Assembly (NCBI GenBank): GCA_965656085.1 | Contig: CBFHJA010000024.1 | Span: forward strand, 494 to 64,493 | Direction of reading: 5' to 3' | DNA: 64,000 nucleotides | DNA from: an uncultured Aliishimia sp. | Lineage (GTDB): Bacteria > Pseudomonadota > Alphaproteobacteria > Rhodobacterales > Rhodobacteraceae | Shown here: one piece after another, positions 1 to 64,000 of the stretch | Layout of the letters: each line of letters begins with the position of its first letter | Numbering within the stretch: position 1 is the first letter of the stretch | Translations under genes and position numbers: made by a program | Notes under the pieces: model-generated | Databases searched by the model: none | Told to the model about the DNA's origin: nothing | The model's input: the letters and a program-made list of their open reading frames with translations, nothing else

Positions 1-2
1 GC

Positions 3-398
3 TCGGGGATCCGGCTCTACAAGTATTGGTTCTCGGTCACGCAGCGCGAGCAACTCAAGCGCTTCCAGTCCCGTGAGGTCGATCCGCTCAAGCAATGGAA
101 GCTCTCGCCCATCGACAAGGCCTCGCTGGACAAATGGAGCGACTATACCGAGGCCAAGGAGGCGATGTTCTTCTATACCGACACCGCCGATGCGCCATGG
201 ACCGTGGTGAAATCCACCGACAAAAAGCGCGCGCGGCTCGGCTGCATCACCCATTTCCTCGCCTCGCTGGACTATCCGGGCAAGGATGAGGAGTTGGTCG
301 GTCAGCCCGACCCGCTGATCGTGGGCCAAGCGCATCACGTCATTCACCGCTCCGATCACATTCTGGGCAAGGCGCTGCACCCCGACTCGCGCAAGTAG
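3..398 (+). CDS. polyphosphate kinase 2 (PPK2) family protein, C-terminal fragment (5' end outside window)
   Basis: Frame-3 translation from the window edge reads ...[62 protein letters not shown]..., the conserved PPK2 C-terminal block. The ORF track shows only the part after an internal Met (165..398). Confidence 0.75.
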
Positions 399-443
399 GC
401 GGCACCCGCTCCGGCCTCTGCGCCGGGCGCGTTCTGACATCGA

Positions 444-476
444 GGCCCCGGGTCCAGCCCGGGGTCTGTTTTGTTT
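444..476 (+). terminator. putative rho-independent terminator after the PPK2 gene
   Basis: Stem CCCCGGG(446-452)/CCCGGGG(458-464) followed by TCTGTTTTGTTT. The hairpin also belongs to a small repeat family (second copy at 39198-39223, which lacks the T-run). Confidence 0.55.
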
Positions 477-638
477 GGCGTCGCCGGTCCGCCGCGCGGG
501 TCGGTCTCAGACGCCGCTTCCAACATATGATCGCGATTGAGGCAGTCGCGCGGCCCGGCGCGGCGCGCGCCTGTGCACCGATTGACAGGGTCGGGCCGCT
601 GGCGCACCATCCCGGCAATCAGGGAGCGAGCACACCTC

Positions 639-1487
639 ATGAGCTACGAGCGTCCAGACAAGCTGGAGGAAGCCCTTGCCGTTCTGGCGCGCGGGCCCGC
701 GCGGATCGCGGCGGGCTGCACCGATCTGTTCGCGGCGACCGAGGACAAGGCGCTGCGCGGCGATGTGCTGGACCTCACCGGCGTTGCGGAATTGCGCGGG
801 ATCACGGCGCGGCAGGGCGGCGGGCTGCGGATTGGCGGGACGACCACATGGGCCGATATCGCGCGCGCGGGTCTGCCGCCCGCGCTCCACAGCCTGCAAG
901 AGGCCGCCCGGCAAGTCGGCGCGCATCAGGTGCAGAACCGGGGTACGCTCGCGGGCAATCTGTGCAACGCCTCGCCCGCCGCCGACGGGGTGCCGCCGCT
1001 CCTGACGCTGGACGCGGAGGTCGAGCTTGTCTCGGCGGACGGTGTGCGGGTGTTGGCTTTGCCGGAGTTCATTCTGGGACCACGCAAGACCGCGCTTGCC
1101 CCGGGGGAGATCGTCTCGGCAGTGCTGCTGCCCGAAGCGGCGCTGAGCGGGGCCAGCACCTTCGAGAAGCTCGGGGCGCGGGCCTATCTGGTGATCTCGA
1201 TTGCCATGCTGGCCCTGCGGCTCCGGATCGAGGCCGGGGTGATCGCGGAGATTGCCTGCGCGGTTGGGGCCTGCGGGCCGGTGGCGTCGCGCCTCTCCGG
1301 GGTCGAGGCGGGGCTGACAGGCCAGCCCGCTATGGCGCTCGCACAGATTGCCGATGCCGAGATCACGGCGGGTCTCGCGCCGATCACAGATATGCGGGCC
1401 GATGCCGAATACCGGTTGCAGGCCGTCGGCCCGCTCCTGCGCCGGGCCGGGGCGCGGCTGCTGGCCGCCGAGGAGGCCGCCGCATGA
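639..1487 (+). CDS. FAD-binding subunit of a molybdopterin-dependent hydroxylase (CoxM/XdhB-like)
   Basis: 282 aa starting [24 protein letters not shown].., with the [16 protein letters not shown] motif of FAD_binding_5/CO_deh_flav_C proteins. AGGGAG RBS lies 12 nt upstream. The stop overlaps the next start (ATGA). Confidence 0.85.
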
Positions 1488-4225
1488 CTGTCCCGCCGCT
1501 CACCGTGAAGATTGCCGGGCAGACCCGGGTTGTGGAAAGCGCGCCGGGACGCCGCCTGTCGGAGGTGTTGCGTGAGGAGTTCGGGCTGCGCTCGGTCAAG
1601 GTCGGCTGCGATGCGGGCGATTGCGGGGCCTGCACGGTGCTGGTGGATGGCGCGCAGGTCTGCGCATGTCTGACCCCGGTGGCGCAGGTCACGGGTGCGG
1701 TGGTCGAGACGCTGGAGACCACCGAGGCGGCTCTCTCGCAGCGCTTGCAGGACAGTTTTCTCGCCCATGGCGCGGCGCAATGCGGGATTTGCACGCCGGG
1801 GCTGATGATGGCCGCGACGGAGCTTTTGCGCAGCGATCCGCAGCCCGCGCGCGCCGCCGTGGAGGACGCGCTCGGGGGCGTTCTGTGCCGCTGCACGGGC
1901 TATGCCAAGATCATTGACGCGGTGATGGCGGCGGGCGCGCAGGTCGCCTTGCCGGAGATGCCAGCGGCGGGCCGGGCGGTGGGCGCGGGGCCTGCGCGGC
2001 TCGACGGGCGGCGCAAGGTGGATGGCAGCGAGCGGTTTGGGGCCGACAGCCCGGCCTCCGAAGCGCTGCTGGTGCGTGCGGTCCGTAGCCCGCATTTCGC
2101 CGCGCGCTTTGCCTTCGGCGATCTGGATGCGTGGCGCGCGGCGCATCCCGGTCTGACCCTGCTGACCGCCGAGGATGTGCCGGGCGAGAACCGTTATGGC
2201 GTGATCCCGCCTCTGGCCGACCAGCCCGCGCTGGCGGCGGACGAGGTGCGCTATCTGGGCGAGGCGGTGGCGCTGGTTGTGGGACCCGCGCCGCAGATCG
2301 AAGCGCTGGACCTGTCCGATTTTCCGGTGACGTGGGAGCCCTTGCCGCATGTGCTCACCGAGGCCGAGGCCGCCGCGCCGGATGCGCCGCAACTGCACGC
2401 GCATCGCGCCGGCAACACGCTGATTGACGGGCGTGTGGTGTCGGGCGATCCGGAGACCGCGCTGGACGCGTCGGCGCATCGCGCCTCCGGGCGGTTCGAG
2501 ACCTCTTACGTGGAGCACGCCTATATCGAGCCCGAGGCCGGGCGCGCATGGCTTGAAACGGGGCCGAAGGGCGATACGCTCTGCGTTTCGGCCTGCACGC
2601 AAGCGCCGATCATGGACCGCGACGATACCGCCAAAGTGCTGGGCCTGCCGCCCGAACGCGTGCGGATCATCCCAACGGCGGCGGGCGGCGGGTTCGGGGC
2701 CAAGCTCGATCTGTCGGTGCAGCCGCTCATCGGCCTTGCCACGCTCGTCACTGGCCAGCCCTGCCGGATGGTGTGGAGCCGCAACGAATCGATGCGCGCA
2801 AGCACCAAGCGCCATCCCGGCACGATGGAGGCGGAGATTGGCTGCGACGCGGACGGGCGGATCACCGCGATGCACTTTCACGGCGATTTCAATACCGGGG
2901 CCTATGCCTCTTGGGGGCCAACCGTGGCGGCGCGCGTGCCGGTCCATGCCTGCGGGCCGTACCGGACGCCACACTATCAGGCGACCGCACGTGCCCTGCA
3001 CAGCCACGGGCCAAGCTCGGGCGCGTTCCGGGGCTTCGGGGTGCCGCAGGCGGCGATCACGCAGGAAGTGCTCTATGACAAGCTCGCGGAGGCGGCGGGT
3101 CTGGACCGGCTCGCCTTCCGGCGGCTGAACGCCTTGCAGGACGGGGATGCGACGCCGTGCGGGCAGGTCTTGCAGGGCGTGGGCATCGCCGAATGTCTGG
3201 ACGCGCTGGCGCCCCATTGGGAGCGCGCCTGCGCGGAGGCTGACGCGTTCAACGCACACAACGACACGGTGAAGCGGGGCGTCGGGGTTGCGTCCTGCTG
3301 GTATGGCTGCGGCAACACATCGCTGCCGAACCCCTCGACGATCCGCTTCGGGATCACGCCCATGGGCGCGCTGCGCCTGCACCAAGGCGCGACCGATATC
3401 GGACAAGGGGCCGACACAGTGATCTCGCAGATCGCCGCCGATGCGCTGGGGGTGGCGCTCGCGGAGATCGAGATCGTCGGACCCGACACCGCGCTCACGC
3501 CCGATTGTGGCAAGACCTCCGCCTCGCGCCAGACCTATGTGACCGGCAAGGCCGCCGAGGCCGCCGGGCGGGCGCTCAGAGCCGAGATATTGCGGCTGAC
3601 GAACCTTGCCGAGGCCGATACGATCACGCTTGACGGCGCGGTGCTGACTGTCACCCATGGGGCCGAGCGGCGCGACATTGATCTGTCGAAACTGGCGGCC
3701 AACGGGCATGGCTACGCGCTGATGGCCGAGGAAACCTATGACCCGCCCACCTCTGCGCTCGACGATAACGGGCAAGGGGTGCCCTATGCAGTCTATGGCT
3801 ACGGGGCGCAGATCGCCGAGGTGGAGGTCGATCTGGAGCTTGGCACGACGAAGGTGCTCCACATGACCGCCGCGCATGATCTGGGCCGGGTGATCAATCC
3901 GCTGCTCGCCACGGGCCAAATCGAGGGCGGGATCGCGCAGGGGCTGGGGCTGGCGCTGATGGAGGAGTTCCTGCCCGGGCGCACCGAGAACCTGCATGAC
4001 TATCTCATTCCGACCATTGGAGATGTGCCCCCCGTAACCTCGATCCTGATCGAAAAGCCCGACCCCGAGGGGCCGATGGGCGCGAAGGGGCTGGGCGAGC
4101 ATGTGCTCATCCCGACCGCGCCCGCGATCCTGAACGCGATCCGCCATGCGTCTGGCGCGGAGGTGACGAAGGTGCCCGCCCTGCCGCATCGGGTTTTGGC
4201 GGCGATCAAGGCGGCGCGGGCATGA
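1484..4225 (+). CDS. fused [2Fe-2S] small subunit + molybdopterin-binding large subunit of an aldehyde oxidase/xanthine dehydrogenase-family hydroxylase
   Basis: 913 aa. The N-terminus has [12 protein letters not shown] and CGICTPG...CRCTGY 2Fe-2S motifs. The rest is a typical MoCo large subunit ([25 protein letters not shown]). The ORF-track ORF 527..4225 is an upstream over-extension. Confidence 0.85.
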
Positions 4226-5658
4226 CCAAAGCTTCCGAGAAAATCCGCTGCGATGCCTGCCCGGTGATGTGCTACATCGCGCCGGGCAAGATCGGGGCCT
4301 GTGACCGCTATGCCAACGAGGATGGCCGGATCGTGCGCTGCGATCCCCTGACGATCCTCGACCGCCGGGTGGCCAAGGGCGACGAGGTCAAACCCTTTCT
4401 CGCCGCCGAGTGGGACGGGCGGACGGCGTCGGGCGACGAGGTCGTGGTCTCGGCCATCGGCGCAGGCACCACCTATCCCGACTACAAACCCGCGCCCTTC
4501 ATCGTCAGCCGCGATATCGAGGGGGTGGATTTCGTCACTGTCGTCACGGAGGCGATCTTTTCCTATTGCGGCGTGAAGGTGAAGATCGACACCGACCGGC
4601 ATCTCGGGGCCGAGGCCGCGACGGTACGGTTTGAGGGCGAGGCGATCGGGCATGTGATGACGTCGGAATATGGCTCGCAGATGCTCTCGCTCGGGGGCGT
4701 CGATCATCTGACGGGGGGCTCTAAGGCCGAGGGACGCAAGTCCTGCGCGGCGCTTCTGGCTTTGTGCAACAAGGAGGCCGTGGAGCTCAGCATCGACGGC
4801 GGCTCGACGGTGGTGGTGCAGGCCGGTGAGGCGCCCATCGTGGACGGGGTGCGTGAGCGCCGGATGCGGGTCGGTTGCGGGTCGGCGACGATCGGGATGT
4901 TTGCCGCTCAATGGCAAGGGCTGGTGGATGAGGTCGTGGTGGTGGACGATCACATCACCGGGGTTGTCAGCGAGCATCAGGCCGGGAAGGTGATCGGCTG
5001 GCCCGACACCGGCATCCGCATTCAGGGGCACCGCTCGACGCCGGGGCGCTATTTCAAGGTGGCGGAGCCGGGGCTGGGCTGGGGTGGCACCGATCTGGAT
5101 GACCCGTTGAAAATCCTCGGAAAATGGCGACCTGAGAAGGGTGCAAAGCCGGGGCTGTCGGTGCTGATGGTCTCCACGACGGGCGAGCATGCGGGCTACT
5201 ATGTGCTGAACGGTGATCTGGAGCCGGAGCCGCGCGAGATGCCTCAGGCGCTGCAACCGTCCGTGGACCTGATCGCCGAGAATTGCGAGCCTGCGCTTTG
5301 TACGGTGCTCTTCATGGGGGGCGCGGGCGGCTCGCTGCGTTCTGGCGTGACGCGCAATCCCATTCATCTGACGCGCTCGGTGCAGGCCGAGGCCACGCGG
5401 GTGAGCCTCGGCGGCGCGGAGGCCTATGTCTGGCCCGGCGGCGGGATCACGGTGATGGTCGATGTGCTGGACTTGCCCGATGGCGCGTTTGGCTACGTGC
5501 CCACCCCGGCGCTGGTTGCGCCGCTGGAATTTACCGCGGAGCGGGCCGAGTATGAGCGGCTGGGCGGCCATGCCTCGGTGATCCGCGATCTGGCGGATGT
5601 GCTTGAAAAGGGGGGAGAATATGGCGTGGCCTCCCGCGTGGTCGGGGACAAGACGTGA
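4222..5658 (+). CDS. 6-hydroxynicotinate reductase-like Fe-S protein (family name recalled from annotation practice, function unproven)
   Basis: 478 aa with an N-terminal cysteine cluster, [26 protein letters not shown]. Coupled by ATGA to the upstream gene and GTGA to the downstream gene. I recall this family co-occurring with UPF0280 and AA_synth genes. Confidence 0.5.
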
Positions 5659-6479
5659 GTGCGGGCGCGCAGGCGGCGCTGCTGCCGGATGGCAAGCGGT
5701 TGCACCTGCATCACGGGCCGATTGACCTGATTTGCGGCGTCGACGGCGCGGACCGGGAGCGGTGTTTTTCCCAAGCGGCACGGCGGTTTGCGACGGTGCT
5801 GGACGAGTTGGTGCCGGAGCTTCCCGTGCTCCGCGCCCCGGTGCAGAGCGCGGCGGCGGGTCACGGCGCGATTGCGCAGAGGATGCACGCGGCTGTGGCG
5901 CCTCATGCCGGAGCCTTCGTCACCCTGATGGCCGCCGTGGCCGGAGCGGTGGCCGATGAGGTGCTCGGGGCGATGATTGCGGGGCAGGCACCGCGCCGGG
6001 CCTATGTGAACAACGGTGGAGACATTTCTTTTCATCTGTCTGGAAACGAACAGTTTTCCGTGCTCGGACCTGCCGGGCCGATCACGTTTCGCGCGTCTGA
6101 TCCGCCGCGCGGTGTCGCGACGTCGGGCTGGCGGGGGCGGTCCTATTCGCTGGGGATTGCCGATGCGGTGACGGTGGTGGCGAAGACGGCGGCAGCGGCG
6201 GATGTGGCCGCGACACTCATCGCCAATGCGGTCGATCTGCCGGGCCATCCGGCGATCACGCGGCGCCCGGCCTCGGAGCTGTCGCCGGACAGTGATCTGG
6301 GGGCGCGGCGGGTGACAACCGAGGTGGGGGCGCTCACGCGGCAAGAGGCGCGACGTGCGTTGGAGGCGGGGCGGCGCAAGGCCGCGCGGATGCAGGGCAA
6401 GGGTTTGATTTTGCAGGCGGTTTTGGCGCTTCAGGGAGAGTTGGCCGTGGTGGAGGAAAGGGAGGCGCTGGATGCCTGA
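5655..6479 (+). CDS. UPF0280 family protein (ApbE-like fold)
   Basis: 274 aa, N-terminus ..LHLHHGPIDLICGVDG.. as in UPF0280 proteins. GTG start overlaps the upstream stop (GTGA). Confidence 0.6.
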   Translation: MSAGAQAALLPDGKRLHLHHGPIDLICGVDGADRERCFSQAARRFATVLDELVPELPVLRAPVQSAAAGHGAIAQRMHAAVAPHAGAFVTLMAAVAGAVADEVLGAMIAGQAPRRAYVNNGGDISFHLSGNEQFSVLGPAGPITFRASDPPRGVATSGWRGRSYSLGIADAVTVVAKTAAAADVAATLIANAVDLPGHPAITRRPASELSPDSDLGARRVTTEVGALTRQEARRALEAGRRKAARMQGKGLILQAVLALQGELAVVEEREALDA

Positions 6480-7053
6480 TTTCGTGGTTCGCAAGATGCA
6501 GTTGGTGCTCGAAGAGGTGCGCCATGATGGCGGGCCCGCGCCGGAGACACCGCGCCGGTTGGGGGCGATGCTGGCCTGCGTGAAGAACCCGTTCGCGGGG
6601 CGCTATGAGCCGGATTTGCAGAGCGCGATGGAGGATCTCAAGCCGCTGGGCGCGGAGATGTCAGAGCGGCTGATCGCGGCGCTGGGCGGCAAGGACGCGG
6701 TGGATGGCTATGGCAAGGGGGCCATCGTGGGCAGCGCCGGAGAGCTGGAACATGGCGCGCTGTGGCATGTGCCGGGGGGCTATGCGATGCGCGGATTGCT
6801 CAATGAATCCAAAGCGATCGTGCCCTCCTGCATGAAGCTCGGCGGGGTCGGCTCGCGGCTCGATCTGCCCTTGGGCCACATCAACGCAGCCTATGTGCGC
6901 AGCCATTTCGACGGTATCGAAGTGGGGCTGCCGGACGGGCCGAAACCCGACGAGATCGTCTTTGCGCTGGCGATGTCCTGCGGAGGGCGGGTGCAGAGCC
7001 GCATGGGCGGTCTGGAGGCGTGGGATGTAAAGGGCGAGGATGGGCTGAGATAG
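6472..7053 (+). CDS. amino acid synthesis family protein (PF06684-like)
   Basis: 193 aa with NPFAGRY..., GYGKGAIVGSAGELEHGALWH and DLPLGHINAAYVRSHFD blocks typical of the AA_synth family. [17 protein letters not shown]. 8-nt overlap with the upstream gene. Confidence 0.7.
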   Translation: MPDFVVRKMQLVLEEVRHDGGPAPETPRRLGAMLACVKNPFAGRYEPDLQSAMEDLKPLGAEMSERLIAALGGKDAVDGYGKGAIVGSAGELEHGALWHVPGGYAMRGLLNESKAIVPSCMKLGGVGSRLDLPLGHINAAYVRSHFDGIEVGLPDGPKPDEIVFALAMSCGGRVQSRMGGLEAWDVKGEDGLR

Positions 7054-7378
7054 TTAACGCGGCGAACGTTGCGTGGCTTCAAATTCGCGAAAAACGTGAT
7101 TTCGGGCGTTAACGGCATAAAAACAAGGTACATACGGTGTATGGCTCCGCGTATGGCACCTGTACATACACTGTACATACAAATTCCGATTCGTTCCGCG
7201 ATTTGAAAAGGTTAAAGCACCGCACGGTGGGCGCGCGTTAACCTTTTGGGCCGAGTGGCCAAAGTGTGCAAATTGCCCACCCCACACAGACCTACGCCGA
7301 TCCACCGGGCACCCCGCCCCTGTTTTCGTTTGGTCAAAAATATCGTGTGGGGGTAGGGGAGTGAAACTCCCCCACGCG
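7052..7378 (+). repeat. mosaic intergenic repeat, copy A (TIR-bounded core 7053-7243 + REP 7264-7295 + T-run/hairpin module 7296-7378)
   Basis: Aligns along its length with the copies at 30440-30780, 43712-44050, 54284-54637 and 63024-63300. GTTAAC at 7054 and 7108, GCGTTAACC at 7235-7243. Five phased units at 7128, 7139, 7151, 7162 and 7173. Confidence 0.9.
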
Positions 7379-7395
7379 CCAAAAGCGTGTCCCGA

Positions 7396-8007
7396 TCAGT
7401 GCGCGACGCTGCGGCGGGCGCGGCGGGCCAGAAGGCCGAAAGCGCCAAGGCCCGCGAGCAGCATCGGCAGACCGGCGGGCAGCGGAACCGGGGCGGCGGC
7501 GCTGCCGGTGTTCAGGACGATCCGGTCGTCATTGTGGCTCGTTAGGATTTTGGTCACGGACAGCCCATCCTGAATGCCTAGGCTGTCGAGGGTTTGTCCG
7601 GCGAAGGTCATGGACCCGGAAATCAGGTCCCCGGCCACGTAGCCCCGGGGCAGGTAAAGCCGGGTGTTGAGATAGCCGAACGTGCTTCCGGAATTGCTAG
7701 TGGCCGTGGCAGCACCGCCCGGGCCGAAACCGACAAAGCCGCCCCCGTTGGCGAAGGCTTCATAACCGTTGATGAAGCTCCGAAACCAAGCGTTTCCGCC
7801 CGTAACGAGATCGGCCCGGGTCGAGGTAATGCTGGTGGCGCGGAGCAAGCTGCGATCCACGTCGATGGTGCCGTTATAGCGGGCCACGACATCGTTTCCT
7901 TCCTCGGTGATATTGATCGTGACGACCGCGTCGGCCGGGGCGGTGGTCATTAGCAGGGACAGGGCGCAAAGACCGCTGGCGAGGATGGTTTTGATACGGT
8001 TGTTCAT
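7396..8007 (-). CDS. secreted protein with C-terminal VPLPA-CTERM sorting signal
   Basis: 203 aa with an N-terminal signal peptide (..LLMTTAPADA). The C-terminus, VPLPAGLPMLLAGLGAFGLLARRARR, is VPLPA motif + TM helix + basic tail. Confidence 0.8.
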   Translation of the reverse strand: MNNRIKTILASGLCALSLLMTTAPADAVVTINITEEGNDVVARYNGTIDVDRSLLRATSITSTRADLVTGGNAWFRSFINGYEAFANGGGFVGFGPGGAATATSNSGSTFGYLNTRLYLPRGYVAGDLISGSMTFAGQTLDSLGIQDGLSVTKILTSHNDDRIVLNTGSAAAPVPLPAGLPMLLAGLGAFGLLARRARRSVAH

Positions 8008-8164
8008 GGCGTGTCTCCCAAGTCAAATTGTTTTTCTGCGCCACTCACCAACGGGCGAAAGCGCCGGTCCCGGACTGTTTTAGCCGGATCGCATAAGCCC
8101 GGGGTGTTTCCATGATTCGCTATATGGGTCAACCGCTTGGCCGAAATCTCACGTATCGCGGGAG

Positions 8165-9652
8165 TTACGCGCTTTGGGCTGCTGCGACCGCGCGTTTCCA
8201 GGCGGCGTATTTGGCCTCGCGGGTGGTCTCATCCATGGCCGGGGTGAAGCTGCGATCTGCCGACCATGTCTTGGCGAAGGCCTCGGGGCCGGGCAGAACG
8301 CCCGCGTGGCGACCGGCGAGCCACGCCGCGCCGAGGGCGGTGGTTTCCAGCACCTTCGGGCGGTCCACCGGCGCGCCGAGAATGTCGGAGAGGAACTGCA
8401 TCGTCCAATCGGACGCGCTCATGCCGCCATCGACGCGCAGGATGTTGTCGCCGGACGCCTCGGCCCAATCCGCGCGCATCGCCTCAACCAGATCGCGGGT
8501 CTGGTAGCCGACGCTTTCGAGGGCCGCGCGGGCGAATTCAGCGGGGCCGGTGCTCCGGGTCAGACCGAACACCGCGCCGCGCACATCGGCGTTCCAATAG
8601 GGCGCGCCGAGGCCGGTGAAGGCCGGGACCATCACCACGGGTTGGCCCGGGTCGGAGGTCTCCGCCATGGGGCCGGTCTGGGCGGCGTCGTCGATCAGCT
8701 TCAGCCCGTCGCGCAGCCATTGCACCACCGCGCCGGCGATGAAGATCGACCCTTCGAGCGCGTAGGTGCGCTCTCCGTCCAGTTGGTAGGCGATAGTGGT
8801 CAGAAGCTTGTTTTCGGAGCGCACCGGCGTGGTCCCGGTGTTCAGGAGGGCAAAGCAGCCTGTGCCGTAGGTGGATTTGAGCATCCCCGGCTGGAAGCAG
8901 GCCTGCCCGATAGTCGCCGCCTGCTGGTCGCCCGCGACGCCGCCGATCTCGATGGGGGCGCCGAAGAGCGTGGCCTCGGTCTGGCCGAAATCGGCGGCGC
9001 AGTCGCGGACCTCGGGGAGCATGGACCGGGGCACGTTCAGAAGGGCGCAAATCTCCTCGGACCATGTGCCAGTGTGGATGTCGAAGAGCATGGTGCGGGC
9101 GGCGTTGGTGGCGTCCGTGGCGTGGACCCTGCCGCCCGTCAGGTGCCAGATCAGGTAGCTGTCCACGGTGCCGAAGAGCAACTCGCCCGCCTCGGCGCGG
9201 GCGCGGGCGCCGTCCACGTTGTCCAATATCCACGCCAGCTTGGTGGACGAGAAATACGGGTCGAGCAGCAGGCCGGTGGTGCGTTGGATGAGGTCCTCGT
9301 GGCCCGCCTCGCGGAGTGTGCGGCAGGTCTCGGCGGTGCGGCGGTCCTGCCAGACGATGGCGTTGTGGACCGGCGCGCCGGTGCTGCGGTCCCAGACCAC
9401 GGTGGTTTCGCGCTGGTTGGTGATGCCCAGCCCGGCGATCTGCGCGGCGGTCAGCCCGGCGCTGGCGATGGCCTGCCGGCAGGTGCGCAGGCTCGTGTCC
9501 AGAAGGTCCTGCGGGGCATGCTCGACCCAGCCGGGTTTGGGATAGTGTTGTGCGAATTCCTCCTGCGCGGTGGCGACAGGGGTCAGGGTCTCGTCGAACA
9601 CGATGGCGCGGGTCGAAGTCGTCCCCTGATCGAGCGCGAGGATATGTGTCAT
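8165..9652 (-). CDS. glpK: glycerol kinase
   Basis: 495 aa starting [20 protein letters not shown], then ..[13 protein letters not shown].., the FGGY kinase signature. The ORF-track start at 9901 is an over-extension. Confidence 0.95.
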
Positions 9653-9728
9653 GCGGCACCTTTGGTCTGAGCGGTCTGGCCTGCCATGAAAGACCGCACG
9701 CGGGCCGGATGCAAGGGCAGGGCGGCGC

Positions 9729-10058
9729 TCAGGCCGCGCCGTCCTTGGCGATATGCTGGATCGCGGTGAAGCCCTCGAAGACCGGGGTGCCTTCGTAGAG
9801 CGGCCGCGTGTCGCCCGCCTTGGCATGGGACATGCGGAACTGGTCCGAGCGGGTCCATGCGAGGAACGCTGCCTCGCTTTCCCAGACCGTGTGCGAGGCA
9901 TAGAGGATCGTGCCGTCCTCGCGCGGGGCGGTCTTGAGCATGTGGAACTCCACGAAGCCGTCGAGCTCGGTCAGGTGGCTGTTGCGGGCCAGCCAGATGG
10001 CCTCGAACGCCTCGGCATTCTCGGTGCGGACTGAAAAGCGGTTCATTGCCAGATACAT
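9729..10058 (-). CDS. antibiotic biosynthesis monooxygenase (ABM) domain protein
   Basis: 109 aa, MNRFSV..ENAEAFE..W......L....GF..F.LL..., a dimeric alpha+beta barrel ABM pattern. Sits between glpD and glpK on the same strand. Confidence 0.65.
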
Positions 10059-10131
10059 CTCTGTCTCCCTGTCCTGTGATTTATGCCGCAGTGGAACAGG
10101 CGCGGGGCCTGCCTGTCAAACCGCATCGGGG

Positions 10132-11709
10132 TCAGGCCGCTTGCGAGGCTTCGACCGGGGCGCTTTTGGCGAACCACTCGGCGACCGCGTCGCGCTCGGC
10201 CTCCGTCATGTGCAGCCCCAGCTTGCTGCGCCGCCAGAGCGCGTCCTCGGCGGTGCGGGCGTATTCGCGAGTGACCATCCAGCGCAGTTCGGCCTCGGTG
10301 AGGGTCGCGCCGAACTCCTCGCCGAGATCGGCGGCGGTTTGGGCATCGCCGAGGATCATCCGGGCCTCGGTGCCATAGGCGCGGATCAGGCGCTGCGCCC
10401 AGCGGGGAGTGAGGAACGGGTAGTCCGCGATCAGACCCTCGGCCAGCGCACCTGCCCCGCCGATCTCGAAATCGCCGCCCGGCAAGGGCACGCCTGCCGT
10501 CCATGCCTCGGGTAGGGCTGGGAAGACCGCGGCGAGCTTGTCCACAGCGCTCTCAGCCAGCTTGCGGTAGGTGGTGATCTTGCCGCCGAAGACATGCAGG
10601 GCCGGGGCGGTCTCGGGATCGCTCAGGACCAGTTCGTAGTCGCGTGTCGCCGAGGCCGCCGCGCCCGTGCCCGCGTCGCGCAGGGGACGCAGGCCCGCGT
10701 AGCTGTGGAGGATATCGGCGGGGGTCAGCTGGGTCTTGAAGTAGCCGTTGACGAAATTCAGCATGTAGTCGCGCTCTGCCTCGGTGCAGGTGGCGGGCGT
10801 GTCAGGGTCCGTGTGGTCGGCATCGGTGGTGCCGATCAGGGTGAAGTCCTGCTCATAGGGGATCGCGAAGCAGATGCGACCATCGGTGCCTTGGAGGAAA
10901 TACGCCTTGTCGTGGTCCCACAGGCGGCGGGTGAGGATGTGGCTGCCGCGCACGAGGCGGATGTGGCCGGGTGTGTCGCTGGCGAGCGGGCCGGAGAGGA
11001 CCTGCGCGACCCATGGGCCTGCGGCGTTGACGAGGGCCTTGGCGGTGAGGGTTTTGGAGCCGGTTTCGGTGTCGAGCGTGACGGTCCAGCCTTGCGGGCC
11101 ATGGGTGGCGGCGGTGAGCTTGTGGCGGGTGAGGATCGCGGCTCCGCGCGCTGCGGCGTCGCGGGCGTTGAGGGCGACGAGGCGGGCGTCATCGACCCAG
11201 CCGTCGGAATACTCGAAGGCTTTGGTGTAACGGTCCTGCAGGGGGCCGCCTTCCGGGGCGGTGCTGAGGTCGAGCCGGGTGGTGCCGGGCAGGAACTGGC
11301 GGCCCGCGAGGCTGTCATAGAGGGCAAGGCCGAGGCGGATGACCCATGCGGGGCGGCGACCCCGGAGCCATGGCATCGCGCGGCCGAGCCAGCGGGCGGC
11401 GGGGGTGGTGACGTCGAAGCGTTGGGCCTTGTGGTAGGGCAGCACGAAGCGCATGGGCCACGCGATATGGGGCATGGCGCGGAGCAGTGTTTCGCGCTCG
11501 CGCAGGGCTTCGCGGACGAGGCGGAATTCGAAATATTCGAGATAGCGCAACCCGCCATGGAAGAGCTTGGTGGAGGCCGAGGAGGTGCCGCTGGCCAGAT
11601 CGCCTTGCTCAATGACGGCGAGTTCGAGGCCGCGCCCGGCGGCGTCGCGGGCAATGCCGCAGCCGTTCACGCCGCCGCCGATGACGATGAGTTCGAAGTC
11701 GTTGGGCAT
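10132..11709 (-). CDS. glpD: FAD-dependent glycerol-3-phosphate dehydrogenase
   Basis: 525 aa starting MPNDFELIVIGGGVNGCGIARDAAGRGL (GxGxxG dinucleotide fold). Full-length similarity to aerobic GlpD. The upstream part of the ORF-track ORF was discarded. Confidence 0.92.
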   Translation of the reverse strand: MPNDFELIVIGGGVNGCGIARDAAGRGLELAVIEQGDLASGTSSASTKLFHGGLRYLEYFEFRLVREALRERETLLRAMPHIAWPMRFVLPYHKAQRFDVTTPAARWLGRAMPWLRGRRPAWVIRLGLALYDSLAGRQFLPGTTRLDLSTAPEGGPLQDRYTKAFEYSDGWVDDARLVALNARDAAARGAAILTRHKLTAATHGPQGWTVTLDTETGSKTLTAKALVNAAGPWVAQVLSGPLASDTPGHIRLVRGSHILTRRLWDHDKAYFLQGTDGRICFAIPYEQDFTLIGTTDADHTDPDTPATCTEAERDYMLNFVNGYFKTQLTPADILHSYAGLRPLRDAGTGAAASATRDYELVLSDPETAPALHVFGGKITTYRKLAESAVDKLAAVFPALPEAWTAGVPLPGGDFEIGGAGALAEGLIADYPFLTPRWAQRLIRAYGTEARMILGDAQTAADLGEEFGATLTEAELRWMVTREYARTAEDALWRRSKLGLHMTEAERDAVAEWFAKSAPVEASQAA

Positions 11710-11780
11710 GTTTGGCCCCTTGGATAGGTGTTTCGCTTTGAGGGCTCTATGCCGGATTCGCGGCAAAGAGGAAAGTATTT

Positions 11781-11840
11781 TGCTTTCGTTTGCTTTCGTT
11801 TTACGGCAGAATATCACGTAAACCACGCGAAACGAAAGCG
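11781..11840. promoter_or_regulatory. candidate GlpR (DeoR-type) operator repeats in the glpD/glpR divergent region
   Basis: TGCTTTCGTT occurs in direct tandem at 11781-11790 and 11791-11800. An inverted copy AACGAAAGCG lies at 11831-11840, just before the glpR start. Confidence 0.5.
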
Positions 11841-11846
11841 CGCGCC

Positions 11847-12605
11847 ATGACCCAAGCCCTGCGCCACCCGGAAATCCTCGCCCGCGCCCGTGCGGACGGG
11901 ACCGTGACCGTGGACGCGCTCGCCGCCGCGCTCGGGGTCTCGGCGCAGACCATCCGCAAGGATCTCGCCGATCTCGCTGAGGCCGGGCATCTGGAGCGGG
12001 TGCATGGCGGGGCGGTGCTGGCCTCTGGGACGCGCAACATCGAATACGAGGAACGACGGGCGCTGAACCGGGCCGCGAAGGCGCGGATCGCGCGGGCGGT
12101 GGCGGGGCTGGTGCCGGACAATGCCTCGCTGTTTCTCAATATCGGCACGACGACTGAGGCGGTGGCCGAAGCGCTGTGCGATCACACGGGGCTGCTCGTC
12201 GTGACGAACAATCTCAACGTCGCGCAAATCCTGTCGGGGCAGGAGGGGTGCGAGGTGATCGTGACGGGCGGGCAGCTCCGCCGCGCCGATAACGGGCTGG
12301 TAGGGCCTCTGGCGCGGGCGACGGTGGAGGAATTCCGGCTCGATCTGGCGGTGATCGGGTGCTCAGCGCTCAGTGCGGAAGGAGACTTGCTCGATTTCGA
12401 CGCCGCCGAGGTCGAGGTCAGCCGGGCGATCCTTGCGCAGGTGGGCCGGGTGATCCTTGCGGCGGACGGCTCGAAATTCGAGCGCAGCGCGCCGATGCGG
12501 ATTGGCGGTTTGGGGGCGATCGACGCGGTGGTGACGGATCGGGCGGTGCCGGGGGTGTTTGCAGAAGCGGCACGGGCGTCCGGGGTGGAGGTGGTGGTCA
12601 CGTAG
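11847..12605 (+). CDS. glpR: DeoR-family transcriptional repressor of glycerol-3-phosphate regulon
   Basis: 252 aa with an N-terminal HTH (VTVDALAAALGVSAQTIRKDLADL) and a C-terminal DeoR sugar-binding domain. Divergent from glpD. Confidence 0.85.
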   Translation: MTQALRHPEILARARADGTVTVDALAAALGVSAQTIRKDLADLAEAGHLERVHGGAVLASGTRNIEYEERRALNRAAKARIARAVAGLVPDNASLFLNIGTTTEAVAEALCDHTGLLVVTNNLNVAQILSGQEGCEVIVTGGQLRRADNGLVGPLARATVEEFRLDLAVIGCSALSAEGDLLDFDAAEVEVSRAILAQVGRVILAADGSKFERSAPMRIGGLGAIDAVVTDRAVPGVFAEAARASGVEVVVT

Positions 12606-12670
12606 GGTGGGCAATCTGCCCACCATGCCGCCATGTTACCGGGTTAAGGTGGGCAAATTGCCCACCCTAC
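12602..12670. repeat. REPIN-like doublet of two inverted REP palindromes
   Basis: GTAGGGTGGGCAATCTGCCCACC (12602-12624) and GGTGGGCAAATTGCCCACCCTAC (12648-12670) are in inverted orientation. The GTAG/CTAC heads contain the TAG stops of glpR (12603-12605) and bchJ (12667-12669). Confidence 0.9.
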
Positions 12671-13212
12671 ATGGGGCTCGCTGCCCGGATCGTGATCTCG
12701 AAGCGGCAGGTGTCGCCGCCCTGACAGGCGCAGGTCACTTCGCGGCAGCGACAGCCCCGGTGCACCAGTTTGCGGTAGAGCCGTTCGAAGACCGCCGCGT
12801 GCCAATGGCACATGGGCGCGCTGTCCTGCTCGCCCCGGATCAGGGGGTTGTCTTTGATCTCGAAGCGCCACGGGCCGTCCGTGGCAAAGCTGCCGGAGCC
12901 CGCGAAGGTCCACGCATGCTGGGTGATCGCCTTCGACAGAAGCCGCGCCGAGGCCCATGCGGGCAGGGCCTTCAGCAGGCTCTGGGCAGGCTTGGGGATG
13001 CGGTGCGCCATGATGTAGTTCGCCGTCTGCCAGCCCGCCTCATGGGACAGGCGCGGGGCCATGTCCGGCTCTTCGACGCGCAATTGGTGGTGCAGGCGCG
13101 CGGCCTCGGTCTCGGGGATCATCTCCAGCCCGGTGGGCATGGTGAACACGCCCGCCCGCGCCATCATCTCGCGCACCCGGTCCGGCCCGCCGACCCGTTC
13201 GAGGATCGGCAC
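12667..13212 (-). CDS. bchJ: bacteriochlorophyll 4-vinyl reductase-like protein (V4R domain)
   Basis: 181 aa from a GTG start. V4R-type C-terminus with cysteine-rich CHWH...CRCREVTCACQGGDTCRFE. Immediately downstream of bchE. The true N-terminus is uncertain (see finding). Confidence 0.7.
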   Translation of the reverse strand: MPILERVGGPDRVREMMARAGVFTMPTGLEMIPETEAARLHHQLRVEEPDMAPRLSHEAGWQTANYIMAHRIPKPAQSLLKALPAWASARLLSKAITQHAWTFAGSGSFATDGPWRFEIKDNPLIRGEQDSAPMCHWHAAVFERLYRKLVHRGCRCREVTCACQGGDTCRFEITIRAASPM

Positions 13213-13282
13213 CAGTTGCAGGATCGCGTTGGGGCCAATCAGGCCCTCCGTTGCGGCCTCATATGTCTGGCTGCGGACGTCT

Positions 13283-14947
13283 TCAGGCGTCCTCCATTTG
13301 CTGATCGCCCCCGCCGCAGGCCTTCACTTGCGCGCCATTGGGCATCTTGAAATCCGCCTTGCGCTCGGTGCTGCGCTCTTTCATCTGCGCGCGCACCGCC
13401 TCGCGGCGCTCCTTGGCCGCCGCTGCCTTGTCGGCGGAGGCCTCCCAGTCATCAAGCTGCGCTTCGGCCAGTTGGCGGGTCTCGTCGAAGTGGAAATCGA
13501 GCTTGTGCTTGGATTGCGGCCCGGTATAGCCGACCTTGCCCAGATCGTAGAATGTCCGGCCCACGCCCGCCTTGAGGAAGGCATAGAGGCAGCCGAGCAG
13601 GTAGCGCCGCCGGAAGCCGGTGCCGCGCCACGGGTAGTGGAACAGCGCCTTTTTCATGTAGAAGCGGCGGTAGTTGTTCATCACCCCGTCCAAAAGTTCG
13701 CCGCGCTCCATCGCTGCGGGCTTCATGATTGGCGTGACGAAATTGTAGCGGGAGAAGTCGAACACTTCGACCTGATCCTTGAGTTCCTGGAACAGCGGCG
13801 TGAACGGCCACGGCGTGTACATCGACCAGTTCGCCAGATCGGGCTGCCAGTCCCATGCCATCTGGTAGGTCTCTTCGAGCGTCTCGGGGGTCTCGTTGTC
13901 GAGGCCGACGATGAACTGGGCCTCCACGAGGATATCGGCGTCGCGGAGCAGGCGGATCGCCTCCTTGTTCTCCTCGACCTTGGTTTCCTTGTTGAACACG
14001 TCGAGCTTCATCTGCGCCGCCGCCTCGGTGCCTAGCGACACGTGCACCAGCCCGGCCTTGCGGTAGAATTTCAGCAGGTCCTTGTCGCGGTAGATGTCCG
14101 TCACGCGGGTGTTGATGCCCCATTTCACACGTTTGGGCAGGCCCCGGTCGATCAGTTCCTGACAGAAGGCCACGAATTTCTTCTTGTTGATGGTCGGCTC
14201 TTCGTCGGCGAGGATGAAGAAGCCGACACCGTGATTTTCGACCAGATCTTCGATCTCATCCACGACGTCTTTGGGGTCGCGCACGCGGTAGTCGCGCCAG
14301 AATTTCCACTGCGAGCAGAACGAGCAGGTGAACGGGCAACCGCGCGCGAGGTTGGGGATCGCGACGCGGGTGCCGAGGGGGATGTAGATATACTTGTCCC
14401 ATTCGAGCACCGACCAGTCGGGCTTGATGGATCTGAGGTCTTTCACGGTGGAGGCCGCCGGGGTGGCGACGATCTCATCGCCGTCGAGGAAGGCCAGACC
14501 CTTGATCTTGCGCTTGTCGGCGGGCCAGCGGCCCTCGGAAATCGCGGTCATCAGTTCGGTGCAAATCTCCTCGCCTTCGCCGCGCACGATCACGTCGACC
14601 CATGGGGCCTCGGAGAGCACTTGCTTGAACATGAAGGTCGCGTGCACGCCGCCGAGCATCCGCACGGCCTGCGGGGCGGCTTCTTGCGCGAGTTTCAGGA
14701 CCTGTTCGGCGACGTAGATCGACGGGGTGATCGCGGTGACGCCCACGACGTCGGGTTGCAGCCGGTCGATCTCGGCGCGCAGGGTGTCGTCGTCGATATT
14801 GTCGGTCATCGCGTCGACGAAGTGAATGTCGTCAAAGCCCGCCCGGCGCAGGTGGCCGCTCAGGTAGGCGACCCATGCGGGGGGCCATGTGCCGGCGATT
14901 TCGGCCCCGCCGGAGCGATAATTCGGGTGTACAAAGAGAATACGCAT
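13283..14947 (-). CDS. bchE: anaerobic Mg-protoporphyrin IX monomethyl ester oxidative cyclase (B12-binding radical SAM)
   Basis: 554 aa starting [14 protein letters not shown]. It has an N-terminal B12-binding domain and the radical-SAM motif [24 protein letters not shown]. Confidence 0.92.
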
Positions 14948-14967
14948 GAGTGAGTCCTTCCTGTAGG

Positions 14968-15009
14968 TGTCAGGAATAATAGACACTCTGGTGTCTTCGC
15001 AAATTGACA
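14968..15009. promoter_or_regulatory. two tandem PpsR/CrtJ-type palindromes (TGT-N12-ACA) upstream of bchE
   Basis: TGTCAGGAATAATAGACA at 14968-14985 and TGTCTTCGCAAATTGACA at 14992-15009, 6 bp apart, 21-62 bp upstream of the bchE ATG. Confidence 0.65.
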
Positions 15010-15017
15010 CACATCAA
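15004..15017. promoter_or_regulatory. FnrL/FNR-type box in the bchE / mtnA divergent region
   Basis: TTGACACACATCAA matches TTGAT-N4-ATCAA in 9 of 10 positions. It overlaps the distal PpsR palindrome. Confidence 0.6.
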
Positions 15018-15126
15018 TGTCCAGACCGCTGGACAGGCGATTCATGCCCCGTACGCCGGGCAAACCTTCCGTTAACCTTTTCCCGACCAAATGCCTGCCC
15101 TAGGCTGCGCCCAAAGGAGAGATGCC

Positions 15127-16221
15127 ATGAAAGTCAACGGGGTTCCCTATCGGTCCATCTGGTGGAGCGCGGAGGCGGGGGCGGTGCAGATCATCGACCA
15201 GCGCTGGCTACCGCATGAGTTCCGCATCCAGACTTTGGAGCGGCTCACTGACTACACCACGGCGATCCGCGACATGCATGTGCGCGGCGCGCCGCTGATC
15301 GGGGCGACGGCGGCTTACGGTATGGCCTTCGCCGCCGCCCGCGACGCCTCGGACGCGGGGCTGGGTGCGGCCTATGACGCGCTCTATGCCACGCGGCCCA
15401 CAGCGGTGAACCTGCGTTGGGCGCTGGACCGGTGCCGCGCGGCCTTGCTTCCGTTGCCTCAGGCGGACCGGGCGGCGGCGGCGCTGGCGCTCGCCCATGA
15501 GATCGCCGACGAGGATGCCGAGATCTGCCGCCGGATCGGGCTCCACGGGCTGGAGATCATCCGGCAGATCGCCGCGCGCAAAGCACCGGGCGAGGCGGTG
15601 AACATCCTCACCCATTGCAACGCGGGCTGGCTCGCCACGGTCGATTGGGGGACGGCCACCTCGCCAATGTATCACGCCCATGAGGCGGGCATTCCGCTGC
15701 ATGTCTGGGTCGATGAGACCCGGCCCCGCAACCAAGGCGCGATCACCGCATGGGAGCTTGGCAGCCACGGCGTGCCGCACACCTATATCACCGACAATGC
15801 GGGCGGGCATCTGATGCAGCACGGGCAGGTCGATCTGGTGATCACCGGGACCGACCGGACCACGCGCGCGGGCGACGTGTGCAACAAGATCGGCACCTAT
15901 CTCAAGGCGCTCGCCGCGCAGGACAATGGCGTGCCGTTCTATGTGGCGCTGCCCTCGCCGACGATTGACTGGACGGTATCGGACGGGGTCGCGGAGATCC
16001 CGATCGAGGACCGGCCCGCACGCGAGGTGACCCATGTGCAGGGGCTGACCGCCGGGGGGATCGGCGCGGTGCAGGTGAGCCCCGAGGGCACGGCGGGCGG
16101 CAATCCGGCCTTTGACGTGACCCCGGCGCGGCTGGTCACGGGGCTGATCACCGAGGCGGGGGTATGCGAAGCCTCCGAGGCCGGGCTTGCGGCGCTCTTT
16201 CCGGAGCTTGCGGCAGCATGA
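15127..16221 (+). CDS. mtnA: S-methyl-5-thioribose-1-phosphate isomerase
   Basis: 364 aa starting [13 protein letters not shown]...[10 protein letters not shown]...[14 protein letters not shown], the eIF-2B/MtnA family. AAAGGAGAG RBS. Confidence 0.9.
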
Positions 16222-16847
16222 GCGATCCGCGCTGCGCGATCATCGACGCTTGCCTCAAGATGGTCGCAATGGGGCTGGTGACGGGCACGTCCGGCAATGT
16301 GTCGGTGCGCTGCGAGGGCGGATTGCTGATCACGCCCTCGGCAGTGCCCTACGAGGAGATGACCCCGGAGGCGATCTGTTTCGTGCCGCTGGAGGGGGAG
16401 CCGGCGGGCGCGCCCTCCACCGAATGGCGCTTTCACCGCGCGATCTACGCCGCCCGTCCCGATGTAAGGGCGGTGGTACACGCGCACCCGCCCCACGCCA
16501 CCGCGCTGGCCTGCCAGCGGCGCGGCATCCCGGCGGTGCATTACATGGTCGCGGCCTTCGGCGGCGCGGATGTGCCGGTGACGGGCTATGCGCTTTTCGG
16601 CTCGCAGGCGCTGGCGGAGATGGTCGCGGGCGCGCTCACGGACCGCGATGGCTGCCTGATGGCGAACCACGGCGCGACGACCGTGGGGGGCAGCCTCGCG
16701 AAGGCGCTCTGGCGGATGGGCGAGCTTGAGGGGCTGGCCGAGGTCTATCGCCACGCGGAACAGGGCGGCGGCGCGCCGGTGCTTCTGTCCGAGGCCGAGA
16801 TCGCCGAGGCGCTTGGCGCGTTTGCGGGTTATGGGCTGAAGGGCTGA
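16218..16847 (+). CDS. class II aldolase/adducin-family protein (MtnB dehydratase or MTRu-1-P/5-deoxyribulose-1-P aldolase)
   Basis: 209 aa with GTSGNVSVR...LITPS... and [11 protein letters not shown] metal-ligand histidines typical of the FucA/AraD/MtnB fold. ATGA-coupled to mtnA. Confidence 0.8.
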
Positions 16848-16872
16848 GCCCGGCGTTCCGATGGGCCGGGAT

Positions 16873-16896
16873 GGTGGGCAAAATTGCCCAGCCTAT
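16873..16896. repeat. solo REP palindrome (degenerate)
   Basis: GGTGGGCAAAATTGCCCAGCCTAT, the same family as 12602-12670. Confidence 0.75.
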
Positions 16897-17043
16897 GGGG
16901 GCTGACAGGCGCAGCCCCGCCCGCTCACGTTGAGATGTGCAGATTGGGGGCATGGCGAGGTTGTGCAAGCCCGCCCCGGACAGCGGCTTTCACCCCGGGC
17001 GCGGCGCAAGTAATAGAAATATAACAGAAAAGCCGCTTGGAAT

Positions 17044-17057
17044 TTGATCTGCGTCAA
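17044..17057. promoter_or_regulatory. FNR-type box upstream of cytochrome c peroxidase
   Basis: TTGATCTGCGTCAA (TTGAT-N4-GTCAA), centred about 73 bp upstream of the ccp ATG. Confidence 0.55.
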
Positions 17058-17123
17058 GGTTTTTCAGCGCGTTTGCCTGCTATCTGCGGGGTGTTTTTGT
17101 GACCCGCTGTAAAGGAGTATCTC

Positions 17124-18176
17124 ATGCGTGTTGGTTCCGTATCTCTGGCTGTGCTTGCGATGTATGTCGGCACCGCCGCCGCGACGCAGGCCTCGGAATT
17201 GCGCGAAATGGCGCTGAACATGTTCGCGCCCGTCCCGTCCACCCTGCCAGCCCTCGACGACAACATCATCACACCGGAGAAGGTCGATCTGGGCAAGGCC
17301 CTGTTCTTCGATCCGCGCATGTCCGCCTCGGGCGTCTTCTCGTGCAACTCGTGCCACAACCTCGCCACCGGCGGGGATGACAACATGCCGACCTCCATCG
17401 GCCATGGCTGGCAGAAGGGGCCGCGCAACTCGCCCACCGTGCTGAACTCGGTGTTCAACGACGCGCAGTTCTGGGATGGCCGCGCGGCTGACCTTGCCGA
17501 GCAGGCCAAGGGGCCGGTGCAGGCCGGGGTGGAGATGGCCAACACGCCGAGCAACGTGATCGCCACGCTGACCTCGATGCCCGACTATGTGACATGGTTC
17601 GAGGCCGCCTTCCCGGAGGAAGATGCGCCGGTGACATTCGACAATTTCGCCAAGGCCATCGAGGCCTATGAGGCCACGCTGATCACCCCCGCGCCTTTCG
17701 ATGCGTGGCTGAACGGCGATGACAATGCGCTGAACGAAGAGCAATTGCGCGGTCTGGAGGTCTTCATGGATGCCGGCTGCGCAAGCTGCCACAACGGGGT
17801 CAATCTGGGCGGCAACGGCTATTACCCGTTCGGCCTGATCGAGCGGCCCGGTGCCGAGATCCTGCCCGAGGGCGACAAGGGGCGCTACCAAGTGACCCAG
17901 ACTGCCTCGGATGAATATGTGTTCCGCGCCTCGCCGCTGCGCAACATCGCGCTGACCGCGCCCTATTTCCACTCCGGGCTGGTCTGGGATCTGGACACGG
18001 CGGTGGAGATCATGGCCTCCTCGCAGCTTGGCACGGATCTGGCCGCGCAAGAGACAACGGCGATTGTGGCCTTCCTCGAATCGCTGACCGGGGAGATGCC
18101 GGAAGTGGTCTACCCGATCCTGCCGCCCGAGACCGCTGCCACGCCGCGTCCGACGGGCGAGGTATTGCCGAACTGA
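17124..18176 (+). CDS. ccpA: di-haem cytochrome c peroxidase
   Basis: 350 aa with a signal peptide, two CXXCH motifs (CNSCH, CASCH) and the conserved GPRNSPTVLN / FWDGRA blocks. Confidence 0.92.
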   Translation: MRVGSVSLAVLAMYVGTAAATQASELREMALNMFAPVPSTLPALDDNIITPEKVDLGKALFFDPRMSASGVFSCNSCHNLATGGDDNMPTSIGHGWQKGPRNSPTVLNSVFNDAQFWDGRAADLAEQAKGPVQAGVEMANTPSNVIATLTSMPDYVTWFEAAFPEEDAPVTFDNFAKAIEAYEATLITPAPFDAWLNGDDNALNEEQLRGLEVFMDAGCASCHNGVNLGGNGYYPFGLIERPGAEILPEGDKGRYQVTQTASDEYVFRASPLRNIALTAPYFHSGLVWDLDTAVEIMASSQLGTDLAAQETTAIVAFLESLTGEMPEVVYPILPPETAATPRPTGEVLPN

Positions 18177-18221
18177 GCGCCTGACCGCCGCGCCGCGCGC
18201 GCAGGCACCCACGCCACAGGC

Positions 18222-18252
18222 AAGGCCGCGTTCTCCAGCGCGGCCTTTTCGG
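18222..18252 (+). terminator. rho-independent terminator after ccpA
   Basis: AAGGCCGCG-TTCTCCAG-CGCGGCCTT stem-loop followed by TTCGGTT. Confidence 0.7.
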
Positions 18253-18304
18253 TTGCACCGCGCGCCATGGCGTCGATACTGACGAGAGCACAAGGGGAGA
18301 GCCA

Positions 18305-18709
18305 ATGCCGACACTGAAGAAAACCGCCGCCGAGATGGTCGCCGCCGCCCGGGCGCGGATCAAGGAGATCGAGACCAAGGACCTGATCGCAATGGTGGAC
18401 GATCCCGATGTGGTCATCGTCGACATTCGCGACGTGCGCGAGCGCGGGATCAATGGCTATATTCCCGGCGCCTTTCACGCCCCGCGCGGGATGATCGAGT
18501 TCTGGGTCGACCCGGACAGCCCCTATTACAAGGACGTGTTCGGGCAGGAGGGCAAGACCTATGTGCTGCATTGCGCCTCGGGCTGGCGCTCGGCGCTGAC
18601 GGCGGCGACCTTGCAGGATATGGGCTTCGAGGCCGCGCATCTGCGCGAGGGCTTCTCCACGTGGGAAAAGCAGGGCGGCCCGGTCGAGCGCATGGACCCC
18701 AAGGATTGA
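18305..18709 (+). CDS. rhodanese-like sulfurtransferase domain protein
   Basis: 134 aa single rhodanese domain with the active-site loop HCASGWRS. Confidence 0.85.
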   Translation: MPTLKKTAAEMVAAARARIKEIETKDLIAMVDDPDVVIVDIRDVRERGINGYIPGAFHAPRGMIEFWVDPDSPYYKDVFGQEGKTYVLHCASGWRSALTAATLQDMGFEAAHLREGFSTWEKQGGPVERMDPKD

Positions 18710-18722
18710 TCGCACTCTAAGA

Positions 18723-18760
18723 GTGGGCAATTTGCCGGAAGGCCCACCTTGCGCGCCTAC
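18723..18760. repeat. REP copy with internal insertion
   Basis: GTGGGCAATTTGCC-ggaagg-CCCACC-ttgcgcg-CCTAC. The terminal CTA (18757-18759) is the TAG stop of the sulfotransferase gene on the minus strand. Confidence 0.7.
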
Positions 18761-19425
18761 CTGTTCAGCAAATCCACATCGGCGGCATAGACCGCTTCGA
18801 TCACCTTGCGGCTGGCCGGCGAGAGCGCGCAGGCCGGACCCTCGGGCGCGGTGAAATTGGTGCGCTCGATCTCCACCGTCCGGCCCAGAAGATCCGACAG
18901 CCACGCGGTCGTGGGCGCCATGGCCTCCACATGGCCCAGATGGTCGACCAGCACCTCACCGTTGCGGCCACACACATAGCTGCTCTGGCTTCGGAACACC
19001 GGGTTGGTCTTTGCGAGGTTCTGCGCGGGTAGCCATTCCTGCACGAACCGGTCGATGTTCTCGAAGGCCGGGACCTGAAACCGCTCGGGCGCGCGGACCT
19101 TCGCGGTCAGCCCCGGACCTATGCCCCTCCCGGCCCGTACGAAGCGATAGGCCGAGACCGCCCGTGCGACCGGATCGCGCAGCAGCGAGAAGCGCGGCAG
19201 GGCGGTGGTCTCGGCATCGCAAACCCGGGCGATCACAGAGGCCGGAATATGCCCCATGGAGCGCCCGTAGAGCGCAGCATTCACCGCCAAGCCCGCGCAT
19301 TTCGGCACATGGATGAAGATCACGCCATGCCGTTGCCATATGGCCGCGCGGCGGCGGGCCATGAGGGCCTCGCGGATCGTGACCGGCGCGTAGGCGCGAT
19401 ACAGGTTGATCAGAGTGGAAGTCAT
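18757..19425 (-). CDS. sulfotransferase family 2 protein
   Basis: 222 aa with FIHVPKCAG (the PAPS 5'-phosphosulfate-binding loop of Sulfotransfer_2) and a downstream RDPVARAVSAY motif. Confidence 0.7.
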   Translation of the reverse strand: MTSTLINLYRAYAPVTIREALMARRRAAIWQRHGVIFIHVPKCAGLAVNAALYGRSMGHIPASVIARVCDAETTALPRFSLLRDPVARAVSAYRFVRAGRGIGPGLTAKVRAPERFQVPAFENIDRFVQEWLPAQNLAKTNPVFRSQSSYVCGRNGEVLVDHLGHVEAMAPTTAWLSDLLGRTVEIERTNFTAPEGPACALSPASRKVIEAVYAADVDLLNR

Positions 19426-19530
19426 GCAGTCACGGAAACGAACGGAAGGTAGATATATGCAATCCGTGCGCGAATGTTAGGGACAAGCGTGCAGGAAAGC
19501 CGCGCCTTGCGGCGATTTTTTCGGTCGTGC

Positions 19531-21075
19531 TCAGCTTTCCGGCGGCGCGCCGCCTGCGGCCTGCATCTGCGCAATGCGCGCCCGCAGCGCCTCCAAACGG
19601 CCCGCGTCCGGCGCATGGCCCGGCCCGGCGGCGACGATCCCCTTCCAGACCTCCGTCGCGCGGGCCGAGGCATCGCGCCCGCCGCGTTCGGTCCATGTGC
19701 CGAAATTGGCATAGTCATGCACGATCGGCTCGTAGAACTCGGTCTGGTAGCGCGCCATGGTCTGCGGGGCGGCGAAGAAATGCCCCGAGGGCGCGACCTG
19801 TGACAGCGCCGTGTCGAAGCCGATCTCGTCTGTCCCCGCCTGCGCGCCCGCGCAAAGCTCCGCGACCATGTTCAGCACTTCGAGATCGGTGATCAGCTTT
19901 TCATAGGACACCGACAGCCCGCCTTCGAGCCAGCCCGCCGCGTGGATCACCACCGTGGCGCCCGCCATCAGGCAGCCCCAGAGCCCGAACTGGTTCTCAT
20001 TTGCGGCCTGCGCGTCGTTCAGGTTCGACGCCGAGCCAGCGGCGGAGCGCCATGGCAGGCCGATATGGCGCGCAAGCTGGCCTGCGGCAAGCGAGGCTTG
20101 GAAATGCGCGGGCGTGCCAAAGGCGGGCGCGCCGGATTTCATGTCCACGTTGGAGCTGAAGGTGCCATAGCAGATCGGCGCGCCGGGGCGGACGAGTTGT
20201 GTGAGCGTGATCGCCGCGAGCGCCTCGGCATGGGAGAGCGTGATCGCGCCCGCCACGGTGATCGGGGCCATCGCGCCCATCAGCGTGAAAGGCGTGACGA
20301 TACTCACCTGCCCATGACGCGCGAAGTCGATCAGCCCTTGCGCCATCGGGATGTCGAGCGTGCGCGGGGAGTTGGTGTTGATGATCGTGTAGCAGTGGCT
20401 CTGGGCCGTGAAATCGTCACCCGTCAGCCCCCGGAACCCCGCCAGAAGCTCGAAACTCTGCTCCGCCTGCGGCGTGCCGCGCGCATAGACGAAGGGCAGC
20501 TTGTCACTCTCTTCAAGCTGGCATTGCAGGGTGAAATAGTGGCGCAGATGGGTGTCCACGTCCTGCGGCTCAATCAGCGGCGGGAGCATGTGCAGCACGT
20601 CAAAGGCCTGCGTGATGCGCAACAATTCGCGGAAATCGCGGGCATTTCCCGGACGGCGCCCGCGCTCCAGATCGGTGGCGTGCGGCGCGCCCGCGCCGGG
20701 TTGGAAGTTGAGCGTGCCAAGCTCCAGCAGCACGTCGCGTTCGGGGCGCGCGGCCTTGCACAGGATCGACTTGGGCGCGCTCGCCAGCGCCGCCTCGACG
20801 ATCTCGCGCCCGATATAGACCATATCGCCCTCGATCCGCGCGCCCGCGCGGCGAAACATCTCCAGCGCCTGCGGCAGCAGCACCCGCATCCCAAGCTCTT
20901 CGAGCGTGCGCAGGGCGGTGGCGTGCATCTCCGCGATCTGATCGGCGGAGAACACGTCCATCGGCGGAAACGGGTTGCGCAACTGGCTGTAGGCGGGCGT
21001 CCGCGCCGAGGCGCGTGGCCCGGCCTCGGGGGATTTGCGCCCACGCCGCCGGGTGCGCACAGGCGCTTCGGTCAC
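19531..21075 (-). CDS. MttB-superfamily (trimethylamine methyltransferase-like, non-pyrrolysine) protein
   Basis: 514 aa with an Arg-rich N-terminus, then full-length MttB-like sequence (..NTNSPRTLD.., ..GAMAPITVAGA.., ..AAGWLEGGL..). No in-frame TAG. GTG start overlaps the upstream stop (GTGA). Confidence 0.8.
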   Translation of the reverse strand: MTEAPVRTRRRGRKSPEAGPRASARTPAYSQLRNPFPPMDVFSADQIAEMHATALRTLEELGMRVLLPQALEMFRRAGARIEGDMVYIGREIVEAALASAPKSILCKAARPERDVLLELGTLNFQPGAGAPHATDLERGRRPGNARDFRELLRITQAFDVLHMLPPLIEPQDVDTHLRHYFTLQCQLEESDKLPFVYARGTPQAEQSFELLAGFRGLTGDDFTAQSHCYTIINTNSPRTLDIPMAQGLIDFARHGQVSIVTPFTLMGAMAPITVAGAITLSHAEALAAITLTQLVRPGAPICYGTFSSNVDMKSGAPAFGTPAHFQASLAAGQLARHIGLPWRSAAGSASNLNDAQAANENQFGLWGCLMAGATVVIHAAGWLEGGLSVSYEKLITDLEVLNMVAELCAGAQAGTDEIGFDTALSQVAPSGHFFAAPQTMARYQTEFYEPIVHDYANFGTWTERGGRDASARATEVWKGIVAAGPGHAPDAGRLEALRARIAQMQAAGGAPPES

Positions 21076-23486
21076 GCGGCACTCCGCATGGCGCGGCCCT
21101 CGGGGTCATAGGGCGCGGGCGGGATCACCGTGCAGGCCCGCTCCACGCCCACCACATGCACCGTGAGCGCCGTACCGGGCTCGGCCACATCCACATCGAC
21201 CATCGCCATGGCGAGAGACTTGCCAAGCGTGTGCCCATAGCCACCCGAGGTCACGAAGCCGACCTTGCGCTCGCCTTGCCAGACCGGCTCGAAGCCCGAC
21301 GCATCCGCATCCTCGGCGGCCACCTCCAGCGTGACGATCTTCTGCGCGGGCCCGTTCCCGTCCCGCTCTTGGGTCGCGGCGTCCTTGCCCACGAAGGACG
21401 GCTTGTCCCATGCGATCCATCGGTCCATGCCGGTCTGCGCAGCCGTATAGCCTTGGGTGAATTCCGCCGACCAGATGCCGAAGGATTTCTCCAGCCGCAG
21501 CGACAGCAGCGCGTTGAACCCGATCTCGCGCATTCCGAGATCCGCGCCCGCCTCCAGCAGCATGTGGCGCAGGCTGATGTGCTCGGCGGCGCTGCAATGG
21601 ATCTCATAGCCCAACTCCCCCGTGACCGACAGCCGCCCGACCTTGCAGGTCAGCAGCCCCAGATCAAAGGTGCCGCAACCCATGAAAGGCAGGCCTGCGA
21701 TGTTGTCCTGCGTGAGTTTTTCCAGCACTTTTAGGGAGTTGGGCCCCGACAGCGAGAAGCCCACAATCCCATCCGAGATGTCGCGCACCGCGCAGCCGTC
21801 GATCATGTGATCCTCGAACCACCGCATATGCCATTCGCGCAGGTAGTAGCTGCCCATGATCCAGTAGGTCCCGTCGCCCCAGTTGAAGACCGTCAGATCG
21901 CCCTTCATCTTGCCGGTCTCCGAGAGCATCGGCGCGAGTTTGGCGCGGCCCGGTTTCGGCAGGTGCGACGCCATCACGTTGCTGAGCCACGGCTCTGCGT
22001 TCGGCCCGGAGACCTCGAAGCGCGAGAAGCCCGAGATATCGAGCAGCCCCACAGCCTCGCGGGTCGCCTTGCATTCCTCAGCGACAATCTCGAAGGCGTT
22101 GGAGCGCTTCAGCGTCGGGGTTTCCTCGAAATCGGGCGAGGGCGCGAAATAGAGCGGCACTTCCAGCCCCCAGCTTGCGCCCCATTGGCAGCCCGCCGCC
22201 GTCATGCCTTCATAGGCCGGGGCCTTCTTCAGGGGCCGCCCGGCGGGGAGTTGCTCGTTCGGGTAGGTCATCACGAAGCGGCGGGTGTAGAATTGCCCCG
22301 TGGTCTGTTTGATGAACTCCCGGTTCTCGGCGAACTTGCCAAAGCGCGCGACGTCCATCCCGTACACATCCGCCTCCGGCTCGCCATGGATCATCCATTC
22401 CGCGAGCGATTTGCCCACACCGCCGCCTTGCAGGAAGCCCGCCATCACCGCGCAGGCGCACCAATATCCCGGCTTGCCGCGCACCGGACCGACCAGCGGG
22501 TTGCCATCGGGCGCAAAGGTGAAGGCCCCGTTGACCCATGTCTTGACCCCGACCTCTTGCAGCGCCGGGTAGCGCTCGAAGCCAAGGATCAACTCGTTCT
22601 CGATCCGGTCGGTCTGCTCCTGGAACAGCTCCATCCCATAGTCCCACGGCGCGCCATCCAGCGCCCAGTGTTCGTGGTTGATCTCGTAGATGCCGAGCAG
22701 AATGCCCTTCTGGTCCTGCCGCATATAGGTGAACCCTTCGAGATCCACCGTCATCGGCACCTCGAAATCCAGCCCTTCGAGCTCCGGCAGCGTGTCCGAG
22801 ATCAGGTAGTGGTGCTTGAGCGGCGCGACGGGCAATTCGATCCCGGCCATCCGCCCCACTTGCTTGGCCCAGAGCCCGGCGGCGTTGACCACATGCCCGC
22901 AGGTGATCGTGCCCTTGTCGGTGACGACGGTCCAGCCCTCGGCGGTTTGCTCAAGGCTTTCGACCTTGGTGTGCTCAAAGACCGACGCACCGCGTTTCTT
23001 GGCCGCGCCCGCATAGGCATGCACGGTGCCGGTGGTGTCGATATAGCCTTCGCGGTCGGCCCACATCCCGCCTAAAAGCCCGGTCGTGTCCATGATCGGG
23101 CAGAGCTCTTTGGCTTCCTCGGGGGTGACAAGGCGGCAATCTTCGATGCCGATGGACTGGAAGGTGCGGTAGGCCGATTGCAGCCACTCCCAGCGGTCGG
23201 GCGTGCCGGCCATGGTGAGCCCGCCGGTCATGTGAAGCCCGATATTCTGGCCGGATTCCGCTTCGATCTCGCTCAGCAGATCAATGGTATAGGCTTGCAG
23301 CGCCGCGATGTTGGGGTCTGCATTCAGCGCATGAATGCCCCCCGCCGCGTGCCAGCTTGACCCGGCGGTGAGCACCGAGCGCTCCAGCAGGCAGACATCG
23401 GACCAACCGAACTTGGCGAGGTGATAGAGCACCGAAGCGCCGACGACGCCGCCTCCGATCACAACGACTCGGTACTGGCTGTTCAT
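21072..23486 (-). CDS. dimethylglycine/sarcosine dehydrogenase-family FAD oxidoreductase with C-terminal GcvT (folate-binding) domain
   Basis: 804 aa with an N-terminal VVVIGGGVVGASVLYHL DAO fold and a C-terminal aminomethyltransferase-like domain. Confidence 0.85.
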   Translation of the reverse strand: MNSQYRVVVIGGGVVGASVLYHLAKFGWSDVCLLERSVLTAGSSWHAAGGIHALNADPNIAALQAYTIDLLSEIEAESGQNIGLHMTGGLTMAGTPDRWEWLQSAYRTFQSIGIEDCRLVTPEEAKELCPIMDTTGLLGGMWADREGYIDTTGTVHAYAGAAKKRGASVFEHTKVESLEQTAEGWTVVTDKGTITCGHVVNAAGLWAKQVGRMAGIELPVAPLKHHYLISDTLPELEGLDFEVPMTVDLEGFTYMRQDQKGILLGIYEINHEHWALDGAPWDYGMELFQEQTDRIENELILGFERYPALQEVGVKTWVNGAFTFAPDGNPLVGPVRGKPGYWCACAVMAGFLQGGGVGKSLAEWMIHGEPEADVYGMDVARFGKFAENREFIKQTTGQFYTRRFVMTYPNEQLPAGRPLKKAPAYEGMTAAGCQWGASWGLEVPLYFAPSPDFEETPTLKRSNAFEIVAEECKATREAVGLLDISGFSRFEVSGPNAEPWLSNVMASHLPKPGRAKLAPMLSETGKMKGDLTVFNWGDGTYWIMGSYYLREWHMRWFEDHMIDGCAVRDISDGIVGFSLSGPNSLKVLEKLTQDNIAGLPFMGCGTFDLGLLTCKVGRLSVTGELGYEIHCSAAEHISLRHMLLEAGADLGMREIGFNALLSLRLEKSFGIWSAEFTQGYTAAQTGMDRWIAWDKPSFVGKDAATQERDGNGPAQKIVTLEVAAEDADASGFEPVWQGERKVGFVTSGGYGHTLGKSLAMAMVDVDVAEPGTALTVHVVGVERACTVIPPAPYDPEGRAMRSAA

Positions 23487-23605
23487 GGCGGGGCTCCTGT
23501 GCTCGGTCCGGTTTTGCCCGGCGACGGTAGGGGCGGGGCGCGCCGCCGTCTAGCCGCGTTTGCGACAGGATGTGGCGCGGATGGGATAGTCGGTGGGCAG
23601 GTCGC

Positions 23606-23685
23606 TGCGCGAGCGAGAATTCCATTCTCGCGCTCTTGGGGATATTTTTGACCAAACGAAAACAGGGAAGTGGGCGCTTGGGCGC
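23606..23685 (+). repeat. GC-hairpin + GGATATTTTTG-CAAA-GAAAACAGGG module (solo copy)
   Basis: Hairpin GCGAGAAT-tcc-ATTCTCGC (23613-23631), then GGGGATATTTTTGACCAAACGAAAACAGGG (23637-23666). Confidence 0.85.
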
Positions 23686-23688
23686 GCG

Positions 23689-24135
23689 TCAGACGTCGGT
23701 TTGCAGGGCGCGGCGAATCTCGACGAGGAGCGTTTGCAGCTCGCCCAGTTTGTCGGGGCCGATGGCGGCCTCGATCTCGGCATAGACGGCGGCGCTTTCC
23801 GGGGCCGCGTTTCGCAGCACGTCGCGCCCGGCCTCGGTGAGGGCAAGCTGCGTCTTGCGCCCGTCGCCGGGGTCGCGGCGGCTCTCCACCCAGCCCTGAT
23901 CGGTGAGTGTGCGCGTGATCCGCGTCAGCGACGGCAGCAGCACGCAGGCCCGGTCCGCCACTGTGCTCGCATCCTGCGCCCCGCCTTCATCCAGCACCCG
24001 CATCACCCGCCATTGCGCCTCGGTGATCCCGCGCGCGGCGAGCATCGGGCGGAAGCGCTCCATCACCTGCTCGCGGGTGCGCAGCAGCGAGATGGGCAGG
24101 GCGAGATGGGTGGCGTCGAGTTGGGCGTCTTTCAT
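23689..24135 (-). CDS. hpaR: MarR-family homoprotocatechuate degradation regulator
   Basis: 148 aa, ..LLRTREQVMERFRPMLAARGITEAQWRVMRVL.., colinear with E. coli HpaR. Divergent from the hpa catabolic genes. Confidence 0.8.
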   Translation of the reverse strand: MKDAQLDATHLALPISLLRTREQVMERFRPMLAARGITEAQWRVMRVLDEGGAQDASTVADRACVLLPSLTRITRTLTDQGWVESRRDPGDGRKTQLALTEAGRDVLRNAAPESAAVYAEIEAAIGPDKLGELQTLLVEIRRALQTDV

Positions 24136-24178
24136 GGGACCAGCGTAGGCGAGACTGGCTTGACAGGCCAGAATTAAT

Positions 24179-24190
24179 TTAACATGTTAA
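24179..24190. promoter_or_regulatory. perfect palindrome TTAACATGTTAA, candidate HpaR operator
   Basis: 12-bp perfect palindrome in the 83-bp hpaR/hpaF divergent region. A TTGACA hexamer lies at 24160-24165. Confidence 0.4.
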
Positions 24191-24218
24191 GCAAATGACT
24201 CGCCGGGGAGGGCGCGCC

Positions 24219-24608
24219 GTGCCACATCTGACCATCCAGCATTCGCCCGCGCTCGGGCAGCGCCACGACATGGCGGCGCTTTGCACGCGGCTTGCGCAGG
24301 TCATGGCCGATCAGGGCTGTTTCCCCGTGGGCGGCATCCGCGTGCGCGCCTGGCCCACGCCCGCCGAGGCGCTCGCCGATGGCCACCTCGAGAACGTCTA
24401 TGCCGACCTGATCCTGCGCATGGCGCGCGGGCGCAGCGCCGAGGTCAAGCGCGCCGCCGGGGCCGCGCTGATGGCCGAGGCCGAGGCCTTCTTCGCCGAT
24501 GATCTCGCGCGCCCCCACATGATGCTCGCGCTGGAGATCGTCGAGATTGACCCGGAGTTTTCGTGGAAAACCAACACCATCCATGCCCGTCTGAAAGGGG
24601 AGACATGA
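24219..24608 (+). CDS. hpaF: 5-carboxymethyl-2-hydroxymuconate isomerase
   Basis: 129 aa from GTG, (M)PHLTIQHS.., colinear with E. coli HpcD/HpaF (MPHFIVECS). GGGGAGGG RBS 7 nt upstream. The ATG at 24195 would place the RBS inside the gene. Confidence 0.8.
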   Translation: MPHLTIQHSPALGQRHDMAALCTRLAQVMADQGCFPVGGIRVRAWPTPAEALADGHLENVYADLILRMARGRSAEVKRAAGAALMAEAEAFFADDLARPHMMLALEIVEIDPEFSWKTNTIHARLKGET

Positions 24609-26116
24609 GCCAGCTCGACGCCAATATCGCCAAGGCACAGGGCTACCTTGCCCGCTTCGCCGAGGCCCCGACGCTGAATCAGATCGGCGGGCAAGCGGTG
24701 CCTGCTGCGTCCGGCCAGAACTTCGAGACCATCACCCCGGTGGACCTGACGCCGCTGGGCCAAGTCGCCCGTTCGGGTGCCGAGGACGTGGACGCCGCCG
24801 CCCGCGCCGCGCAAGGCGCTTTCAAGGACTGGGCCGCCATGCCCGGTGCGCAGCGCAAGACGCTCCTGCACGCCATCGCCGATGCCATCGTGGCCCGCGC
24901 CGAGGAGATCGCCTTCGTCGAGGCCATGGACACCGGCCAAGCCATCCGCTTCATGTCCAAAGCCGCCCTGCGCGGCGCGGAGAACTTCCGCTTCTTCGCC
25001 GACAAGGCGGTCGAGGCGCGCGATGGGCAGTCGATCCACGCCCCCGGCCAGCTCAACGTCACCTCGCGCAGCCCCATCGGCCCGGTCGGCATCATCACCC
25101 CGTGGAACACACCCTTCATGCTCTCCACATGGAAGATCGCCCCGGCGCTCGCGGCCGGCTGCACGGTGGTCCACAAACCCGCCGAACTGAGCCCGCTCAC
25201 CGCCCGGCTGCTGGTGGAGATCGCCGAGGACGCGGGCCTGCCGCCCGGGGTCTGGAACACGGTCCACGGCATGGGCGAAGAGGCGGGCGCGGCGCTCACG
25301 GCGCATCCCTTGATCAAGGCGGTGGCCTTCGTGGGCGAGAGCAAGACCGGCTCGGCGATCATGGCGCAAGGCGCGCCCACGCTGAAACGCGTGCATTTCG
25401 AGCTGGGCGGCAAGAACCCGGTGATCGTCTTTGACGACGCCGATCTGGAACGCGCCGCTGATGCCGCCGTGTTCATGATCTACTCGCTCAATGGCGAGCG
25501 CTGCACGTCCTCCTCGCGCCTGCTGGTGCAGGACAGTATCCACGACGCCTTCACCGCGAAGGTCGCCGAGAAAGCCGCCCGCATCAAGGTCGGGCACCCG
25601 CTCGATCCGGACACCGTGGTCGGCCCGCTGATCCATCCCGGCCACATGGACAAGGTCACGTCCTATTTCGAGATCGCACAGGACGAGGGCGCGACGATCG
25701 CCGTCGGCGGCGCAGCCCTTGACCGGCCCGGCTGCTACGTCCCGCCGACGCTGTTCACAGGCGCGAAGCCCGACATGCGTATCGCGCAGGAGGAGATTTT
25801 CGGCCCCGTTCTGACCGCCTTGCCCTTCGCCACCGAAGAGGAGGCCATCGCGCTCGCAAATGGTGTGGATTATGGGCTCGCGGGCTATCTCTGGACCTCT
25901 GATGTCACCCGCGCGCTGCGGGTCTCCGAGGCGATGGAGGCCGGAATGATCTGGGTGAACTCGGAAAACACGCGCCACCTGCCGACGCCCTTTGGCGGCG
26001 TGAAAGCCTCGGGCATTGGCCGCGATGGCGGGGATTGGTCCTTCGAATTCTACATGGAAACCAAGAACATCGCCTTCGCCACCACCGCCCATTCGATCCC
26101 CAAACTGGGAGGCTGA
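24605..26116 (+). CDS. hpaE: 5-carboxymethyl-2-hydroxymuconate semialdehyde dehydrogenase
   Basis: 503 aa NAD-aldehyde dehydrogenase (ELGGKNP, ..NGERCTSSSR..). ATGA-coupled to hpaF. Confidence 0.85.
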   Translation: MSQLDANIAKAQGYLARFAEAPTLNQIGGQAVPAASGQNFETITPVDLTPLGQVARSGAEDVDAAARAAQGAFKDWAAMPGAQRKTLLHAIADAIVARAEEIAFVEAMDTGQAIRFMSKAALRGAENFRFFADKAVEARDGQSIHAPGQLNVTSRSPIGPVGIITPWNTPFMLSTWKIAPALAAGCTVVHKPAELSPLTARLLVEIAEDAGLPPGVWNTVHGMGEEAGAALTAHPLIKAVAFVGESKTGSAIMAQGAPTLKRVHFELGGKNPVIVFDDADLERAADAAVFMIYSLNGERCTSSSRLLVQDSIHDAFTAKVAEKAARIKVGHPLDPDTVVGPLIHPGHMDKVTSYFEIAQDEGATIAVGGAALDRPGCYVPPTLFTGAKPDMRIAQEEIFGPVLTALPFATEEEAIALANGVDYGLAGYLWTSDVTRALRVSEAMEAGMIWVNSENTRHLPTPFGGVKASGIGRDGGDWSFEFYMETKNIAFATTAHSIPKLGG

Positions 26117-26119
26117 CCG

Positions 26120-27100
26120 ATGCCTTTGCCACCCCCGAACCTCTATCCCGACTTCAACACGATCCGCCTGAGCCACGTGGTCTACACGGTCACAGACCTT
26201 GCCGCCTCGCGTGCCTTCTACGTGGACACGCTCGGGCTGCAGGTGACCGCCGAGGAGGGCCATCGGCTCTACCTGCGCGCCATGGAGGAGCGCGGCAATC
26301 ACTGCATCGTGCTGGAACAGGGCGCAGAGCCGCGTGCGCAGGTGCTGGGCTTCAAGGTCTTCGCCGAGGCTGATCTCGATGCGGCGCATAAGTGGTTCTC
26401 GGAGCGCGGCCATCCGGTGTCTTGGGTGGACCGTCCGCATCAGGGCCGCACGCTGCTGACCACCGACAACATGGGCACCCCCATCGAGTTCTACCACCAC
26501 ATGGGCCGCCTGCCGCCGATCCATCAGAAATACGCGCTTTATCACGGGGTCAAACCGCTGCGGATCGACCATTTCAACTGCTTTTCCACGAATGTGGATG
26601 AAAGCGTCGCCTTCTGGAACGAGATCGGCTTCCGCGTCACGGAATATACCGAGGATGCCGAGTCGGGGCGGCTCTGGGCGGCGTGGATGCACCGCAAGGG
26701 CGGCGTGCATGACATGGCCTTCACCAACGGGCGCGGGCCGCGCCTGCACCACGTGGCCTTCTGGGTACCGAACCCGCTCAACATCATCGATCTGCTCGAT
26801 CTGATGAGCACGACGGGCTATGTCGCCCATATCGAGCGCGGCCCCGGACGGCACGGGATTTCCAACGCGTTCTTCCTCTACATCCGCGACCCGGACGGGC
26901 ACCGTGTGGAGATTTACTGCTCTGATTATCAGACAGTGGACCCCGATCTGGAGCCGATCCATTGGGATCTCAAGGACCCGCAGCGCCAGACTTTGTGGGG
27001 CGCGCCCGCGCCGCGCTCGTGGTTCGAGGAGGGGACGCTCTTCGAGGGGGTCGAGGTGGGGGAGCCGACGCTGGAGGCACAACCGATTGTTGCGCCTTGA
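26120..27100 (+). CDS. hpaD: 3,4-dihydroxyphenylacetate (homoprotocatechuate) 2,3-dioxygenase, vicinal-oxygen-chelate type
   Basis: 326 aa two-domain extradiol dioxygenase (..RIDHFNC.., ..HHVAFWV.., ..FFLYIRDPDGHRVEIY..). Confidence 0.8.
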   Translation: MPLPPPNLYPDFNTIRLSHVVYTVTDLAASRAFYVDTLGLQVTAEEGHRLYLRAMEERGNHCIVLEQGAEPRAQVLGFKVFAEADLDAAHKWFSERGHPVSWVDRPHQGRTLLTTDNMGTPIEFYHHMGRLPPIHQKYALYHGVKPLRIDHFNCFSTNVDESVAFWNEIGFRVTEYTEDAESGRLWAAWMHRKGGVHDMAFTNGRGPRLHHVAFWVPNPLNIIDLLDLMSTTGYVAHIERGPGRHGISNAFFLYIRDPDGHRVEIYCSDYQTVDPDLEPIHWDLKDPQRQTLWGAPAPRSWFEEGTLFEGVEVGEPTLEAQPIVAP

Positions 27101-27107
27101 CGGCGCC

Positions 27108-27275
27108 CGGGGAAGGGGGCTGCCGCCCCCTCGGCCTTTGGCCTCCCTGGGCTCCGCCCGTTCAGGTCTCACAGGCTCCCCCGGAGCCTGTGCCGCAAAG
27201 CGGACCGACCTTCACCCCCCGCGGATATTTTTGTCAAAAGGAAAACAGGAATTGGGGCTTGGTGGGGCGGTTGCG
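27108..27275 (+). repeat. GC-hairpins + GGATATTTTTGTCAAAAGGAAAACAGG module (solo copy)
   Basis: Hairpins GGGGGC-tgcc-GCCCCC and CAGGCTCC-cc-GGAGCCTG, then GCGGATATTTTTGTCAAAAGGAAAACAGGA (27220-27249). Directly downstream of hpaD. Confidence 0.85.
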
Positions 27276-27360
27276 CTTTATGACCACTTGCCCTTTCACT
27301 GAGCCGGTAAACTCCGGGGAGTTTGAGGGGCCAGCCCCTCGGTTTTGGTAAGGAAAAGAC

Positions 27361-28764
27361 ATGAACTGGGATGAATTCGCCGAGTGGTCGGCCAAGATCG
27401 GGCAATGGGGCGCGGACTACCACAAATCGCTTCGCGACCGCCCCGTGCGCGCGCAGACCCGCCCCGGCGAGATCGCGGCGCACCTGCCCGCACACCCGCC
27501 CGAAGGCCCCGAAGCGATGGCGGAGATCTTCGCCGATATCGACCGGGTCGTGATGCCGGGCCTGACCCATTGGCAGCACCCGCGCTTCTTCGCCTATTTC
27601 AACTCCAACGCCGCCCCGCCCTCGATGCTCGCCGATCAAGTGACCTCGATCCTCGCCGCGCAATGCATGCTCTGGCAAACCTCGCCCGCCGCCACCGAAA
27701 TCGAGACCCGCGTGCTCGACTGGCTCCGGCAGGGGCTGGGCTTGCCCGAAGGTTTCGCAGGCGTCATCCAGGACAGCGCCTCTTCGGCAACCCTCGCTGC
27801 CGTGCTCACCATGCGCGAACGCGCCCTCAATTTCGAGGGCAACCAATCGGGCCTCGCGGGCGGCCCCACCCTGCGCATCTATTGCAGCGCCGAGGTGCAT
27901 AGCTCGATCGACAAGGCGATCTGGATTGCCGGGATAGGCCAGCACAACCTCGTCAAACTCCCCATCCTGCCGGGCGACCCCCGGCGCGGCATCGACACCG
28001 AAGCGCTGCGCGCCGCCATCGAGGCCGACCTTGCGGAAGGCCTCCGCCCCGCCGGGATAATCTCCTGCGTCGGCGGCACCGGCACCGGCGCGTCCGACAA
28101 CGTGGCCGCCGTCATGGACATCGCCGAAGCCCATGATCTCTACACCCATGTGGACGCAGCCTGGGCGGGCTCGGCGATGCTCTGCCCCGAGTTCCGCGAC
28201 CTCTGGGCCGGGGTGGAGCGCGCCGACAGCGTCGTGATGAACCCCCACAAATGGCTCGGCACGAATTTCGACCTCTGCGCCCATTACGTCCGCGACCCCG
28301 AAAGCCTCGTGCGCACGCTTGGCATCCAGCCCGACTACCTCAAGACCCAAGGCGCGGACGGCATCATCAACTATTCCGAATGGTCGATCCCGCTGGGCCG
28401 CCGCTTCCGGGCGCTCAAACTGTGGTTCCTGATCCGCTCTTATGGCCTCGACGGCCTGCGCACCCGCCTGCGCAACCATGTGGACTGGGTGCAGGGCCTG
28501 TGCGAGCGTCTGCGCGACCACCCGTCCTTCGAGATCGTCACCGACCCGATCCTCGCGCTCTTCACCTTCCGCCTGCGCGCGGGCGACGATGCGACCGCCG
28601 CGCTGATCCAGAAGATCAACGACGACGGGCGCATTTATCTGACCCAGACCCGCGTCGACGGGCAATTCGTGATCCGCTTCACCGGCTGCCAGTTCGACGC
28701 CACGAAAGAGGATGTGGACATGGCCTATGACGTGATCACGGAATTGGCGGAGGGGATGACATGA
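27361..28764 (+). CDS. pyridoxal-dependent aromatic-L-amino-acid (tyrosine/DOPA) decarboxylase-family protein
   Basis: 467 aa group II decarboxylase with HWQHPRFFAYF, the PLP-lysine motif NPHKWL, and the SIPLGRRFRALKLWF block. Confidence 0.85.
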   Translation: MNWDEFAEWSAKIGQWGADYHKSLRDRPVRAQTRPGEIAAHLPAHPPEGPEAMAEIFADIDRVVMPGLTHWQHPRFFAYFNSNAAPPSMLADQVTSILAAQCMLWQTSPAATEIETRVLDWLRQGLGLPEGFAGVIQDSASSATLAAVLTMRERALNFEGNQSGLAGGPTLRIYCSAEVHSSIDKAIWIAGIGQHNLVKLPILPGDPRRGIDTEALRAAIEADLAEGLRPAGIISCVGGTGTGASDNVAAVMDIAEAHDLYTHVDAAWAGSAMLCPEFRDLWAGVERADSVVMNPHKWLGTNFDLCAHYVRDPESLVRTLGIQPDYLKTQGADGIINYSEWSIPLGRRFRALKLWFLIRSYGLDGLRTRLRNHVDWVQGLCERLRDHPSFEIVTDPILALFTFRLRAGDDATAALIQKINDDGRIYLTQTRVDGQFVIRFTGCQFDATKEDVDMAYDVITELAEGMT

Positions 28765-29615
28765 GACTGGCGACGGCCCGCGTTGGCGGACGGACAACAT
28801 GGGGCATTGTGACGGAGGACGGCTTTGTAGACCTCGCGCCCGACCACCCCGAGATGCCGACCCTCAAGGAGGTGATAGAGCAGGGCGCGATGCAGGAACT
28901 GGCGCTCACTCATCACGGCGACAGCCCGACCGACGCGCTCGACGAGCTGACATTCGAGCCGCCGATCCCGGCCCCGGGCAAGATCATCTGCGTCGGCGTC
29001 AACTTCCCCGACCGCAATGCCGAGTACAAGGACGGGCAGGAGGCGCCGCCCAACATGTCGCTCTTTCCGCGCTTTGCCGACAGCTTCACCGGCGCGGGCC
29101 AGCCCCTGATCCGCCCGCCGGAAAGTCACAAGCTGGACTACGAGGGCGAGATCGCAGTCGTGATCGGCAAACCCGGCCGCCGCATCGCCGAGACCGATGC
29201 CTATGACCACATCGCAGCGCTCACGCTCTGCAACGAAGGCACAATCCGCGACTGGGTCCGCCACGCGAAATTCAACGTCACCCAAGGCAAGAACTGGCAC
29301 CGCTCGGGCGCGCTGGGCCCGTGGCTGGTCCCCTTCACCCATGCCGCGCAACTGGACGACGTGGAGATTACCACCCACGTCAACGGGGAGCTGCGCCAGC
29401 AGGACCGCACCTCCCGGATGCTCTTTCCCATCCGCCGCCAGATCGCTTACATCTCCACCTTCACGCCGCTCGCTCCGGGCGATATCATCGTCACCGGAAC
29501 CCCGACCGGGGCCGGGGCGCGGCTCGACCCGCCGCAATTTCTCAAACCCGGCGATGTGATCGAGGTGCGCGCCACGGGGATCGGCACGCTGACAAACGGA
29601 GTCGAGGACGAATGA
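28761..29615 (+). CDS. fumarylacetoacetate hydrolase-family protein (HpaG-like isomerase/decarboxylase)
   Basis: 284 aa, ..KIICVGVNF.., ..LDYEGEIAVVIG.., ..GDIIVTGTPTG.., all FAH-fold motifs. ATGA-coupled on both sides. Confidence 0.8.
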   Translation: MRLATARVGGRTTWGIVTEDGFVDLAPDHPEMPTLKEVIEQGAMQELALTHHGDSPTDALDELTFEPPIPAPGKIICVGVNFPDRNAEYKDGQEAPPNMSLFPRFADSFTGAGQPLIRPPESHKLDYEGEIAVVIGKPGRRIAETDAYDHIAALTLCNEGTIRDWVRHAKFNVTQGKNWHRSGALGPWLVPFTHAAQLDDVEITTHVNGELRQQDRTSRMLFPIRRQIAYISTFTPLAPGDIIVTGTPTGAGARLDPPQFLKPGDVIEVRATGIGTLTNGVEDE

Positions 29616-30415
29616 AACTCACGGATGCGCAGATCGACGAGGCGGCCGACGCGCTCTTTGCCGCCGAGATCACCGGGCAGCAGATCGGGCTTTTGTCCTC
29701 CACCTATCCGCGCATGTCGATGGACGACGCCTACGCGGTGCAGCGCGCGCTCGTGGCCAAGCGCCGGGCGACGGGGCGCGAGATCATCGGCTGGAAGATC
29801 GGCCTGACCTCGAAGGCGATGCAGGCGGCGCTCCATATCGACATCCCCGACAGCGGCGTGCTCTTCGACGACATGCTGTTCGAGACCGGCGACACGGTCG
29901 CGAAGGGCCGTTTCATCGCGCCGCGCGTGGAGACCGAGATCGCCTTCGTGATGAAATCCGATCTGGACGGGCCGTCGGACCGCGATGCGGTGCTGGAGGC
30001 GACTGATTATGTCGCCCCGGCGCTGGAGCTTCTCGACACGCGGGTGAAACGGCTCGATCCGACCACGTCGATGCCGCGCAAGATCGTCGACACGATCTCC
30101 GACAACGCCGCCAATGCCGGGCTGGTGCTGGGCCGCGAACGGCACGATCCTCTGGACGTGGATTTGCGCCATGTGGGCGCGATCCTAATGCGCGACGGCG
30201 AGGTCGAGGAAACCGGCCTCGGGGCCGGGGTGCTGAATGATCCGGTGACCTCGGTGGTCTGGCTGACCGAACGGCTGGGCGGCTATGGCATGAGCCTGCG
30301 GCGCGGCGATATCGTGCTCTCGGGCAGCTTTGTGCGCCCCGTGGAGGCGCCGTCCGGCTCGGTTTTCGAGGCCGATTTCGGCGGGTTCGGGTCGGTGGCG
30401 ATCTCCTTCGCGTAG
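29612..30415 (+). CDS. hpaH: 2-oxo-hept-3-ene-1,7-dioate hydratase
   Basis: 267 aa starting MKLTDAQIDEAADAL..., with ..GWKIGLTSKAMQ.., ..PRVETEIAFV.. (HpaH/MhpD hydratase family). Confidence 0.8.
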   Translation: MKLTDAQIDEAADALFAAEITGQQIGLLSSTYPRMSMDDAYAVQRALVAKRRATGREIIGWKIGLTSKAMQAALHIDIPDSGVLFDDMLFETGDTVAKGRFIAPRVETEIAFVMKSDLDGPSDRDAVLEATDYVAPALELLDTRVKRLDPTTSMPRKIVDTISDNAANAGLVLGRERHDPLDVDLRHVGAILMRDGEVEETGLGAGVLNDPVTSVVWLTERLGGYGMSLRRGDIVLSGSFVRPVEAPSGSVFEADFGGFGSVAISFA

Positions 30416-30439
30416 CGTTTTGAATGTGGTTCCGCTCGC

Positions 30440-30780
30440 TTTGCGATCGGCAGAGGGGCGCGCCTTCGGCGCGCGGGGGAGCTCTGCTCCCCTCACCCCT
30501 CGGGATATTTTGCGCCAAAGGAAGACAGGGGCGGGGCGCCCAGGATGGCGACGTGGGACTCTGTGGGGTGGGCAATTTGCCGACCATGCCCAAATGGTTA
30601 ACGCCGACGCACCGAACGGTGCGTTAACCCGTGAACGAATCCAAACCGAGCCATACAGGTGCCATACGCTTTGCCATACGCGGTGCCATACACCTGCCAC
30701 ACCTTGTTTTTATGGCGTTAACCCGCGTTTCGGGCGTGTCGCGCGATTTTGAGGTGTTGCGTGCGGTCGTTGGGTTAACC
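30440..30780 (-). repeat. mosaic intergenic repeat, copy B (inverted orientation: hairpin/T-run module 30440-30545, REP 30566-30586, TIR-bounded core 30596-30780)
   Basis: GCCATAC units at 30650, 30661, 30673 and 30685. GTTAAC at 30597, 30624, 30717 and 30774. Confidence 0.9.
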
Positions 30781-30839
30781 ATCTCCCTTGTGAGCCCACT
30801 CGATAAGTGACACGCTGAGGCCAACAAAGGGAGATACCC

Positions 30840-31919
30840 ATGACGCATGACAGCATTCGCCGGACCACCGGGCGTGGCCAGACCTACGATTCCTTGCTCG
30901 ACACGGTCGGCAACACACCTGCGATCCGGATCAACAACCTCGCCCCCGAAGGCGTGGAACTCTATGTTAAAGCAGAGTTTTTCAACCCCGCCGCCTCCGT
31001 GAAGGACCGCCTTGCGCTGGGGATCATCGAAGCCGCCGAGCGCGCCGGGGTGCTGAAGCCGGGCCAGACCGTGGTCGAGGCCACCTCCGGCAATACCGGC
31101 ATCGGGCTTGCGATGGTCTGCGCGCAGAAAGGCTATCCCCTCGTTGTGACCATGGTCGAAACCTTCTCCGTGGAACGCCGCAAACTGATGCGCATGCTTG
31201 GCGCGAAAGTTGTGCTGACGCCCAAGGAAGAGAAGGGTTTTGGCATGTATAACAAGGCGGTAGAGCTTGCCGAGGCCAATGGCTGGTTCCTTGCCTCGCA
31301 GTTTGAATCGCAGGCCAATGCCGATATCCACGAGGCCACCACCGGTCCGGAAATCGTGAATGATTTCAAGGACAAGAAGCTCGATTATCTGGTCACCGGC
31401 TACGGCACCGGCGGCACCGTGACCGGCATCGGGCGGGTATTGCGCCGCGAGCGGCCCGACACGAAAATCATCCTCACCGAGCCCGAAAACGCCGCCCTCA
31501 TCGGGTCCGGCACCGCGCAGGGCCGCACCGAGGCTGGCGGGCCAGCCCATAGCCACCCGGCCTTCAACCCGCACCCGATTCAGGGCTGGACCCCAGACTT
31601 CATCCCGAAGGTCTTGCAGGAGGCCATCGACAGCAAATTCTACGACGATCTGATCCCGGTCGCAGGCGCCGATGGCATCGCATGGGCGCGGCGGCTGGCG
31701 AAGGAGGAGGGGATTTTCACTGGGATTTCAGGTGGTTCTACCTTTGCCGTCTCACAGGATGTCGCCAAGACGGCCGCGCCCGGGTCGGTGATCCTCTGCA
31801 TGCTCCCGGACACCGGCGAGCGCTATCTGTCGACGCCGATGTTCGATGGGGTCGAGGCGGAGATGAGCGACGAAGAGCGCGCGATTTCGGCCTCGACGCC
31901 GGGCTATCAGATGGGGTGA
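30840..31919 (+). CDS. cysK: cysteine synthase A-family PLP enzyme
   Basis: 359 aa with VGNTPAIRIN, KAEFFNPAASVKDR (PLP lysine) and TSGNTGIGLA motifs. Carries an internal ~35-aa insertion relative to the enterobacterial CysK I remember. Confidence 0.8.
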   Translation: MTHDSIRRTTGRGQTYDSLLDTVGNTPAIRINNLAPEGVELYVKAEFFNPAASVKDRLALGIIEAAERAGVLKPGQTVVEATSGNTGIGLAMVCAQKGYPLVVTMVETFSVERRKLMRMLGAKVVLTPKEEKGFGMYNKAVELAEANGWFLASQFESQANADIHEATTGPEIVNDFKDKKLDYLVTGYGTGGTVTGIGRVLRRERPDTKIILTEPENAALIGSGTAQGRTEAGGPAHSHPAFNPHPIQGWTPDFIPKVLQEAIDSKFYDDLIPVAGADGIAWARRLAKEEGIFTGISGGSTFAVSQDVAKTAAPGSVILCMLPDTGERYLSTPMFDGVEAEMSDEERAISASTPGYQMG

Positions 31920-31920
31920 C

Positions 31921-31990
31921 GCGCCTATGGCGCGTTCTGGGGGTCCACCCCAGACCCGGGGATATTCATAGCCAAAGGAAAACAGCAAGG
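31921..31990 (+). repeat. GC-hairpin + degenerate GGGGATATTCATAGCCAAAGGAAAACAG module (solo copy)
   Basis: Hairpins GCGCC-tat-GGCGC and CTGGGG-gtccac-CCCAG followed by the module. It ends 12 nt before the next gene's start. Confidence 0.75.
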
Positions 31991-32001
31991 GAGCGTGGAG
32001 C

Positions 32002-33078
32002 ATGATGGGCGCGCTGGAGGGTCTTCGGGTCGTGGAATTTACCGGTCTTGGGCCCGCGCCTCTTGCCGGGCAGCTCTTGGCCGATCACGGGGCCGAGGTG
32101 ATCACGGTGGACCGCAAGGCCGGGCCTGCCGATCCCTATGACATCAACCGGCGCGGGAAGCGGTCGGTGGTGCTGGACATGAAATCCGAGGATGGTCTGG
32201 CCGCTGCCAAGGCCTTGATTTCCAGCGCGGATATCCTCATCGAAGGCTTCCGGCCCGGGGTGATGGAACGGCTCGGGCTAGGGCCGGAGGACTGCCCCGA
32301 CACGCTGATCTACGCGCGCATGACCGGCTGGGGGCAGACCGGCCCGCTCGCGCAGACCGCCGGGCATGACCTCACCTATCTGGCGCTCACCGGGGCGCTG
32401 CACATGATGGGTGAGACGGGCCGCCCGCCCGTGCCGCCCCTCAACCTTGTCGCGGATTTCGGGGGCGGGACGATGTTCCTGATCTTCGGCATCCTGTCGG
32501 CGGTGATCGCGCGGCAGCGCACGGGCAAGGGGCAGGTCGTGGATGCGGCCATGGCCGAGGGCGTGCCGGCCATGATGGGGCTCTTGCAGGGCTGGCAGGC
32601 GCGCGGCGAGTGGACGGACCAGCGCGGGGCGAACCTGCTCGATGGCGGCGCGCCCTTCTATCGCTGCTACACCTGCGCCGATGGCCGGTTCGTGGCGTTC
32701 GGCGCGCTGGAGCCGCAATTTTTCGCGGAGTTTCTGACACTTACCGGACGCGATCCGGAAGAGGCCCGGAGCCAGTACGACCGCAGCACATGGGCCGAGA
32801 AACACGCCGCCTATGAGGCGCTTTTTGCCAGCCAGCCGCGCGATCATTGGGCGGCGCTCTTCGAAAGCTCGGACGCCTGTGTCGCTCCGGTTCTGACGCC
32901 GGATGAAGCCGCCACCCATCCGCATAACAGCGCCCGGCAGACTTTTGTGACCCCCGGCGGCATCCGGCAGACGGCCCCCGCGCCGCGCCTGTCGGGCACG
33001 CCGGCACGCCCCCCGGAGCCGCCCCGCGCCATCGGTGCGGACACGGACGCTGTCCTCAAGGAATTGAGGCTGGCCTGA
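32002..33078 (+). CDS. CaiB/BaiF family III CoA-transferase (alpha-methylacyl-CoA racemase-like)
   Basis: 358 aa starting MMGALEGLRVVEFTGLGPAPLAGQLLADHGAEVI, with ..ILIEGFRPGVMERLGLGP.. signature blocks. Confidence 0.85.
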   Translation: MMGALEGLRVVEFTGLGPAPLAGQLLADHGAEVITVDRKAGPADPYDINRRGKRSVVLDMKSEDGLAAAKALISSADILIEGFRPGVMERLGLGPEDCPDTLIYARMTGWGQTGPLAQTAGHDLTYLALTGALHMMGETGRPPVPPLNLVADFGGGTMFLIFGILSAVIARQRTGKGQVVDAAMAEGVPAMMGLLQGWQARGEWTDQRGANLLDGGAPFYRCYTCADGRFVAFGALEPQFFAEFLTLTGRDPEEARSQYDRSTWAEKHAAYEALFASQPRDHWAALFESSDACVAPVLTPDEAATHPHNSARQTFVTPGGIRQTAPAPRLSGTPARPPEPPRAIGADTDAVLKELRLA

Positions 33079-33082
33079 AGCC

Positions 33083-35131
33083 TCAGGTCTTGGGACGCCG
33101 TGGCACCGCTTGGCCGCCTTTGCCCGTCGCGGCGGCTTTGGCGGCGGCGCGGGCTTTGTTTTTCTTGCTGTTCTTCTTGCCTTTGGGCGGGGGTGACCCT
33201 TTCGGGCTCTCGCTGGCGCGGCGCGTGCCGCCGGGTTTGCCCTCCGGCTTGCCGCCGGGTTTCCGCTTCGGCGGGCCATCGGTCCGGGGGGCCTTTACCG
33301 CGCCACTGCCGAAGGCGTCGTCCATGCGCCTTGTGCTGTGCGCCGCCTTTTGCCGGGGCTTGCGCGGGTTCGGCGCATCGCCCGGTTTCGGCTTCTTGGT
33401 CCGGGGCGGGGGGGCGTCGTCGTAGTCGATCGGGGCCGCTGCGCTCTGGGCCTTGCGGGGCGCGGGTTTAGGCCCGTCCTTGTAGCGCGGTTTCGGTGCG
33501 CCGGGTCTGTCAGGGCCTCGGGGGCCCTTGCGATGCGGCTTCGGCGGGCGGTCCTCACCGAGATCGGGCGCGGTGGTGAGCCGGGTCGCCGTGACACCGT
33601 CCTCGATCTTGCCCTCCGCACCGATCGCCGCCTCGAAGCCCGGCACGCTGGTTTCCTTGATCTGCACGAAGCTGGCCCCGGACCGCACGCGGATCGCGCC
33701 GATATCGTCCTTGGTCAGATCGCCCGCCTTGCACAGCATCGGGAGCAGGATACGCGGCTCGGCGTCCTGCTCGCGGCCAATCGACAGCGAAAACCAGACG
33801 CTTGGCCCGAACTCGGCGCGCGGGGCGGGCTTGGCGTCGGCGTCGCGCAGTTCCTCGGGTGCGGTGCGCATCGTGTGGAACAGGGTCAGGTATCCGGCGG
33901 CCAGTTGCTGCGGCGTGAACTGCGCGGCCAGCATCTCAACGGTGCCCCGCAGGCTCTCGGGCACCGCGTTGGTCCAGGCCGGATCGGCCAGCAGGCGCGC
34001 CTCGTCCTGCGCCCGGACCTCATCGGCGCTCGGCGCATTGCCCCAGTCCGCGTCAAGCCGTGCCTGTGCGAGGATGCGCTCGGCCTTCCGGCGGGACTTT
34101 TTCGTCACCACCAGAGCCGAGACGCCCTTGCGCCCGGCGCGCCCGGTGCGGCCTGAGCGGTGCAGCAGCGTCTCATGGCTGTTCGGCAATTCCGCGTGGA
34201 CCACCAGATCAAGGCTCGGCAGGTCGATCCCGCGCGCCGCCACATCGGTCGCCACGCAGACCTGCGCGCGCCCGTCCCGCATGGCCTGCAACGCGTGGCT
34301 CCGCTCGGCCTGACTCAATTCGCCCGACAGGCACACGACCTGAAACCCGCGATTGGAGAGCCGCGTCGTGAGCCGGTTCACCGCCGCGCGGGTATTGGCG
34401 AAGACAATCGCATTCGGGGACTCGTAGAACCGCAGCGTGTTGATCACCGCGTTGTCGGTATCCTGCTCTGCCACGACCATCGCCCGGTAGGTGATGTCTG
34501 CGTGCTGCTTGGCCTCGGATTTCGTGACAATGCGCTGCGCATCCCGTTGATAGGTCTCGGCAATCCGCGCGATGGGTTTGGAGACCGTGGCCGAGAACAG
34601 CAGAGTCTGACGCGCCTCGGGGGCCGCGGAGAGGATGAATTCGAGGTCTTCACGAAAGCCCAGATCGAGCATCTCGTCGGCCTCGTCGAGCACCACCGCC
34701 CGCACCGCGCTGAGATCGATTGTCTCGCGCATCAGGTGGTCGCGCAGCCGTCCGGGGGTGGCAACCACGATATGCGCGCCGCGCGCCAGCGCCCGCCGCT
34801 CGTCGCGCATGTCCATCCCGCCCACGCAGGACGCCATGACCGCACCGGCCTGCTCGAAGAGCCACTGAAGCTCGCGTTTGACCTGAAGCGCAAGTTCTCG
34901 CGTCGGGGCGATCACCAGTGCCAGCGGCGCGGCAGCAGGGCCGAACACATCCACGTCCCCCAGAAGCGTGGGGGCTATCGCAAGACCGAAGCCAAGTGTC
35001 TTGCCCGATCCCGTCTGCGCCGAGACCAACAGATCGCGCCCCTCCAGCTCTGGTGCCAGAACCGCCTCCTGAACCGGGGTCAGCGTTTCATATCCACGGG
35101 CATCGAGCGCGGCTTGCAGGGTGTGTTTCAT
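33083..35131 (-). CDS. DEAD-box ATP-dependent RNA helicase with DbpA-type RNA-binding domain and long basic C-terminal tail
   Basis: 682 aa with motifs AQTGSGKT, DEAD (LDEADEML), SAT and HRSGRTGRAG. The last ~190 aa are a K/P/G/R-rich low-complexity tail. Confidence 0.9.
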   Translation of the reverse strand: MKHTLQAALDARGYETLTPVQEAVLAPELEGRDLLVSAQTGSGKTLGFGLAIAPTLLGDVDVFGPAAAPLALVIAPTRELALQVKRELQWLFEQAGAVMASCVGGMDMRDERRALARGAHIVVATPGRLRDHLMRETIDLSAVRAVVLDEADEMLDLGFREDLEFILSAAPEARQTLLFSATVSKPIARIAETYQRDAQRIVTKSEAKQHADITYRAMVVAEQDTDNAVINTLRFYESPNAIVFANTRAAVNRLTTRLSNRGFQVVCLSGELSQAERSHALQAMRDGRAQVCVATDVAARGIDLPSLDLVVHAELPNSHETLLHRSGRTGRAGRKGVSALVVTKKSRRKAERILAQARLDADWGNAPSADEVRAQDEARLLADPAWTNAVPESLRGTVEMLAAQFTPQQLAAGYLTLFHTMRTAPEELRDADAKPAPRAEFGPSVWFSLSIGREQDAEPRILLPMLCKAGDLTKDDIGAIRVRSGASFVQIKETSVPGFEAAIGAEGKIEDGVTATRLTTAPDLGEDRPPKPHRKGPRGPDRPGAPKPRYKDGPKPAPRKAQSAAAPIDYDDAPPPRTKKPKPGDAPNPRKPRQKAAHSTRRMDDAFGSGAVKAPRTDGPPKRKPGGKPEGKPGGTRRASESPKGSPPPKGKKNSKKNKARAAAKAAATGKGGQAVPRRPKT

Positions 35132-35282
35132 GGGGAGGGCAGGCTTTCTATCACGTCGGCAGGCACGAAACGCGCCAAGCCACCGCCCTTACGCCTGTGG
35201 GGTCCCTTTGTATAGAGGCTTCAGGAAAGGTGTGGCACTGCATCGCGCCGCTTTTGGGCGCACTCAGAGGTCGTTCCGAACG

Positions 35283-35400
35283 CTGCGCGTCCGGCCGGGG
35301 GGGCGCGCTGCGCGCGCGCTGGAGGCTCTGCCTCCAGACCTCCGGAATATTTTTGTCAAAAGGAAAACAGGGGCGCAGGCCAGAGCGGGTGAAGGCCGGA
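35283..35400 (+). repeat. GC-hairpins + GGAATATTTTTGTCAAAAGGAAAACAGGGG module (solo copy)
   Basis: Hairpin GGAGGC-tct-GCCTCC, then CCGGAATATTTTTGTCAAAAGGAAAACAGGGG (35342-35373). Lies in the divergent helicase/dipeptidase region. Confidence 0.85.
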
Positions 35401-35482
35401 CTGGGCGGCTCATGCCGCAATCTAAGGCCCTCCCGTCGTATCTTCTCTTGCCAAACCCGCGCCTGCCAAGCCAGATAAGCTC

Positions 35483-36466
35483 ATGACAGCCCCGCGCATC
35501 GACAATCTGCAATACGCCAACTGGTCCCCGAAGATTTTCCGCGAAATGCGGGCGGGCGGGCTGGATGCCGTGCATGTGACCATCGCCTATCACGAAACGT
35601 TCCGCGAGATGGTGCTGAACCTTGAGGCATGGAACCGCTGGTTCGAGGCGCATCCCGACCTGATCTTCAAGGGCATCGCCGCCGCCGATGTGACGCGGGC
35701 GCAGGAGACCGGGCGGACGGCGATCTTCTTCGGGTTCCAGAACCCCAGCCCCATCGAGGACGATATCGGGCTCGTGGAGATCTGCCACCAGCTTGGCGTG
35801 CGGTTCATGCAACTCACCTATAACAACCAGTCCCTGCTCGCGACCGGGTGCTATGAGGACGACGACACCGGGCTCACGCGGATGGGCCGTCAAGTCGTGG
35901 CGGAGATGAACCGGGTGGGGATGGTCGTCGATATGTCCCATTCGGCGGATCGCTCGACCTTGGAGGTCATCGAAGCCTCGTCCCGGCCCATCGCAATCAC
36001 CCATGCCAACCCCGGCTGGTGGCACCCCGCCAAGCGCAACAAGCCCCATGATGTTCTGAAGGCGCTCACGGACCGGGGCGGGATGCTGGGCTTTTCGCTC
36101 TATCCGCACCATCTCAAGCGCGGCACAGACTGCACGCTTGAAGACTTCTGCGCAATGATCGCCGAGGCCGCGTCGCGCTATGGCGTGGCGCATCTGGGGA
36201 TCGGTTCGGACCTCTGTCAGGACCAGCCCGACAGCGTCGTGGAATGGATGCGCGTGGGGCGGTGGTCGAAACAGATGGATTACGGCGAGGGCTCGGCGGC
36301 CAATCCCGGCTTCCCCCCGCAGCCGCGCTGGTTCAAGGACAACCGCGATTTCCCGAACCTTGCCAAAGGCTTGCAGGAGGCTGGCTTCGCGCAGACCGAA
36401 ATCGACGGCCTTCTGGGCGGCAACTGGCACCGCTTCTATGCAGACAGCTTCAGCCCGGAGACATGA
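35483..36466 (+). CDS. M19-family (renal-type) membrane dipeptidase homolog
   Basis: 327 aa with ..QLTYNNQS.., ..VDMSHS.., ..ITHANP.., ..GIGSD.. blocks, the metal ligands of peptidase M19. Confidence 0.8.
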   Translation: MTAPRIDNLQYANWSPKIFREMRAGGLDAVHVTIAYHETFREMVLNLEAWNRWFEAHPDLIFKGIAAADVTRAQETGRTAIFFGFQNPSPIEDDIGLVEICHQLGVRFMQLTYNNQSLLATGCYEDDDTGLTRMGRQVVAEMNRVGMVVDMSHSADRSTLEVIEASSRPIAITHANPGWWHPAKRNKPHDVLKALTDRGGMLGFSLYPHHLKRGTDCTLEDFCAMIAEAASRYGVAHLGIGSDLCQDQPDSVVEWMRVGRWSKQMDYGEGSAANPGFPPQPRWFKDNRDFPNLAKGLQEAGFAQTEIDGLLGGNWHRFYADSFSPET

Positions 36467-36470
36467 GCCC

Positions 36471-38111
36471 ATGAAGGACTTCATCGCCCCGCCCCAAACC
36501 GACCTGCGCCCGCCCTCCGAGGTCATGCGCCTCAGCCGCATGGGCGCAATGTTCCCGACCCGCCTGAGCTTCCTGCGCGTCCTCACCCGCGAACTGGTCG
36601 CCCATGGCACGTCGCCCCGTCGCACGCTCTGGGACATGGACGCCGAGGGCTATGGCCGCGCGGTCTACACGCTGGAGCTCCATGGCAGCCCCTATTCCCT
36701 CGTCGCCCTCAGCCAGCCGCTCGACGATGACAAACGCTCCGACCGGGTGATCGCGACGGCTTGGGACGCGGCCTTCGTGCTCTATGACGGGGAGCCCGAT
36801 GTGGCGGAGCTTGACCGCATCGCCGCCGCCGCGCCGTTGCAGGAGGCGGGCCGGTTCACGCAAGCCGATCTCGTGCTGAGCCGCGCGAACAAATCGGTGC
36901 GGCTCTGGACCCATTGCGTGGAGGCCCTGCGCGCGGGCCGCCAGCCGGACGCGGATCAGATCGACCGCATCGGCTATCTGATGCGCACGACAGCGGTTTA
37001 CGGCAATGGAAAATTCGGCATCGCCGACCGCGACCTGATCGCCGATCGTCCGGGGTTTTCGATGTCCTTCATGGCCGAGATGCTCACGGTCTGGCTGATC
37101 CGGGGCTTCACGCTCGACCTGCTCGAACATGTGGGCGGCGCGCCGCTGGACCGGAGCCTCAAGCGCCACCTCGGGATTGGCAATGCGACAGGCCTCGGCA
37201 TGGCCCCGTTCCTCGTGAGCCACCCGATCCTGCTGAACAATTGGATGATGGTGCGCGAAACCGCACTGGCCCGCGTCCGTGCCGTCCCGCATCTGACCGA
37301 CCCCCAACGCGCTGTGCTCCAAGACCTGCACACCCGCGCCGCCGCCCATCTCGCCGCATGGAAGGTGCCGGACCCGGCCCATCAGGCCCGCATCGACGCC
37401 TGCGCGCAGGATTGGGCCGCACTCGCCCCCGCCTTCGCCGCCGCAGAAACCCCCGAGGCGCTGTGGCAGGCCGGTCAGGCGCTTGGCACTGAGGCGCAGG
37501 AACTCCTCCTTGCAACCTTGCTGGAGCCGTTCGGCGAGCTGGTGGACGGGCTGGCGGAGTGCCTGACCGACCCGTTCGGCGGCTACGGACAGCCCTTCGC
37601 GGAGACCGGCGCGCTGCGCACGGCCTTGGAGCAGGATTACCACTGGGCGCTGACGCTCGATTTCGACACGGCAACCGAACGGGCCCGATTCTGGTATGTC
37701 TCGGAAGAAAAACTCGAACCCCGTCTTGGCGACCGTTTCGAAGAGCCGGGCGCAGAGCGCGAGTCGCCCCTCGATATCGCCTACCGGATCAAAGCGCTGC
37801 ACGCCGATCTGCCGGACAAGCCCGCGCCTCTCGCGGCGTTCCTCACGGACCACCCCGAGCACCTTCTGGCGGTCGAGCGCGCGCAGATCACCGCCGCGCA
37901 CCCTTACGCCGAAATCCGCGACAATCTCACCGCCGAGACCTGCCTGCCCATCGACATGCTGCGCGCCAAACTGGCCTGCTTTGGGGCGACGCGGTTCGAT
38001 CCCAAATCCGACCTCTGGACCAGGATCACCCTGGCCCAAGGCGCGCCGCTCTTCGACGAGCTGGACACGCCTTTGGCTGGGGACTGGTTCTGCCCGGCGC
38101 TTGTGCGATGA
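36471..38111 (+). CDS. uncharacterised conserved-looking protein (546 aa), no family recognised
   Basis: Long ORF in the coding frame with typical codon bias. It starts 5 nt after the dipeptidase stop and is ATGA-coupled to the next gene. I found no motif I can name. Confidence 0.75.
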   Translation: MKDFIAPPQTDLRPPSEVMRLSRMGAMFPTRLSFLRVLTRELVAHGTSPRRTLWDMDAEGYGRAVYTLELHGSPYSLVALSQPLDDDKRSDRVIATAWDAAFVLYDGEPDVAELDRIAAAAPLQEAGRFTQADLVLSRANKSVRLWTHCVEALRAGRQPDADQIDRIGYLMRTTAVYGNGKFGIADRDLIADRPGFSMSFMAEMLTVWLIRGFTLDLLEHVGGAPLDRSLKRHLGIGNATGLGMAPFLVSHPILLNNWMMVRETALARVRAVPHLTDPQRAVLQDLHTRAAAHLAAWKVPDPAHQARIDACAQDWAALAPAFAAAETPEALWQAGQALGTEAQELLLATLLEPFGELVDGLAECLTDPFGGYGQPFAETGALRTALEQDYHWALTLDFDTATERARFWYVSEEKLEPRLGDRFEEPGAERESPLDIAYRIKALHADLPDKPAPLAAFLTDHPEHLLAVERAQITAAHPYAEIRDNLTAETCLPIDMLRAKLACFGATRFDPKSDLWTRITLAQGAPLFDELDTPLAGDWFCPALVR

Positions 38112-38497
38112 GCTTTTCAGTGAACGAGACCCAGATGCTCGCGCAGAAGGCGGCGCGCGGGGCTGGGGCGCACCCGGCGCAGGCGGCGCATTTCGGACGG
38201 GCGGCGGTGCGCCATCTCGCAGCCGGGCGCGATCCCGATGATCTGCACGCTGCGCTGGACGCCTTGCCGGAGGGGCCGATTCAGACGCTGCCATTTGCGC
38301 CTGACGGCAGCGTGCTCGGGCGCAGCTATGCGGAGGCGGGTGCAGCCCCCGAGGCGCGTCCCGCTCTGCCCGCGCGCCTCAACGTCCCCGCGCCGCTCAA
38401 GGCGCGGATGGAGGCGTTGGCATGGCAGACCTATGTGCCGGCGACCGAGGCGTCGCGCGCGGCAGGCGCCGGGGCAGGGCTCACCGATAACGATTGA
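38108..38497 (+). CDS. small protein, DUF3726-like (assignment from memory, tentative)
   Basis: 129 aa starting MSFSVNETQMLAQKAARGAGAHPAQAAHFGRAAVRHL and ending ..SRAAGAGAGLTDND. Confidence 0.6.
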   Translation: MSFSVNETQMLAQKAARGAGAHPAQAAHFGRAAVRHLAAGRDPDDLHAALDALPEGPIQTLPFAPDGSVLGRSYAEAGAAPEARPALPARLNVPAPLKARMEALAWQTYVPATEASRAAGAGAGLTDND

Positions 38498-38595
38498 GGC
38501 GTTCCCGCCCCGCCCCGGGCTGGGTTTCTTGCCACGGCCCGCGCTCTGCGAGCACCAGCGATTGCGCTGGCGGCCCGGATCGGTCACAGTGCCCC

Positions 38596-39054
38596 ATGGA
38601 TTGGCTTCTCCTTCTCAGTTTTCTCGCGGCCTGCGCCGCGCCCGCCGCCTCCGGCGCCCTGTTCCGCCCCGGGGATTGGTATGAGGACCTTGCCAAACCG
38701 GGCTGGACCCCGCCGAACTGGCTCTTCCCGGTCGTCTGGGCGTTCTTGTATTTCACAATGTCATGGGCGGCGGCGCGGGTTGCCAGCATGCCGGACACCG
38801 GACAGGCGGTTGCCTTCTGGGCGATCCAGATCGCGTTCAACACGCTGTGGTCCGGGGTTTTCTTCGGTTTGCGCAAGATGTTCGCGGCGGGGGTGATCCT
38901 TGCGGCGCTGTGGCTGGCGGTAGCAACGACGATGTGGGCGTTCTGGCAGCATGACTGGCTCGCGGGGCTGCTCTTCGTGCCTTACCTTGTCTGGGTCAGC
39001 ATCGCGTTTGCGCTCAACTGGACGGTCTGGTCGCTCAATCGCGCGGCGGCCTGA
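38596..39054 (+). CDS. tspO: tryptophan-rich sensory protein (TspO/MBR family)
   Basis: 152 aa with five TM segments, ..WYEDLAKPGWTPPNWLFPVVWAFLY.. and ..PYLVWVSIAFALN.. signatures. Confidence 0.9.
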   Translation: MDWLLLLSFLAACAAPAASGALFRPGDWYEDLAKPGWTPPNWLFPVVWAFLYFTMSWAAARVASMPDTGQAVAFWAIQIAFNTLWSGVFFGLRKMFAAGVILAALWLAVATTMWAFWQHDWLAGLLFVPYLVWVSIAFALNWTVWSLNRAAA

Positions 39055-39275
39055 CGCCGTGAAGACCCGCCCCGGGTTTGATCTCAGCCTGTCGCGCCAG
39101 CGGCGGGCGTCACCCGGCAACACATCGCTGAATGTGTGAGAGGGCGGGGCCTCGCGGATCAGCGCACACATATTCGGCACAGGGGCCCTTCCGCCGCGTC
39201 GAGGCCCCGGGTCAAGCCCGGGGCGGGGTCAATTCGGGGCTGGCATCCGGCGTCTTTTCCCCACACAGTCGCGCC

Positions 39276-40025
39276 ATGCCTTTTGATCCCCATGTCTTTC
39301 GCCACACGCCTGCCCTGCGCGGCCGGATCACCCCGCCGGACCAATCCGAGATGCGCTTCGGACGGGATCGTTTCGACGAGCTCGACATTCAAGCCGCCGA
39401 GGAGGGCTGGCCGCCCGGCTGGCGCATGGATCACGACGCGCGCGAGGCAAACCGTCAGGAGATTCTTTCCGGGCGCTGGGATCAGGACCTCTGGGTCTTC
39501 GCCTATGGCTCGCTGATCTGGGATCCGGCGGTCTATGTGGAGGAATACCGCTATGGCTCGCTCATGGGCTGGCGGCGCAGCTTTTGCATGAAGCTCGAAG
39601 GCGGGCGCGGCACCCGCGAGCGGCCCGGCCTGATGGCGGCGCTCGATGAGGGTGGGCGCTGCGACGGCGTGGTGATCCGCATCGCCGCCGAGCGCGTCGA
39701 CGAGGAAACGCGCTTCATGTGGAACCGCGAGATGTTCGCGGGCTCTTATCGTCCGACGTTTCTGCAAGTGGACACGCCGCAAGGTCCGGTGGAGGCGCTC
39801 GCCTTCCTGATGGAACATAGCAACGAACGCTACATGCCCGATCTCGACGAGGACGACGCCGCGCGCATGATCGCGCTGGCGGAGGGCAATCTGGGGCCGA
39901 ATTTCGAGTATCTGGAAAACCTCATGCGCCATCTCGACGAGCTTGGGCTCGAAGATGCCGACATGCACCGGCTCTACACCAAGACCTGCGCGGTGCGCGC
40001 TCAGGCGAACGGGTCGGCCTCGTAG
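39276..40025 (+). CDS. ChaC-like gamma-glutamylcyclotransferase family protein
   Basis: 249 aa with [11 protein letters not shown] and the downstream catalytic-Glu region typical of ChaC. Its 3' end overlaps the truA 3' end by 25 bp (convergent). Confidence 0.7.
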
Positions 40026-40768
40026 CGCACCCCGGCAAGGTAGAGCCCCTGCGGCGGGCAGACCGGCCCGCAGGCGGCGCGGTCGCGGGCCTCCAGCGCG
40101 GATTTCACATCGCGCGGCGTCCACGCCCCGGCCCCCACACGCTCCAGTGTACCGACGAAGCTGCGCACCTGATTGTGCAGAAAGGACCGCGCGCGCACGG
40201 TGAACTGCACCTCCGGCCCGTGGTCCCCATCCACCCGCATCACATTCAGCGCATCCAGCGTCTTCACCGGGCTCTCGGCCTGACAAATCGACGACCGGAA
40301 GGTGGTGAAATCATGCCGTCCGAGCAGGAAATCCGCCCCGGCCTGCATCGCCTCCACATCGAGCTCATGGTTCACCCGCCACACCAGCCCCGCCAGATGG
40401 GTCGCAGGCGCGCGGCGCATCAGCAGGCGGAACAGGTACCGCCGCTCCAGCGCCGAGAACCGCGCGTGCCAGTCATCCGCCACCCGCGCACAGGCGAGGA
40501 TCGCCACAGGATCGGGCTTCAAATGATAGTTCAGCGCCTCCGAGAGCCGGAACGGGTCCCAGTCCTTCTCCATGTCGCAATGCGCCACCTGCCCGAGCCC
40601 ATGCACCCCCGCATCCGTGCGCCCCGCCGCCGCAATCGTGTGCGCCCGAGGCTCCAGCCGCGCCAGCGCCGCCTCGATCGCGCCCTGCACCGAGGGCTGA
40701 TCCTTCTGGCGCTGCCAGCCAGCGAACGGTCCCCCGTGATATTCCACTTTCAAAGCATAACGCGGCAT
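40001..40768 (-). CDS. truA: tRNA pseudouridine(38-40) synthase
   Basis: 255 aa starting [21 protein letters not shown], with ..[16 protein letters not shown].. (catalytic Asp motif). Confidence 0.92.
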
Positions 40769-40821
40769 AAGGGGCGGATACCTTTGCTTTTCCCCGCTGG
40801 CAAGCCGGAGCCCGCGCACAT

Positions 40822-42270
40822 ATGTTGCGGGAGGAGACGCGCGCAAGGAACGCAGATTTGGTCATTACCACCATAGCCGAAGGGGTCGCGGATACGGCCC
40901 GGGCGCTCCGCGAGGCGGGCGAGGGGCTGGTCTCGGACCGGGTGATCCGGCTCGGCGTCACGGGTCTGGCGCGCGCGGGCAAGACGGTGTTCATCACCTC
41001 GCTGGTGGCGAACCTGATGAACCGGGGCCGAATGCCGGGCCTCTTGGCGGCCTCCGAGGGCCGGATCGAGGCGGCTTATCTGCAACCCCAACCCGACGAC
41101 ACCCTGCCGCGCTTCGACTACGAGACCCACCTTGCCGCGCTGACGGCCCGGGAGCCGCATTGGCCAGACAGCACCCGCGCGGTCTCCGAGTTGCGCCTCA
41201 GCTTGCGCGTCCGCCCCTCGGGGCTGCTGTCGGGGCTGCAGGGCGCGCGCACGATCCATCTCGATATCGTGGACTACCCCGGCGAATGGCTGCTCGATCT
41301 CGGGCTGCTGGATAAAACCTATGACGCATGGTCGCAAGAGACCCTCAACCGCCTCTCGGACCGGCCTGAGGCACAGACGTACCTGTCGGCTCTGGCGGGC
41401 ATTGACCCGCGCGACAGACTCGACGAGAGCACCGCCAAGGCGCTGGCAGCGGCCTACACCGCCTATCTGACGGCGGCGCGCGAGGCGGGCTATTCGGACT
41501 GCACGCCGGGACGGTTCCTGCTGCCCGGCGATCTCGATGGCTCTCCGGTCCTGACCTTCGCCCCGCTCCCGCTCGAAGAGGCCCCGCGCGGCTCGCTCCG
41601 CCGCGAGATGGAGCGCCGCTTCGAGGCTTACAAGGCCCGCGTGGTCAAACCGTTCTTCCGCGACCACTTCGCCCGGATCGACCGGCAGGTGGTGCTGGTC
41701 GACGCGCTTGGCGCAATCCACAAGGGCCCGCGCGCGGTCGAGGACATGCGCCGCGCCATGGCCGATATCCTCAGCGCCTTCCGTCCGGGCCGCAATGCCT
41801 TCCTGACCCAACTTCTGCTCGGCAAGCGCGTCGAGAAGATCCTCTTCGCCGCGACCAAGGCCGACCACCTCCACCATTCCCAACATGGCCGCCTCACCGC
41901 GATCATGGAGGCGCTGATGCAGGACGCGGTGGCGCGCGCGCAATTCGCCGGCGCGCGGACACAGGCGATGGCGCTGGCCGCGCTCAGGGCGACGACCGAG
42001 GAGATGATGCCCCATGAGGGCGGCGAGATCGGCGTTGTGCGCGGGCGCTTGCTGGAGACCGGCAAACAGGCGGCGTTCTATCCCGGCGACTTGCCGCAGG
42101 ACCCGTCGCATTTGCTGACCCCGGCGCGCGTCGGGGCGGAAAACTGGCTGGATGCGGACTATCAGGTGATGAACTTCGCCCCCGCCCCCCTGACCCTGCG
42201 CCCCGGAGATGGCCCGCCGCATCTGCGCCTCGACCGCGCTGCGGAGTTCCTGCTCGGGGATCGGCTGTGA
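40822..42270 (+). CDS. ycjX: YcjX-like ATPase (DUF463)
   Basis: 482 aa with the P-loop [23 protein letters not shown], colinear with E. coli YcjX. Confidence 0.85.
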
Positions 42271-42707
42271 GCCCGGTGCTGCGGGACGCAACGCCGCTCG
42301 ATGCGGGCCGTGTTGGCGCGATCCTGTCGGCCTTCATTGATGGCACGCCTTGGATGCCGCGCATCCACACCCGTGCCGAGGACCTCGCCCATGCCGGCAC
42401 GCTGATCGCGCGGGGCTGGGTGACTGTGGCGGAACTGGACAGCCGCGTGGAGGGGTTTCTGGCGCAGGACGGGGGGGTGATCCAATCGCTCTACATTGAT
42501 CCCGCGCGGCAGGGGCAGGGTCTGGGCTCCGCGCTCGTACACAAGGCGCAGACCGCCTCCGAGCGGCTCAGGCTCTGGACCTTTGCGGCAAATCGACCGG
42601 CACAGAACTTCTATGAAAAACACGGCTTTACCGAATCCGCGCGCACGGATGGCGCGGGCAATGACGAAGGCTTGCCCGATATCGAATATGTCTGGAGACG
42701 TGACTGA
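42267..42707 (+). CDS. GNAT-family N-acetyltransferase
   Basis: 146 aa with the acetyl-CoA loop RQGQGLGSALV and ..FYEKHGF... GTGA overlap with ycjX and TGATG overlap with ycjF. Confidence 0.8.
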   Translation: MSPVLRDATPLDAGRVGAILSAFIDGTPWMPRIHTRAEDLAHAGTLIARGWVTVAELDSRVEGFLAQDGGVIQSLYIDPARQGQGLGSALVHKAQTASERLRLWTFAANRPAQNFYEKHGFTESARTDGAGNDEGLPDIEYVWRRD

Positions 42708-43711
42708 TGGCGAAAGGCCCGATCCTGTTTGACCTCAGCGAGGCCGCCGAGACACCCTCGGTCGCCGAGGCCCCCCCGGTGCCCGACCTCGGGCCCGACG
42801 CGCCGCCCAAGGGGCAGGCGATGCAGGCCGCCGCGCTGATCGCCGCGCGCGGGCCGTCGCGGCTGGCGCGTTGGTTCTGGGGCTTGCTGGTGACCCTGAT
42901 CGGAGCGGTGGTGTCCATTGCCGCGTATGATTTCATGGTCGCGCTGATCGAGCGAAACCCGATCCTCGGCTATGGGATGACTGCGCTGACCGCGCTGTTC
43001 CTGCTCGTGCTCGCGGCCATTGCGACGCGCGAATTGGCCGCGTTCGGGCGTCTGTCCCGGCTCGACGATCTGCGCCATGCGGCGGACACAGCGCTTGCAG
43101 ATGCCGATCTCAAGGCGGCGCGGGCGGTGACGGTGCGGCTCGATACGCTCTACCGCGCGCGTCCGGATACCAAATGGGGCCGCGAACGGCTGGCTGAACT
43201 TGCCCCCGACCAGATCGACGCCGCCGCGCTGCTCGGCGTAGCGGAGGCCGAACTGCTTGCCCCGCTTGATGCGGCGGCGTCCCGCGAGGTCGAAGCGGCG
43301 GCCCGGCAGGTGGCGACCGTGACCGCGCTGGTGCCGCTGGCGCTCGCGGATGTGGCCGCCGCTCTGACGGCCAACCTGCGCATGATCCGCCGGATCGCCG
43401 AGATTTACGGCGGTCGCAGCGGGGTCTTGGGCGGCTGGCGTCTGACCCGTGCGGTGATGGCGCATCTGGTGGCCACGGGCGCGGTGGCGGTGGGCGACGA
43501 CATGCTGGAGCCGGTGCTGGGCGGCTCGATCCTCGGCAAACTGTCCCGGCGCTTTGGCGAGGGGCTGGTGAACGGCGCGCTGACCGCCCGGGTGGGCGTG
43601 GCCGCGATGGAGGTCTGCCGCCCGCTGCCTTTCTCGGACCGGCTCCGGCCCCGCGCGCGCGACTTGGTCAAGCGCGCGCTGACGGGCCTGTTTGGCTCCC
43701 GCGACGGGTGA
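42707..43711 (+). CDS. ycjF: YcjF-family membrane protein (UPF0283/DUF697)
   Basis: 334 aa with two central TM helices and the C-terminal ..NLRMIRRIAEIYGGR.. block. Confidence 0.8.
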   Translation: MAKGPILFDLSEAAETPSVAEAPPVPDLGPDAPPKGQAMQAAALIAARGPSRLARWFWGLLVTLIGAVVSIAAYDFMVALIERNPILGYGMTALTALFLLVLAAIATRELAAFGRLSRLDDLRHAADTALADADLKAARAVTVRLDTLYRARPDTKWGRERLAELAPDQIDAAALLGVAEAELLAPLDAAASREVEAAARQVATVTALVPLALADVAAALTANLRMIRRIAEIYGGRSGVLGGWRLTRAVMAHLVATGAVAVGDDMLEPVLGGSILGKLSRRFGEGLVNGALTARVGVAAMEVCRPLPFSDRLRPRARDLVKRALTGLFGSRDG

Positions 43712-44050
43712 GCGGGGGGACGCGCCTGTGGCGCGTTGCGAGGGCTCTGCCCAAGCCTGCCGCGCCAGCGGCGGGCGACGTCCGGCAGGTGCTTGTCACG
43801 CTGCAAGCGTGCCTTTGGCACGACAGAAAAGCTGCCGGGAGGACCACCATGTTCAAAGGTTAATGCGGCCCCACCGCACGGTGCTTTAACACCCTCATTT
43901 CGCGGAACGAATCGTGATTTGTATGTACAGGTGCCATACGCTTAGCCATACGCCGAGCCATACACCTGCCAGACCTTGTTTTTATGGCGTTAACGCCTGA
44001 AATCAGGTTTTTCGTGATCCTGAAGCCGCGCAACGTTCGGTGCGTTAACC
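43712..44050 (-). repeat. mosaic intergenic repeat, copy C (inverted; TIR-bounded core 43857-44050 preceded by a different GC-rich module)
   Basis: Units GTATGTAC at 43921 and GCCATAC at 43933, 43945 and 43957 (12-bp period). GTTAAC at 43989 and 44044. The left part carries AGCCTGCCGCGCCAGCGGCGGGCGACGTCCGGCA, also seen at 39086-39119. Confidence 0.9.
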
Positions 44051-44270
44051 TTTTGCGCCGCCCTGTGGGGCCGCCGGACGCGGCGCGACATCGTTGCTTG
44101 CCCTTCCCCTCGTGCCCCGCCTATAACGCGGCCATGCTGAACCACCGCTGCATACCGCGAATTACAACCCCGGCGCTCTGAAAGCCAAAGAGCCGCCGGG
44201 CCAAGGTGCTTGAGGACCCTCGCACCGCCGCACCCATTTTCTCACAATGCCGACCCTGAAGGACGCCCCC

Positions 44271-47165
44271 ATGTGCGCCGACACGCCTGACTACAAAGAC
44301 ACCCTCAACCTGCCGAAAACCGACTTCCCCATGCGCGCCGGGCTCCCCAAGCGCGAGCCCGAGTGGCTGGAGCGTTGGGAGCGCATCGGCGTCTATGATC
44401 GCCTGCGCGAGGCCGCGGACCGCCCGGTCTTCTGCCTGCATGACGGCCCCCCCTACGCCAATGGCAACCTCCATATCGGCCACGCGCTGAACAAGACGAT
44501 CAAGGATATCATCGTGCGTTCGCACCAGATGATGGGCCATGACAGCCGCTATATCCCCGGTTGGGACTGCCACGGGTTGCCGATCGAGTGGAAGATCGAG
44601 GAGCAGTATCGCAAGAAGGGCAAGAACAAGGACGCTGTGCCGATCAATGAATTCCGTAAGGAATGCAGGGACTTCGCCGCTCATTGGGTGGATGTGCAAC
44701 GCGAGGAATTCAAGCGCCTCGGGATCACCGGAAGCTGGGACCGCCCCTACCTGACAATGGATTTCCACGCCGAGCGCGTGATCGCCGAGGAATTCATGAA
44801 ATTCCTAATGAATGGAACACTTTACCAAGGCTCCAAGCCGGTGATGTGGTCGCCCGTCGAGCAGACCGCGCTCGCGGAGGCTGAGGTCGAGTATCACGAC
44901 AAGGAAAGCTTCACGATCTGGGTGAAGTTTCGCGCCGTGGGCGGTGGGGACCTCGAAGGCGCATATGTGGTGATCTGGACCACGACGCCATGGACCATGC
45001 CGTCGAACAAGGCGGTCGTGTATGGCGGGGACGTCTCCTATGGCCTCTATGAGATCACCGGACGCCCCGAGGAATGCTGGGCCCGGATCGGCGACCGCTA
45101 CATCCTTGCGGACAAGATGGCGGCAGACGTTTTGGGCCGCGCGCGGCTTGACGAGACCATGTATCGCCGCTTGCGCGACGTGGACACAACCGAGTTCGAG
45201 GGGGTCAAACTTGCCCACCCGCTGAACGGCCAAGAGGGCAGCGAAGGGGAGTGGGACGACCTTCGTGACTTCCGCGCCGCTGACTTCGTGTCGGACGAGG
45301 AAGGCACCGGCTTTGTTCATTGCGCCCCGTCCCACGGGATGGAGGAATATGAACTCTACCGCGATCTCGGCATGCTTCAGGAGGTGATCACCTACAACGT
45401 CACCGACGAGGGCATGTTCCGCAAAGACCTGCCCTTTTTTGGCGGCGAGTTCATCCTCAGCCGCAAGGGGGGCGAGGGTACGGCGAACACGGCTGTGATC
45501 AACAAACTCGCCGAGGTTGGCGGGCTGCTCGCGCGCGGCAAGATCAAGCACAGCTACCCGCATTCGTGGCGCTCCAAGGCCCCGGTGATCTACCGCAACA
45601 CGCCGCAATGGTTCGCCGCGATTGATAAAGACATGTGCATCGGGGACGACACGTTCACGATCCGCGCCCGTGCGCTCCAAGAGATCGACAAGGTGAACTG
45701 GACGCCCCAATCTGGCCGTAACCGCCTGTATTCCATGATGGAATCGCGACCGGACTGGGTGCTATCGCGCCAGCGCGCGTGGGGCGTGCCGCTCACCTGC
45801 TTCACCAAGAAGGGCGCGCTGCCAACCGATCCGGACTTCCTGCTGCGTGACGAAGAAGTGAACCAACGCATCACCGAAGCGTTCGAGGCTGAGGGTGCGG
45901 ATGCGTGGTATGAGGACGGGGCAAAGGAGCGTTTCCTGGCGGGGATCGTGAACCCGGATGAGTACGATCAGGTGATGGACATCCTTGACGTGTGGTTCGA
46001 CAGCGGCTCGACACACGCCTTCACCCTGCGCGACCGGGCGGACGGGACCGAGGACGGGATCGCCGATGTGTATATGGAAGGTACCGACCAGCATCGCGGC
46101 TGGTTCCACTCATCGCTCCTGCAATCGGTTGGCACCACGGGCCGCGCGCCCTATCGCAACGTGGTCACTCATGGCTTCACGCTCGACGAAAAGGGCATGA
46201 AGATGTCCAAATCCTTGGGCAACATCATCGCCCCACAGGAGATCATCAACCAGTATGGCGCGGATATCCTGCGTCTCTGGGTGGCCCAAACGGACTACAC
46301 TGCTGACCAGCGGATCGGCCCGGAAATCCTCAAGGGGGTCGCGGACAGCTATCGCCGCCTGCGCAACACGATGCGCTTCATGCTGGGCTCGCTGAACGAT
46401 GTGAGTGAGGCGGATATCGTCGCGCCGGAGGCCATGCCGGAGCTGGAACGCTGGGTGCTGCACCGTCTGGCGGAGCTCGACGAGACGGTCTGCAGCGGAT
46501 ATCGCAAGTTCGACTTCCAAGGTGTGTTTTCAGCAATTTTCAACTTCGCAACTGTGGACCTGTCGGCGTTTTACTTCGACATTCGCAAAGATGCGCTTTA
46601 CTGCGATGGCGACACGGAACGCCGCAGGGCAGCCCGTACGGTGCTTAAACTGCTCTATGAGCGCATGGTCACCTGGCTCGCGCCGATCTTGCCTTTCACG
46701 ATGGAGGATGTGTGGCTCGACCAGAACCCCGGTGCGGCAAGCTCGGTGCATTTGCAGGACTTCCCACAGACGCCGGATGACTGGTTCGACGACGCGCTGG
46801 CGGCAAAATGGGCGGGCATCCGCCGCGCGCGCCGAGTGGTGACTGCAGCGCTCGAAATCCAGCGGGCCGACAAGGTGATCGGCGCGTCGCTGGAGGCGGC
46901 CCCGGTCGTGCATGTGGAGGATGCGGACTTGCTCGCAGACCTCAAAACCGTCGCTTTTGCTGATCTTTGCATCACCTCCGATCTGACGCTGACGGGCGAT
47001 CCGTCGCCCTCCGAAGCCTTCCGCCTGCCTGAAGCACCGGGGATTTCGGTGGTGTTCGAGCGGGCTGCGGGCGAGAAATGCGCGCGCTGCTGGAAGGTTC
47101 TGCCGGACGTGGGCAGCCATGCCCATGCCGGTGTCTGCGGACGGTGTGACGCGGCCCTCGCGTAG
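44271..47165 (+). CDS. ileS: isoleucine--tRNA ligase
   Basis: 964 aa from the ATG at 44271 (GAAGGA RBS; an alternative ATG is at 44247). Has DYKDTLNLPKTDFPMRA, HIGH (PYANGNLHIGH), KMSKS and a C-terminal CxxC..CxxC zinc motif. Confidence 0.95.
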   Translation: MCADTPDYKDTLNLPKTDFPMRAGLPKREPEWLERWERIGVYDRLREAADRPVFCLHDGPPYANGNLHIGHALNKTIKDIIVRSHQMMGHDSRYIPGWDCHGLPIEWKIEEQYRKKGKNKDAVPINEFRKECRDFAAHWVDVQREEFKRLGITGSWDRPYLTMDFHAERVIAEEFMKFLMNGTLYQGSKPVMWSPVEQTALAEAEVEYHDKESFTIWVKFRAVGGGDLEGAYVVIWTTTPWTMPSNKAVVYGGDVSYGLYEITGRPEECWARIGDRYILADKMAADVLGRARLDETMYRRLRDVDTTEFEGVKLAHPLNGQEGSEGEWDDLRDFRAADFVSDEEGTGFVHCAPSHGMEEYELYRDLGMLQEVITYNVTDEGMFRKDLPFFGGEFILSRKGGEGTANTAVINKLAEVGGLLARGKIKHSYPHSWRSKAPVIYRNTPQWFAAIDKDMCIGDDTFTIRARALQEIDKVNWTPQSGRNRLYSMMESRPDWVLSRQRAWGVPLTCFTKKGALPTDPDFLLRDEEVNQRITEAFEAEGADAWYEDGAKERFLAGIVNPDEYDQVMDILDVWFDSGSTHAFTLRDRADGTEDGIADVYMEGTDQHRGWFHSSLLQSVGTTGRAPYRNVVTHGFTLDEKGMKMSKSLGNIIAPQEIINQYGADILRLWVAQTDYTADQRIGPEILKGVADSYRRLRNTMRFMLGSLNDVSEADIVAPEAMPELERWVLHRLAELDETVCSGYRKFDFQGVFSAIFNFATVDLSAFYFDIRKDALYCDGDTERRRAARTVLKLLYERMVTWLAPILPFTMEDVWLDQNPGAASSVHLQDFPQTPDDWFDDALAAKWAGIRRARRVVTAALEIQRADKVIGASLEAAPVVHVEDADLLADLKTVAFADLCITSDLTLTGDPSPSEAFRLPEAPGISVVFERAAGEKCARCWKVLPDVGSHAHAGVCGRCDAALA

Positions 47166-47184
47166 CGTGGGCAATTTGCCCACC
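47162..47184. repeat. solo REP palindrome
   Basis: GTAGCGTGGGCAATTTGCCCACC. The GTAG head contains the ileS TAG stop (47163-47165). Confidence 0.85.
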
Positions 47185-47430
47185 ACGCCATGTGACGCCG
47201 AAATCGCCGCCGTCATTCGCGATCTTCTACGGCAGCGCGGGGCTGGCAAAACGATCTGCCCCTCCGAGGCTGCGCGGGCGCTGCGTCCAGAGTGGCGCCC
47301 GCTGATGCCGCAGGTGCGCCGGGTTGCAGCGGCCATGGAAGATATTGAAATAACGCAAAAAGGCGTTCCGGTTGCGTCCTCGAAAGCGCGCGGGGCGATC
47401 CGGTTGCGTTTGGCGCAGGAACCGGGTTGA
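47167..47430 (+). CDS. DUF3253 domain protein
   Basis: Core ..IRDLLRQRGAGKTICPSEAARALRPEWRPLMPQVRRVAAAMEDIEITQKGVPV...GAIRLRL matches the DUF3253 pattern. The start is uncertain: in-frame GTG at 47167 or TTG at 47176, both inside the REP. The ATG at 47119 would overlap ileS by 47 nt. Confidence 0.65.
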   Translation: MGNLPTTPCDAEIAAVIRDLLRQRGAGKTICPSEAARALRPEWRPLMPQVRRVAAAMEDIEITQKGVPVASSKARGAIRLRLAQEPG

Positions 47431-47455
47431 GCGCAGGCTGCGTCTGCGTCACGCT

Positions 47456-47932
47456 ATGCCCATGCTCCGCGCTTCACTCTCCACGCCGTTTGGCGACATC
47501 TGTCTGCATGAAGAGGCGGGCTGCCTTGTCCGTGTGACATGGGAGGCTGTAGGGGAGGCTGTGGATAAGCCTGTGGACACCCCGCTTTTGTGCGAAGGTT
47601 TGCAGCAACTTGCTGCCTATTGTTCAGGTACCCGCACCACATTTGATGTGCCGTTGCGCCTATCCGGTCCGCCGCTAACGCAGGCTGTCTGCGCCGTGAT
47701 GCGACGTATCCCGTTTGGGGACACCCTCAGCTATGGCGAAATCGCCCGGCAGGTGGGTGCGTCGCCGCAGGCGGTGGGGCAGGCCTGTGGCCAGAACCCG
47801 TTGCCGGTCTTGATCCCCTGCCACCGTGTGCTGGGGGCGGGCGGCAAACTGGTCGGCTTTTCGGGGATGGGCGGGGTTGAAACCAAGGTCGCGCTTCTGC
47901 GACATGAAGGGGCGGGGGGCCTTTTGATATGA
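47456..47932 (+). CDS. ogt: methylated-DNA--protein-cysteine methyltransferase
   Basis: 158 aa with the active site IPCHRV and the ..YGEIARQVGASPQAVGQACGQNP.. helix-turn-wing. Confidence 0.88.
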   Translation: MPMLRASLSTPFGDICLHEEAGCLVRVTWEAVGEAVDKPVDTPLLCEGLQQLAAYCSGTRTTFDVPLRLSGPPLTQAVCAVMRRIPFGDTLSYGEIARQVGASPQAVGQACGQNPLPVLIPCHRVLGAGGKLVGFSGMGGVETKVALLRHEGAGGLLI

Positions 47933-47980
47933 CGCATGACCTCTGCGGCCTAAAACTCTGCTACTAAACTGAATGCCAAG

Positions 47981-47998
47981 TTATCCACATGTGGATAA
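47981..47998. promoter_or_regulatory. back-to-back consensus DnaA boxes forming an 18-bp perfect palindrome
   Basis: TTATCCACATGTGGATAA is TTATCCACA plus its reverse complement. It lies in the 76-bp AT-richer gap between convergent ogt and pcs. Confidence 0.5.
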
Positions 47999-48008
47999 GC
48001 CTGTCACG

Positions 48009-48704
48009 CTAGCCGTCTTTTCCATAGAGGACCTGCTGCAGTGCCCCGGCGCCGACGAGGTAGACGGAGGTGACGACCAAGCCCCAGTGCGCCCAACTCT
48101 CGGGATGAAAATCCACCCATGCTGCCCAGCCGGCAAAGAAGGTCCAGGCCAGTGCCATCGGCAGGCTCAAGACGCGCCAGCGCTCAGTGCGCACCGGGTG
48201 AACGAACTTGATCGGCAGGAACATGGCCACGGTCAGCAACGTGACAATCCCCAGACACCACGCCCAGCCCGGCTCCAGCGCGAACAGGACGAGGACCAGC
48301 ATGTTCCAGCATCCTGGAAATCCAGAGAAGGAATTGTCCTTTGTTTTCATGCGCGAATCCGCAAAATAGAGCGCGCTGGCAAAGGTCACGAGGATGATCA
48401 TCACCCACCCGGACCAGCCATCCATCAGCCCAGAGGAGAACAGGGCGAACGCGGGAATGAACACATAGGTGAGGTAGTCGATGATCAGGTCGAGCAGCAC
48501 GCCATCGAACTCCGGCGCATTGTGCTTGACATGGACCTTGCGCGCCAGCGGGCCGTCGATCCCGTCCACTGCAAAGGCGACAACGAGCCAGACAAACATC
48601 ATCGCCCAGTCTTGCTGAACCGCCTCAAGCATGGCCAGCATGGCGAAAACGGCACCGGTGGCGGTCAGGAAGTGCACGGACAGGGCAGCGAAGCGAGGTG
48701 TCAT
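48009..48704 (-). CDS. pcs: phosphatidylcholine synthase (CDP-alcohol phosphatidyltransferase family)
   Basis: 231 aa multi-TM protein with DGIDGPLAR...D...D, the CDP-alcohol motif. Size and layout match bacterial Pcs. Confidence 0.8.
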   Translation of the reverse strand: MTPRFAALSVHFLTATGAVFAMLAMLEAVQQDWAMMFVWLVVAFAVDGIDGPLARKVHVKHNAPEFDGVLLDLIIDYLTYVFIPAFALFSSGLMDGWSGWVMIILVTFASALYFADSRMKTKDNSFSGFPGCWNMLVLVLFALEPGWAWCLGIVTLLTVAMFLPIKFVHPVRTERWRVLSLPMALAWTFFAGWAAWVDFHPESWAHWGLVVTSVYLVGAGALQQVLYGKDG

Positions 48705-48820
48705 GACAGGTTCATGACGCAGGCGGGCGCGGGATGCAACGCGTTTGCGGGGCGGTGTGCGGGTCTTTGACGCGGTTTAGGAGGCAGGAGGCAGGCCGCC
48801 CACCCCCGTCCTATCAGGCC

Positions 48821-49414
48821 TCAGCCACCAGAGCCGATGCGCACCTCTTCGAGCGGATAGGCCAGACTGTCCTGATCGGAGAAGGCAGAGTGGCAGTCAT
48901 GACAAAAACTCTGCTTGAATGTCATGGGTTTGCCATTGGGCTGCAGCCCCGCGTAGAGCCAGTCATCGGTCTCCGGCTGGCCGCCCATGTCGAGCTTGGT
49001 CATGATGAAAAGCGGGCCCGGGCGCGCGGTTTTGGTCTTCTTCGAGATCGAGATCGACTCCTTGGCGAGCACCGACCCGGCCGGCATCACGACGCCCTCT
49101 TCGGCGAATGTCAGATATTGCTCGGCGGCGATATCGTTGGCGAAGGTCTGCAACAGGCGGTTGCCATGCGGGCCGGCGACTGCGGGGCGTGTCGAGGTGA
49201 CGGCCCAGCTGCGAAAGGCACTGCCGACGGAATCGCCCTCTTTTGCATAGCCTGCGGCCATTTTTGCTTCGAGGCAGTCATAGAGGGCGACGATTTGTGT
49301 CTCGTCAAGGTCCCAGGCGGTCTCCACGCCGATTTCGGCGCAGTCCTCCTGGGCCATGGCCGTGCCGGCGGTGAGGGCAAATCCTGCGGCGAGGGAGAGG
49401 GGATGCAGTTTCAT
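48821..49414 (-). CDS. cytochrome P460-family haem protein
   Basis: 197 aa from MKLHPLSLAAG.. (signal peptide). Has the ..FRSWAV.. block and C-terminal CHDCH haem attachment. AAAGGA RBS. Confidence 0.7.
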   Translation of the reverse strand: MKLHPLSLAAGFALTAGTAMAQEDCAEIGVETAWDLDETQIVALYDCLEAKMAAGYAKEGDSVGSAFRSWAVTSTRPAVAGPHGNRLLQTFANDIAAEQYLTFAEEGVVMPAGSVLAKESISISKKTKTARPGPLFIMTKLDMGGQPETDDWLYAGLQPNGKPMTFKQSFCHDCHSAFSDQDSLAYPLEEVRIGSGG

Positions 49415-49519
49415 GGGGTCGTCCTTTCGGCTTTCAGATACGCCGACCCTCACACGGGTGCCCCCTTGCGCGCACCAAACAGTTTCACACGAAACCGGAA
49501 CGTTTCCGTGACAAGCATG

Positions 49520-50446
49520 TCAGCCGGCGCGCGGATGGGCTTTGTCATAGACATCCATGAGGCGGGCGGAATCGACCGCCGTGTAGACCTGTGTCGTGCT
49601 CAGGCTGGCATGGCCGAGCAGTTCCTGGATGGCACGTAAGTCCCCGCCTGCATTGAGCAAATGTGTGGCAAAGCTGTGCCGCATGGCGTGCGGTGTGGCG
49701 CTCGACGGTAGCCCGAGTTGCATCCGCACATCCTGCATGACACCGGCCACGCTGCGCGGCGAGAGCGCGCCGCCGCGGATCGCGCGGAAGAGCGGGGCTT
49801 CGGCCTCGCACGGATAGGGGCAGAGGGTCAAATAGGTGCTGACGGCCTCGCGCGCCACCGGCAGGACCGGCACGAGACGCTCCTTATTGCCCTTGCCGAT
49901 GATCCGCAGGGCCTCGCCGAGCGGGGCGTCGTGCCCCTTCAGCGACAGCGCCTCGGACACGCGCAGCCCGCAGCCCCACATCAGCGTCAGCACCGCCACG
50001 TCGCGTGCGCCGACCCACGGATGCCGGTGTTGCGCTCCAGCGGTTTCGATCATCTCGTGGGCGGCGTCCACACTCAGGGGGCGCGGAAGCTTGCGCTCGA
50101 ATTTCGGCGCGCGGGCGGACAGAACGGCGGTTGCATCGAAGTCCTCGCGCTCGGCCAGCCAGCGGTAAAAACTCTTTACGGCTGAGAGTTTACGGGCAAG
50201 ACTTCGCGCGCCAACACCGCCTGTGCGGGTGCGCGACATCCAAGCGCGCATGTCGGGCAGGCTGACACGGGCCAACGCGCCGAGACCCTGCGGGCCGCCC
50301 TGGTGCTCGGCCATGAAGGCGAGAAATTCAGTTACATCGCTGGCATAGGCCGTCAGGGTGCTGGGTGCCGCACCCTTCAGCGCGCGTTGATGGTCCAGCC
50401 AGTCCGACAACGCCCCCCGCGCCGCGTTTGACAGGGCAAGGCTCAT
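49520..50446 (-). CDS. xerC: tyrosine site-specific recombinase XerC
   Basis: 308 aa with catalytic R...HxxR...Y (..ATPHAMRHSFATHLL.., ..LLGHASLSTTQVYT..). ATGA-coupled to the upstream DUF484 gene, the classic chromosomal xerC context. Confidence 0.88.
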   Translation of the reverse strand: MSLALSNAARGALSDWLDHQRALKGAAPSTLTAYASDVTEFLAFMAEHQGGPQGLGALARVSLPDMRAWMSRTRTGGVGARSLARKLSAVKSFYRWLAEREDFDATAVLSARAPKFERKLPRPLSVDAAHEMIETAGAQHRHPWVGARDVAVLTLMWGCGLRVSEALSLKGHDAPLGEALRIIGKGNKERLVPVLPVAREAVSTYLTLCPYPCEAEAPLFRAIRGGALSPRSVAGVMQDVRMQLGLPSSATPHAMRHSFATHLLNAGGDLRAIQELLGHASLSTTQVYTAVDSARLMDVYDKAHPRAG

Positions 50447-51153
50447 GACAGCCAGCGGCGCATCGCGCGCTCGAAGACGCCAGCGAAAAAGGTCAGTAAA
50501 TCCGTGCCTTGCTGGGGCGAGAACATATGTGGATCTTCCGATCCGAGCACCAGCAGACCGGGCAGGCGGCCTTGGCCGAGATCGAGTTTTAGGCAGGCTT
50601 CCGAGCGGATCCAGTCCGCCTTCGTGCCATAGACGAAGCTCGACCCCGATTGCACCTGCCGCAGACTGACCGGGCGCGGCGTGCCAGCGCGGCCCTGGTT
50701 GATATAGGCATCGCAATAGCCCGCGCGGGCGACGGCGATCACGTCGCTGAGACGATCGAGCACGGAGTCCTGATCCTCCTGTGCAGATTCGAGCACCAGC
50801 CTGACGGCATCGAGGCGCAGGATATCGCTGACATCTCCTGCGAGATTGCGCAGAAACGGCTCGAAGTCGACCGGATCGAGCAGGCTGAGAATCGCGCGGT
50901 GAACCTGATTGGTGCCGGCAAGGTTCTCATAGGCCGCCGCGATCACCGAGCGGTGGGTATCTTCAAGACGGTCGAGGCGGGTTTCCATCCGCTCCATCGC
51001 GATGCCCCGCAGATCGACGATATTGCCACCCATCGCGCGCTCATTCGCCGCGATAAGGGCCTGCATAAGGTCCTGATCTTCAAGGATAACGTCTGGACTT
51101 TGGATGATCGCCTCACGCGTGGCGGCATCCATTTTCGCGCTTTTGCTCATCAA
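50443..51153 (-). CDS. DUF484 family protein
   Basis: 236 aa GAF-like protein, conserved immediately upstream of xerC in proteobacteria. Confidence 0.75.
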   Translation of the reverse strand: MMSKSAKMDAATREAIIQSPDVILEDQDLMQALIAANERAMGGNIVDLRGIAMERMETRLDRLEDTHRSVIAAAYENLAGTNQVHRAILSLLDPVDFEPFLRNLAGDVSDILRLDAVRLVLESAQEDQDSVLDRLSDVIAVARAGYCDAYINQGRAGTPRPVSLRQVQSGSSFVYGTKADWIRSEACLKLDLGQGRLPGLLVLGSEDPHMFSPQQGTDLLTFFAGVFERAMRRWLS

Positions 51154-51352
51154 TATGCCGGGGTCTTTGCGCCCCGCCTTTGCCTCGTGTTTTCCGATCT
51201 ATAGCACGGGCGGAGCGCCTGTGACTCGCATTTTCGCGTGAATGTCAGGAAAATACGCCAATTCTGTGACATCGGTGCTCGGAGTGCGAGAGGGCATCCT
51301 GATTTGCGCGTCAGGTGTCGGCGCGCAAGGCGTTGGCTGGGCTGGCCATGGA

Positions 51353-52006
51353 TCAGACGATCTTGATCCCGGCGCTCGCGGCATCTTTCAGGAATGCGTC
51401 CAGCCCCTTGTCGGTCAGCGGATGGCTGGCCAATTTGCGGATCACTTCGGGCGGCGCGGTCATCACATCCGCCCCGATCCGGGCGCAGTCCTGCACATGG
51501 TTCACCGACCGGATCGAGGCTGCGAGGATCTCGGTCTTGAAATCATAGTTGTCATAGATCGTGCGGATATCTTCGATCAGTTCCATCCCGTCGAGATTGA
51601 TATCGTCGAGCCGTCCGATGAAAGGCGAGATGAAGCTCGCGCCTGCCTTGGCGGCCAAAAGCGCCTGATTGGCCGAGAAGCAGAGCGTCACATTGACCAT
51701 GCGACCCTCGTCCGAGAGTACTTTGCAGGCCTTCAGCCCGTCCCATGTGAGCGGCACCTTCACCGCGATATTCTCAGCGATTTCAGCGAGTTTGCGTCCT
51801 TCGGTGATCATTGCCTCGGCGTCTGTCGCGATTACCTCGGCGGAAACCGGGCCAGCGACCAGATCGCAGATCTCCTTGGTCACTTCCAGAATGTCGCGCC
51901 CGGATTTCGCGATCAGGGACGGGTTCGTGGTGACCCCATCGACCATCCCCAGATCGTTCAGCTCGGCGATGGCGTCGATTTCGGCGGTGTCGACGAAGAA
52001 TTTCAT
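51353..52006 (-). CDS. tal: fructose-6-phosphate aldolase / short (type 3B) transaldolase
   Basis: 217 aa starting [32 protein letters not shown], with ..[10 protein letters not shown].. (Schiff-base Lys region). GAGGGAG RBS. The 950-aa ORF-track ORF is an antisense over-extension across priA. Confidence 0.92.
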
Positions 52007-52057
52007 GGGCGCGCTCCCTCGGTATGGCTTGGCCTTTTCCGAGCGAGGCTTTACCCC

Positions 52058-54277
52058 ATGCGGGTGATGTCCGAAAGCCCCGATCCCGGTCCCGACTTTT
52101 TTCCCGAAGGTGCGCGCGTGGGCGTGCTGACCACCCAGCCGCTGGACCGGGTGCTGGATTACCGCGCGCCCGAAGGTGGGTGCTGGCTCGGGGCCTTCGT
52201 CGAGGTGCCGCTTGGGCCGCGCAAAGTGATCGGCGTGGTTTGGGGACCCGGGGCGGGGGATTGGGATGCGGGCAAACTGCGGCAGGTAAACCGTGTTCTG
52301 GATGTCGCCCCGATGCGGGACGAAATGCGGAGTTTCCTCGAAAAGGCAGGGGCTTACACCCTGACGCCGCTCTCGGCGATGCTGCGCCTCGCGACCCGTG
52401 CGCCGGGGCTGAGCGACCCGCCGTCGATGCGCAAGGTCTACCGCGCCGGGGAGGGCGTGCCGGATCGGATGACGGAGGCGCGGGCGCGGGTGCTGGAGGT
52501 GCTGGCGGTGCATGGCGGCCTTGGGTTCACCCTCAAGGAACTGGCCGATCATGCGGGTGTGACCCCGCAGGTGGTCAAGGGGCTGGTGAAGCACGGAGCA
52601 GTGGCCGAGGAGGACGCGCCGCGCGACACGGCCTTCCCGCGGCTTGATCCGGCGCTGCCGGGCAAGGCGCTCACCGCGGCCCAGAGCGCCGGGGCAGAGG
52701 CGTTGAAAACAGCCGTGAAAACAGCCGATTACGGCACGACCTTGCTGCGCGGCGTGACCGGGTCGGGCAAGACCGAGGTTTATCTCGAAGCGGTGGCTGA
52801 AGGCCTCAGGATCGGGCGGCAAGCCCTTGTTCTGCTGCCGGAAATCGCGCTCACGGCGGAGTTCATCGCGCGCGTTGAGACTCGCTTCGGTGCGCGGCCT
52901 GCCGAGTGGCATTCGGGGGTGACCATGACCGAGCGGCGGCGCGTCTGGCGCATGGTCTCTCAGGGCAGCGCGCAGTTTGTGGTCGGCGCGCGATCCGCGC
53001 TTTTCCTGCCGTTTCAGGACCTTGGCCTTATCGTCGTCGATGAGGAGCACGACCCCTCCTACAAGCAGGAGGACGGGGTGCTCTACAATGCGCGCGACAT
53101 GGCGGTGCTGCGCGCGTCGATCTGCGGCGCGCAGGTGGTGCTGGCCTCGGCCACGCCGAGCCTTGAGAGTTGGGCCAATGCGGAGGCCGCGAAGTATCGG
53201 CGCATTGATCTGGAATCGCGCTACGGGCCTGCGGTGATGCCGCAGATGCGCGCTATCGACATGCGCGACCAGAGCCTGCCCGCGAACCGTTGGATTTCTC
53301 CTGCGTTGCAAGCGGCTGTCATGGAGCGCATTGGAAAAGAAGAACAATCCCTGCTGTTCCTCAACCGGCGTGGCTATGCGCCGGTGACGATCTGCCGGGC
53401 CTGCGGGCACCAGATCGGCTGCCCCGATTGTGACGCGCGGATGGTCGAGCACCGGTTCCTGAAACGCCTGATGTGCCACCAATGCGGCGAGACCGCGCCG
53501 ATGCCCGAGGCCTGCCCGGCCTGCGGTGTCGAGGGCAAACTCGCGCCTGTGGGGCCGGGGGTGGAACGGTTGTCCGAAGAGGCGGCGGAGTTGTTTCCGG
53601 AGGCGCGGATCGCGGTGCTCTCGTCGGACCTGTTCGGCTCGGCGCGGGCGCTCAAGGCGGAGATCGAGGCCATCGCGGAGGGCGGGGCGGATATCATCAT
53701 CGGCACGCAGTTGGTGGCAAAAGGTCATAACTTTCCGAAGCTTACGCTGGTGGGAGTGATCGATGCCGATCTTGGGCTGCAAGGCTCCGACCTGCGCGCC
53801 GCCGAACGCACGTTCCAGCTGATGCGGCAGGTGGCGGGGCGCGCGGGCCGCGCGGAGACCCCCGGCACGGCGCTCTTGCAGACTTTCCAGCCCGAACATC
53901 CGGTGATCCGGGCGATCTTGGCGGGCGACGAGGAGGGGTTCTGGCGGGCCGAGGCCGCCGAGCGCGCACAGGCCGGATCGCCGCCCTACGGGCGCATGGC
54001 CGGGATTATCGTCTCGGGGGGAGATGTCGGCCAAGTCTTTGATATTGCGAACCATCTGGCCCGCAACGACGGCCCGCTCCGGCGCGTGGACGCGCAGGTT
54101 TTCGGCCCGGCCCCGGCCCCCATCGCGCGGGTGCGGGGGCGGCACCGGGTGCGGCTTCTGGTCAAGGCGCCCAAGGGCACCGCGTTGCAACCGGCGCTGG
54201 CGCAATGGGTGGGGCAGGTACGGCTCAAGGGCGATTTGCGGCTCGCGGTGGATATCGACCCGCAGAGCTTCTTGTGA
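52058..54277 (+). CDS. priA: primosomal replication restart helicase PriA
   Basis: 739 aa with Walker [16 protein letters not shown], and the Cys-rich zinc region [17 protein letters not shown]...CHQCG...CPACG. Confidence 0.92.
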
Positions 54278-54283
54278 CGGGTA

Positions 54284-54637
54284 AAGGTTAACGCAGCGCG
54301 CGTTGCGTCACGTGGCCGCCATGGAAAATCGTGATTTCAGGCGTTAACGCCATAAAAACAAGGTGTGGCAGGCGTATGGCCCGGCGTATGGCTGTGCGTA
54401 TGGCAAGCGTATGGCTCGTTTTCGATTCGTTCCGCGATTTGGAATGGTTAAGGCACCGTACGGTCTTCCAGCGTTAACCTTTGGAACATGGTGTCCCTCC
54501 CGGCAGATTGCCCAACCTACAGAATCCCACGTCGATCCACCGGGCGCCCCGCCCCTGTCTTCCTTTGGCCAAAAATATCTCGGAGAGCGCGAGAGGCAGA
54601 GCCTCTCGCACGCGCCGCAGGCGCGTTCCCTCCGAGC
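54284..54637 (+). repeat. mosaic intergenic repeat, copy D (best-preserved: TIR-bounded core 54286-54479, degenerate REP 54501-54520, T-run module and nested hairpins 54536-54637)
   Basis: GTTAAC at 54287, 54343 and 54473. GTATGGC at 54374, 54386, 54398 and 54409. CCCCTGTCTTCCTTTGGCCAAAAATATC, then nested hairpins ending 3 nt before the stop of the minus-strand gene. Confidence 0.92.
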
Positions 54638-54639
54638 TG

Positions 54640-55107
54640 TCAGTTCAAGTCAAACACCAGCCCATACGTGAAGGTCGCATCGACGCTTTGCCCGCCTGCG
54701 GGGATCGCCTGCACGAAGGCGTTGCGGTAGCGAAACTGCAGCCCCGCGATGGGCACGATATCGCCGATCGCATGGGCGAAGCGGTCGCCATCGCCGGGAT
54801 AAAGCGCGAGCGCTGCGAACACATCAATGCCCCAGTCCGGGCGCCGGGTCAGCGGGTAGGCGGCATTCACCGCGACTGAAAAGCCGTCATAACTGTTGCG
54901 GAAAGCGCCGAAGCCCAGATCGACCCGTCCGGACAGAGCCGCGCCGTGCCAGTTGACGAACACACCGGGATTGAATTCCTCAAGGCCAAGGCTGCTCTCG
55001 GCGCCCACATGGGAGGAGCCGAGCAGGACCGCGATGCTGTCCGGCCCGGCCGGAGCGGCGGCGGGAAGGAGCGAGAGTGCGCAGGCGCACAGCGTTCTGT
55101 GAAGCAT
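54640..55107 (-). CDS. hypothetical secreted/outer-membrane-like protein
   Basis: 155 aa with a signal-peptide-like N-terminus (MLHRTLCACALSLLPAAAPA). Its alternating hydrophobic pattern and aromatic-rich C-terminus suggest a small beta-barrel. No family recognised. Confidence 0.55.
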   Translation of the reverse strand: MLHRTLCACALSLLPAAAPAGPDSIAVLLGSSHVGAESSLGLEEFNPGVFVNWHGAALSGRVDLGFGAFRNSYDGFSVAVNAAYPLTRRPDWGIDVFAALALYPGDGDRFAHAIGDIVPIAGLQFRYRNAFVQAIPAGGQSVDATFTYGLVFDLN

Positions 55108-55139
55108 AAATTGTTTCCATTCTGCAGCGTCAGGCGTAT

Positions 55140-56390
55140 GTGCTGCGCATGAGCCTTACTCGTTCCATCGTAAAGCTGGAGGATGCCGGGACGCTGCCCG
55201 CGTGGCGGCGGCCGATCCCGCTGCTGTTCCTGATGGCGGCCTCCATGCCCATCGCGTTCTTCACATGGTATGTTCTGCTGGTCAATTTCGTCACCGAAGT
55301 GGCGGGGTTCGACGGGGGCGATTATGGCCTTTTGCACACGATCCGCGAGATTCCGGGCTTTCTCGCCATAGGGGTGATCTTCATCCTTCTGGTCATGCGC
55401 GAGCAGGTGCTCGGGCTGTCCTCGCTGATCCTTCTTGGCGCAGCGACCGCACTCACGGCGCAGTTCCCGAATATGGCGGGCATCCTGATCCTGACCTTCC
55501 TCAGTTCGGTCGGCTTTCACTACTACGAAACCGTGAACCAATCCTTGCAACTGCAATGGCTGCCCAAAGACCGCGCGCCGCAAATCCTCGGCTGGCTGCT
55601 GGCGACCGGCTCGGCGACGACCTTCCTTGTCTATGCCGCCGTGAAATTCCTCTGGGAGCCGCTTGGCCTCGATTACAACACGGTGTTCATGGTGGGCGGC
55701 GGCATGACGGCAGCGATTGCGGTCTTCGCGCTGGCGGCCTTTCCGCAATTCGAGAGCCCGCATCCGCAAGTGAAGACGATGGTGCTGCGCCGCCGCTACT
55801 GGCTCTATTACGCGCTGCAATTCATGTCCGGCGCGCGGCGTCAGATCTTCATGGTCTTCGCGGGCTTCATGATGGTCCAGAAATTCGGCTTCTCGGTCCC
55901 CGATATCGCCGCGCTCTACCTGATCAATCTCGGCATCAACATGGCCGTCGCGCCGCTTCTGGGCAAGATCGTGCACCGCTTCGGCGAGCGTCATGCGCTG
56001 ATGTTCGAATATGCAGGGCTGTTTGCCGTCTTCGTGCTCTACGCCGGGGTCTATCTTTTCGACTGGTCCTTCTGGGTCGCCGCCACGCTCTACGTGGTCG
56101 ATCACATCTTCTTTGGGCTGGCGCTGGCGCTGAAGACCTATTTCCAGAAGATTGGCGATCCGGGCGACATGGCGCCCACCGCCGCCGTGGCCTTCACGAT
56201 CAACCACATCGCGGCGGTGTTCCTGCCAGTGATGCTGGGGCTGCTCTGGCGCTCCTCGCCCGAGGCCGTGTTCTTCCTCGCGGCGGGTATGGCGGCCACC
56301 TCCTTTGCGCTGGCCACCTTCATTCCGCGCCATCCCGAGGCAGGACGGGAGACCACGCTCGCGTGGCCCATGCCAGCGCCCGCCGAATGA
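55140..56390 (+). CDS. MFS-type transporter
   Basis: 416 aa (GTG at 55140, or ATG at 55149) with about 12 predicted hydrophobic helices. TGA/ATG-overlapped with the following MATE gene. Confidence 0.7.
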   Translation: MLRMSLTRSIVKLEDAGTLPAWRRPIPLLFLMAASMPIAFFTWYVLLVNFVTEVAGFDGGDYGLLHTIREIPGFLAIGVIFILLVMREQVLGLSSLILLGAATALTAQFPNMAGILILTFLSSVGFHYYETVNQSLQLQWLPKDRAPQILGWLLATGSATTFLVYAAVKFLWEPLGLDYNTVFMVGGGMTAAIAVFALAAFPQFESPHPQVKTMVLRRRYWLYYALQFMSGARRQIFMVFAGFMMVQKFGFSVPDIAALYLINLGINMAVAPLLGKIVHRFGERHALMFEYAGLFAVFVLYAGVYLFDWSFWVAATLYVVDHIFFGLALALKTYFQKIGDPGDMAPTAAVAFTINHIAAVFLPVMLGLLWRSSPEAVFFLAAGMAATSFALATFIPRHPEAGRETTLAWPMPAPAE

Positions 56391-57802
56391 GTGTGGCTTC
56401 TGCGCCGGGAGATCAGGAACAGGGGCGGTTCCTGACCGGCTCGACCATGGGCCATGTGGTGCGCATGACCCTCACCGGGGCCTTCGGGATCACCTTCGTC
56501 TTTCTCGTCGATGCGATGAACCTCTTCTGGCTCAGCTTCACCGGCGAGGCGCAATATGTCGCCGCGATCGGGTTCGCCTATGCGATCCAGTTCTTCTCGG
56601 TCTCCTCGGGGATCGGGCTGATGATCGCGGGCACGGCGCTGATCAGCCGCGCCATCGGGCGGGGCAACCGGGCCGAGGCGCGCTCGCGGGCGGGGGCGGC
56701 GATGGTCATTGCGGCGGGGTTTCAGGTTTGCATTGCGACGCTCGTCTTTGTCTTCCGGCATGATCTGGTGGCGCTGGCGGGCGCAACGGGCGAGACCGCA
56801 CGGCTGGCGGCGCGCTATCTGGGGATTACGATCTATTCGCTCGTGCCCATGGTCATCGCGATGATGATGTCGGGCACGCTCCGGGCCGATGGCTATGGCG
56901 CGAAGGCGATGTATGTCACGCTTCTGTCGGGGCTGGTGCTGATGGTGATCGACCCGGTGCTGATCCTCTGGATGGGGCTGGGGCTGGATGGCGCGGCCTA
57001 TGGGCTGGTGATCTTCCGGTTCTTCCTCGTGGGCTTCGGGGTCTATTTCGCCGTGGTGCAGACGGGGCTGGTCGCGCGGCCTGACCGCGCGGCGGTGGTC
57101 GCGGCTTTTGTGCCCTTCATGGCCATCGCCATCCCCACCATCGCTACGCAGATGTCCACCCCGGCGGGCAACTACATCCTCACCATCGTGATGGCGCAGT
57201 TCGGCGATGACGCGGTGGGCGCGTGGGCGGTGGTCAGCCGCCTGACGGTGCTGGTCTTTGGCGGGATTTTCGCGCTCTCGGGAGCGATTGGTGGCATTTT
57301 CGGGCAGAATTACGGGGCCGGGCAATATGACCGGCTGCGCTCAACCTACCGGGACGCGATCAAGTTCTGCCTGATCTACTCGGCGGTGGCCTGGGCTCTG
57401 CTCGCCTCGGCCTCAGGGATCGTGGCGGATGCGTTCGGGCTGACGGGGCAGGGGCGGGAGGTGCTCTTTGCGTTCACCTCCGTGGGCGTGGGCGGGTTTA
57501 TCTTCGTGGGGATGCTGTTCGTGTCCAATGCTGCCTTCAACAATCTGGGCAAGCCGACGCGCTCGACGCTGGTGAACTGGACCAAGGACGGGGTGCTGAC
57601 CTACCCGGCGGCCGCCGGGCTGGCGCTGGTCTTCGGCGCGCCGGGGGTGATCTATGGGCAAGCCGTCGCGGGGTTCGTCGCGGGCTGCGGAGCGGTGCTC
57701 TGGGGCTGGTTCTATATTCGCGGCATTGGTGCCGAAGAGGAGCCGCTTGACGTCCCGCCTGCACGCCCCTACGCGAACCCGGACCGCTACCGCACGAGGT
57801 AA
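56387..57802 (+). CDS. MATE-family efflux transporter
   Basis: 471 aa starting MSVASAPGDQEQGRFLTGSTMGHVVRMTLTGAFGI.., a 12-TM MatE-like organisation. Confidence 0.75.
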   Translation: MSVASAPGDQEQGRFLTGSTMGHVVRMTLTGAFGITFVFLVDAMNLFWLSFTGEAQYVAAIGFAYAIQFFSVSSGIGLMIAGTALISRAIGRGNRAEARSRAGAAMVIAAGFQVCIATLVFVFRHDLVALAGATGETARLAARYLGITIYSLVPMVIAMMMSGTLRADGYGAKAMYVTLLSGLVLMVIDPVLILWMGLGLDGAAYGLVIFRFFLVGFGVYFAVVQTGLVARPDRAAVVAAFVPFMAIAIPTIATQMSTPAGNYILTIVMAQFGDDAVGAWAVVSRLTVLVFGGIFALSGAIGGIFGQNYGAGQYDRLRSTYRDAIKFCLIYSAVAWALLASASGIVADAFGLTGQGREVLFAFTSVGVGGFIFVGMLFVSNAAFNNLGKPTRSTLVNWTKDGVLTYPAAAGLALVFGAPGVIYGQAVAGFVAGCGAVLWGWFYIRGIGAEEEPLDVPPARPYANPDRYRTR

Positions 57803-57806
57803 CCCC

Positions 57807-58679
57807 ATGCCGACCTTTACCGCTCTGACCACCCTGACGGGCCGCGCGCCCGCCGAACGTCTTGGCGAGGCGCTGGAGGCGCTGGAGCCTGCTCCGACGG
57901 GAGTTGGGGTGTTCGAGGTCGAGGATGGCAGCGGGCTGTGGGAGGTCGGGGCCTATTTTACCGACCAGCCCGATGCGGTGGCGCTGGACCTTCTGGCGGC
58001 GGCCACAGGGGCAAAACCTTTCACGGTGTCTGAGCTGCCCGAAACCGACTGGGTCGCCCATGTGAAGCGCGAGTTGGCGCCTGTCGAGGCGGGGCGGTTT
58101 TTCGTCTATGGCGCGCATGATGCGGACAAGGTGCCCGAAGGCAGCGAGGCGCTTCTGATCGAAGCGGCGATGGCCTTTGGCACCGGGCACCACGGCACGA
58201 CGCTGGGCTGTTTGCGGGCGCTGGACCGGCTGCTGGAACAGGGCGTGCGGGCGCAGAACGTCGTCGATATCGGCTGCGGCACGGCGGTGCTGGCGATGGC
58301 GGCGGCGAAGGTCTGGCCCGAGGATGTGCTGGCCTCCGATATCGACCCGGTGGCGGTCGAGGTGGCGCTGGCCAACGCGGCGGCCAACGGTTTGGCGGGC
58401 CGCGTGCACTGCGTGGAGGCGGCAGGCTTCGACCATCCCGACTTGCGCGCCAAGGCACCGTTCGATCTGATCTTCGCCAACATCCTCAAGGGGCCGCTGA
58501 AGGCGCTGGCGGAGGATGTGAAGGCGCATCTGGCGCCGGGCGGGACCGCGATTCTGTCGGGCATTTTAGTCGAACAGGCCGAAGATATGATCGCGCATTA
58601 CGCCGGGTTCGGGATCAATCTGGCGCATCGGGAAGATATTGGTGACTGGACGGCGCTGACGTTAACCAACTCTGGGTAG
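57807..58679 (+). CDS. prmA: ribosomal protein L11 methyltransferase
   Basis: 290 aa with ..AFGTGHHGTTLGCL.. and the SAM motif VVDIGCGTAVLAMAA. Confidence 0.88.
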   Translation: MPTFTALTTLTGRAPAERLGEALEALEPAPTGVGVFEVEDGSGLWEVGAYFTDQPDAVALDLLAAATGAKPFTVSELPETDWVAHVKRELAPVEAGRFFVYGAHDADKVPEGSEALLIEAAMAFGTGHHGTTLGCLRALDRLLEQGVRAQNVVDIGCGTAVLAMAAAKVWPEDVLASDIDPVAVEVALANAAANGLAGRVHCVEAAGFDHPDLRAKAPFDLIFANILKGPLKALAEDVKAHLAPGGTAILSGILVEQAEDMIAHYAGFGINLAHREDIGDWTALTLTNSG

Positions 58680-58804
58680 AAGGGCCGAGTTTTCGCGGAA
58701 TTTTCGCGAAATGCCCCCTTTTTGACACAATTCCACGACACTCTCCTGAGACCGGCGGGGGCTGTGTGAGTTTGGTTGAGTTGAGTCAAGGGTCGAGACA
58801 TCCC

Positions 58805-59143
58805 ATGGATGAGAGCCAGCGCGATTTTGCCCAAAGGGTCGGGAGAGTGGTCAAGCGCCACCGCGCGATGCATGGCGGATACACTGCCACGCTGCGCGAC
58901 GACGGTCTGATCGTCGTCAGACCCTATCAGGTCCGGTTCAAGCTGCCGCTGCGTGGGTTCGTTTTGCTCATGGCCAGCTTCATGATCTTCAAAGGATTCC
59001 TGCTCGCCTATATGGGTCTGCCCGCCTACGAGGCGCGGCTGGACACGCTCGCTGCCGGGCAGTTCGGCACGGCGGGGGCGTGGATCATGGGGGTGGACCC
59101 GGTCACGGATGTGATCGCGAGGCTGTTCTCCTACATTCTGTAA
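58805..59143 (+). CDS. hypothetical small membrane protein
   Basis: 112 aa from the ATG (a GTG at 58766 would give 125 aa). One clear TM helix (LRGFVLLMASFMIFKGFLLAYMGL). No family recognised. Confidence 0.5.
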   Translation: MDESQRDFAQRVGRVVKRHRAMHGGYTATLRDDGLIVVRPYQVRFKLPLRGFVLLMASFMIFKGFLLAYMGLPAYEARLDTLAAGQFGTAGAWIMGVDPVTDVIARLFSYIL

Positions 59144-59160
59144 ACCTGCGACCTGCGCAA

Positions 59161-59183
59161 GGTGGGCGGATTGCCCAGCCTAC
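59161..59183. repeat. solo REP palindrome (degenerate)
   Basis: GGTGGGCGGATTGCCCAGCCTAC. Confidence 0.75.
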
Positions 59184-59288
59184 GGGCACCGCGCCCGGAT
59201 CACGTGCGGGGCGGGGTTTGTCATCCGACAGAGTCCCACCCAGCAATTCCGGACGCAAGGCGTTTGGAACACACGGCCTCTCGGGACA

Positions 59289-59325
59289 CAAAAAAGCCGC
59301 GCTCGGGATGCTTCCGAACGCGGCT
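59289..59325 (-). terminator. rho-independent terminator downstream of the DUF1127 gene
   Basis: On the minus strand: AGCCGCG..TCGG-loop-CCGA..CGCGGCT stem followed by TTTTTT (A-run 59290-59295 on the plus strand). Confidence 0.7.
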
Positions 59326-59366
59326 GGTTTGTTTCGAACGGACCCCGGCGTGGCGGGGCGCGTGTC

Positions 59367-59579
59367 TCAGAACGTTGACTTTGCGACGTTGTCGATGTCG
59401 CCGCGAACCAAACCGATATCCTCGAGTTCCCGGTCGCTGAGCGCGCTCAGCGTGTTACGGGTTACGCGGGCGTCGTTCCAGTCAACTACGGTGTTGACCA
59501 GAGCTGTCATCCATTTGCCCGGACGCATCGCAACAGATGCAGAACCGAAAGCGGTGCGGGTGGTGTCGATTGCAGCCAT
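59367..59579 (-). CDS. DUF1127 domain small protein
   Basis: 70 aa with C-terminal ..TRNTLSALSDRELEDIGLVRGDI.., the DUF1127 signature. AAAGGAA RBS. Confidence 0.8.
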   Translation of the reverse strand: MAAIDTTRTAFGSASVAMRPGKWMTALVNTVVDWNDARVTRNTLSALSDRELEDIGLVRGDIDNVAKSTF

Positions 59580-59636
59580 TGCAGCATTCCTTTTGTTACA
59601 CGTTGACCGGGGCGCCATTGCCTCCGGATACGGTCC

Positions 59637-59665
59637 ATCTAGGGGGTGCCTCATTTTCGGGCAAG
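59637..59665 (-). promoter_or_regulatory. possible sigma-32-family (RpoH-type) promoter for the DUF1127 gene
   Basis: Minus strand reads CTTG-N17-CCCTAGAT, about 58-86 nt upstream of the ATG. The comparison to an alphaproteobacterial RpoH consensus (CTTG-N16-18-CCTATNT-like) is from memory. Confidence 0.3.
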
Positions 59666-59962
59666 AGATGGAATTGCATGGGTGAGATGCAGTTTTTGCA
59701 TGGCTCTCGTCGGGTGGCGAAACCACGCTTAATTGTTTGATAAAAAGTTATTTTTCAGACGCGTGCGTGTCGAAAACAAGCGCTGTTCTGTCGCGATCAG
59801 ACCGCGCCATCGACGGCCGCTGCCCGGGTGTCGAAAACGTCCCCTGCCGTGCCGTTTCTGGCTGCGTCAGCCTGCCGCGCCAGCCCGGCAATCCGGGGGC
59901 AAAATCGAGCGGCAGAAATGTCACAAATCGCGTGTTTCGGCCCGCCTCCGCCCGCCCATCAT

Positions 59963-59977
59963 GTTCCACCTCCGTTC
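59963..59977 (+). promoter_or_regulatory. alphaproteobacterial LexA (SOS) box upstream of ruvC
   Basis: GTTCCACCTCCGTTC is an exact GTTC-N7-GTTC direct repeat, 71 bp upstream of the ruvC ATG. Confidence 0.55.
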
Positions 59978-60047
59978 TTTAGCGGTTGGCGGGGCCCGCG
60001 CATCGGTGCTAGGCTCTGCGCAAAACCTCACAAAGGCACGCGAGCAG

Positions 60048-60554
60048 ATGCGGGTATTGGGAATCGATCCGGGGCTTCGGAACCTCGGTTGGGGCGTGAT
60101 CGAGGCCGACGGGCCCCGGCTGCGGCACGTCGCCAACGGTGTCTGCCAGTCCAGCGGGACCGATCTTGCCGCCCGCCTGCTCTCGCTCCACAGCCAACTC
60201 ACCGAAATCGTTGCCCGCTACGTTCCCGCCTGCGCCGCCATCGAGCAGACCTTCGTCAACAAGGACGGCGCTGGCACGCTCAAGCTCGGGCAAGCCCGTG
60301 GCATCGCGCTTCTGGTGCCTGCGCAAGCCGGGCTGCCGGTGGGCGAGTATGCGCCCAACAAAGTCAAGAAAACCGTGGTCGGGGTCGGGCATGCCGACAA
60401 GGCGCAGGTGCTGCACATGGTCCGGTTGCAACTCCCCGGCGCCGAGATCAAAGGGCCCGATGCCGCCGACGCGCTCGCCATCGCCATCTGCCACGCCCAT
60501 CACGGCGGCGCGGCAGGCGGTCTGGCCGCAGCGGTGGCGAGGGCCGCAGGATGA
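60048..60554 (+). CDS. ruvC: crossover junction endodeoxyribonuclease RuvC
   Basis: 168 aa starting [19 protein letters not shown], with the ..AAIEQTFVN.. and ..[13 protein letters not shown].. catalytic acidic residues. Confidence 0.93.
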
Positions 60555-61213
60555 TCGGCAAGCTCGAAGGGCGGCTCGACTACCGGGCCGAGGATCACGT
60601 CATGCTCACCGTGGGCGGGGTCGGCTATCTGGTCTTCTGCTCCGAGCGCACCCTCGCCGCGCTGCCGGGGGCGGGGGAGGCCGTCGCGCTCTACACCGAT
60701 CTTCTGGTGCGCGAGGACCTGCTGCAACTCTATGGCTTCACCACGCTCGCCGAGAAGGAATGGCACCGGCTGTTGATGAGCGTGCAAGGGATCGGTGCCA
60801 AGGCCTCGCTCGCCATTCTCGGTGCGCTCGGCACGGACGGGGTGAGCCGGGCGATTGCGCTCGGGGATTGGAACGCGGTCAAGGCCGCCAAAGGGGTCGG
60901 GCCGAAAATCGCGCAGCGCGTGGTGCTCGATCTGAAGGACAAGGCCCCGGCGGTGATGGCGATGGGGCAGGAGCCCGCGCTGCAACCGGCCGAACCGAGC
61001 GGCGGCAATGTGATCGAGGCGGTGATGGCCACCACGCAGCCCGCGCCGCCCAAAGGCAATGCACAGGGTGACGCGCTCTCGGCGCTTGGCAATCTCGGCT
61101 ATGCGCCATCTGAGGCCGCCGCCGCTGTCGCGCAGGCCGCAGGCGAGGCGCCGGAGGCCAGCGAGGCCGAACTGATCCGCGCCGCGCTCAAGCTGCTGGC
61201 GCCGAAAGGGTAG
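60551..61213 (+). CDS. ruvA: Holliday junction DNA helicase subunit RuvA
   Basis: 220 aa starting MIGKLEGRL.., with HhH motifs (..[13 protein letters not shown].., ..[12 protein letters not shown]..). ATGA-coupled to ruvC. Confidence 0.93.
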
Positions 61214-61216
61214 GGC

Positions 61217-62242
61217 ATGAGCGAGCCTGACCCCACCCTGCGCCCCGAGCCGATGCCCGAAGACCACGACCGCGCGCTGCGGCCGCAAGCGCTGTCGGAG
61301 TTCATCGGGCAGGCCGAGGCGCGCGCGAACCTCGCCGTGTTCATCCAGTCTGCCCGCCAGCGCGGCGAGGCGATGGACCACACGCTGTTCCACGGCCCGC
61401 CGGGTCTTGGCAAGACCACGCTGGCGCAGATCATGGCGCGCGAGCTTGGCGTGGGGTTCCGGATGACCTCGGGGCCGGTGCTCGCCAAGGCCGGGGATCT
61501 GGCGGCGATCCTGACCAATCTCGAAGCGCGGGATGTTCTTTTTATTGACGAAATTCATCGCCTTAACCCGGCGGTGGAAGAGGTGCTCTACCCGGCGATG
61601 GAGGATTATGAGCTTGATCTGGTGATTGGCGAGGGGCCAGCGGCGCGCACGGTGCGGATCGAATTGCAGCCTTTCACGCTGGTCGGCGCGACGACGCGGA
61701 TGGGGCTGCTGACGACGCCGCTGCGGGACCGGTTCGGCATTCCCACACGCCTGCAATTCTACACCGAGGACGAGCTTTTCGAGATCGTCACGCGCAACGC
61801 GCGCAAGCTCGGCGCGCCCGCCGATGAGGGCGGGGCGCGGGAGATTGCCAAGCGGGCGCGGGGCACGCCCCGGATTGCCGGGCGGCTCTTGCGCCGGGTG
61901 GTGGATTTTGCCGTGGTTGACGGTGACGGGACGGTGACGCGCCAGCTCGCCGATGCGGCGCTGACGCGGCTTGGCGTGGATGCGCTCGGGCTCGACGGGG
62001 CCGACCGGCGCTATCTGGGGCTGATGGCGGAGCATTATGGCGGCGGGCCGGTGGGGATCGAGACCCTGTCGGCGGCGCTGTCGGAGAGCCGGGACGCGCT
62101 GGAGGAGGTGATCGAGCCGTACCTGCTGCAACAGGGCCTGATCCAGCGCACCCCAAGGGGCAGGATGCTGGCGGCACGGGCGTGGCGGCATCTCGGACTC
62201 GATGCTCCAAAGGGGCCGGGGCAGAGCGATCTTTTCGGGTAA
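61217..62242 (+). CDS. ruvB: Holliday junction DNA helicase RuvB
   Basis: 341 aa AAA+ protein with [17 protein letters not shown] and the ..TRxGLLTxPLRDRFG.. sensor. Confidence 0.95.
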
Positions 62243-62389
62243 CCGTCTGTTTTTATTTTAATTGTTGGATGCCTCCGGCGGGCGTTTATGGGCTAAGTGA
62301 AGCCGGGGCGGCTGTTCTTGCCTCGGCGTGGTGTTTCGGGGGCGGGCCTGTTAAAGGGCGTGCCGCATGGGAGAAACACGAGGGTCAGC

Positions 62390-63016
62390 ATGGATCGCGC
62401 GGCAGTCGAGCAGCTTTTCACACGGTCGGACGGGACCTATGCCTTCGCGCGCTGGGGACGGCCGCTGGCGCCTGTGGTGTTCGGGGTGGAGGAGCAGACG
62501 CTGGGCACGATCAAGGGCGCGATCGAGGCGGTCTGCCAACTGGCCGGGCACGAGACTGCCGAGACCGACCCCGAGCTTGGCGCGAATTTCATGTGGTTCT
62601 TCATGACCGACTGGGCGGAGCTTCTGGACGTGCCGAATATGGACCGGCTGGTGCCGGATCTTGCGCCGCTGGTGGAGCGGTTGCAGGCGGCGGACGCAAA
62701 CCAGTACCGCGTTTTTCGCTTTGATAATCAAGGCGCTATACAGGCCTGCTTCGTGTTTTTGCGCATGGATGCGCACCTCGGCGCGGTGCCTGCCGAGACC
62801 CTCGCGCTCAGTCAGGCAGTGCAGTCGATGCTGCTGTGGTCGGATGCCGCGTTCACCGAGGTCTCGCCGCTTGCGGTGGCCGACGGCACGACGGTTTTGC
62901 GCCCGGACATCGCCGGGGTGGTGCGCGCGGCCTACGATCCGGTGATGCCGGTGGCCGCCAGCGATCCGGCGCATGCGCTGCGCCTTGCTGCGCGGGTGGG
63001 TCGGCAGGTCCAATAG
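62390..63016 (+). CDS. hypothetical protein
   Basis: 208 aa from MDRAAVEQLF (GAGGG RBS). The ORF-track start at 62297 lacks an RBS. No family recognised. Confidence 0.55.
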   Translation: MDRAAVEQLFTRSDGTYAFARWGRPLAPVVFGVEEQTLGTIKGAIEAVCQLAGHETAETDPELGANFMWFFMTDWAELLDVPNMDRLVPDLAPLVERLQAADANQYRVFRFDNQGAIQACFVFLRMDAHLGAVPAETLALSQAVQSMLLWSDAAFTEVSPLAVADGTTVLRPDIAGVVRAAYDPVMPVAASDPAHALRLAARVGRQVQ

Positions 63017-63023
63017 GCGGGCA

Positions 63024-63300
63024 AAGGTTAACGCGGCGTGCGCAGGCGGGCGGGGTGAGAGGTCAAACTCCCCGAAATCCGGGTTAACGCCAGTAAAGCA
63101 AGGTGTGGCAGGCGTATGGCGCGGCGTATGGCTAAGCGTATGGCACTTGTATGGCTCGTTTTTGATTCGTTCGCGGGTTAAGGCAGCGTGCGGTGGGTCT
63201 GCGTTAATCTTTTGAGCAGGCTGGGCGGTGGTCCTCCCGGCAAATTGCGCACCCGACGGGGGCCGACGTCGATCCGCCGGGCGCGTTCCGCCGCTTGATC
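63024..63300 (+). repeat. mosaic intergenic repeat, copy E (core 63026-63209 with degenerate right end GCGTTAATC, degenerate REP 63237-63254, no T-run module)
   Basis: GTTAAC at 63027 and 63083. GTATGGC at 63114, 63126, 63138 and 63149, the same 12/12/11 spacing as copy D. Confidence 0.88.
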
Positions 63301-63347
63301 CCAAAGCCCGGGAATGGCACCCAGTGCGCGCACAGAAGGAACGCAGC

Positions 63348-63740
63348 ATGGCCCATCACTTCCCCCTCACGGTCTATTATGAAGACACCGACATGGCGGG
63401 GATCGTGTATTACGCCAATTACCTGCGCTATATCGAGCGCGCCCGCTCTGAGATCGTCGAGGAGCTTGGCCTTGACCAGCGGGCGATGCGGGCCGATGGT
63501 ATCGTCTTTGTCGTCACACGGGTCGAGGCCGATTATGTCGCCTCGGCGCGACTCGGGGACCGGCTCACGGTGGTGAGCCGACATTGGGCCGAGGGTCGGA
63601 TCCGCTGGGTGTTCGAGCAGCAGGTGCTGCATGGCGAGAAATTGATCTTCAAGGCCCTCGTCACGGCGGTCTGCGCCAACACCGAGGGCAAGCCCGTGCG
63701 GCTTCCGGCGGACCTTCGCGAGAAACTGACGCCGAAGTGA
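63348..63740 (+). CDS. ybgC: tol-pal-associated acyl-CoA thioesterase
   Basis: 130 aa starting MAHHFPLTVYYEDTDMAGIVYYANYLRYIERAR (4HBT hotdog fold). AGAAGGAA RBS. Followed by tolQ. Confidence 0.88.
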   Translation: MAHHFPLTVYYEDTDMAGIVYYANYLRYIERARSEIVEELGLDQRAMRADGIVFVVTRVEADYVASARLGDRLTVVSRHWAEGRIRWVFEQQVLHGEKLIFKALVTAVCANTEGKPVRLPADLREKLTPK

Positions 63741-63816
63741 TAGCTTTCCCCTGCAAAACAGGGTATACAGGCCGCAAATAAGGCACCGACAAGGGCCACC
63801 ATAGCAGAGCAGGCAG

Positions 63817-64000
63817 ATGGAAGCAGAAACGCTGGCGCTGGCCACGGAGGTTGATTTCTCCATGTGGGGCCTTTTCATGCGCGCCACCTTTACCGTGAAA
63901 CTCGTGATGATCGCGCTCGTGCTGGCCTCGGTCTGGGCGTGGGCGATCATTATCCGCAAACTTCTGATGTACCGCGCCGCGCGCCGGGAGGCGGCCGCCT
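63817..64000 (+). CDS. tolQ: Tol-Pal system protein TolQ, N-terminal fragment (3' end outside window)
   Basis: Translation MEAETLALATEVDFSMWGLFMRATFTVKLVMIALVLASVWAWAIIIRKLLMYRAARRE matches the TolQ/ExbB N-terminal TM region. Not in the ORF track because no stop falls in the window. Confidence 0.8.
   Translation, partial: MEAETLALATEVDFSMWGLFMRATFTVKLVMIALVLASVWAWAIIIRKLLMYRAARREAAA

Follow-up and report, generated by a model that had tools for sequence, protein, structure and literature searches.

Five copies of a short, non-coding, intergenic element are present in the 64-kb stretch of chromosomal DNA analysed here (the window). The element, referred to below as the core, is about 197-206 bp long, is bounded by terminal inverted repeats (TIRs) and always lies next to a REP-like palindrome. 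Our results describe the core as probably a lineage-specific, nonautonomous, MITE-like TIR element that inserts beside REP palindromes. The family is previously undescribed; the kind to which it belongs, bacterial MITE-like intergenic repeats, is already known.

The window is part of an ordinary Roseobacter-group chromosome (Roseobacteraceae, from a metagenome-assembled genome), with best protein matches in Tateyamaria, Aliishimia and their relatives at about 80-89%. Genes screened in it include one for a xanthine-dehydrogenase-like enzyme, an FGGY-family kinase and an FAD-oxidoreductase (glpK/glpD-like), bchE/bchJ-like genes, MttB, ileS, a Xer-type recombinase, priA, ruvAB and ybgC, and its GC skew contains no origin or terminus signal. 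Genes flanking the cores are priA, ileS, ybgC and those for a PLP enzyme and AA_synth. Copies A and D are located between convergent genes. The neighbours of copies B, C and E are in tandem, and the element has no constant orientation towards them. A profile search built from the five copies returned exactly these five, with E-values of 1e-53 to 1e-63, and no sixth copy in the window. This agrees with the sequence-only reading of this DNA, which had reported five TIR-bounded copies. The copies, together with the parts of copy D and of the DNA to its right, are as follows.

7047-7249, plus strand: core copy A (nhmmer E 2.5e-58); its left end overlaps the TAG stop codon of the AA_synth gene
30590-30786, minus strand: core copy B (nhmmer E 1.1e-56); its left end lies about 55 nt upstream of the start, at 30840, of a PALP-enzyme gene
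43853-44055, minus strand: core copy C (nhmmer E 2.1e-63); flanked by a DUF697 gene and ileS (Pfam)
54280-54485, plus strand: core copy D (nhmmer E 2.5e-63 and alignments); TIR-bounded element of about 200 bp
63020-63215, plus strand: core copy E (nhmmer E 1.1e-53); flanked by a hypothetical gene (208/239 aa) and ybgC
54283-54294, plus strand: left terminal inverted repeat AAAGGTTAACGC of copy D, pairing with 54471-54482; the motif is at both ends in all five copies
54295-54339, plus strand: variable segment of copy D, mean column identity 0.46-0.56; its 3' end is a small hairpin (CGTGATTTCAGGCG)
54340-54364, plus strand: internal palindrome GGCGTTAACGCC followed by ATAAAAACAAGGT, copy D; mean column identity 0.93
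54363-54415, plus strand: five-unit array of copy D, GTGTGGC and then four GTATGGC, with starts at 54363, 54374, 54386, 54398 and 54409
54421-54433, plus strand: conserved box TTCGATTCGTTCC of copy D, with GANTC at 54424-54428; GATTCGTTC is invariant in all five copies
54444-54482, plus strand: right end of copy D, with subterminal ATGGTTAAGGC, an imperfect hairpin and the terminal repeat GCGTTAACCTTT at 54471-54482
54486-54520, plus strand: REP-like palindrome, with CGGCAGATTGCCC at 54501-54513 and the GTAG head on the minus strand; a separate repeat family
54521-54580, minus strand: conserved module, part of a repeat termed 'ext', ending on the minus strand in GATATTTTTGGCCAAAGGAAGACAGGGGCGGGG
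54580-54636, minus strand: two adjacent GC-rich tri-loop hairpins, terminator-like, directly after the stop codon (54640-54642) of a 155-aa gene

All five cores have inverted termini of 12-13 bp, AAAGGTTAACGC on the left and GCGTTAACCTTT on the right, enclosing the GGCGTTAACGCC palindrome, five units of the G[CT]GTATGGC type and the GATTCGTTC box. The termini are complementary, and copy B has a matched change at both ends (ATGG...CCAT). With up to two mismatches, the terminal motif AAGGTTAACGC occurs 21 times in the window versus 6.3 expected, and 16 of the 21 matches are inside cores; its sites in each copy are both ends, the internal palindrome and a subterminal position near the right end. 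GTTAAC is concentrated in the cores as well, 14 of its 16 sites in the window falling inside them although together they cover only about 1 kb. Its scarcity elsewhere is due to a general depletion of TTAA, which is found 12 times outside the cores versus 51 expected (about fourfold depletion) and three to four times in each core. A specific restriction system was also considered as the cause and was rejected, because the general depletion accounts for the scarcity.

The order of parts given in the sequence-only reading was correct overall, but three details do not extend to all copies. Only A, C and D have CGTTGCG at their left end; CGCGATTTGGAA is deleted in B and E; and the CACCG..CGGTG hairpin pairs imperfectly in D and E, without compensatory changes. 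The GANTC site, claimed to be conserved throughout, is indeed kept in all five copies, once in each and inside the invariant GATTCGTTC; GANTC is about fourfold depleted genome-wide. The copies form two subfamilies, A/C/D and B/E, distinguished by a 10-bp indel and by the small hairpin just left of the internal palindrome, whose loop is GATTTC in the first subfamily and GAAAC or GAAAT in the second. A six-frame check found no start-to-stop ORF shared among the core copies in any frame, as the same reading had stated together with their intergenic position. A conserved small ORF starting from a reverse-strand SD-like GGGAGG and ATG was rejected, the peptides being unrelated or absent between copies.

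The distance from core to REP tail is 3-32 nt in all five copies. On the other strand the REP-like motif reads GTAGGGTGGGCAATTTGCCCACC(ATG), and it is matched 23 times in the window versus 6.7 expected. Five to six REPs in the window have no adjoining core; solitary motifs were found at 16877, 18725, 47169 and 59164 and an inverted pair at 12609/12651. REPs are imperfect palindromes of 20-40 nt with a GTAG head. The neighbouring GTAGGGTGGGCAATTTGCCCACC is of this form; the core has no GTAG-headed palindrome and is therefore REP-adjacent, not itself a REP.

Homology continues past the right terminus into the REP in all five copies, and 54486-54637 is thus a different module. It is composed of the REP and a double-hairpin, terminator-like module of the convergent gene and lies outside the core element. 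The spacer between core and REP is homologous in C, D and E. The 'ext' module occurs also alone at 23607-23680, 27209-27265, 31915-31985 and 35300-35375 (nhmmer). At the locus of copy D the double hairpin folds with -44.2 kcal/mol (z -3.98) and gives a terminator-like match. The stems vary in sequence between copies, but their pairing is always kept, and GAUAUUUUUGnCAAAGGAAAACAGGGG is conserved 3' of the hairpins on the strand of the adjoining gene. The element or its mosaic had been noted to start 0-24 bp after stop codons; the cause is ordinary, since one side of the mosaic is a neighbouring gene's separate terminator-like module together with the REP. Around these modules, the intergenic DNA is pieced together from other repeats.

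Comparison with relatives shows the core to be an insertion. At locus A of contigs L030 (flanking protein 97%), L031 and L032 (93%), the AA_synth stop runs directly into the REP, which is present there without any core. Aligned with these relatives, copy A stands opposite a clean gap of about 197 bp, and the insertion boundaries relative to L030 coincide with TTAACGC...GCGTTAACCTTTTG. The counterpart of locus D in L029 (PriA 88%, downstream convergent gene 72%) is an intergenic region of 84 nt with no similarity to the element. At locus E, the gaps to ybgC are 71 nt in L033 (86%) and 126 nt in L034 (83%) versus 331 nt in the window, and neither holds a core. No core match was found in 42.5 kb of relatives' DNA, from which GTTAAC is also wholly absent. 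As judged from these alignments, the core is a discrete insertion of about 197 bp, bounded by its inverted termini and absent from relatives at A, D and E.

A MITE-like mobile origin had been suggested from the terminal inverted repeats. It is now supported by the TIR-bounded insertion of about 197 bp, the three empty sites, the occurrence in both orientations and the non-coding sequence. The element shares with MITEs a length below about 500 bp, TIRs at the limits of the insert, and dispersed copies polymorphic at orthologous sites. A flanking target-site duplication, another MITE trait, was not found. The proposed comparison with relatives yielded empty sites but no visible duplication beside any copy; intergenic DNA has diverged too far in the relatives for the junction to be placed to the base, and the bases just outside GTTAAC are inverted, not direct (AAAG...CTTT). 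Among the window ORFs screened with Pfam there is no transposase and no IS with matching ends, and the only recombinase is the Xer-type tyrosine recombinase next to priA. Because every core is so close to a REP, and because the REP pre-existed in relatives at locus A, we infer that insertion was targeted beside REPs. It is also possible that core and REP spread as a unit by recombination, gene conversion or co-duplication, especially at C, D and E.

The interior of the element is dominated by the array. Its units, previously counted as four or five, number five in every core copy; they are spaced 11-12-11-11 bp in A and 11-12-12-11 bp in the other four (mean 11.5 bp). The pattern GTATGGC-N5-GTATGGC occurs nine times in the window versus 0.00 in shuffled sequences. 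The units had been placed on one face of the DNA. The spacing is near-helical, but its mean is 11.5 bp versus 10.5 bp in B-DNA, therefore the units are not strictly on one face: on relaxed 10.5-bp B-DNA, units 1 and 5 are about 0.4 turn apart, and a single face is only approximate. GTACATAC takes the place of the usual unit at positions 1, 4 and 5 of the array in A and at position 5 in C. Its reverse complement is GTATGTAC, and the GTATG core is thus present but inverted. Recognition as double-stranded DNA fits such inverted units better than an RNA motif does. Mini-hairpins around each GTATG unit seemed possible in D but, on inspection of the aligned units, are not kept in B and E, and they were rejected.

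The core copies share only 54-77% pairwise identity, and this identity is unevenly distributed. Column identity is 0.93 in GGCGTTAACGCCATAAAAACAAGGT, 0.93 in GATTCGTTC and about 1.0 in the G[CT]GTATGGC columns of units 2-3; it falls to 0.25-0.5 in the variable segment of about 40 bp and in the 3-nt spacers. Motifs were retained at about 93-100% while spacers drifted, which indicates constraint on specific blocks and on their phasing. Judging by their divergence, the copies are old insertions that have been conserved block by block. The good preservation of the internal motifs hints at protein binding, and the array is probably a protein-binding platform. With its five direct repeats about one helical turn apart, conserved motif and variable spacer, the array has the form of iterons, parC and RHH operators. 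The likeness to iterons or cooperative sites that had been drawn earlier holds for this form (at least four phased direct repeats with variable spacers), and the interpretation as binding sites takes its evidence from the conservation pattern. No gene for a cognate binding protein (ParR, Rep, RHH) and no replicon context was found beside the copies, nor any RHH homologue in the window. The consensuses of CtrA (TTAA-N7-TTAA), the alphaproteobacterial LexA box (GTTC-N7-GTTC), the EcfG promoter (GGAAC-N16-17-CGTT) and PpsR (TGT-N12-ACA) were compared by eye and gave no consistent fit across copies.

Searches outside the window returned no relative of the element. There was no match in blastn of 54280-54640 against plasmids and phages, nothing in a scan of viral contigs, and, when GTDB species genomes were scanned for an exact 22-mer, a single chance match inside a coding region. 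Metagenomes scanned for a pair of adjoining units gave 24 loci, none with the element; several of them are coding HTPGH-type repeats. Eight of the 24 are gut contigs with tandem GCGTATGGC arrays at 11-12-bp spacing. On one of these, L007, one array is directly upstream of a CopG-type RHH gene, abutting its start codon, and another is within the gene. The gut arrays present an analogy, not homology, because the search pattern demanded the motif and the window encodes no related protein. Rfam was also checked and contains no matching family, with no hits for the whole window at the gathering threshold. The literature searched holds nothing relevant on the motifs, or on MITEs or REPs in Rhodobacterales or Roseobacter. 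Within the Rfam, plasmid, phage, contig and literature searches, the statement of the sequence-only reading that no described family could be recognised is thus confirmed.

Bacterial MITEs, such as Correia/NEMIS elements of Neisseria, RUP of Streptococcus pneumoniae and ERIC/IRU of enterobacteria, are short (100-300 bp), non-coding and multi-copy, and some carry sites for host factors, for example the IHF site of Correia elements. The core resembles them in being short, non-coding, multi-copy and TIR-bounded, as well as confined to intergenic DNA, often right after stop codons, in both orientations and with presence/absence polymorphism among relatives. Contrary to MITEs, it has no visible target-site duplication and no sequence similarity to anything searched, it contains an array of five phased 9-mers and repeated copies of its own terminal motif, and its copies are old yet block-conserved.

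The second group for comparison are REP mosaics, represented by BIMEs/RIP elements of E. coli, pneumococcal BOX and rhizobial RIMEs. Like them, the core stands always beside a GTAG-headed REP-like palindrome, and together with the hairpin/terminator-like module it makes up a modular 3' intergenic mosaic. As in BOX, end modules flank a tandemly repeated middle, but the unit number of the core is fixed at five whereas the number of boxB is variable. Unlike the REPs of such mosaics, the core has its own GTTAAC-based inverted termini. Known REP-targeting insertion sequences include IS1397/ISKpn1 and IS110-family members such as IS621. The core differs from them by its position beside the REP and not within the loop, and the window yielded neither a RAYT nor an IS.

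The last group are arrays bound by RHH-type and similar proteins: parC of plasmid R1, where ParR binds two sets of five 11-bp repeats, the heptad arrays of pSM19035 bound by the RHH-type omega protein, and tandem OmpR/PhoB sites with a periodicity of about 11 bp. The core shares with RHH iteron or centromere arrays four to five direct repeats of 7-9 bp at 11-12-bp spacing, variable spacers and occasional inverted units. The gut-contig GCGTATGGC arrays, which flank a CopG-type gene, belong to the same comparison, although their likeness to the core follows from the search pattern. In contrast to RHH arrays, no cognate gene adjoins any core, the copies are dispersed in the chromosome inside a TIR-bounded element, and binding by the array is putative.

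Three other explanations were weighed against the MITE-like origin. The element could be a functionless, decaying repeat whose block conservation is an artefact of gene conversion or mosaic recombination and whose 12-nt units were made by slippage. Such an origin would suit the small number of copies, the patchwork of other repeats around them and the mosaic structure, in which the 10-bp indel and the loop variant are common to B and E and the alternative units to A and C. Slippage, however, would duplicate the spacers as well, yet these vary both inside a copy and from one copy to another, beside 9-mers that are retained; this contrast between motif and spacer indicates selection on motif and phase. 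The constant five units at fixed spacing also do not behave like a VNTR, and conversion tracts are not expected to match motif boundaries at 12-bp resolution. We consider decay very unlikely. We assign equally little probability to a role at the RNA level, in which the element, as a co-transcribed 3'-UTR element or sRNA, would stabilise or terminate the upstream mRNA through its right-end hairpin and through pairing of its distant termini, as REP/BIME, ERIC and BOX elements do, or would titrate an RNA-binding protein with its GUAUGGC motifs. In favour of this role, copies A, D and E begin 0-6 nt past a stop codon on the coding strand, the termini are able to pair over 13 bp, a short T-run follows the right end, and next to the core in the mosaic are modules of evident hairpin or terminator type. 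Against such a role, copy D has no Rfam match even at E<=5. The proposed check for RNA covariation turned out negative: with a covariation term of +0.64, RNAalifold lends the structure no support, and some copies have broken stems without compensation. Folding z-scores of the core are only -1.1 to -1.8 on either strand; those of the right-end hairpin are 0.02 in D, where it is no more stable than shuffles, 0.61 in A and -1.84 in E. Intrinsic-terminator and promoter scans of the core gave nothing convincing except for one weak terminator call inside the array. Copies B and C are antisense to their flanking genes, and the inverted GTACATAC units would lose an RNA motif.

Somewhat less improbable, though still unlikely, is that the element is a host cis-regulatory or nucleoid-organising cassette. 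Its array and GCGTTAACGC palindromes would be cooperative sites kept for gene regulation or DNA structure, with a ribbon-helix-helix protein or a winged-helix regulator of the OmpR/PhoB type as candidate binders; RHH and OmpR/PhoB-type regulators recognise direct repeats with a periodicity of about 11 bp. This explanation is consistent with motifs and 11-12-12-11 phasing conserved next to drifted spacers, with the inversion of some units, and with one GANTC retained in each copy despite its genomic depletion. Positions of some copies also agree with it: B lies about 55 nt upstream of a gene start, and C and E are upstream of ileS and ybgC, respectively. In the unrelated gut contigs, GCGTATGGC arrays border on a CopG-type RHH gene at its start codon, and such arrays serve as operators; they were, however, retrieved by a pattern demanding the motif and are an analogy only. 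Orientation and distance to genes are inconsistent among the copies, A and D sit between convergent genes with nothing to regulate, and the functions of flanking genes are unrelated. Neither of the candidate binders was found in the window, a sigma70 scan of the core found no promoter-like site, and relatives manage without the element at the same loci.

For the MITE-like TIR element, which we consider the probable explanation, a transposase or recombinase whose gene lies elsewhere in the genome would recognise the GTTAAC-containing ends and place the element beside REP hairpins. The internal blocks, that is three to four GCGTTAACGC-type palindromes or half-palindromes, the five phased G[CT]GTATGGC units and GATTCGTTC, would present protein-binding sites, most likely an assembly platform for the mobilising enzyme and an accessory factor; alternatively, a host protein may have co-opted the array. 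A role as binding platform would explain why blocks and phasing persisted while the rest drifted. With two subfamilies, A/C/D and B/E, and only five copies, mosaic recombination could mimic block conservation. A bolder variant, which we put forward tentatively and with rather low probability, regards the element as a mobile carrier of a cooperative array and GCGTTAACGC palindromes that would recruit a dedicated protein of RHH or winged-helix type. The recruited protein would either form the transpososome of a new REP-targeting system without target duplication or be co-opted by the host; if so, each insertion would plant a regulatory or nucleoid-anchoring node beside a housekeeping gene.

If the MITE-like interpretation is correct, the core represents an undescribed repeat family of the Roseobacter group, an ecologically important marine clade for which the literature searched contains no intergenic repeats or MITEs, and a clean example of a TIR element landing next to REP palindromes. 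It opens no new mechanism by itself; for that, a binding protein or an autonomous partner would be needed. Motifs and phasing kept long after insertion are nevertheless what would be expected of a mobile element exapted into binding-site arrays. Repeats of this type may be mis-annotated as small ORFs or sRNAs. They also interrupt assemblies made from short reads; among the relatives, contigs L030 and L032 both terminate within the REP.

The small hairpin that adjoins the internal palindrome of the core on its left retains its stem. The loop sequence is GATTTC in three copies of this non-coding element (A, C and D) but GAAAT or GAAAC in the other two (B and E), which gives the impression of a hairpin flipped between the two subfamilies.

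54329-54342: small hairpin left of the internal palindrome, compared with 63080-63093 and 30715-30730

Each core also carries exactly one conserved GANTC, located inside (T/C/G)GATTCG. Across the whole window GANTC is strongly depleted (53 observed, about 200 expected from base composition), a shortage that fits the CcrM-type methylation of an alphaproteobacterium. TTAA is strongly depleted outside the cores, with 12 occurrences there where about 51 are expected, and GTTAAC sites outside the cores number only two in the window, one of them at 15066-15082. A single CCGTTAACCTTTT, a match to the core's right terminus, occupies these intergenic positions, upstream of an IF-2B-family gene (15091), and may be what is left of a copy that has decayed or been excised.

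The window further contains a family of REP-like palindromes with a GTAG head and the sequence GTAGGGTGGGCAATTTGCCCACC(ATG).

12609-12663, 16877-16889, 18725-18737, 47169-47181 and 59164-59176: REP-like palindromes with the motif GTAGGGTGGGCAATTTGCCCACC(ATG)
7266, 30570, 54501 and 63238: further REP-like palindromes of the GTAG-headed family

Two of them, at 12609 and 12651, form an inverted pair separated by 42 bp, an arrangement that is REPIN-like; the window revealed no RAYT gene. The REP-like motif is also present 3' of the stop codon of AA_synth, the gene flanking copy A, in three relatives' loci without that copy (L030, L031 and L032).

Another repeated module is found directly behind stop codons in the window. 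It is composed of two adjoining GC-rich tri-loop hairpins, whose stems vary in sequence and keep their pairing, followed by a conserved GAUAUUUUUGnCAAAGGAAAACAGGGG; its copies appear to form a family of terminator cassettes that share this conserved tail.

23607-23680, 27209-27265, 31915-31985 and 35300-35375: 3' module, double hairpin with GAUAUUUUUGnCAAAGGAAAACAGGGG
7320-7396, 30416-30500 and 54555-54640: further copies of the 3' module

Tandem GCGTATGGC arrays with 11-12-bp spacing also occur on human-gut metagenome contigs, and their origin is unrelated to the window. On one such contig, L007, the arrays directly precede, and also occur inside, a CopG-type ribbon-helix-helix gene, which adjoins a gene for a 618-aa HTH protein; this layout is suggestive of an operator or of iterons carried by a mobile element.

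L007, 1835-1885 and 2005-2075: GCGTATGGC arrays

Similar arrays are carried by L005, L006, L011, L013, L016, L021 and L025.

The priA gene, which flanks copy D, has a gene for a Xer-type tyrosine recombinase just upstream.

49520-50716 (-): Xer-type tyrosine recombinase gene
51242-54277 (+): priA ORF

This ORF reaches 272 codons upstream of the point where the public protein P0121 (739 aa) starts, and the long form of its product is 97% covered by a 1016-aa homologue, P0123. Downstream of priA in L029, the locus of a relative without copy D, the intergenic region 2378-2461 contains three spaced 12-bp palindromes TGACCGnGGTCA, which read GTGACCGTGGTCA, GTGACCGTAGTCA and GTGACCGCGGTCA and constitute a repeated motif different from the core.
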